Positions 1-32,067 of a DNA stretch of 32,067 nt are shown here, piece after piece. Positions within the stretch are counted from its first letter, which is position 1. Every line of letters begins with the position of its first letter. Both the position numbers and the translations under genes were made by a program. This stretch comes from a virus. Lineage: Duplodnaviria; Caudoviricetes. The notes beneath the pieces were generated by a model. The model had not been told where the DNA came from. It did no database searches and worked only from the letters and a program-made list of their open reading frames with translations. Location: the IMG/VR virus record IMGVR_UViG_3300037419_000602, positions 1 to 32,067 of that record; one strand, written 5' to 3'.

Positions 1-1
1 G

Positions 2-364
2 AACGCCGTCGAACGCTTCAAGACGAAGCGTCGGAAGGCAGGACCGCTTCGTTGCGATGCCTGTTCTTGGAAGCCGCCCGCCGCTTTGGTTGGTCGCGGT
101 CGCCGGTCGCTCGATCGAATGCTTCACGGCCATCACGTCATTCCGCTCTCATGCGGTGGTGCCGACGACGAAGCGAACCTCGTTCTGCTCTGCGCGAACT
201 GCCACGGCATCGCGCACCGAATCGGGCGGAAACTCTACGATCTCGACCGGAAGAACTGGATATGGGCGGGGGCAAAAACACCGACGCAACTACTCAAGGA
301 ATTGGCGTGGTTGCTTGGTCCCGCTACCGCTCCCGCTACCGACCAAATATTTGACTTGATATGA
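2..364 (+). CDS. HNH endonuclease, 5'-truncated by window edge
   Basis: The frame of the 86..364 ORF is open back to position 2 and contains CDAC, then HGHHVIPLSCGGADDEANLVLLCANCH, a typical CxxC...HH...N..LC..CH HNH signature. Confidence 0.85.
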   Translation, partial: NAVERFKTKRRKAGPLRCDACSWKPPAALVGRGRRSLDRMLHGHHVIPLSCGGADDEANLVLLCANCHGIAHRIGRKLYDLDRKNWIWAGAKTPTQLLKELAWLLGPATAPATDQIFDLI

Positions 365-559
365 CGCGACCTAAGTCTATGCCAGGAGCGGGACTCGAAC
401 CCGCACTCCCTTACGGGAAAGGGATTTTAAGTCTAAAAGGACCGAACACCAACCGTAGATCCGGCAACAGCTTACGAGAATCCTCATTCTCAGCGTTGTC
501 GCATAGCGTCGCATCGCGTCGCACCATTCCGCGCGATCTCGCTACCGGATTCGCTACCG
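319..559. mobile_element. Phage attachment site attP, tyrosine-integrase type
   Basis: The tRNA core is flanked by tandem CGCTACCG pairs with 12-bp period (322/334 and 540/552). There is a GTCGCA triplet with 10-bp period (498, 508, 518) and an IHF-like CAAnnnnTTA at 465-474. Confidence 0.8.
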
Positions 560-600
560 CTGAAGTCGCGTCGGCGGGTCGTGCGGGGGGTCGACGATGA
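361..600 (+). CDS. Possible small ORF spanning attP; coding status uncertain
   Basis: 79-codon open frame with ATGA overlaps at both ends (361-364 and 597-600). Partly antisense to the tRNA fragment, with no clear SD. Confidence 0.35.
   Translation: MTRPKSMPGAGLEPALPYGKGILSLKGPNTNRRSGNSLRESSFSALSHSVASRRTIPRDLATGFATAEVASAGRAGGRR
380..433 (-). tRNA. 3' portion of tRNA-Leu(TAA), serving as attP common core (not a complete tRNA)
   Basis: The reverse complement reads GA-CTTAAAA-TCCCT (anticodon loop, TAA), a long variable arm TCCCGTAAGGGA, T-arm GCGGG-TTCGAGT-CCCGC and acceptor 3' strand TCCTGGCA. The D-arm and 5' acceptor strand are absent, and the 5' side of the anticodon stem does not pair. 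Confidence 0.9.
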
Positions 601-1013
601 GCGCCCCGCGAACGCTTGAGCGCGCGACCTTGGCGCTGCGGGTTGGCGAGGATGATCGACGCGCTGCGGAGTGCGGCGTGTGGATCTCGTCGGACTATCC
701 GGGCTTGGCGCTGAACGTCTCGACGTACGATGGGAAGCCGTGCCTTGAACTCGGGTGGACCGTCACGCACACCAGAAGCGGTGCCGCGCTCGTCAAGTAC
801 CTGACGCTTCCTCAGGCCCGCGTCGCGATCCGCGAAATTGCCCAACTCTGCGACTGGACGTTGAGTCCCGCAGAGATCCAAGCCCTACCGAACCGCCCCG
901 CGATTGCTCGCGCGCTGAACGAGATTCTCGACCGCTACGCGGCAGGCTATCGCCTCGCACTGAACGTCCAAGATCATTTGGTCGGCGCGGAGCGGGATGG
1001 GGGTCGGCCATGA
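597..1013 (+). CDS. Hypothetical phage protein
   Basis: 138-aa ORF with globular-looking composition, ATGA-coupled to the next gene. Confidence 0.7.
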   Translation: MSAPRTLERATLALRVGEDDRRAAECGVWISSDYPGLALNVSTYDGKPCLELGWTVTHTRSGAALVKYLTLPQARVAIREIAQLCDWTLSPAEIQALPNRPAIARALNEILDRYAAGYRLALNVQDHLVGAERDGGRP

Positions 1014-1498
1014 GCGGCCCAAGAGTCGCGATTGCCGAGCATTGCGCTGCGGTCAACATCGGTCGTAGTCGAGGCTACATCTCGTTCGCTGGCGAAACGT
1101 TGCGGATTCGCGGCGAGAATCCCAAGCACGTCTACGCCTTCGAGCATAGCGAGCGATTCGGGCCAGCGCGGTGTCGGATGAAGTCGGGTGACATCGCGAA
1201 AGATCCGTTCTTCTCGGAGCGCTCGCCGTTCTGGGCGCTGTTCGAGCGGTGGACGCGCGGCGGAAAGTTGGTTGACGCGGACGGCTGGTGCGTGCTCCCG
1301 CCGACGCCGCCGACCGTGCCCTGCCCAGCGTGCGATGCCCGCGGCTGGTACAGGCTTGAAGGCGATCGCCGGAAGCACGTTTGCCCACTCTGCCACTCGG
1401 AAGGCGTCGTGCCTGAAGGGACTTCGCCGCGCATCGTGCTCGCCAAACGCGTTTCGTCTCTCGCCGTCGACGGCGCGGAGAAGCGGGGGGAGACATGA
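1010..1498 (+). CDS. Hypothetical protein with C-terminal DnaJ-like zinc ribbon
   Basis: Start moved to ATG 1010 (ATGA overlap). CPACDARG and CPLCHSEG are two CxxCxxxG motifs. Confidence 0.7.
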   Translation: MSGPRVAIAEHCAAVNIGRSRGYISFAGETLRIRGENPKHVYAFEHSERFGPARCRMKSGDIAKDPFFSERSPFWALFERWTRGGKLVDADGWCVLPPTPPTVPCPACDARGWYRLEGDRRKHVCPLCHSEGVVPEGTSPRIVLAKRVSSLAVDGAEKRGET

Positions 1499-1998
1499 GT
1501 GCCCAACGCTGGTTCCGCTCCTCGCGGTTCGACAAGCGCGCCCTGCCGCTCGCTGACCGGCATTACAACAGACAGAAGGTCGGCTCGCCGCAATTCGTGC
1601 CGCCCGGTCGGTGCGTCGTGCTGCTCACCGCCGATGCGGATGCGCTATGGGTCACATCGTGGCCGTTCGCGCAGTACGTCCGCCATGCGTGGGCCGGGGC
1701 GTGGATGAACTCTCTCTTTCGCAACGAATCGCCCGCGCTGTCGAGCGAGTTGATTCGTGAAGCCGTGGCGGCGACGAAGGCGACGTTCGGCGATCCGCCG
1801 CCGCTCGGGATGGTGACGTTCGTGGATGCGTCCAAGACGCGGCGCAAGCGTGACCCGGGGCGCTGCTACCGCAAAGCGGGGTTTCGATGCGTCGGTGAGA
1901 CGAAGGGCGGACTTGTCGCGTTGCAGCTCCTTCCCGCCGACATGCCCGACGCTGTCGCGCCGCTCGGTGAACTCGATTTCACGCGAGGTGTCGCATGA
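1495..1998 (+). CDS. Putative Mom-like GNAT-fold DNA modification protein
   Basis: Motifs ADRHY, FRNE...SSELI and TFVD...PGRCYRKAGF..VGET resemble the phage Mom-like/GNAT family. SD GGGAG and ATGA overlap. Confidence 0.55.
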   Translation: MSAQRWFRSSRFDKRALPLADRHYNRQKVGSPQFVPPGRCVVLLTADADALWVTSWPFAQYVRHAWAGAWMNSLFRNESPALSSELIREAVAATKATFGDPPPLGMVTFVDASKTRRKRDPGRCYRKAGFRCVGETKGGLVALQLLPADMPDAVAPLGELDFTRGVA

Positions 1999-2456
1999 GT
2001 GAAGTCTGCGCGGGATGCGGGCACTCGCTGGCAAGGCACTTCGTTGACGTGACGGGAGTCGTGCGTTGCCTCGTCAGCGCGTCGGGCGTTTCGGCTCGTG
2101 GAGTGATCGGCATCCCGTGGCGTCGCGATTGCGATTGCGCGGACTACCGATCGAAGGCCGCAGACGACAGCCGCGCCTTAGAAGCGAGAGAGAAAGCCGA
2201 GGAGGATGCGGCGATGGCAGCTTTTACCGCATCCCTTCTCGCAACGATCGCGAAGCAGGAGGCGACGACCGCCGCTCGCTCACTCGACGGGACGGTGACG
2301 CCCACCAAGCCTCTCGGCGCCGCGACCGCCACGGAGGACGCGACCCCATCAGCAAACACTAATTCGGTCGCCACCGAGCCCGCAGGGCGCCCATTAGAGA
2401 ATTCTCATGTCCGCGGGGGCGACCCTGGAGCGGAGAAGGACGGAGCACCGACGTGA
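1995..2456 (+). CDS. Hypothetical protein with Cys/His-rich N-terminus
   Basis: CAGCGH...H...C...CDC motif and a low-complexity C-terminus. SD GAGGT; coupled at both ends. Confidence 0.65.
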   Translation: MSEVCAGCGHSLARHFVDVTGVVRCLVSASGVSARGVIGIPWRRDCDCADYRSKAADDSRALEAREKAEEDAAMAAFTASLLATIAKQEATTAARSLDGTVTPTKPLGAATATEDATPSANTNSVATEPAGRPLENSHVRGGDPGAEKDGAPT

Positions 2457-3574
2457 GCATTGACATTCGCGTCGGCGATTGCCTCGAAGTCCTCCGTACG
2501 CTTGAAGCGGAAAGCGTGCAATGCGTGGTCACGTCGCCGCCGTACTGGGGGCTGCGCGACTACGGAGTCGCCGGTCAAATGGGGCTAGAGAAAACGCCGG
2601 ATGAGTACGTCGAGCGCATGGTCGCGGTGTTTCGCGAAGTACGCCGCGTGTTGAAGCTCGACGGCGTGCTGTGGCTCAACGTCGGCGACTCGTTCGCGAC
2701 TGGCGGCGGTGCGGTCGGTTGCTGTCCTGGCGGCGGCGATCAGGGCGAGCGCTTTCTACGCCAAGGCCACATCAACACACAGCCGAACAGAATGCCACTT
2801 CCCGGGCTCAAGCCCAAAGACTTGATCGGGATCCCGTGGCGGTTGGCGTTCGCGCTTCAGGCGGACGGCTGGTGGCTGCGCTCCGACATCGTATGGGCGA
2901 AGCCAAATGGAATGCCGGAGAGCGTCCGCGACCGTCCAACGCGCTCGCACGAAATGGTGTTTCTGCTCAGCAAGAGCGAGCGCTATTTCTACGATGCTAA
3001 CGCTGCGCGCACGCCGCCGGCACCAACGACGGAAACGCGGCTCGCGCAGAACGTTGAGTCGCAGCAAGGCAGCGAGCGGGCGAACGGCGGAGGAAAGACC
3101 AACGGAACGATGAAGGCCGTTCGTCGCGGCGCGCATGGCAGCACGTTGACGGGCGCACCGCACGGACGCCACTCGCTCGGTGACAACATCCCCGAACGCG
3201 AGCGACGGAGCGACAAGCAGCGCGGACACACTCGACGCCACGACGGCTTTAACGATCGCCGGGACGCGATGGAGAAGGCCGAGCAGCAAGCCGCGGGCTC
3301 CAACTTGCGCTCAGTGTGGTGGCTCGCGCCCGCGCAATTCCGCGAGGGCCACTTCGCAACGATGCCGCCCGCGCTCGCGGAAATCTGCATCGTCGCCGGA
3401 TCGCGCGTCGGTGACACGATTCTCGATCCATTCGGTGGCGCCGGAACGACGGGGCTCGTGGCTGACCGCCTCTCCCGCAATGCGCTTCTGATTGAGCTGA
3501 ATCCCGCCTACGCCGCAATGGCTCGCGAGCGGATCACGAACGACAACCCGCTTTTCAATCCGGTGGTCGCATGA
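2453..3574 (+). CDS. DNA methyltransferase, N6_N4_Mtase family, beta class, probably m4C
   Basis: GDC near the N-terminus, catalytic TSPPY, W.KPN.MPES..DR, HFATMP, and a C-terminal SAM-binding DPFGGAGTTG...IELNP.Y. Confidence 0.95.
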   Translation: MSIDIRVGDCLEVLRTLEAESVQCVVTSPPYWGLRDYGVAGQMGLEKTPDEYVERMVAVFREVRRVLKLDGVLWLNVGDSFATGGGAVGCCPGGGDQGERFLRQGHINTQPNRMPLPGLKPKDLIGIPWRLAFALQADGWWLRSDIVWAKPNGMPESVRDRPTRSHEMVFLLSKSERYFYDANAARTPPAPTTETRLAQNVESQQGSERANGGGKTNGTMKAVRRGAHGSTLTGAPHGRHSLGDNIPERERRSDKQRGHTRRHDGFNDRRDAMEKAEQQAAGSNLRSVWWLAPAQFREGHFATMPPALAEICIVAGSRVGDTILDPFGGAGTTGLVADRLSRNALLIELNPAYAAMARERITNDNPLFNPVVA

Positions 3575-3972
3575 GTAAACGCTCAAGCCATCCCCATGCG
3601 GACGAACGCGTTGCGTCCTCGGCGGCGTCGCTCCCGCTCTGGACCGGAGCGCCGGAGATCCGGACGCCGGCCCCGGTTGCGCCTGGCAGTGAGACAAGCG
3701 CTCTCGCCGCTGAGAAAGTCGACACGCAGGCCGAGTTGCGGAAAGTCCTGCTCTGGTTCGCGGCACAGAGTGAGGCGCGGACGCGACACGAGTGCGCCGA
3801 TGCGCTGTATTCGCACCTGGGCAGCGGAGCGGTTGGGCCGGCATGCGCTCGGATCAACGAACTCGTGACGTTCGGGTGCTTGGAGGAAGTCGGTCGACAA
3901 GGTAAACGGGCCACGTTGGCGATTACTGGACGCGGGTTAGCGAAGGCGAATTGCCTCGCACGCGTCGCGTGA
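3571..3972 (+). CDS. Hypothetical protein, possible winged helix-turn-helix
   Basis: TRHECADAL...ARINELVTFGCLEEVG matches the wHTH pattern of small phage DNA-binding proteins. Confidence 0.6.
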   Translation: MSKRSSHPHADERVASSAASLPLWTGAPEIRTPAPVAPGSETSALAAEKVDTQAELRKVLLWFAAQSEARTRHECADALYSHLGSGAVGPACARINELVTFGCLEEVGRQGKRATLAITGRGLAKANCLARVA

Positions 3973-4024
3973 TCATGTCAAGCGATGCGTCCACGCAACG
4001 CCCATCTCAGAATTCTCGCGCGGC

Positions 4025-4076
4025 TATAGGCGATTGCCAGTCACGTGGTTATACTGAGTACTCTCTAAATGAGTAA
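4025..4076 (+). promoter_or_regulatory. Probable promoter upstream of the replication genes
   Basis: AT-rich intergenic gap with TATACT at 4051-4056 and TGAGTA repeated at 4056 and 4070. No correctly spaced -35. Confidence 0.4.
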
Positions 4077-4673
4077 ATGCTAACGATGGGTATCAAGCGC
4101 TCGATTGCCACCGAATACAACAATATCCTGTTTCGCTCGAAACTCGAGGCGGATTGGGCGCGAGCGTTCGACACGCTCGGCATCGAATGGCAGTACGAGC
4201 CGAAGGGGCAGTTCTTCGGCGACGTGTTCTATCTCGTCGACTTCTATCTGCCGAAGTCGCGGCAATGGGTCGAAGTCAAAGGCGTCTTCGAGCCGAGCGA
4301 TGTCCGCAAGGTCGTCTCACTCCTGGCCGCAATCCCGAAGCGTCCGTTCACCGATGACGAGTGCCCGGACATCGCGCTCGTCGCATGCGAGCCGCGTGGC
4401 GTGTTCCGCGGCTGGGTGCGCGGGGCGTGCTCGCCGGACGCGAATCTCCTCGAGATGTCGATCGCCGCGTGTCGCAACCTCCGCTTGTTCGCGTGCGCGG
4501 TCTGCGCGGGCTTCTGGTTCGCGGACGATTCCTTGTCGTGGCAGTGCCAGTGCTGCGGCTACGAGAAAGGCAACGGGCATATCGTCGTCGATGTCGGCTC
4601 GCCGTTGCCAGAGTTTCCGGATCTCACCGCCGTTCGCGGCTTGGCCTTCAACGATCTCCAGTGGCACACTTGA
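4077..4673 (+). CDS. PD-(D/E)XK restriction-like nuclease
   Basis: FRSKLEADWA..FD.LGI.W.YEP...YLVDFYLP....VEVKG, plus C-terminal CxxC pairs. Confidence 0.85.
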   Translation: MLTMGIKRSIATEYNNILFRSKLEADWARAFDTLGIEWQYEPKGQFFGDVFYLVDFYLPKSRQWVEVKGVFEPSDVRKVVSLLAAIPKRPFTDDECPDIALVACEPRGVFRGWVRGACSPDANLLEMSIAACRNLRLFACAVCAGFWFADDSLSWQCQCCGYEKGNGHIVVDVGSPLPEFPDLTAVRGLAFNDLQWHT

Positions 4674-4676
4674 CGC

Positions 4677-6428
4677 ATGGCGCACCCGCTTCCACCCTCG
4701 CCGGTGCAGCTCGTCCTCTCTCGTCTCAAGGACGTGAAGAAGATCAGCGGCCAGTGGAAAGCATTGTGCCCCGCGCACGACGACAAGCAGGCGTCCCTTG
4801 CCATCAAAGTCGGCAAGGATGACCGCGCCATGCTTCATTGTCACGCCGGCTGCTCCGTGCAATCCATTGTCGCGGCGATGGGCCTCGCGATGACCGATCT
4901 CTTTGTCGGTGGTGTGCCGCCACGCCTCGGGCTCGCGACGACCGCACCAGCACAGGGGGTGAAGGAACGGCCCCGTCTCGTGAAGTCCTACGACTACACC
5001 GACGTGGATGGCAGGCTGTTGTATCAGTCGTTGCGCTACGAGCCCAAAGACTTTCGTCAGCGTCGGAAGGACACCTCGGGCGAGTGGGTGTGGAATCTCA
5101 ACGGTATTTCGCCGGTGCTGTACAACCTTCCCGACGTGCTCGAAGCCGTCGCGGCCGAACGGCGCATCTTCATTGTTGAGGGCGAGAAGGACGCGGACGC
5201 ACTGCGCGAACTCGGGTTTGTCGCGACGACGAACGCGATGGGCGCGGGCAAATGGCGCGAGTCGTACAGCGATTTCCTCGAAGGCGCCGATGTCGTCATC
5301 CTCCCAGACAACGACGACGCGGGTCGCTCGCACGCCGAACAAGTGGCGTCATCGCTCTTTGCGCGCCAGGCGACGGTCAAGGTGGTGCAACTCCCTGGTG
5401 TGCCTGAGAAAGGTGACGTCAGCGATTGGTTGTCCGCCGGTGGCAATGTCGACGACCTCGAAACGCTGATCGGGAAAACGCCGCGGTGGGTGCCCGACCC
5501 ATCGAAGCGCACACGATGGCGCTTGGATGAGGTGTGGGAGAACGACGAGATGATGGCCCCGCCGCCTCCGGTGGTTCCCTATCTCGCCTGGGCGTCGCGA
5601 TCGACGCTGCTTGCGGCTCGCGAGAAGTCGGGCAAGTCGACGCTGACGGGCTATATGGCCGCGCAGGTGTCACGCGGTGGCGAGTTCCTTGGGGAGCCCT
5701 GCCAGCGTGGGCATGTGCTCATCATTGGGCTCGAGGAGTTCATCGGCGACACCGCGCGCCGGCTCCGGTTGTTCGGCGCGAATGGCAAAATGATTTCGTT
5801 GGTGGATCGCTTCATGAGCGACCCGGCGAATCGGCTCGAGGAGCTCACCGCTCATATCGAAGCCGTCCGACCGGCCCTCGTGATTGTCGATAGTCTCGTC
5901 GCGTACTCGCAGGGCCTGATCAGCGACGCGAACAACTCGACGCAGACACAGAATGTCGTGCAAGGGCTCACGAATCTCTGTCACCGGTTGGGCTGTGCCC
6001 TCGTCATCATCCATCACGCTCGCAAAGCGGATGGAAAGTACCGCGACTCGTCGGCCATTGGTGGTGCGGTCGACATCATCGCAGAAGTGTTTCCGCCTGA
6101 GGAGAACACCGACCCGACGCGACGGCGTGTCCGTCCGATCGGCCGTGTCCCTGCGCGCGGTGTGGATTTCCGATTCGACGGCCATGACTACCACATCATC
6201 GACCCGTCCGGAATCACGAAGGCCCCGCTCGACCAGCGCATTCTCAACGTGATTGGGGAGCGCCCTGGGATCTCGAGCAACGATGTGGTGGACGCGGTTC
6301 GCGACCATCGGAGAGCTGTACTCGACAGCCTGAAAACAATGGAAACGAACCGGCTGATCCTGAACGATGGGACGTCGCAATGGGCCAAATGGCGGCTCGC
6401 GACGTTCCCAAAACGGGGGCCAATATGA
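4677..6428 (+). CDS. Bifunctional DNA primase-helicase (Zn finger + TOPRIM + RepA/AAA_25 helicase)
   Basis: Zinc finger CPAHDD...CHAGC; TOPRIM VEGEKDAD and PDNDDAG; Walker A AAREKSGKST; Walker B LVIVDS; motif IIHHARK. Confidence 0.92.
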   Translation: MAHPLPPSPVQLVLSRLKDVKKISGQWKALCPAHDDKQASLAIKVGKDDRAMLHCHAGCSVQSIVAAMGLAMTDLFVGGVPPRLGLATTAPAQGVKERPRLVKSYDYTDVDGRLLYQSLRYEPKDFRQRRKDTSGEWVWNLNGISPVLYNLPDVLEAVAAERRIFIVEGEKDADALRELGFVATTNAMGAGKWRESYSDFLEGADVVILPDNDDAGRSHAEQVASSLFARQATVKVVQLPGVPEKGDVSDWLSAGGNVDDLETLIGKTPRWVPDPSKRTRWRLDEVWENDEMMAPPPPVVPYLAWASRSTLLAAREKSGKSTLTGYMAAQVSRGGEFLGEPCQRGHVLIIGLEEFIGDTARRLRLFGANGKMISLVDRFMSDPANRLEELTAHIEAVRPALVIVDSLVAYSQGLISDANNSTQTQNVVQGLTNLCHRLGCALVIIHHARKADGKYRDSSAIGGAVDIIAEVFPPEENTDPTRRRVRPIGRVPARGVDFRFDGHDYHIIDPSGITKAPLDQRILNVIGERPGISSNDVVDAVRDHRRAVLDSLKTMETNRLILNDGTSQWAKWRLATFPKRGPI

Positions 6429-6447
6429 CTTGGCGTACCCAAGCGTG

Positions 6448-6578
6448 TAAGTCGTTGCAGTATCACGCCGGAACCACTTGGAACCACCGTTGGAACCACT
6501 TGTCGAAAAAAGTGGTTCCAGGCTCCTCACACACCCTGAAAGGGTGTGAGGGCCAGAACCAGTTTTGGAAATGGAACT
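6448..6578. repeat. Iteron-like repeats and hairpin, putative replication origin
   Basis: GGAACCAC at 6470, 6480 and 6492 with an inverted copy GTGGTTCC at 6512. Perfect hairpin CACACCCT-GAA-AGGGTGTG at 6530-6548. IHF-like TAAGTCGTTG at 6448. Lies directly after the primase-helicase gene. Confidence 0.6.
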
Positions 6579-6584
6579 AGTCGC

Positions 6585-6995
6585 GTGCTCAAGCGCTCCG
6601 GTCCGATGGCTCGCAAGACGCCGCTCGCCCGCGGGGGACGACTCAAACCCAACGCGAAGCGCGCGAAGGCGACGAAAGAGAAAGCCTCCGGTTCGCTCGA
6701 GCGCCGCAAGTTCGTCGCGTCATTGCCATGCGCTGCGTGTGGCATCGTTGGGTATTCGCAGGGCGCGCATGTGCTCGGGACGCGCGGTATGGGCATCAAG
6801 AAGGGACCGGAGACGATTGCACCGCTCTGCGGGCCGCGACCGACGTCGCTCGGCACACTGTACCGCGGATGCCACAATTGGTTCGATACGGATCGTGGCG
6901 GGTTCTACGTCGAGTGGCCGAACTTCCACCCCGAATTCGCGGCGGCGGCGTGCGAGGCCGCGTGGCAGGATCACCTTTTACGGAGCAACGCATGA
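6585..6995 (+). CDS. DUF968/HNH-like zinc-binding nuclease (start uncertain: 6546, 6585 or 6606)
   Basis: Basic N-terminus RKTPL, then FVASLPCAACG...AHVLG.RGMGIK...APLC...CH. Confidence 0.7.
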   Translation: MLKRSGPMARKTPLARGGRLKPNAKRAKATKEKASGSLERRKFVASLPCAACGIVGYSQGAHVLGTRGMGIKKGPETIAPLCGPRPTSLGTLYRGCHNWFDTDRGGFYVEWPNFHPEFAAAACEAAWQDHLLRSNA

Positions 6996-7435
6996 GCGAC
7001 GAAAGAGAAGTGTTGTTCCACGCCGACCGGAAAGACTTTCGCATCGACACCTATCGCGGAACGGGACCGGGCGGGCAGCATCGGAACAAGACGGACAGTT
7101 GCGTGCGAATCACGCACATCGAAAGCGGACTGTCGGCGGAATGCTGCGAATCGCGAAGCCAGCATCAGAATCGCGGCACGGCCTTCCGTCGCCTCGCCGC
7201 AAAGCTCGTCGAGCACTACGTGCCGAAGCGGCGCAAAGAACGCAACGCGAGCGGGACGATCATCATTCGCACGTATCACGCGGTGGACAATCGCGTCAAA
7301 GATCACGCGAGCGGATTGCAGCAGTCGTACCAAACGGTCCTGGACGATCCAGCCGACATGATCGCCGCGCGTGCTGCTTGCTCGCAGGAACAACAGGCGT
7401 GCGGCTCATCGGGTCGCCTCGCATCTCACGCATAG
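6992..7435 (+). CDS. Truncated peptide chain release factor-like protein (RF-1 GGQ domain)
   Basis: RIDTYRGTGPGGQHRNKTDSCVRITH..SG......SRSQHQNR..A...L, then IRTYH..DNRVKDH. Start at ATG 6992 (SD GGAG, ATGA overlap), 147 aa. Confidence 0.9.
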   Translation: MSDEREVLFHADRKDFRIDTYRGTGPGGQHRNKTDSCVRITHIESGLSAECCESRSQHQNRGTAFRRLAAKLVEHYVPKRRKERNASGTIIIRTYHAVDNRVKDHASGLQQSYQTVLDDPADMIAARAACSQEQQACGSSGRLASHA

Positions 7436-7470
7436 CATTTAGTGCGGTCCCCTCACCGGAAGACAGAACG

Positions 7471-7776
7471 ATGAGCGACAACAGGACGTTTGAGTATTTG
7501 TTAAATCGCGTTGAGCGCGCCGCCGCGAGCGACGATCCCGCCGCGAACAGATACGGGATGCATCGCAAGGCGCTGTTTGCGTATGTGGCTGCCTTGCAAT
7601 CGCTCGCGAACGGGCAAGATGCACTCCTCGTCGCCTATCGGACTGGCGCTCGGCGGACGCCAGGGGCAGCACTCGACAAGATCCGCAGGGCGCGCGAGGT
7701 CATTCAAGCATCTGAAGCGTCCTGCCGTGAACCTGCCGCCGCGCTCACTTCCCAGCCAGGAGACTCGACCCGATGA
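7471..7776 (+). CDS. Hypothetical protein
   Basis: C-terminal part of the 6565..7776 ORF from ATG 7471 (MSDNRTF); helical and coupled to the next gene. Confidence 0.7.
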   Translation: MSDNRTFEYLLNRVERAAASDDPAANRYGMHRKALFAYVAALQSLANGQDALLVAYRTGARRTPGAALDKIRRAREVIQASEASCREPAAALTSQPGDSTR

Positions 7777-8186
7777 GCACCAAAGCTGGCGAAATGTGGG
7801 ACGCCGAGATGGCGTTCGAACGACTCAAGAGCGACATGGACGACGCGCTCATGATAGCGTGCGGCCTCAACCCGACCGACTATGGCAACTGGCCGTTTAG
7901 CGAGATCACGTACGACGACTACGACTGTTCGTTCGAGTTCAAAGGAGTGAACGGCGACTGGTGTCCGACCGAGGCGCAGCTCGCCGCGTGCTGGGCGCTC
8001 GGCTTCTCGCGTTGCTGGATTTGTTATGACAATCTCGACGGCGATGGCGTCCGCGAGCGCACCATCGGCACGAACGAGGACGGCACGCCAACAATCCAGC
8101 GGTATCGTGAACGCTATTTCGCCGCGCCGCAACTCGACCGCGTCTTCCCCGGCGAGCCCGATACGCCTCCCGGAGCGCCGTCATGA
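7773..8186 (+). CDS. Hypothetical acidic protein
   Basis: SD AGGAG; ATGA overlaps at both ends. Confidence 0.75.
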   Translation: MSTKAGEMWDAEMAFERLKSDMDDALMIACGLNPTDYGNWPFSEITYDDYDCSFEFKGVNGDWCPTEAQLAACWALGFSRCWICYDNLDGDGVRERTIGTNEDGTPTIQRYRERYFAAPQLDRVFPGEPDTPPGAPS

Positions 8187-8623
8187 GCACGGACCTCGAC
8201 CCGATGAGCGCGCCCTCCTCAGACCGTCTCGACGAAGCAGGACCGCCACCGAGTCAGATTGAGCGTGGTGTGAAGATGCTGCTTCTGACGGCGAACCAAT
8301 TCGCGAAGCGTGGCAGTGAGTTCGCTTCAGGTGCCGACGTAGCGGTCGATGAGTCCATTCGCGATCGCAATCGAGCGTGGGCCGAGGAGCAATTCGAAAC
8401 CGCCGAGTTCTTTCGCTATCTCGCCTCCCATCTTCCGTCCCTGCTCGAGTCGCAGCGAGACGGAGAACGGTGGCGCAAGCGATTCGCGAAGCTGATGGAG
8501 GCGTGCGGCGCTGACATCTCGTTCAACATCGACCGTGACATCGAGGCGATGGCGAAGGATTTACGCGCTGCGCGTGTCTCCGCTCCCGCGTCCCCGCCCA
8601 TCGCACCGGGAGAGCGACCATGA
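8183..8623 (+). CDS. Hypothetical protein
   Basis: SD GGAG, ATGA overlaps; ESQRDGERWR resembles the coiled-coil motif of Ead/Ea22-type proteins. Confidence 0.7.
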   Translation: MSTDLDPMSAPSSDRLDEAGPPPSQIERGVKMLLLTANQFAKRGSEFASGADVAVDESIRDRNRAWAEEQFETAEFFRYLASHLPSLLESQRDGERWRKRFAKLMEACGADISFNIDRDIEAMAKDLRAARVSAPASPPIAPGERP

Positions 8624-8841
8624 AAACAGACGGTCCAAAGAGTTGTTCGGAGGCATCGCGCTGCAACCACCCGCGCGATGCGCAGACATACAAGTACGAA
8701 ACCGTCTACGGGCTCGTCATGTTCCGCGACTACTTCGAGTGCGGAGCTTGTGGTGCACAATACAGCTTGGAGTATCGGAAATGGGAACAGCCATCAGCGA
8801 GATCGACCACAACAACCCCAACTGTCTCGCCATTCCCGTAA
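8620..8841 (+). CDS. Small hypothetical zinc-ribbon protein
   Basis: CNHP...CGACG; SD GGAG and ATGA overlap. Confidence 0.6.
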   Translation: MKTDGPKSCSEASRCNHPRDAQTYKYETVYGLVMFRDYFECGACGAQYSLEYRKWEQPSARSTTTTPTVSPFP

Positions 8842-9023
8842 CTGACGCGGAACTGCGTTCAGAGATCGCCGCCCTAGAGGAAATCGAGCGCGATTTTGGC
8901 TCAACGGCGCGGTGCCGCCAGGTCCTGCGCTACGCCCGCGCGCTCAGAGACGAACGTGCCGCGCGTTCCATCGCACCGGGGAGCCAGACCGCCGCGTCTC
9001 CCTCCCCGGAGGATCGGCGATGA
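8781..9023 (+). CDS. Small hypothetical protein, start uncertain
   Basis: Fills the gap before 9020; helical TDAELRSEIAALEEIE; stop overlaps the next start. Confidence 0.5.
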   Translation: MGTAISEIDHNNPNCLAIPVTDAELRSEIAALEEIERDFGSTARCRQVLRYARALRDERAARSIAPGSQTAASPSPEDRR

Positions 9024-9499
9024 GCGACCCGACATCGGTCTGCAACGCATGCGGTGACGCGCTCAGCGAGAATGGATACTGCCACAACAAGCAGTGCTCG
9101 CGACACGGGCGGACGAATGACTATCTCAAATCGGAGCCCGCTGTCGCCTCTCCAGCAGAGCGCGGCCCGGACGAGGATGCGATTTGCGCGCGCATCCTTC
9201 GGATTCGGACAGAGGCGTTGCGCGATCCGAACGCTGACGACGATCTCGCGTTTACGGTGCGTGAACTGTTGCGGATTCTCGCGGACAAAGACGCATTGCG
9301 GGCTCGTCTAGCGTCGTTGGAGTCCGAGCTGCGCGAGGCGAAAGCAGACCGAGAGCCATTGCGTGATCTGCTCGCTGGGTATGACGCGTCGCGGTCGGTG
9401 CGTGAGGTTAGGGTGCTGCAATACGGCGAAGACGTGATTGAGGCGGTGCGCGACTATCTCGCGGCTCGTTCGGGATCTTCTCCTGAGAGAGGGACATGA
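9020..9499 (+). CDS. Hypothetical protein (Cys motif plus coiled coil)
   Basis: Start ATG 9020 with SD GGAGG; CNACG...C...C; coiled coil LRARLASLESELRE. Confidence 0.7.
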   Translation: MSDPTSVCNACGDALSENGYCHNKQCSRHGRTNDYLKSEPAVASPAERGPDEDAICARILRIRTEALRDPNADDDLAFTVRELLRILADKDALRARLASLESELREAKADREPLRDLLAGYDASRSVREVRVLQYGEDVIEAVRDYLAARSGSSPERGT

Positions 9500-9735
9500 C
9501 CAGATCGCCAGTCGGTGGAGAATACACGCTCCTGAATCGCGTCCGATGCTTCCTCGTCGGGCATGATCGCGCGGAGGAGCCGAGCGTCAAGCGCGGTCGG
9601 TACCACGCCTACCTCTGCCGACGCTGCAACGACTTCGCGGCGATCTACGACTGCAACGAAAAGGCGTGGTTCAGGACGTTCAACGAGGCGCATGCGTACG
9701 CGGGGCGCGCGTCTCACTCTGGAGAGACGACGTGA
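9496..9735 (+). CDS. Small hypothetical zinc-binding protein (DUF1660-like)
   Basis: RCFLVGH...CRRC pattern; coupled at both ends. Confidence 0.6.
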   Translation: MTRSPVGGEYTLLNRVRCFLVGHDRAEEPSVKRGRYHAYLCRRCNDFAAIYDCNEKAWFRTFNEAHAYAGRASHSGETT

Positions 9736-10268
9736 GCGCTGGATTCTCGCTCGAGGAGCAGGTCCGGTTGGTGCGCGCTCAGTTCGGTGAAGCGGCAGCG
9801 GATCGGCTCATCGAACAGGCTGGCGCCCTTCCGCTCGATGCAAAGGTGGTCGTCAGCATTCCGGAGTCGCGCCGCGACCGTACAGTGATCCGTTTCCCGC
9901 TTCGGTTCGATCTCCCGTGGTCTGCGCTCGTCAGCGAGAACCGCCGATTTTGCGCGCGCGGGAACCGAATCTTCATGACCGAGGAGTACAAACGGGCGCG
10001 CGCGAAAACGACGAGCATCGTTCGCGGCATTCTCAGGGGCGCCGAACCGCTGTCAATCCCGCTCTCGCTGACCGCGCTCGTTCACTTCCCCGACAATCGC
10101 ATCCACGACGCGCCGAACTTTGCTGGCGCGACGCACAACGCGCTGAAAGGCATCATCTACACCGACGACCGATGGCTCTACCGCGCGTCGTGGGAACGTG
10201 ATGTGGTCGATGTGGACTCGCCGCGTGCTGAGATCACGATCATGCCGTATGTCTCGCCCCGACTGTAG
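9732..10268 (+). CDS. rusA: RusA-like Holliday junction resolvase with divergent active site
   Basis: LPW..VSEN, VHFPDNRIHDAPN...NALKGIIYTDD...PRAEITI follow the RusA pattern. GTG start at 9732 with SD GGAG. Confidence 0.75.
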   Translation: MSAGFSLEEQVRLVRAQFGEAAADRLIEQAGALPLDAKVVVSIPESRRDRTVIRFPLRFDLPWSALVSENRRFCARGNRIFMTEEYKRARAKTTSIVRGILRGAEPLSIPLSLTALVHFPDNRIHDAPNFAGATHNALKGIIYTDDRWLYRASWERDVVDVDSPRAEITIMPYVSPRL

Positions 10269-10290
10269 CTCCCCCCACTCTGAGGCTCGT

Positions 10291-10500
10291 ATGCCCAAAC
10301 CCAAAGCGCCCCGCGCCAAAGCCCCGCACGTCGTCACCCAGATCGTGACGAAAATCCACCGGATGAAGCAGAGCCTTCTCGACGGCACCGCGACGGTTCC
10401 CGATCTCCTCGATGAACTGAGCGCGACCGAAACGCTCGCCTACTCGTTAGATGGCCGTCGTGGCGCACTCGATCCTCGCCTCGGCGGGAGGGTCGCGTGA
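10291..10500 (+). CDS. Small hypothetical protein
   Basis: SD GAGG before ATG 10291; GTGA overlap with the next gene. Confidence 0.6.
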   Translation: MPKPKAPRAKAPHVVTQIVTKIHRMKQSLLDGTATVPDLLDELSATETLAYSLDGRRGALDPRLGGRVA

Positions 10501-10715
10501 GCACGCCGTACGACCTTCGCGCGGAACGAGTGGACGGAACGCACTTTGACGTCTCGCTCGGTGGGCACTCGTTGGCCGACGCGAAGGTCCATTTCGAACG
10601 TGAGTTCCCGCACCTCGCCCCGTTTCATTGGCGCGGTGCCGTCGCCTTCTGTGAGGGGCGACGTCCCGCCGAGCCATTCCCATCTCGTCGCCGTCGAGTG
10701 TCCCACATGTTGTGA
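10497..10715 (+). CDS. Small hypothetical protein
   Basis: SD GGAGG and GTGA overlap. Confidence 0.55.
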   Translation: MSTPYDLRAERVDGTHFDVSLGGHSLADAKVHFEREFPHLAPFHWRGAVAFCEGRRPAEPFPSRRRRVSHML

Positions 10716-10765
10716 GTTGCGGACAGAGCATTTCCGCCACACATTCCAGTCGTCGCATTCTCTCA

Positions 10766-10780
10766 ACGCCGTGAGGGCGT
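10766..10780 (+). promoter_or_regulatory. Variant GUGA-loop hairpin upstream of the Ig protein
   Basis: ACGCC-GTGAG-GGCGT preceded by a pyrimidine tract, resembling the elements at 19530 and 20586. Confidence 0.45.
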
Positions 10781-10806
10781 CGTGTCCTGCCTTTCCTTCT
10801 CGCCTC

Positions 10807-12723
10807 GTGCCTAAGCGCGGCCATCAGCCGCGCGGATTGCTTCCCGGCGATCCCGGCCAATTTCTCGTTACCGTCTCCTCAACGCTCGTCGACCAAGGCT
10901 CGACGGTCGAAGCATTCGCGCAGTACGCCACCTCCGAGGGCTCGCCCGTCGCTCGCTCTGGCCTCACGGTCACCTGGGGCAAAACGGGCAGTGGTGGCAC
11001 CTTCAACAACGCGACGAGTACGACCGACGTCGCCGGGGTCGCCAAAGTCCAATTCACGGTCGGCACGGTCGTTGGCGCCACGTACGCCATCACCGCGGCG
11101 GCAAGCGGCGGCATCGCGGGGACGAGTCCAACGATCACCGTCAGCGCGGACGACGTTCCTGACTCGATCGTCTTGACGCCCGCGACACTCAGCCTCGTTG
11201 CGGGCGGCACATCAACGATCACCGCCACGCTCAAGAACAAGATTGGCGGCACGATCGCCGGCGCCACGCCGACCGACTGGATTACGAGCGATCCGACCAT
11301 CGCAACGGTTGCCAACGGGCTCGTCACCGCCGTCGCTCCTGGTTCCGTCGCCATCACGGCACGCTACGGCGCGATCCTCAGCAACGCCGTCAGCCTCACG
11401 GTCACCACCAACATCGCGCCGGCCTCGATCACCCTCGTCGCCATCTCGGTCCCGCTCTCGGTCGGAACCGTCCAGATGACCGCCAACGTCAAAAACGGCA
11501 CGGGCGATCCAGTCCCTGGCGTCACGCCGACCGGCTGGACGAGCTCTGACCCCACCGTCGCCTCCATCAATGCGACGTCGGGACTCCTCACGGTCCTCAA
11601 AGTCGGGTCAACGAATATCCAGGCATCGCTTGGGTCGATTCTCTCGAACACCGTCGCGGTCACGGTCACTCAGATCACCACGAGCAGTGCCGTGCTCGCG
11701 CTCGAGGGACCGACCATTCCCTCGTCGGCGATGGCGGCGCTCGGTCTCAGCTATTACGAAACCCTCTTTTCGGTCAATGCTGAGCAGCAGTGGACCGATT
11801 TCAACAAAGCGTGGGACGCGGGGAACACGATCTCCGTCTACGAACGTCCCGCCACGTTCTGGGTCTGGGCGCTTCGCACCGGGGATCAGAAATGGTTCAC
11901 TCGGGCCGACGCGATGCTCAAGGATTACCGCGACCGGTTCCTCCTCGCCAACGCGGGCAACGATCCCGCGCAGGTCAATCCCTCGGCGCACTTCAGTCAA
12001 GCCGAAAGCTTGTACCTGCATTGGAAGATCACGGGCGACACGCTGAGCCGGGACTGCGCCGTCAGCATCGCCACGCACGCCATCGCCTACACGCTGGGCT
12101 ATCTCACCAACCTCGCTGGCCCGGTCGACGCGCGCATCCAGGCCCGCGTCCTCGTTGCCTTTTACATCGGGGTCCTCATCAAGGGCGAGAACTACCAGCC
12201 GAGCGATCAGAATCCCACGACGTACGGGCAATACCTCGATCAGTGCATCACCGACGTCCTCGGCACGATGAACGCCGATGGCTACGCCGAATTCGCGTCG
12301 ACCTGCGGCGGAAGTCTCAACTACATGTGCGGCATGCTGGCCGATATTCTCACCCGGATCTACGACCAGCGCCCCGGCACGTACAACGCGACCATTCTCA
12401 CGAAGATGACTGCGCTCGGTACCTACCTCTGGAACACACAGTGGCGTGGTGGCGGCTCGGATGCCTCGTTCAACTACAACTCGGTGTTCTGCGCCGGCAC
12501 CGGCTCCGCGACCTCCGCGCCCGACGAAAACGGACTGATCGCACCCCTCTTTGGCTGGTTGTACAAAACGACCGCCGATGCGGCGTGGAAGACGAAGGGT
12601 GACCAAATCCTGGCGGGGATGCAGCAGGCCGGCGGGATCTATCTCTACCGCCAGTTCTCGGAACTGTTCGACTCGAGTTACCGCTACTTGGGTTACGCGC
12701 ACCCCGACCACTTGCTCACCTGA
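10807..12723 (+). CDS. Ig-like repeat protein (Big_1/Big_2) with C-terminal predicted alpha/alpha-toroid domain; start uncertain (10771 or 10807)
   Basis: Three Thr/Val-rich Ig-like domains (STTDVAGVAKVQFTVG; W.TSDPTIATVA.NGLVTAVAPGSVAITA; WTSSDPTVASINA.SGLLTVLKVGSTNI). These are followed by ~340 aa of aromatic helical repeats (LRTGDQKWFTRA, KITGDTLSRD, YKTTADAAWKTKG). Confidence 0.8.
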   Translation: MPKRGHQPRGLLPGDPGQFLVTVSSTLVDQGSTVEAFAQYATSEGSPVARSGLTVTWGKTGSGGTFNNATSTTDVAGVAKVQFTVGTVVGATYAITAAASGGIAGTSPTITVSADDVPDSIVLTPATLSLVAGGTSTITATLKNKIGGTIAGATPTDWITSDPTIATVANGLVTAVAPGSVAITARYGAILSNAVSLTVTTNIAPASITLVAISVPLSVGTVQMTANVKNGTGDPVPGVTPTGWTSSDPTVASINATSGLLTVLKVGSTNIQASLGSILSNTVAVTVTQITTSSAVLALEGPTIPSSAMAALGLSYYETLFSVNAEQQWTDFNKAWDAGNTISVYERPATFWVWALRTGDQKWFTRADAMLKDYRDRFLLANAGNDPAQVNPSAHFSQAESLYLHWKITGDTLSRDCAVSIATHAIAYTLGYLTNLAGPVDARIQARVLVAFYIGVLIKGENYQPSDQNPTTYGQYLDQCITDVLGTMNADGYAEFASTCGGSLNYMCGMLADILTRIYDQRPGTYNATILTKMTALGTYLWNTQWRGGGSDASFNYNSVFCAGTGSATSAPDENGLIAPLFGWLYKTTADAAWKTKGDQILAGMQQAGGIYLYRQFSELFDSSYRYLGYAHPDHLLT

Positions 12724-12730
12724 TGCGCCC

Positions 12731-12997
12731 ATGACACCAAAGCTGCCCGACGCGTTCAGCACCGACAGCGGCGAAGTACTGAGCCTCGCCCATCTCGAAT
12801 ACCTGGCCGAGCACGTCCCCGGCTATTCGGACGTTGCGAAACAAGCCGCCATGGAACTCGGGAAAGACCCGCGACACGGTGCGAGCCTCGCGGCGGCGAT
12901 GGCGGAACTCCACAAGCAAGACTCCCCGCTCGTCCCGCCCGGCCGTCAACCGCTCAAGGTTGTCAACCGCATCGCCAAACAGAAAAAACTCTTGTGA
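12731..12997 (+). CDS. Hypothetical protein
   Basis: ATG 12731 lies 7 nt after the previous stop; GTGA overlap with the next gene. Confidence 0.65.
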   Translation: MTPKLPDAFSTDSGEVLSLAHLEYLAEHVPGYSDVAKQAAMELGKDPRHGASLAAAMAELHKQDSPLVPPGRQPLKVVNRIAKQKKLL

Positions 12998-13311
12998 GAC
13001 GACTCCGGGACCGATTCCTCAATCGCCTTCGCTCGCGACTCCGCGACTGGCTCGGCATCCAGACGTTGGAATCCGACCAGATCGCGACCGCTCTTGAACT
13101 CGCCGCCAAGGTCCGCGAGCAGGCGGCAGTCAACGACCACTTCGCGACCCACTTCAACGATCTCGCTGGGGTCGTCGGCTTCCAGCAAGACGTGCTGAAG
13201 CGGTGGTCCTCGCAGTCCGAAACGTTGCGCACGATCGAAGCGAAGCACAGACGCAAACAGGACGGCTCAACGATTATCAGCCTGCCATCCGTCGTCGGTG
13301 GCCAACAGTAA
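12994..13311 (+). CDS. Hypothetical protein
   Basis: 105-aa ORF filling the gap before TerS. Confidence 0.65.
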   Translation: MRRLRDRFLNRLRSRLRDWLGIQTLESDQIATALELAAKVREQAAVNDHFATHFNDLAGVVGFQQDVLKRWSSQSETLRTIEAKHRRKQDGSTIISLPSVVGGQQ

Positions 13312-13329
13312 AGACGTGGATAGGTAGAG

Positions 13330-13611
13330 ATGGCTGCAAAGAAGGGCACGCGGCCGCCGAACGCTGGCAAAGGACGCCCGAAAGGCTCGCTCAATAAGAC
13401 GACTGCGGGCGTCAAGGCGGCGCTGACCGCCGTCTTCGAGCAGCGCGGCGGTGTCAATGCGTTGCTGACCTGGGCGAAGAACAACGAAACCGCCTTCTAC
13501 CAGATGTGGGCGCGCATGCTCCCGACTGAGGTTGACGTGACGAGCAACGGGGAAACGCTCGCCGGTCTCATCGCCGACGCCTACAAGAACGCGCCACCGA
13601 AATCTGAGTGA
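13330..13611 (+). CDS. Probable terminase small subunit
   Basis: GKGRPKGSLNK motif (DUF5681-like) and VDVTSNGE tail; overlaps the TerL start. Confidence 0.75.
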   Translation: MAAKKGTRPPNAGKGRPKGSLNKTTAGVKAALTAVFEQRGGVNALLTWAKNNETAFYQMWARMLPTEVDVTSNGETLAGLIADAYKNAPPKSE

Positions 13612-15083
13612 GCGTCGACGCGATCGCGCAGGAAGCGTTACGGGAGTGGAAGCGCGACCCCGTCCGCATGGCGTGGGATCTCTTTCGCTTCGTGCCCGAC
13701 CGGTGGCAGGACCGCGGACTCCGCGCCTTCGCTGACCCCGCCGCAAACCGGATCGCCTTTCAAGCGTGTGTCGGCCCTGGCAAGTCCGCCGTTGAGTCAA
13801 TCTGTGGATGGAATTTTCTCCTCTGTTATTCCGATGGGGAGAACCATCCAAACGGCGCGGCGATGTCAGTCACATCAGACAACCTCCAGAATAACCTCTG
13901 GAAGGAGCTCGCGGTTTGGCGCGACAAATCGCCAATCCTCCAGCGCGAATTCGAGATGACCGCCGAGCGGATCTTTTCGCGCGAGTTTCCGAAGACGTGG
14001 TTCCTCAACGCGCGCAGCTGGAGCAAGAGCGCCAACCCCGACGAACAAGGCAGAACGCTCTCAGGACTCCACGCCAAGAGCATCCTCTACCTCATCGACG
14101 AAGCGGGCGACATTGCGCCCGCAGTACTGCGAGCGGCCGAGCAAGGACTCTCGAACTGCGCCTGGGGCAAGATCCTGATGGCGGGCAACCCGACGTCGCT
14201 CGAAGGGATGCTCTACGCAGCAGTCACCGAGCAGTCGCACCTCTGGCACGTCATCCCGATCACGGGCGATCCCGATGACCCAGAGCGGTCGCCGCGCATT
14301 TCGAAGGAATGGGCGAGTGAACAGATCGCACTCTACGGGCGTGATAACCCGTGGGTGATGGCGTCGATCCTCGGGAAATTTCCCCCAAGCTCCCTCAATG
14401 CCCTGCTCGGCCCAGACGATGTTCGCACGGCGATGGCTCGCCATCTCCGCACGGACGAATATGAGTACGTCCAGAAGCGCCTTGGAATCGACGTCGCGCG
14501 GTTTGGCGACGATTCGACCGTCATTTTCCCACGGCAAGGGCGCGCGGCGTTCGAGCCCGTCGAGATGCGAAACGCGCGCACCGACGAAATCGCGGCTCGG
14601 ATCGCGGCGGCGAAAGCGAAATGGGGGTCGGAGTTCGAGATGATCGACGACACTGGCGGGCACGGTGCCGGCGTAATTGACGCCTTGCGGCTTGGCGGGA
14701 TTGGCCTCCTGCCGATCAACGCGAGTTCGAAGCCCGATGATCCTCGGTTCTACAACAAACGCGCAGAGACCACCTTTCGCGCGGCACAGTGGATCAAGTC
14801 TGGGGGTGGAGCGCTGCCGAATCTTCCACGATTCATCAAGGAAGCCGTCGCGGCGTCGCGCTACACGTACAAGAACGGGAAGTTCATCGTGCTCGAGAAA
14901 GAGCAGATCAAAACCGACCTGAAAGGGCACAGCCCGGACTTTTGGGATGCGTTCTGCCTGACGTTCGCGTTGGTGGACATGCCGAGCAATACAAGTGCGG
15001 GATCGCTCATCGGCGCAGGTGGATCACGAGGCCACGCCCAGACGGAGTACGACCCGTTCGATCCAGAGCGATGGGGTCAGTAG
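13608..15083 (+). CDS. terL: Terminase large subunit
   Basis: Walker A ACVGPGKS, Walker B LIDEAG, coupling motif AGNP, nuclease motifs GIDVARFGDD and SPDFWDAF. Confidence 0.95.
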   Translation: MSVDAIAQEALREWKRDPVRMAWDLFRFVPDRWQDRGLRAFADPAANRIAFQACVGPGKSAVESICGWNFLLCYSDGENHPNGAAMSVTSDNLQNNLWKELAVWRDKSPILQREFEMTAERIFSREFPKTWFLNARSWSKSANPDEQGRTLSGLHAKSILYLIDEAGDIAPAVLRAAEQGLSNCAWGKILMAGNPTSLEGMLYAAVTEQSHLWHVIPITGDPDDPERSPRISKEWASEQIALYGRDNPWVMASILGKFPPSSLNALLGPDDVRTAMARHLRTDEYEYVQKRLGIDVARFGDDSTVIFPRQGRAAFEPVEMRNARTDEIAARIAAAKAKWGSEFEMIDDTGGHGAGVIDALRLGGIGLLPINASSKPDDPRFYNKRAETTFRAAQWIKSGGGALPNLPRFIKEAVAASRYTYKNGKFIVLEKEQIKTDLKGHSPDFWDAFCLTFALVDMPSNTSAGSLIGAGGSRGHAQTEYDPFDPERWGQ

Positions 15084-15228
15084 CTCGACCGCTCAGCCGC
15101 CGATTTTAAAATTCTGTCAAGGGGCAAAAGAAGGGATTTTTCCGGACGTTATCGTATCCCAGGAGATTCCAGCAGATTCCAGGACGTGTCACGCCATTCC
15201 CAGCCCAAAGGGGCGTTTCAAAAAGCGG

Positions 15229-15245
15229 TGTTATCATGCCGCCCA
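15229..15245 (+). promoter_or_regulatory. Extended -10 promoter, possibly giving a leaderless HNH mRNA
   Basis: TG-T-TATCAT at 15229-15237, with ATG 15245 following after 7 nt; no SD; AT-rich upstream gap. Confidence 0.55.
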
Positions 15246-15562
15246 TGGCATACCGAGACATGTTTCGCGATCCCCGCTGGCAACGTCGGCGGCTAGAGAT
15301 CCTTCAACGCGATGACTGGCGATGTCGTTGCTGCGGCGAGGGCGGGAAGGAGCTTCACGTTCATCATCGGCGCTATCGCTCAGGAGAACCGCCGTGGAAC
15401 TACACAGACGAAGAACTCATCACGCTCTGCACCGCCTGCCACAACACCGTGGAAGAGATCACCTTCAACTGTCGCGCGAACCTGCCACTTCTCAACCGCG
15501 ACCAGCTCACCGCGGTTTATGACATTGTGAAACAGGCGATAGAAGACCCGGTTCCGTTTTGA
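15245..15562 (+). CDS. HNH endonuclease
   Basis: MAY...RDPRWQRRRLEILQRD.WRCRCCG...LHVHH..Y...LITLC..CH. Confidence 0.9.
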   Translation: MAYRDMFRDPRWQRRRLEILQRDDWRCRCCGEGGKELHVHHRRYRSGEPPWNYTDEELITLCTACHNTVEEITFNCRANLPLLNRDQLTAVYDIVKQAIEDPVPF

Positions 15563-15724
15563 CGCCGGAAACTGACCGGCGCGCGCGCCGACCGGCGCGG
15601 CCGATCGCGCTATTTCGTTTACTGCACTTTGTGGTGGGTGTTGTGACTTGAGAGTTGCGGAATCCGCACCGTTGTCACAGATTGTGGACGCGCCAACTCG
15701 GCGGACTCTCCTGCCCATCTGTCG

Positions 15725-16234
15725 TTGACCGTCTCCTTTCGTCGCGAATCGCTCACCGACGCGCTCTGGTCGGAGATGCAACCACTGCTCGCTGCCCACT
15801 GGCGCGAGATCGCGCATTTCCAGGACATCCCGCTCGAGCCTGACCGCGAGTTCTATCGCGCCGCTGAAAGGGCCGATGCGCTGCGCGTGTTCACGGCCTA
15901 CACAACGACGGGCTTTGCGGCGGTCGACCATCTCGTCGGCTACGCCGCCTACTTCGTGAAGCACAACCCGCACTACGCGAGTTCGCTCCAAGCCGTGCAA
16001 GACGTGGTCTACCTCGACCCAAGTGTCCGGGGCGGCACCGGGTATCGCTTCATCGCATGGTGTGACGACCAGTTGCGCGCCGAGGGCGTTCAGGTCGTGA
16101 TTCATCACGTCAAGGCCGCACACAACTGGGGCAAGGTGCTCGAGCGACAGGGCTACAAAGCGGTCGACGTCCTCTACGCCAAACGACTCGATGGACCACG
16201 GTCCATCGTTCGTCGCGACGAGGCCGCGGACTGA
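15725..16234 (+). CDS. GNAT-family acetyltransferase
   Basis: LVGY...DVVYLDPSVRGGTGYRFI (acetyl-CoA-binding motif A)...LERQGY. TTG start is uncertain. Confidence 0.8.
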   Translation: MTVSFRRESLTDALWSEMQPLLAAHWREIAHFQDIPLEPDREFYRAAERADALRVFTAYTTTGFAAVDHLVGYAAYFVKHNPHYASSLQAVQDVVYLDPSVRGGTGYRFIAWCDDQLRAEGVQVVIHHVKAAHNWGKVLERQGYKAVDVLYAKRLDGPRSIVRRDEAAD

Positions 16235-16548
16235 TGGGCCTCACCGCTGGGATCATCGTTGGCGCGGGCGGCTATGTCGCCAACAAGCTGAACACGAGCC
16301 AGAAGAAGAAGGACGTCCAAGACATCACGGTGGCGTCCCAGCGCACAAGCGATGCGTTGCAGCCTGTGACGCCACCACCCGCCCCGAGTGCGCTCAACGA
16401 TACCGTCGACCAAGCGAAGGCTATGACGGCGGCGGCTCGCCGGTATCGGATGCAGCAGACGCAGGGATTTAGCTCGACGTTACTCACGGGGGCGAGTGGC
16501 GACCGAACGACGGCGCCGTCCTCTCGGAAAACGTTGCTCGGGCTCTAG
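16234..16548 (+). CDS. Small pre-portal virion protein (positional equivalent of T7 gp7.3)
   Basis: Pro/Ala-rich, with GFSSTLLTG and C-terminal KTLLG typical of podovirus pre-portal proteins. Confidence 0.7.
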   Translation: MGLTAGIIVGAGGYVANKLNTSQKKKDVQDITVASQRTSDALQPVTPPPAPSALNDTVDQAKAMTAAARRYRMQQTQGFSSTLLTGASGDRTTAPSSRKTLLGL

Positions 16549-16551
16549 CGA

Positions 16552-18324
16552 ATGCCTGACACGTTGGCGCCGCCCTATGCGATCGAGAAGCGCAAGCAGT
16601 GCGAACAGCTGCGTGCAGATCTCTGGTCGGCGCGATCGAGTTTCGACAGCCATTGGCGCGAACTCTCGCAGTTCTACCTCCCGCGGCGCGCGCGTTTCCA
16701 AACGTCGGACACCAACAAAGGCGACAAGCGGCACCAGAACATCATCGACTCGACCGGCACCGAGTCCGCGCAGACCTGCGCCGCCGGAATGCATTCAGGC
16801 ATCACGAGCCCAGCGCGCCCGTGGTTCAAGCTCACCGTGCCCGATGCAGACTTGGCCGAACGCGACGATGTCAAACAGTACCTGCATGACGTCGAGACGC
16901 GCATGCAGAAGGCGATGGTCAAGTCCAACTATTACAAAACGCTCTCGACGCTCTATCAAGATTTGGGCGTCTTCGGCACCGGCGCGTTTCTCATCCTCGA
17001 AGACGACCAGACCGTCTTTCGCTGCTACGATTACTCGCTCGGGACCTTCGCGGTCGCCAACGACGAACGCCGAGAAGTCCGCATTTTCGTGCGCGTCTGC
17101 GCGATGACGGCGTTCCAGATCGTGAAACGCTGGGGCAACCTCGACGCGCTTGGGCGTCCTGACTTCCTGCGCGACGAGCCGTCGACGATCTCCGTCACGG
17201 TCCAAAACCTGTGGCGTCGGAGCCCGCACACGTACGTCGACGTCATCCATGTCATCCAGCCGAACGCCTCGTACGACGGCGAGAAGATCGCCGCGAAATA
17301 CAAGCGGTACGAGGAGATCTACTACGAGGTCGGGAGTTCAGGGCGTGAGTTGAACGACTCGGGATTCCTCGGGCACTCGGGCTACAGCGAATGGCCCGTG
17401 ATGGTCGGTCGCTGGGAGAAGGGCGACGAGGATGTGTACGGCACAAGCTGCCCCGGCATGACCGCCCTCGGCGATGTGAAACAGCTGCAACTCATGGAGC
17501 GACGGAAGGCGCAGGCGGTCGACAAGAAGGTAAATCCGCCACTCGTCGGTCCGAGTCGCTTGGTCAACAGCAAGGTGTCAGCGCTTCCCGGTGATGTGAA
17601 CTACGACGACACGCCGAGCGAGCGCTCAGGCTTGCGTCCGTTGTACCAGGTCACCTTCGACACGTCGGAGCTCCGCGAAGACCAGCAGGACGTGCGGAAT
17701 CGCGTCCGATCGGCGTTCCATGTGAACACGTTCTTGATGCTCAGCCAGAGCGAGCATGCGAAAACGGCCACCGAGGTCGATGAGCTCAAAGAGGAAAAGC
17801 TGTTGGTCATCGGGCCGACCCTCGAGCAGATCAACGACGACGTCCTCGACCAGAGCATTGAACGCATTTTCGGGATCATGCAGCGGAAGGGCTTATTCCC
17901 GCCCCCGCCGCCCGATCTCCAAGGCGAAAACCTGCACATCGAGTACGTCTCGATCGCCGCGCAGGCGTTGCGGATGGTCGGGATACAGAGCATCGAGCGC
18001 ACGGCGGCGTTTGCCGGCCAAGTGATGCAGGTCAAGGAGGAGGCGGGCGACGTCATCGACTTCGATCAACTCATCCGCGAGCACGGTGACGCGACCGGGG
18101 TTCCGCCGAAAGTGCTACGCTCAGACGACGATGTGGCTGCGATCCGCCAACAGCGGGCGCAGGCGATGGCGCAACAGCAGGCCGCACAGAATGTCCCGGC
18201 GATGGCCGGCGCGGCGCGTGATCTGTCGGAGACATCGACGCAGAATGATTCCGTGCTCGCCAAACTCGTGAACGGCCAAGCCGCTCGGGCGACGCTCAAT
18301 GCGACGGCGCGGCCGGCCGCGTGA
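16552..18324 (+). CDS. Portal / head-to-tail connector (T7 gp8, BPP-1 type)
   Basis: GITSPARPWFKL, DLGVFGTG, RW.....YG.SCPGMTALGD.KQLQ, TATEV....EEKL..IGP.LE and IEYVS..AQA. Confidence 0.95.
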   Translation: MPDTLAPPYAIEKRKQCEQLRADLWSARSSFDSHWRELSQFYLPRRARFQTSDTNKGDKRHQNIIDSTGTESAQTCAAGMHSGITSPARPWFKLTVPDADLAERDDVKQYLHDVETRMQKAMVKSNYYKTLSTLYQDLGVFGTGAFLILEDDQTVFRCYDYSLGTFAVANDERREVRIFVRVCAMTAFQIVKRWGNLDALGRPDFLRDEPSTISVTVQNLWRRSPHTYVDVIHVIQPNASYDGEKIAAKYKRYEEIYYEVGSSGRELNDSGFLGHSGYSEWPVMVGRWEKGDEDVYGTSCPGMTALGDVKQLQLMERRKAQAVDKKVNPPLVGPSRLVNSKVSALPGDVNYDDTPSERSGLRPLYQVTFDTSELREDQQDVRNRVRSAFHVNTFLMLSQSEHAKTATEVDELKEEKLLVIGPTLEQINDDVLDQSIERIFGIMQRKGLFPPPPPDLQGENLHIEYVSIAAQALRMVGIQSIERTAAFAGQVMQVKEEAGDVIDFDQLIREHGDATGVPPKVLRSDDDVAAIRQQRAQAMAQQQAAQNVPAMAGAARDLSETSTQNDSVLAKLVNGQAARATLNATARPAA

Positions 18325-18731
18325 TGCAGCCGCCGAAACATCGGGCCTTGGTTGGCAACGCGGGCGATCCAGCGCAAGTCGCGGCGGCGCGCGAAACCGA
18401 AACGATCCGGCGCGAGCGCGAAGCGAACGAACTCCGCGCGGTCGTTGGGACGGTCGACGGCGGACGCGTGTTGTGGCGCATTCTTGCGGACTGTGGCGCG
18501 TTCCGGCAATCCGAATCGCTCGAACCGCAATACCTCGCGTACCGCGAAGGCCAACGCGCGGTGGCGCTCGGGCTGATTGCGGACATCAACGCCGTCGATG
18601 CTGACGCCTACCTCCGCATGCAGCAAGACAACATCCACCTCCAATCGTTGCGGGTGACGCCAAAGACCAAGCGTCGCGCGGACGACCCGAACGAATCTTC
18701 CACCACCGATGAGCACACTGATGGCCACTGA
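18321..18731 (+). CDS. Bbp19-like small protein following the portal
   Basis: GGRVLWRIL..CG.F.......AYREGQRAVAL motif and position. Confidence 0.75.
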   Translation: MMQPPKHRALVGNAGDPAQVAAARETETIRREREANELRAVVGTVDGGRVLWRILADCGAFRQSESLEPQYLAYREGQRAVALGLIADINAVDADAYLRMQQDNIHLQSLRVTPKTKRRADDPNESSTTDEHTDGH

Positions 18732-19479
18732 GGGAACGCCCACGACCGAGACTGAGGTCACCCCGCCGCCCGCGGTGGAGGCGGCTCCCGTTGTCGCTCC
18801 GGTCGAGTCGACGTCCGCTGCGGAGCCTCCGAAGGACGAGGTGCCGAAGGACGAACGTCCGCGTGGACCAGACGGGAAGTTTCTTCCCAAGGACGCGAAC
18901 GACAGCAAGGACACGAAGGACACCAAGAATCCAAAGGACGCGCCAAGCACTGCGGTCGCGCCTGAGACATACGACCTGGTATTACCGAAGGACGCAGCAC
19001 TCACCGACGCATCGCGTGAGAGGATCGCCGCCATTGCGCGCGCGCGAGGACTCAGCAACGATGCCGCGCAAGATGTGCTGAATGCAGCAAACGCCGAAGT
19101 TCGCGCCGCGCTCGACGCGCAGGCCGAGGCGTGGAAGCCGGGCGAGGGTCCGGAATGGAAACGCCGCGACGACGGCTGGAAGGCAGACGCGCTCAAGGAT
19201 CCAGACATCGGCGGCTCACCCGAGAAGCTTGCGAAGTCCGTCGAGCTCGGACAGGCCGCGCTCACGCGATTCGGGGAGGCTGCGATGACGGAGTTCTTAC
19301 AGACGACCGGCCTCGGCTCGCATCCGGCCGTGATCCGACTGCTGGCGAAGATCGGCAAGGCGATGGCCGAGCCGACCACGGCAGCGAGCGGCACGCCGAT
19401 TGGTGGAGCAAAGTCGTTGGCGGAACGCATGTACCCGCAGGGGGGCGAAACGAAGCGCCAAAGTGGTGTTCCTGCGTGA
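18709..19479 (+). CDS. Capsid scaffolding protein
   Basis: Acidic Pro-rich N-terminus, RGPDGKF, DPDIGG, TGLGSHPAVIR...IGK.MAE and LAERMY; immediately upstream of the major capsid gene. Confidence 0.85.
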   Translation: MSTLMATEGTPTTETEVTPPPAVEAAPVVAPVESTSAAEPPKDEVPKDERPRGPDGKFLPKDANDSKDTKDTKNPKDAPSTAVAPETYDLVLPKDAALTDASRERIAAIARARGLSNDAAQDVLNAANAEVRAALDAQAEAWKPGEGPEWKRRDDGWKADALKDPDIGGSPEKLAKSVELGQAALTRFGEAAMTEFLQTTGLGSHPAVIRLLAKIGKAMAEPTTAASGTPIGGAKSLAERMYPQGGETKRQSGVPA

Positions 19480-19529
19480 GATCCACATGAAGTAACTCGT
19501 ATGCAGCAGGTCTCATTCTCTCTTTTCTA

Positions 19530-19550
19530 ACGTCGTGAGACGTCAGGAGT
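19530..19550 (+). promoter_or_regulatory. GUGA-tetraloop hairpin plus SD of the major capsid gene
   Basis: ACGTC-GTGA-GACGT-C-AGGAGT; ATG lies 27 nt from the hairpin start. Confidence 0.7.
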
Positions 19551-19556
19551 CCAATC

Positions 19557-20573
19557 ATGGCCGCTCTCTCTACCGGCATCGTTCCATCGCTGGTTGACAT
19601 CGCGAAGACGCTCAACCCCGATGGCTCAACCGCCGTCGTGGCCGAGCTCTTGAACCAAACGAACGAAATCGTCCAGGACGTGCCCTGGATGGAAGGCAAC
19701 ATGACCACGGGCAACCGCACCACGGTTCGCACGGGTCTTCCCTCCGTCGCGTGGCGATTGCTCAACGCCGGCATCCAGCCGTCGACGGGCAAAACCGCGC
19801 AGATCGACGAACAGTGCGGCAAGATGGAAAGCTGGGCGCAGTGCGACGTGGCGCTGGCGAAGCTGTCGGGGAACGTGTCCCAGTATCGGCTCAACGAGTC
19901 GGCGGCGCACATCGAGGCGATGGGTCAGGAATTCGCCTCGGTCCTGCTCTACGGCAACTCTGGTCTCAATCCCGAGAAGTTCACCGGGCTGTCGGTGCGG
20001 TATTCGGCGATCTCTGGCGCCGGCAACGCACAGAACGTCGTGGACGCGGGTGGAACGGGCTCCGACAACACGAGCATTTGGCTTGTGGTTTGGGGCGAGC
20101 GCACGATCCACGGCATTTACCCCAAGGGATCGGTCGGCGGGTTGCAGCACAACGATCTCGGGGAGGAGACGGTCCAAACCGACACGGGCGGAACGACCGC
20201 GAAGCTCATGCGCGCGTATCGTGACCAGTTCGTGTGGGACTGCGGGATCGCGCTCAAGGATTGGCGCGCCGTCGTTCGTGTCGCGAACATCGACGTCTCG
20301 AACCTCGTCGCGCAGTCGTCTGACGCCAACCTCCGCGTCATGATGATCAAGGCGCTGGGTCGGTTGCCCGCGCAATTCCTGACGGGCGGCAAGGCGGTCT
20401 TCTACGTGAACCGCACGGTCGGCACGATGCTCGACATCCAGGCGCTGACCGCCGTGGGCTCTGGTGGTGGACTGACATACCAGAACTTCGACGGTCGCCG
20501 GGTGCTCACGTTCCAAGGCGTTCCCGTTCGTACGGTCGACGCGATCCTCAACACCGAAGCCCGCGTTGTCTAA
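19557..20573 (+). CDS. Major capsid protein (BPP-1 Bbp17 / epsilon15 gp7-like)
   Basis: ELLNQTNEI.QD.PW.EGN...G..TTVRTGLP...WR, TSIWLVVWG...GIYPKGS..GL, DWR.VVR.ANID and F.GVPVR..DAILNTEA. Strong SD. Confidence 0.93.
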   Translation: MAALSTGIVPSLVDIAKTLNPDGSTAVVAELLNQTNEIVQDVPWMEGNMTTGNRTTVRTGLPSVAWRLLNAGIQPSTGKTAQIDEQCGKMESWAQCDVALAKLSGNVSQYRLNESAAHIEAMGQEFASVLLYGNSGLNPEKFTGLSVRYSAISGAGNAQNVVDAGGTGSDNTSIWLVVWGERTIHGIYPKGSVGGLQHNDLGEETVQTDTGGTTAKLMRAYRDQFVWDCGIALKDWRAVVRVANIDVSNLVAQSSDANLRVMMIKALGRLPAQFLTGGKAVFYVNRTVGTMLDIQALTAVGSGGGLTYQNFDGRRVLTFQGVPVRTVDAILNTEARVV

Positions 20574-20585
20574 CCTTTCACTCTC

Positions 20586-20606
20586 ACGCCGTGAGGCGTT
20601 AGGAGT
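20586..20606 (+). promoter_or_regulatory. GUGA-tetraloop hairpin plus SD of the cement protein gene
   Basis: ACGCC-GTGA-GGCGT-T-AGGAGT; ATG lies 27 nt from the hairpin start. Confidence 0.7.
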
Positions 20607-20612
20607 TTTCTC

Positions 20613-21077
20613 ATGATTCTCGATTCCCTGCTCAAAGTCTCGGCCTCGCAAGCCCTGACGGCTACCGCGGTCGCGACGAACACCTACGACCAGGGCGCCC
20701 CGTACACGTCCGGCGGGACCAATACCGAAATCGGCGAAGGTGAGCCGATGGGCTTCCTCGTCAACGTGGAGGTCGCGGCCGACTTCACGACCGGCGACGA
20801 GACCTACGAGTTTGACGTGGTGTCGGCCACGGCGGCGGATGGGACCACGGGCCAGCTGATCCATCTCAAGATGGCGCTGCTCGCGTCCTATCTCGTGGCG
20901 GGCCGCAACGTCTTCGTGCCGATCCCGCCAGGGATCATCACGCAGCGGTACATCACGCTCAAGTACATCCTTGCGGGCACCACGCCGACGCTGACGGTCT
21001 CGGCGTATCTCGTGCCGGCCGCGCAGTACGAGTCGGTGAAGAAGTATTACTCGACCGCCAGCACGACGGCGGCGTAA
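20613..21077 (+). CDS. Capsid cement/decoration protein (Bbp16-like)
   Basis: MILD..L..S..QA.TATA..TN..D, IG.GEP and RYI.LKY...GT; directly follows the major capsid gene. Confidence 0.85.
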   Translation: MILDSLLKVSASQALTATAVATNTYDQGAPYTSGGTNTEIGEGEPMGFLVNVEVAADFTTGDETYEFDVVSATAADGTTGQLIHLKMALLASYLVAGRNVFVPIPPGIITQRYITLKYILAGTTPTLTVSAYLVPAAQYESVKKYYSTASTTAA

Positions 21078-21085
21078 GGATCGTT

Positions 21086-21125
21086 CCCGTGGGTGCAGTA
21101 GATCGCGCTCACGGGGGCTTCTCTC
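21086..21125 (+). terminator. Stem-loop after the capsid genes; putative weak terminator or mRNA stabiliser
   Basis: CCCGTGGGTGC-N8-GCGCTCACGGG, an 11-bp stem with two G-U pairs, followed by only a weak pyrimidine tail. Confidence 0.5.
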
Positions 21126-21170
21126 CTCCGAATCCCCAGTCAGCATTTTCTCATTTCAGGAGTCGTACAC

Positions 21171-21581
21171 ATGCCCATCGCGAAAAAGAAGGCGCGCAAG
21201 GTGGAGGCGCCCGTCGTCCGGAAGACGGAAGAAGCGCCGGATGTGGTCCGCGTTCGCGCGACCAAGGAAGGGTTCTACGGCAACCTCCTCCGCAATCCCG
21301 GCGACGTGTTTCTGATGGAGACCGCCGTCATGGAGCCGGTGCCGAGTGATGAGTCCTTGAAGGAGTTGGAGCCCAAGGACCGGAAGGCGCAGCAACAGCG
21401 TATCGACACGTACGAGCACATCGAGACGGCGCAGGGGACGTTTCTCCTCCCGTCCTGGGTCGAGTGCGTCGACGAGGATGAAGCGCTGACCACGCCGTCC
21501 GGGCATCAGACGATCGTCGCATCCACCCCGCCCGGTCATCCCACGACCGTTCCGGGCGAGAAGTCCAAGAGTGTGCTGTAG
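21171..21581 (+). CDS. Hypothetical protein in the head-tail region
   Basis: SD AGGAG; VRATKEGFYG..LR.PGDVF...SW motif, as seen in small post-capsid phage proteins. Confidence 0.75.
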   Translation: MPIAKKKARKVEAPVVRKTEEAPDVVRVRATKEGFYGNLLRNPGDVFLMETAVMEPVPSDESLKELEPKDRKAQQQRIDTYEHIETAQGTFLLPSWVECVDEDEALTTPSGHQTIVASTPPGHPTTVPGEKSKSVL

Positions 21582-21633
21582 GCCGGTATCCGGTTTCTCA
21601 GTCTTCTCACGAGCGAAGCGGAGCGCGTAGGCG

Positions 21634-22296
21634 ATGGCTCTCGTTACTCACGACGCAACCAGTATTGCGAACTTGGCGCTCCGACACATTGGCATCGGGA
21701 AACCGATCGCGAGTCTGTCGGAGCAGACCGAGAACGCCATCGCCTGCGCGGCTTTCTACCAGCAGACCAAAGAAGAAATCCTCCGCGAATTCCCCTGGCC
21801 GTTCGCATGGACGTACGCCCCGCTCGACCTCGTCGATGGCTCAGCGGACATCGCGACCGCGCAAGACTTTCAGTACGCGTACCGCCTGCCGGCGGACGCC
21901 ATTCGGGTGCATCGCATCCTCGGAGACACGCGACAAGCGGGGACCGAAAGTCGTATCCCGTTTTCGTTGGGCTCGGACGCGACGGGCGGGTTGCTCTACA
22001 CCGATTCGGCGCCGATCGCGGCGTCCACGTCGCAGCTGCAACAGCCCCAACTCGAGTACACGCGCAACGTCGACGAGTCCGACCTGCCGTCCGATGTGGC
22101 GCAGTGCATCGCGCTCAAACTCGCATTCTATCTGGCCCCAGCCCTGACCGGTGGCGACCCAAATAAGCTCGGTGCGCGCGCATATCAACTGCTCTATGGG
22201 CCAGGTGGTCAGTTCGATCGCGCGGCCGGGGCGGCGGCGCGGGAACAACAATTCGATCCAGAGCCAGAGTCGGAGTTCATCACGACCCGGCTATGA
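21634..22296 (+). CDS. Tail tubular protein A / adaptor (T7 gp11-like)
   Basis: SIANLAL.HIG...I.SL.E, L.EFPWPFA, FQYAY.LPAD.IR and IALKLA..LAP.LT. Confidence 0.88.
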   Translation: MALVTHDATSIANLALRHIGIGKPIASLSEQTENAIACAAFYQQTKEEILREFPWPFAWTYAPLDLVDGSADIATAQDFQYAYRLPADAIRVHRILGDTRQAGTESRIPFSLGSDATGGLLYTDSAPIAASTSQLQQPQLEYTRNVDESDLPSDVAQCIALKLAFYLAPALTGGDPNKLGARAYQLLYGPGGQFDRAAGAAAREQQFDPEPESEFITTRL

Positions 22297-24554
22297 GCAA
22301 TCTTGCCATCCGAAGCTTTGCCAGCGGGGAACTCGCCCCAGCCCTCTACGCGCGGACCGACCTTGCGCGCTATGAGAACGGGCTTCGGACCTGTCGCAAC
22401 TACGTCATCATGCGACAGGGCGGCGTCACGAAACGGCCGGGGACGCAGTTCATTGCCCGCGTTAAGGATTCGACCAAGCGGGTTCGGCTTGTGCCGTTCG
22501 TGTTCAATGTCCGCCAAGCGTTCGCGCTCGAGTTCGGGGACCGCTACGTCCGATTCTATCAGAACGCGGGCCGTGTGCTCGACGACGATGCGACGACCAT
22601 TCTCGAAGTCGCCTCACCGTATCTCGAAGCGGATCTGGCATCGTTGCAGTACGTGCAGGCGGGGGACGTGCTCACGATCGTGCATCCGTCGTATCCGCCG
22701 TACGAGCTCCAGCGCCATTCGAATACGGAGTGGACGCTCACGCCCATCGTCTTCGGCACGACCGTTCCCACGCCGACGTTCACCTCGATCATCGGTGGCG
22801 ATCCAGGCACCTCGCGGACCGTGGCGTATGTCGTCACGGGAGTGGACGCCAACGGGGACGAATCGCTGGCGAGTGACCCAATCACGCACGGCTTCCCGCC
22901 AAAGGACCCGCTCTACCCGATCGGACTCACGGCGACATTCACCGGCGATGTGCTGACCGCGAACGTCTATCGTCAAGACAACGAGTCTGGCGTGTACGGC
23001 TTCATCTTCTCCGCGATCGTGGAGGCGGGCACGATCACGGTCCTGGATTACGGGACGATCCCCGACCTCACGCTCCAACCACCGATCGACAAAAGCTCAA
23101 CGCTGTTCAATTCGGCGGACAACTATCCGTCTGTTGTCGCCTACTATCAGCAACGCCTCATCTTCGCGAACACGAACACGCACCCCGATACGGTGTGGTG
23201 CTCGCGCACGGCGTTGTATCACAACTTCAACACGTCGGTGATCGTCCAGGATGACGACGCGATCACGTTCCGACTCGTGTCGGACGAAGTCGACGCGATC
23301 CGCCATGTTCTCAATCTCGGGCGACTCATCATCGGAACGGAAGGCGTCGACTGGATTGTGGAAGGCGATGGGAACGGAACGCTGACGCCGATCGCGGTCA
23401 ACTCCCGCGTGGGCTCCTATGACGGCATGGCGGCGCTCAAGCCCATCAAGACCGGCGCCCACATGCTGTTCGTGCAAGCGATGGGGGCCGCCGTTCGAGA
23501 ACTCCAATCGGACGTGCAGTTCGGAACGTACTCGCTCGTCGGCGGCGATGTCACGGTCTACTCGAGTCACCTCGTCGACGGGTTCGCGATCGTCGACTGG
23601 GCGTTCCAGCAGGAGCCGTTGCACATCGTCTGGGCGGTCCGGTCGGACGGCGTGCTGCTCTCGCTCACGTACATCCCCGACCAGCAAGTCCTCGGCTGGG
23701 CGCGACACGACACGGACGGCTACGTCGAAAACGTGTGTGTCATTCCCGAAGGCTCGACGCACTGGCTCTACCTCGTGGTGCGCCGATTCGTCGACGGCTC
23801 CTATCGCCGGTATGTCGAACGCATGGCGACCACGAACGTGACGCCGGTCTTCGCGACGCCGGAAGCGGCGGCGCAAGGCGGGATCTTCACGCCGCCGCCG
23901 CCGCCCGGTGCCCCGCCGCCGAGTGGGAGTCCCGTGGTTTCGCCGACGAGTCCCAGCACGACGGACGTGAGCGCCACCGGTGCCACGGCGAATTGGGTGT
24001 TTGGGAATCCGATCGCGCCGACGCGCGTCGAGATCCGGCCCGTCACCCAGCCGCCGAGCGAATGGAGTGTGATTACCATCAACGGCGGTCTACAGTCACG
24101 CGAGTTCACCGGGCTGACGCCAACCACGCGCTACGAATGGCGCGTCGCCCATGTGCTGGGCGCACTCCTCTCCGACTATCTCGGTCCCTCGGCCGCAACC
24201 ACGTTCATCACGACCGCGGCCACGCAGCTCTTGGCTGCTCCGCCCTCGTCGCCGGCAATCTCGATTGCGTTCTCGGACGTTGGGTTCACGGACATCACCG
24301 TCTCGTGGGCCGCCGCGGTGGCTGGACAACTGAGTGTCGTGGCGATCGCTGGACCGTTGACGACCCCGCCCGACGAGGCGGACTACGCCGCCTTCTCGTA
24401 TGCGGCCGGTGTCTCGTCGGCGGTCCAGCGGATCACAGCGTCCGGGCTGTATTGGGTTCGGGTCCGGTACGAGCCGGTCGACCCAGCGTCCGTCTTCTCG
24501 CCGTCCGCATGGGCGGGCCCGACACAGGCGATCGTCACGGTCTTCGCGCCCTAA
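22293..24554 (+). CDS. Tail tubular protein B / nozzle, N-terminal part, fused to a proline linker and two FN3-like domains
   Basis: SFASGELAP.LY.R.DL..Y..G...CRN....QGG...RPGT.F, YPS.V.YYQQRL.FA and W.VRSDG.L..LTY...QQV.GWARH.T...RRYVERM. These are followed by PPPPPGAPPPSG and an FN3 signature (TGLTPTTRYEWRV). Confidence 0.9.
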   Translation: MSNLAIRSFASGELAPALYARTDLARYENGLRTCRNYVIMRQGGVTKRPGTQFIARVKDSTKRVRLVPFVFNVRQAFALEFGDRYVRFYQNAGRVLDDDATTILEVASPYLEADLASLQYVQAGDVLTIVHPSYPPYELQRHSNTEWTLTPIVFGTTVPTPTFTSIIGGDPGTSRTVAYVVTGVDANGDESLASDPITHGFPPKDPLYPIGLTATFTGDVLTANVYRQDNESGVYGFIFSAIVEAGTITVLDYGTIPDLTLQPPIDKSSTLFNSADNYPSVVAYYQQRLIFANTNTHPDTVWCSRTALYHNFNTSVIVQDDDAITFRLVSDEVDAIRHVLNLGRLIIGTEGVDWIVEGDGNGTLTPIAVNSRVGSYDGMAALKPIKTGAHMLFVQAMGAAVRELQSDVQFGTYSLVGGDVTVYSSHLVDGFAIVDWAFQQEPLHIVWAVRSDGVLLSLTYIPDQQVLGWARHDTDGYVENVCVIPEGSTHWLYLVVRRFVDGSYRRYVERMATTNVTPVFATPEAAAQGGIFTPPPPPGAPPPSGSPVVSPTSPSTTDVSATGATANWVFGNPIAPTRVEIRPVTQPPSEWSVITINGGLQSREFTGLTPTTRYEWRVAHVLGALLSDYLGPSAATTFITTAATQLLAAPPSSPAISIAFSDVGFTDITVSWAAAVAGQLSVVAIAGPLTTPPDEADYAAFSYAAGVSSAVQRITASGLYWVRVRYEPVDPASVFSPSAWAGPTQAIVTVFAP

Positions 24555-24572
24555 CGGAGAAAGAGAGCAACC

Positions 24573-25658
24573 ATGACACTGCCGGTCATTTACAACGCGG
24601 ACGATTTTTCGTGGGGCGCTGCGGGGTCATTCCGCACCGCCGCGTTCGAGACGTTCTACTATGGCGGACATAGCGACAACTCGATCGGCCAGAGCGGGCG
24701 CGGCACGCCGCAAGGCTACAGCATTATCGGAAGCCCGAACAACGGGTGGCTCGGCTGGGCGCTGATCAACCTCGCGACGGGCGCCGCGCTCACCCCGTCG
24801 CGCGTCGGGCAGTTCTTCGGGCACAACATGCGCGGGATCGCGAACGGCGCGCCGAATCTCATTTTCTGCAAGTGGCTCGAGGCGCAGGGTGGTCCGACGC
24901 ACGTCCAACTGATCACCGACGCCGCCAACCACATCGTGGCGATGAACGGCAGCGGCGCCATCATCGGCACGAGTACCTTCGTGTATCCAGGGAGTGCGAG
25001 CGACGGCTCTGGACCCACCCCGGTTATCGAGGCGATTTGTACGGTCCATAGCTCGACGGGGAGTGTGCAGGTGAAAGTGGACGACGTTCTCGTGTTAGAT
25101 CTCTCGAATGTCAATACGCGAAACGGCGGGACCGGGGTGGTCGGCGCGGTCGAGATCCACAACGAAGCGACGCGCATCAGTTCCGAGTGGGTCATTCACG
25201 ACGGGTCTGCGTGGCTCGGCGCCGACAAACGCGTAGGCTGTTTCAATGCCGCCACGGCGGGCACCTACACGACGGGCACACCGACCGGCGCCGCGACTGC
25301 GGTCGCGTGTGTCGATGATGGGTTTCGGGAAGCCGAAAGTGATACGGTGCTCGCAATCGACGGAACGAGCCTACCCAAGAAGGCCACGTTCGGCGTGGAC
25401 GCGTTGCCCGCGAACGCGACGGGGGTCGTGTGTGTCATCCCGCAAGTCGTGGTCAAAAAGAGCGACGCGGGCACGAACACCGGGAAAGTCGCGCTCAAGT
25501 CAGGCGCGACGCTCACCCTCGATGCGAGTGCGCGGCTCATTCCCGATGCCTTTACCTCGCTGCGCCAGGGCCCGCACCATACGAATCCGAACACGACGGC
25601 GGCGTGGACGATCCTTGAAGTCAACGCGGCTCAGCCTGGGTTCGAGCGCGATTCATGA
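24573..25658 (+). CDS. Putative tail/receptor-binding protein, beta-rich and possibly ConA/LamG-like
   Basis: Gly/Thr/Ala-rich; GSVQVKVDDVLVL..SNVNT and C-terminal NPNT.AAWT..EVNAAQPG resemble phage minor tail proteins. SD-like GGAG/GAGAG upstream. Confidence 0.65.
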   Translation: MTLPVIYNADDFSWGAAGSFRTAAFETFYYGGHSDNSIGQSGRGTPQGYSIIGSPNNGWLGWALINLATGAALTPSRVGQFFGHNMRGIANGAPNLIFCKWLEAQGGPTHVQLITDAANHIVAMNGSGAIIGTSTFVYPGSASDGSGPTPVIEAICTVHSSTGSVQVKVDDVLVLDLSNVNTRNGGTGVVGAVEIHNEATRISSEWVIHDGSAWLGADKRVGCFNAATAGTYTTGTPTGAATAVACVDDGFREAESDTVLAIDGTSLPKKATFGVDALPANATGVVCVIPQVVVKKSDAGTNTGKVALKSGATLTLDASARLIPDAFTSLRQGPHHTNPNTTAAWTILEVNAAQPGFERDS

Positions 25659-26677
25659 CGGACTCGCTCGTCACGCGCGTTGGGCAGATCGTCGTTTACG
25701 AGACGGCGATCACGGACGCGTGGCTCACACGGGTTGGTCAGATCGTCGTCTACGCCACCGCACCGCAACCCGACAATCCTGGGGGCGGGACGAGTGGCGC
25801 GGGCGCGCCGTTTCGGCTGCCGGCGCGTGGTGGTGCGGTCTATCTCGACTCCTATCTCGAGTACGACGGCCGGCACGCCGGCGCGGACGACGGGTTATTC
25901 CCCGGCGCGTACCTCACGCTCTCGGATGGGTCGACGTGGGCACCCGGCGAAGAATTCACGCTGACCGCGTCGAAGGATGTGTTCACGGCGGACGACGTCG
26001 GGAACCTCATCCTGGTGCATGCCAACAGTCCGACAGATTTGACGGTCGTGCGATTGACGATCACGGCGTACACGTCCGCGACGGAGGTCACCGTCACGCC
26101 AAACGTGGCGGTCCCCGCGGGGATGCGCGAGACGGCGATGCTCATTTGGGACAAAGCGGTCGACGTGGTCGCGGGGCTCGATCATCTCGAGGCGAAGGCG
26201 GTCGGGATTCTCGCGGACGATCATGTCGTCGGAAGTCCGAACAACGCGCGGATCGTGCTCCGAACTGTCACAGACGGCGCGGTCGATCTCGGCGATTTCT
26301 ACAGTCACATCTATGTCGGCCTGCCGTATCTCGCCGACCTGGAAACGCTGGACGTCGACAACGCGTCAGGTTCGACACTCAAGGCCACGCGGATGGATGT
26401 CACGAAGGTCGGACTCCACGTCTACAAATCGCGGTCAGTATGGGTCGGGAACAGACGGCCACCGAACGACGAGACTGATCCGCTCGCCGACTTGGAAGAA
26501 ATGCCGAAGCCCGCCGAGGTGGATTACGAGATCCTTCGCGACGAATACGAGGACGTGAACATCAAAGGGCAATGGAACTCGAACGGACGGGTCTTCATTC
26601 GGTCGGTCGACCCGGTGCCGTCAACGGTGCTCGCCGCGATTCCGCAGGGCCATCTTCCGCCAGTGGGGAGTGTGTAG
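25655..26677 (+). CDS. Tail tubular protein B / nozzle, C-terminal part, with a foreign N-terminal repeat
   Basis: YLDS.LEYDG, AGLDHLE.K.V.ILAD, VGLPY.ADLETL and FIRS.DPVP.TVLA.IP are hallmark C-terminal motifs of BPP-1-type nozzles. The N-terminus carries TRVGQIVVY twice. Confidence 0.8.
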   Translation: MTDSLVTRVGQIVVYETAITDAWLTRVGQIVVYATAPQPDNPGGGTSGAGAPFRLPARGGAVYLDSYLEYDGRHAGADDGLFPGAYLTLSDGSTWAPGEEFTLTASKDVFTADDVGNLILVHANSPTDLTVVRLTITAYTSATEVTVTPNVAVPAGMRETAMLIWDKAVDVVAGLDHLEAKAVGILADDHVVGSPNNARIVLRTVTDGAVDLGDFYSHIYVGLPYLADLETLDVDNASGSTLKATRMDVTKVGLHVYKSRSVWVGNRRPPNDETDPLADLEEMPKPAEVDYEILRDEYEDVNIKGQWNSNGRVFIRSVDPVPSTVLAAIPQGHLPPVGSV

Positions 26678-27227
26678 CATGGGCATGACAGCCGCCATCC
26701 TCACCGCCGTCAATACTGGACTCTCGTACTCGAGCCAGCGGAACGCCGCGAGTGCCGCCGATACGCAAGGGAAATTCGAGGCGGGGATTCTTCGCCAGAA
26801 CGCGGACTTCTCCGACCAGCAAGCCGCCGACGCGGTCGCGCGTGGGCAGATAGACGAAGGCCGGCAACGGCTCGACACGAAGCAACGACTCGGCGCGTCG
26901 AAAGCCGCACTCGCGGCGCAGGGTGTGGACGTGGGCTACGGCTCCGCGCTCGACGTGCAGTCCAGTGAAGCGCAGCTGGGGGAACTCGACGCGCTGACGA
27001 TCCGCAACAGCGCGGCGCGGGAAGCGTGGGGCTATAAGGTCCAAGGGCTCGGGTATCGGCAACAGGCGAAGCTCGCGGAGCTCGGCGGGATCAATCAAGG
27101 GGCGGCACTGCGATCGAATGCGACGTCGACGCTCCTGACGGGCGCGGTCAACACGTACGGGCTCTACTCGTCGGCGCGACAGACCAAGAAGGATTTGCGG
27201 GGCTCGCAGTATAAGGCGGGGGGCTGA
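26670..27227 (+). CDS. Internal virion/ejection protein (T7 gp14-like)
   Basis: MC start, Ala/Gln-rich, A.DAVARG..D, AALAAQGVDV..GSALD and DALTIR.SAAREAWG. Confidence 0.85.
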   Translation: MCSMGMTAAILTAVNTGLSYSSQRNAASAADTQGKFEAGILRQNADFSDQQAADAVARGQIDEGRQRLDTKQRLGASKAALAAQGVDVGYGSALDVQSSEAQLGELDALTIRNSAAREAWGYKVQGLGYRQQAKLAELGGINQGAALRSNATSTLLTGAVNTYGLYSSARQTKKDLRGSQYKAGG

Positions 27228-27231
27228 CACC

Positions 27232-28917
27232 ATGCCGACCGTCCCTTACGTCTCCGGTCCGCGCGAACGGCTGGCGCCACTCCCTGGGCCGCGGCTCAAT
27301 CCCAACGCACCATCGTCGGCGTTCGGCGGGAACGTTTCGGTTGCGCCGGATCTCTCTGGCGCGATTCAGGGCGTGGCCGCGATTGGACGAGAGCGGGACC
27401 GGATCGCCTTCGAGGAGAAGGCGAAAGCGGATCAGATCGCGACCACGCACAGCTACGGCGCGTTGGTCACGGGCGTCAACGACATGCTGCACGGCCAGGA
27501 CGGCGTGCTCAATCGGCAAGGGAAAGACGCGTTCACCATCGACCAGGACGCCTACGATCGGTACGGCAAACTCACCGCCGAGATTCGCCAAGCGTTGGGG
27601 AATGACGACCAACGCACGGTCTTCGACAAGCAGGTCTATAACGAGTGGTCCGCGATCGACAACCAAGTCCAGACGCACATCGCGCGTGAACGCCAGCGGT
27701 ACGACGCGCAGGGCGTGGACGCGCTGGTCAAAGGCAAGTTCGACGAAGCGGTCAAGAACTACCTGGACCCGGCGAGCGTGGACCAGAGCATCGCGGTCCA
27801 ACAAGCGGCGATCACGGACCACCTGAAGCGCACAGGCGCCCCGGACGACGTCGTGGCGCAACAGACCGCGCAGGCGGCGAGCACGACACGGCTCGCGGTG
27901 TTGCAAACCTTACTCGACGACGAGAAGGATCTGGCGGCGACGCAGTATTTCGAGAAGTACAAAGAACAGTTCGCGGGAAAGGACTACCAAACGGCGCTCA
28001 AGCTGACCGAAGCAGGGTCGATCCGTGGCGCATCGCAGCGGCACGCCGACGATATTCTGAAGACGCATCACGGCTCGCTCACGGACGCGTTGCAGCGGAC
28101 GGCGAGTATCGACGAGCCGCGCGTGCGCGACGAGACAGAGCAACGGATTCGGCGCTATTTCGCCGACCAAGCCGCCGACCAGCGGCAACAGCGCGAGCTC
28201 TCGTTCACCTCGCTGGGCGCGAAGCTCGAGCAGAACGGCGGAAACGTCGACCGGCTGAAGACAACGGCGGCGTGGCTCGACCTGACGCCACAAGACCGAA
28301 CGGCACTTGAACGTCGCGCAACGATCATCCGGCATCCCGACGAAGGGCCGGGAGATGACGAGCAGTTCATGACGTTGCAGAATGAAGCGTACTTCAACCC
28401 CGAAACGTTCGCGGATCGAAACATTTTGGGCGAGAAGGACTTGAACGCGAAGCAGAAACAGCGGTTGCTCACGCTGCAACGTTCAATCGGCGCCAAGGTC
28501 CACAAAGGCCCGACAACGACGCTGAAGAATGACATCAATGCGGCGGTCGGAGCACTCTCGACGTCGCCCGGATCGGCGGACGCACTTGCTCGCGACGACG
28601 CGCTGGCCGCGACGTTCGGCGGGGCTCGTACGGCGCCCGCACCGAGCGCAACCAGCAACCCACAACCCGCACCCAGCAACCCGGCGCCCAATAGTGCCGC
28701 GGGGCACATCATCAACCTCGAACCGCTCCCGAAGCTGCCGTTCGCGCCATCCATGCGCGCGTCGATCATTCAGAATTGGGAGAATGGCGGAAAGGAATAC
28801 GCGGACTACCTTCGCGACTCGCTCAACGTTGCTGTCCCGCCGGATATTGAGGAACAGGCCAGAGCCGTGCTCGCGAAAGCGAAGGCCGAGGCCAAGCAGA
28901 AGGCGAAGAAGCCGTGA
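27232..28917 (+). CDS. Internal virion/ejection protein (gp15-like position)
   Basis: MPTVP start, helical Ala/Gln/Asp-rich composition, G.LN.QGKDA motif, and synteny. Confidence 0.75.
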   Translation: MPTVPYVSGPRERLAPLPGPRLNPNAPSSAFGGNVSVAPDLSGAIQGVAAIGRERDRIAFEEKAKADQIATTHSYGALVTGVNDMLHGQDGVLNRQGKDAFTIDQDAYDRYGKLTAEIRQALGNDDQRTVFDKQVYNEWSAIDNQVQTHIARERQRYDAQGVDALVKGKFDEAVKNYLDPASVDQSIAVQQAAITDHLKRTGAPDDVVAQQTAQAASTTRLAVLQTLLDDEKDLAATQYFEKYKEQFAGKDYQTALKLTEAGSIRGASQRHADDILKTHHGSLTDALQRTASIDEPRVRDETEQRIRRYFADQAADQRQQRELSFTSLGAKLEQNGGNVDRLKTTAAWLDLTPQDRTALERRATIIRHPDEGPGDDEQFMTLQNEAYFNPETFADRNILGEKDLNAKQKQRLLTLQRSIGAKVHKGPTTTLKNDINAAVGALSTSPGSADALARDDALAATFGGARTAPAPSATSNPQPAPSNPAPNSAAGHIINLEPLPKLPFAPSMRASIIQNWENGGKEYADYLRDSLNVAVPPDIEEQARAVLAKAKAEAKQKAKKP

Positions 28918-31169
28918 CGGCCCCCGTCCGCCCTGATGCGGCATCTCGCGTCCCCTCGTTCGACGAGTGGCAACAACGACAGTACGCGCCGCATCGGTCC
29001 CCGACCGACCCGAACCAGCCAATGGGCGCGGGTCGCGTGCTGACGTTCGAGGAGTGGGACCAAGCGCGCCGAACATCGGACGTGTCAGCGCTCAAGCTCC
29101 CAGCGATGCCGCGCTTTCAGTCGGACGTCACGCGCACCCCGGCGAGCGGGCAGACAAAGGGAACGGCCCTTCCCGCGTTCGACATTGGGGAGCCGTCGAC
29201 CTACCTCAATCCCCTGCTCCGGCAAGTCGTCAACCCGATGCTCGAGCATCCCGTGGAATCGGCGGCGGTGACGCTCGGGCCAATCGCGGCAGCGGGTGTC
29301 CCGGTCGTTGGACCGCCGGCGGCGATTGCGGCCGGCGTTGGAATGGCGGGAATGATGGCGTACCACGTCGCGAAATACGGCTGGCAGAAAGCGCACGAGA
29401 TGGCGCTGTCGCCCGAGGAGCGGCAGATCGCGGAAGCGAACCCCGAGCGGATCAGCGGCGAGTCGGCGGCGATACAAGCGTTGATGCTGGGCCTCGCTCC
29501 GCTGATCCACGTTGGTGTGAAAGCCGCGCGGGGAATTGATTTTGGCGCCGGCATGGTGGAATCGGGTGTTGAGGGCGTGCGGTCGTCGGACCTTGGACCG
29601 GGCTTTCGCCAGAGCGCGATCGACAACGCCCTGGATGCGGGCCGAACGGTCGACCTCCAACGTGCCATCTCGGGGCACGCGGACGCGCTCCGGCAAGAGT
29701 CTGCGCTTCGCGACGCCGTCACGCAGCAGAACGCGGGTCGGCGCACGGCGATTGCTGAGAACGAAGCCGCGATCACCGCCGAGGAATTGCGCCAAGAAGA
29801 AGTGACGCGAAAAGCGGCGCTCCGTGCGCTCACTGGCGTTCGTCGTCGACCGGGCGGTATTCCGCTGACCATCGAGCAACAGCGCGCCGCTGATGCGGCG
29901 GCACTACTTGATCCTCCGCTCGAGGAATCGCGCTCGTTCCTCGAATCGCCGCAGGGCGCGCATGTGCTGGGCGCTGTTGCGGCCAAACACGGGATGCCAG
30001 AGACGGCGAGTCCGTACGCGCCTGAGTCGCCGCTCGACGTTGCGTGGAAAGAAGGCCACACGTCGGCGGCGCCGCGCGGCGCATACCCCGAAGGGTTCTC
30101 AATGGGTGGCGCTGAGAGTCGCATTCCGACCGATTACCAGCGTCCCAAACTGCCGCGCAGCGAGCCGTCACCGACTGAATACGCGCCAACTGGCAAGACC
30201 GTCCCCTCGGTGCCGATCCGCGACGAGAAGGGCGCGCTGCAACGCAATCTCGGACGCGTCGCGACCGAAGACCTGCACGCCGAGTGGCAACGGCTCGCCG
30301 AACTCAACAACGCCGAAGAAGCGTTGCACGCGGGCGCGCAAGAGGCGGGCTATCGCTTCGACTACAACGAACTCTCCGGCTCCGAAAAGACTGGGATCAA
30401 AGGCAAGAGCGGCGTCGACGTGTCGGGCATCGGTGACGGACTCGCTGATCCGGAACGGATCGCGGCGGACAACAAAATCATCGCGGACTACCGGAAGTCG
30501 ACCGTCGCCCGTGAAGCACGCGCGAAAGCGATGGCGCGGATCGAAGCCGAGATTGCGAAACGGCCGACCGCCGAAGAATTCAACGCCACAGCGACGGCGT
30601 ACCATGCGGGCGAGCCTGGCGCGCGTCCGCTGACGCCGATCGAAGGGACTGGCGAGACGCGGACCCGCGGACTCGGGGCGAGCGTTGAACGAAAGGCGAT
30701 CGCTAACGACCTGACGGACTACTTGGGCGATCTCCCCGAATATCGCCAAGTCAACATGGCGGATCAGGCCGCGCGGTCGACGCAACTCCTTGCGGAGAAT
30801 CCCGTTCTCGCTCGCCGGGTCGCGCTCGGGGAAGAACCGCCGCCCAAGGGCCTACTGCCCGAAGCGGTGTTCAAGGTGGTCGAGGACAAGGCGCTCGCGG
30901 AGGGCGACGTCACCACGCTGCGCGATCTCGCGTCGGGCGGACTCACGACGGAAGCCACCACGATGGGCCAGCGTATTCGGGCGCTCCGCGATCGTGCGCC
31001 GGATTCGCCCGTGACGGCCATGCAGTCGATTGAAGACGCGCGCGCGCGCGGACGGGACGTTGCGCCCGAGATTCAGAGCGCCGTGGCGGATCTCAAGGCG
31101 CATCTCGACGCGGCGCACGCGATTGACCCCAGCGCGTGGGAATTCTTCATCAAGTCGATTCGCTGCTAA
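28914..31169 (+). CDS. Large putative internal virion/ejection protein
   Basis: 751 aa with a hydrophobic Gly/Ala segment (GVPVVGPPAAIAAGVGMAGMM); ends in WEFFIKSIRC; synteny. Confidence 0.7.
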   Translation: MTAPVRPDAASRVPSFDEWQQRQYAPHRSPTDPNQPMGAGRVLTFEEWDQARRTSDVSALKLPAMPRFQSDVTRTPASGQTKGTALPAFDIGEPSTYLNPLLRQVVNPMLEHPVESAAVTLGPIAAAGVPVVGPPAAIAAGVGMAGMMAYHVAKYGWQKAHEMALSPEERQIAEANPERISGESAAIQALMLGLAPLIHVGVKAARGIDFGAGMVESGVEGVRSSDLGPGFRQSAIDNALDAGRTVDLQRAISGHADALRQESALRDAVTQQNAGRRTAIAENEAAITAEELRQEEVTRKAALRALTGVRRRPGGIPLTIEQQRAADAAALLDPPLEESRSFLESPQGAHVLGAVAAKHGMPETASPYAPESPLDVAWKEGHTSAAPRGAYPEGFSMGGAESRIPTDYQRPKLPRSEPSPTEYAPTGKTVPSVPIRDEKGALQRNLGRVATEDLHAEWQRLAELNNAEEALHAGAQEAGYRFDYNELSGSEKTGIKGKSGVDVSGIGDGLADPERIAADNKIIADYRKSTVAREARAKAMARIEAEIAKRPTAEEFNATATAYHAGEPGARPLTPIEGTGETRTRGLGASVERKAIANDLTDYLGDLPEYRQVNMADQAARSTQLLAENPVLARRVALGEEPPPKGLLPEAVFKVVEDKALAEGDVTTLRDLASGGLTTEATTMGQRIRALRDRAPDSPVTAMQSIEDARARGRDVAPEIQSAVADLKAHLDAAHAIDPSAWEFFIKSIRC

Positions 31170-31171
31170 CC

Positions 31172-32067
31172 ATGCCGAGCCCCTTCTGTCTCCTCCCACA
31201 GTACGCGGATCGGTTCCTCGAGAAAATCAAATCCGGGGAACTGAGCGGTGACGCGCTCGCCGCGATGAGTAGCGCCGATCGCCATGCCGTGTTTGCGGAG
31301 ATTATGGGCGAGGCGAACGCGGGGCATGTCAACGCGTCGTTCGAGTCGAAACTCTTATTGAAGAATCAGCAAGCCGCCATTGAGCGATGGGTCAAGAGCG
31401 CCGAGAACGTTTCTCCCGCAGTAAAGCGCGACCTGTTGGCGCGCGTCGAGCGGATGCGAGATGTGCTCGAGCCACACAACCGAAATGCCTTTCTGGCGGA
31501 CCTCGCGAAGCAAAAGCTCGGATTTGGTGTGACGATGGAGGAAGCGGCGCACATCACGCAGCTCGCGAAAGATGCCGCCGACGCGAAAGCCGCAATCGAG
31601 ACGGGTGGCGACCGGCTAGAGTACGGGCGCGCGAAGGTCGCGTTCTCCAATTACGTGTCCGACCTCAAGAACGACGTCAAGCAACCGCTCACGGTTGGGT
31701 CCGCGCTTACGAAGACGGCGAGTTTCGCCAAATCGTTCAAGGCATCGTTCGACAACTCGGCGCTCTTTCGCCAGGGCTGGAAAACGCTTTGGACGAACCC
31801 AGCGACGTGGGCAAAGAACGCGACGCAGTCGTTCGTCGACCTCGCGAAACAGTTCGGCGGGCATGAAGTCCTCGACGAGGTGAATGCGGAAATCCTCTCG
31901 CGACCGAACGCGCTCAACGGGCGGTACGGCCGGGCGAAGCTGGCGATTGGAAACATCGAGGAACAGTTCCCGTCGTCGCTGCCCGAGAAGATCCCGCTCG
32001 TCGGACGCGCCTACAAAGCGAGTGAGGCGGCGTACGCTGCGTTCCTGTACCGAACGCGGGCCGACGT
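31172..32067 (+). CDS. Large putative internal virion protein, 3'-truncated by window edge
   Basis: ATG 31172 lies 2 nt after the previous stop and reads MPSPFCLLPQYADRFLEKIKSGEL...KASFDNSALFRQG; appears open to the window end (absent from the ORF track because it has no stop). Confidence 0.75.
   Translation, partial: MPSPFCLLPQYADRFLEKIKSGELSGDALAAMSSADRHAVFAEIMGEANAGHVNASFESKLLLKNQQAAIERWVKSAENVSPAVKRDLLARVERMRDVLEPHNRNAFLADLAKQKLGFGVTMEEAAHITQLAKDAADAKAAIETGGDRLEYGRAKVAFSNYVSDLKNDVKQPLTVGSALTKTASFAKSFKASFDNSALFRQGWKTLWTNPATWAKNATQSFVDLAKQFGGHEVLDEVNAEILSRPNALNGRYGRAKLAIGNIEEQFPSSLPEKIPLVGRAYKASEAAYAAFLYRTRAD

Follow-up and report, generated by a model that had tools for sequence, protein, structure and literature searches.

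A podophage nozzle of the epsilon15/Carin-1 type encoded in two genes around a lectin-fold protein gene

Gene organisation of the nozzle region

The window, i.e. the whole stretch analysed, comprises 32,067 nt of a soil phage (Caudoviricetes; IMG/VR record IMGVR_UViG_3300037419_000602). Its nozzle region is made up of three intact + strand ORFs, located between adaptor and ejection genes as in epsilon15/Carin-1-type podophages (PHROG 376, PF25675). First and middle ORF are separated by 18 nt, middle and third share a 4-nt ATGA overlap, and the two ORFs encoding the nozzle halves lie 1.98 kb apart. The middle gene product is referred to as the bead protein and the N-terminal leader of the third as the rope. 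The following features were assigned:

21634..22296, +, adaptor (tail tubular protein A type), upstream of the nozzle (PHROG 394, E 2e-30)
22293-24554, +, first ORF, nozzle N-half with extension, 753 aa
22293..23840, +, core of the nozzle N-half (residues 1-516), by homology comprising the N-terminal platform strands, the beta-propeller and the tip (PHROG 376, 8CK1_A)
23841..23942, +, conserved PVFATPEE-type segment and poly-proline linker (from sequence; retained in 15 relatives)
23943..24161, +, FN3-like domain 1 of the N-half extension (Pfam fn3, FN3con structures)
24210..24554, +, FN3/Ig-like domain 2 and N-half stop (ESM Atlas features, TM; weaker than domain 1)
24573-25658, +, middle ORF, bead protein, 361 aa
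24573..25232, +, bead N-terminal ConA/LamG-type lectin-fold domain, about residues 1-220 (AlphaFold2 pLDDT 92)
25206..25658, +, bead C-terminal jelly-roll domain, residues 212-361, predicted acceptor of the rope strand (model pLDDT 93)
25655-26677, +, third ORF, nozzle C-half with leader, 340 aa
25655..25753, +, C-half rope leader, two TRVGQIVVY repeats with a period of 18 (sequence; complex model)
25673-25699 and 25727-25753, +, the two TRVGQIVVY copies (residues 7-15 and 25-33)
25754..25822, +, Gly/Pro linker after the rope leader (from sequence; Pro-rich in relatives)
25823..26677, +, nozzle C-half core, starting at ARGG: fibre-dock and platform region by homology (PHROG 376, 8CK1_A)
26670..27227, +, first ejection protein (T7 gp14-like), downstream boundary (PF24072, E 5e-6; PHROG 418, E 9e-32)

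A sequence-only reading of the window had placed the nozzle motifs RRYVERM (ending at 23825) and YLDSYLEYDG (starting at 25841) two ORFs apart, in intact and tightly spaced frames, and had described two TRVGQIVVY copies followed by a Gly/Pro linker on the C-half; the ORF coordinates and repeat positions agree with both descriptions.

Complementary nozzle halves

PHROG 376 was covered at positions 5-536 by the first ORF (E 8e-148) and at positions 541-707 by the third (E 3e-27). On the Carin-1 nozzle (8CK1_A) the first ORF matched residues 15-565 (E 2.5e-98), of which 15-155 and 325-565 are the parts aligned to the N-half core, and the third ORF matched residues 577-823 (E 3e-29). The matches of the 753-aa and 340-aa ORFs do not overlap, and 11 residues (566-576) fall between them; the complementary coverage anticipated from the sequence-only reading was thus found on both references. 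Both nozzle regions of the epsilon15/Carin-1-type group are present, the C-terminal fibre-dock/platform region coming from the third ORF, and the nozzle is encoded in two ORFs rather than as a single polypeptide. The 340-aa C-half had no Pfam match. Domain names of the N-half core were transferred from T7 gp12, and by homology with T7 the break in the chain appears to lie on the outer face, close to where propeller and fibre-dock meet. The earlier proposal of a two-chain nozzle with new termini is supported by the complementary homology together with the conserved three-gene layout, and the two chains probably reassemble into one nozzle subunit.

Conservation and integrity of the split

The search for relatives, also suggested beforehand, yielded four loci (L002, L003, L004 and L096) with the three-gene layout of the window at about 56-62% identity. 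Elsewhere both motifs reside in one polypeptide, as had been assumed: of the 80 related loci that have both parts, 76 carried the two motifs in a single ORF, a count that leaves out five loci without an N-half match and does not take as split L076, whose frame is broken over 286 nt on a contig of 1.2 kb. Among 30 matches 19 were stand-alone C-halves with new leaders, and new tails occurred on 15 N-halves among 120 listed. Seventeen split N-halves formed one branch among whole nozzles (71 rows, SH-aLRT 99) in a tree built by a quick method from hand-picked rows, most of the 'split' protein rows being without genomic context; the closest relatives outside this clade are single-chain nozzles. The bead profile matched each of the four distinct related loci with a split but no locus with a whole nozzle (L005-L086 and L098-L100), and the bead gene lies directly 5' of the rope in 5/5 split loci, window included. 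The nozzle split is therefore real and conserved in one clade.

Misassembly, which the sequence-only reading had named as a danger, was also examined. The window is an uncultured 32-kb contig, and none of the contigs listed spans the whole region; contigs from other runs, however, were identical letter for letter across 23840, 24554/24573 and 25841, the layout recurs in the four loci, which stem from other samples, and insert and core genes are alike in GC3 (0.79-0.82 and 0.74-0.83, respectively). An assembly artefact or a recent disabling insertion is hence barely credible.

Splicing, ribosomal bypass or readthrough could also restore a single covalent nozzle chain after transcription or translation, as could protein ligation; the insert would then be made as a separate product. 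This would fit the new conserved motifs found on either side of the cut in every split member (a PVFATPEE-type end and an AR[GR]G start), as well as one contig of run X3 with a 23900-to-25863 joint. That joint, however, comes from 21 letters of a single contig whose loose ends are unrelated, and it would not connect the halves in frame; the frame relations at both junctions vary among the five loci, the N-half extensions are conserved as folded domains (42-53% identity among relatives), and the Pfam matches include no intein family. Both X3 joints, 22242-to-26738 and 23900-to-25863, were rejected at 21 letters each. An Rfam search of the window at gathering score returned no family, so no known intron or other RNA, and the sequencing runs listed include no RNA dataset with this region. 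Restoration of one chain is accordingly regarded as highly improbable.

N-half extension

Domain 1 was recognised by Pfam fn3 at residues 551-623 with E 8e-4, which is below the curated cut-off, and matched FN3con structures with E 1e-5 as a single sequence and down to 9e-14 with the clade profile. For domain 2, ESM Atlas features gave 0.91-0.92 to Ig_J/fn3-type clusters and TM values were 0.62-0.74 to Atlas models; since this support is weaker, 'FN3/Ig-like' is the safe label. Of the two FN3 domains originally proposed, the first thus stands, while the second carries the broader name. The tail of the N-half varies within the clade, being either an FN3-like pair or an Ig domain plus a long beta-rich domain, and this swapping of appended domains agrees with the modularity proposed earlier.

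Bead protein and predicted docking to the rope

The lectin-fold domain of the bead protein aligned with 8q28_A over 192 residues in the VIA fold search (Z 17.3, rmsd 3.0), in agreement with a ConA-like beta-sandwich as expected of a lectin-fold adhesin. The ConA/LamG fold is common to lectins, lyases and non-binders. The C-terminal domain resembled CBM-like folds (Z up to 7.0); with libraries to April 2026, no GP4, Bas63, A1002 or JBD30 chain was listed for it, the best Z being 7.0. By sequence no homologue of the bead was found among solved structures (best E 0.027), and the window's bead protein had no Pfam or PHROG match. Homologous bead genes are found in the unnamed lectin-bead family PHROG 2448/6368; the lectin family as a whole has 1,140 clusters, and 139 members gave 4 stray Pfam matches. 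In the split clade the protein has 330-400 aa and two domains. Scanning viral contigs for patterns derived from the bead or the C-half as single proteins returned no relative, and the alignment of bead sequences proved too diverse for a scan of this kind.

In the complex model, the first TRVGQIVVY repeat enters the bead C-terminal domain as an added strand with a score of 0.88, the best of 3 controls reaching 0.00; in calibration the 0.88 mark was attained by 116/157 solved complexes and 2/215 mismatched pairs, the present model differing from that set by its own alignments and three chains. Rope residues 6-15 are modelled antiparallel along bead residues 285-294 and in contact with 355-357, the bead interface comprising residues 281-302 and 355-357. 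At least 62% of contacts agreed between runs with a partner pLDDT of at least 49; the interface lists repeat 1 and bead copy 1 only, and the partner fold was uncertain in one run. The docking role suggested earlier for the new termini is thereby backed by a predicted strand insertion of repeat 1.

Two to three repeat units were present in 17/19 leaders, and the leader of P0010 is globular and without rope. Rope-like tandem repeats also adjoin bead genes of unrelated phages (2/8 loci versus 0/60 control loci), as judged with a matrix that was trained on nozzle leaders and missed 6/8 bead loci and 2/19 leaders. Alternatively, the nozzle may consist of two chains without the repeats holding the bead: they would pair among themselves or with a different virion protein, the bead docking elsewhere. 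Bead binding is a model prediction, the bead relative in L089 is fused to another domain, and the matrix found nothing at those six bead loci, all of which would suit such an arrangement. The strand-in-groove geometry and the score difference from the controls argue against it, as do the constant position of the bead gene directly upstream of the rope and P0176, in which rope-like repeats and a bead domain are united in one chain. We consider docking elsewhere unlikely.

Proposed model and implications

Taken together, the gene of an epsilon15/Carin-1-like nozzle is split round a lectin-fold gene, and it is probable that its two chains reassemble and that the C-half repeats hang the bead on the tail. 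A bead-plus-rope cassette may have inserted into the nozzle gene, the rope becoming fused to the nozzle 3' part. Each leader repeat would insert as a beta-strand into one bead copy, and with a presumed six-fold nozzle each virion could display as many as 12 beads, along with 6 pairs of FN3 domains. The beads may serve in adhesion to surface glycans. Solved precedents are available for chain complementation (PMC13730344) and for beads on a rope (PMC13730344, PMC12609058), as far as the accessible parts of these papers describe them.

A wider reading is put forward tentatively, as one that falls somewhat short of an even chance: podophage nozzles would have been split repeatedly and independently by mobile bead-and-rope cassettes, and in the soil clade of the window each lectin bead would be held by one donor strand, the bead number following from the 2 or 3 repeats in a subunit, with the freed N-half C-terminus carrying a swappable adhesin or depolymerase-like domain. 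If so, a single break would equip the DNA gate with two sites for display that are independent of each other.

In two relatives, further fibre-like genes were seen downstream (judged by eye); the bead module may hence be accessory rather than a host-range determinant.

The locus marks a nozzle site where extra domains and an interrupted chain are tolerated, a point of interest for the acquisition of adhesion modules by short-tailed phages. It also suggests, in testable form, how members of a very large family of unannotated tail proteins in sipho-, podo- and jumbo phages may dock, and is relevant to annotation, as the 340-aa half and the bead are without Pfam match.

Comparison with known systems

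Carin-1 (PDB 8CK1), epsilon15, phiV10 and the BPP-1 group (PHROG 376) are direct homologues and share the adaptor/ejection position, but their nozzle is one polypeptide; T7 gp12 is likewise described as a single-chain nozzle in the available part of PMC6702177. Siphophages and jumbo phages with PHROG 2448/6368 bead genes (Cp1R7A-A1, S20, Enc34, Delta, Pam4) carry a homologous gene followed by similar strand repeats, whereas there the repeats form a stand-alone ORF or reside on other tail proteins, not on a nozzle half.

For GP4 (rope and Fiber-1), VP1 and the Bas63 collar/whisker, the accessible text of PMC12609058 describes an extended peptide that bears the beads and fills in their incomplete beta-sandwich, GP4 and VP1 as cited there and in PMC13730344. 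Those beads are small, dimeric, equipped with an N-terminal helix and borne on collar or separate rope proteins, whereas the bead of the window is all-beta with a lectin domain and its rope is part of the nozzle. Instead of the 140-170 aa and dimerising N-terminal helix of GP4/A1002/Bas63 beads it has 361 aa in two beta domains; its docking-domain model is without N-terminal helix, and hhalign gave a probability of 0.3%. JBD30 gp47/gp48 (PMC11445458) and Goslar DUF7941 (10.64898/2026.04.21.720040) were dropped as leads, the accessible portions describing other arrangements and no link being found.

The sequence-only reading knew of no description of a split nozzle; this did not hold, since two such nozzles have been solved. 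That of Xanthomonas phage PhiXacm4-11 (gp30:gp31) is read by its authors as a circular permutation (bioRxiv 10.64898/2026.02.16.706137, consulted portion). It is likewise heterodimeric with extra beta-sandwich domains projecting outward, but is set apart by the description given there, in which the halves are adjacent by gene numbering and a rope or bead is not described.

The closer parallel is A1002, a Pseudomonas podophage (Kochitakasuvirus) whose solved nozzle comprises the nozzle-base gp42, fibre dimers gp41/gp40 and the nozzle-rope gp39 (PMC13730344, here and below from the available part). Gene order in its genus was taken from KPP25, a phage in which ORF006 and PDB 44NX_B are identical, and is the same as in the window. 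Both share two complementary chains forming one nozzle, fibre gene(s) between the halves and a C-half with a rope at its N-terminus; attachment of the beads through beta-sheet augmentation is solved for A1002 and only predicted, for repeat 1, in the window clade. The 300-A rope of A1002 holds 11 dimers made of 147/171-aa proteins, and the N-half there is without extension, whereas the window clade has 2-3 repeats, a 330-400-aa lectin-fold bead, a predicted one bead per repeat and an N-half with FN3-like or Ig plus beta-rich domains.

Gene order and C-half rope might point to one ancestral split common to A1002 and the window clade. Against this, whole epsilon15/Carin-1-type nozzles surround the split clade in the tree and its nearest outsiders are single-chain, bead size and secondary structure are unlike, and hhalign profile comparison with the KPP25 gp39, gp42 and gp40 equivalents detected no similarity (probabilities 0.35, 0.68 and 0.30%), so that homology of the halves to gp42/gp39 beyond the general nozzle fold was not found. 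A shared split is thus very unlikely; with no detectable sequence link to A1002-type parts and a different bead family, the split of the window clade likely arose independently. The A1002 design is then likely not a one-off, a second podophage lineage having the same gene order with different parts. While a literature search outside subscription journals returned no account of the split clade or of a nozzle rope bearing lectin beads, the split nozzle with rope is an already known design, of which the lectin-bead form in the window clade is a variant with other parts.

Nozzle region and genome setting

The window, a 32,067-base contig in full, is from a podophage of the epsilon15/BPP-1/Carin-1 kind, in which terminase, portal (PF12236), capsid (PF20911), Bbp16-like cement and adaptor (PHROG 394) genes precede the nozzle region and T7 gp14-like and larger ejection genes lie downstream of it; since the contig ends close after the latter, more tail genes may be missing. 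Upstream of the terminase and distant from the tail genes, a 725-aa ORF (10546-12723; the listed TTG is probably earlier than the true start) encodes three Ig-like domains (Big_1, Big_2) and a helical C-terminal domain. Part of the region was present in 11 public sequencing runs, every one labelled soil or rhizosphere, and at least half of its words in 7 of them; one run (X1) is a possible source. Three intact ORFs were delimited:

22293-24554, N-half of the nozzle (753 aa)
24573-25658, middle protein, termed bead (361 aa)
25655-26677, C-half of the nozzle (340 aa)

The sequence-only reading had proposed a nozzle split into complementary halves, and profile comparison bore this out. The N-half covered positions 5-536 of PHROG 376 and the C-half positions 541-707; on the single-chain Carin-1 nozzle (8CK1_A), the N-half matched residues 15-155 and 325-565 (E 2.5e-98) and the C-half residues 577-823 (E 3e-29). 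Given this complementary coverage, the N-half is incomplete as a nozzle and the C-half is its missing end. Beyond residue 516, the N-half continues with a poly-proline linker and two domains, both earlier taken for FN3: the first held up (Pfam E 8e-4, under the cut-off; E as low as 9e-14 against FN3 structures by profile), while the second was weaker and FN3/Ig-like. The leader described for the C-half was recovered, with two TRVGQIVVY copies at an 18-residue period, followed by a Gly/Pro linker.

Conservation and origin of the split

Both nozzle parts were found in 80 of 85 related loci (some being one contig present in two collections), and a single ORF held both in 76 of the 80; one frame-broken short contig was left out of the split count. 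In the three closest loci (L002, L003, L004; 56-62% identity) the parts lie 2.1-3.2 kb apart in the layout of the window, and L096 is a fourth split locus. Searching proteins with the C-half yielded 30 matches, among which 19, the window's own aside, are free-standing C-halves that carry a new leader; their contigs reach 47 kb. Among 120 listed of 974 N-half relatives, 103 contained the C core, 2 were truncated and 15 lacked it; these 15 were the best-scoring of the 120 and all carried a new tail, an FN3-like pair in 14 and an Ig-like plus long beta-rich domain in the protein P0040. In L004 (3417-6773), as in P0040, an Ig-like and a 500-aa beta-rich domain replace the FN3 pair, possibly a depolymerase fused to the nozzle; the long tail of L004 had no family match and looks, from its residues, like a putative beta-helix.

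An assembly artefact was ruled out by the split relatives, by contigs from other runs (X2, X3, X5) with zero differences across 23840, 24554/24573 and 25841, and by GC3 being equal in inserted parts and core genes; among the listed pieces, the junction of bead stop and C-half start was bridged by X1, the possible source, only. Gap sizes and frame relations at both junctions vary among the five split loci, which speaks against conserved readthrough or frameshifting. The nozzle split is real, old and conserved.

A tree of the propeller region, built by a quick maximum-likelihood method, gathered all 17 split rows, most labelled so by a missing C core and few with genomic context seen, into a single branch (SH-aLRT 99) that sits within the whole nozzles; its closest relatives outside the branch (P0046, P0048, P0049, P0050, P0058) are single chains. 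The 71 rows were the window, L004, 15 proteins of split type and a selection of whole nozzles, drawn from 24 hand-picked loci and from the proteins scoring next best; two loci were entered as their proteins, hence no row was counted twice. The split in this group had one origin. Elsewhere, at L080:145-1572, a repeat-rich beta ORF adjoins a 224-aa ORF that encodes a nozzle C-terminus by itself, and the contig ends short of the N part; this is possibly another independent split or a stop error; L081:44-882, on a 1.2-kb contig, holds two tandem ORFs, each with an end like the nozzle C-terminus.

The bead and its predicted docking

The bead family comprised 1,140 clusters (E <= 0.001), and 118 of 139 aligned members matched the unannotated PHROG 2448; predicted homologues are present in many phage tails. 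The family profile matched every one of the 4 distinct related split loci and, within flanks of at most 8-10 kb, no whole-nozzle locus among those examined. In the AlphaFold2 model (pLDDT 92), the N-terminal domain is of ConA/LamG type (Z 17.3, rmsd 3.0, 192 aligned) and the C-terminal domain is a jelly-roll that resembles carbohydrate-binding modules only moderately (Z at most 7.0). By eye, small ORFs at L096:17716-18102 and L088:5505-5951 resemble A1002/GP4-type beads; both genomes also encode the lectin bead, and the two types may coexist there.

A matrix for the rope units was trained on 19 leaders and recovered 2 or 3 units, spaced by 17-18 residues, from 17 of these, a circular count as the matrix was built from the same leaders. 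Applied to DNA outside that set, it picked up tandem units at 2 of 8 loci with bead genes in unrelated phages (forming a 103-aa ORF in Cp1R7A-A1 and inside a tail assembly gene in S20) and at none of 60 control stretches with whole nozzles; similar strand repeats seen by eye after the bead genes of Enc34, Delta and Pam4 were missed.

Two beads were modelled with leader residues 1-42, alongside three controls. The complex scored 0.88 (runs 0.88, 0.89, 0.83) and the best control 0.00. Among solved complexes, 116 of 157 attain that mark, as do 2 of the 215 mismatched pairs, counts that are only a rough guide for this complex. Runs shared at least 62% of contacts, with partner pLDDT of at least 49. 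Since sequence search found no solved bead homologue, the score is less likely to reproduce an already known structure. Residues 6-15 of the rope lie, in the best run, antiparallel to bead 285-294 and contact the last strand (355-357), as would a rope strand that completes the bead sandwich; the interface listing covers repeat 1 with bead copy 1 only. The model supports the predicted binding of leader to bead.

P0176 (563 aa) carries N-terminal rope-like repeats and a full bead domain (207-563) in a single chain and could chain onto itself. P0010 (506 aa), a C-half from the split clade, has a globular leader of ~215 aa and no rope; neither Pfam nor the bead profile matched it.

Proposed assembly

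Most likely, the halves are separate, translationally coupled chains that would complete each other's sheets and so restore a single nozzle subunit. In T7 gp12, the fibre dock comes after the propeller, on the outer surface, and leads into the platform (PMC6702177); by analogy, the cut, which falls between residues 565 and 577 of Carin-1, is likely to lie near the propeller/fibre-dock boundary. In P0144 (908 aa), whose nozzle is whole, a CBM_4_9 domain is inserted a few residues ahead of the split point, so this region tolerates additions. The new N-terminus of the C-half would likely display 2-3 donor strands with one bead each, up to 12 beads on this phage if a hexamer is assumed, and the new C-terminus of the N-half would display FN3-like or other domains. 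Adhesion to surface glycans is the module's likely role. It may be accessory, as L002 and L096 have, by eye, additional fibre-like genes downstream; the part in host range given to it in the sequence-only reading is putative. In L096, an Ig-repeat gene (L096:15144-15812) separates the first ejection gene from the second.

Comparison with known systems

The sequence-only reading knew of no described split nozzle; that claim fell, two-chain nozzles being reported for the Pseudomonas podophage A1002 (PMC13730344) and for PhiXacm4-11, the latter with extra beta-sandwich domains (bioRxiv 10.64898/2026.02.16.706137). In the A1002 cryo-EM account, nozzle-base gp42 and nozzle-rope gp39 complement each other, and the rope bears 11 dimers of the fibre proteins gp40 and gp41, attached by beta-sheet augmentation (PMC13730344). 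Bas63 and GP4 likewise have rope-mounted beads, there at the collar (PMC12609058). A search of openly accessible main texts found neither an account of this clade nor one of lectin beads carried by a nozzle rope. KPP25, of the genus of A1002, has the gene order of the window (398-aa, 171-aa, 147-aa and 620-aa proteins, the 147-aa one identical to PDB 44NX_B). Direct comparison of the clade's halves and bead with their KPP25/A1002 counterparts detected no similarity, and its beads are of another size and build. Function resembles that of A1002, yet with sequence similarity undetectable and beads unlike, this clade is not a member by descent; its split nozzle is a new and likely independent version of an already described design.
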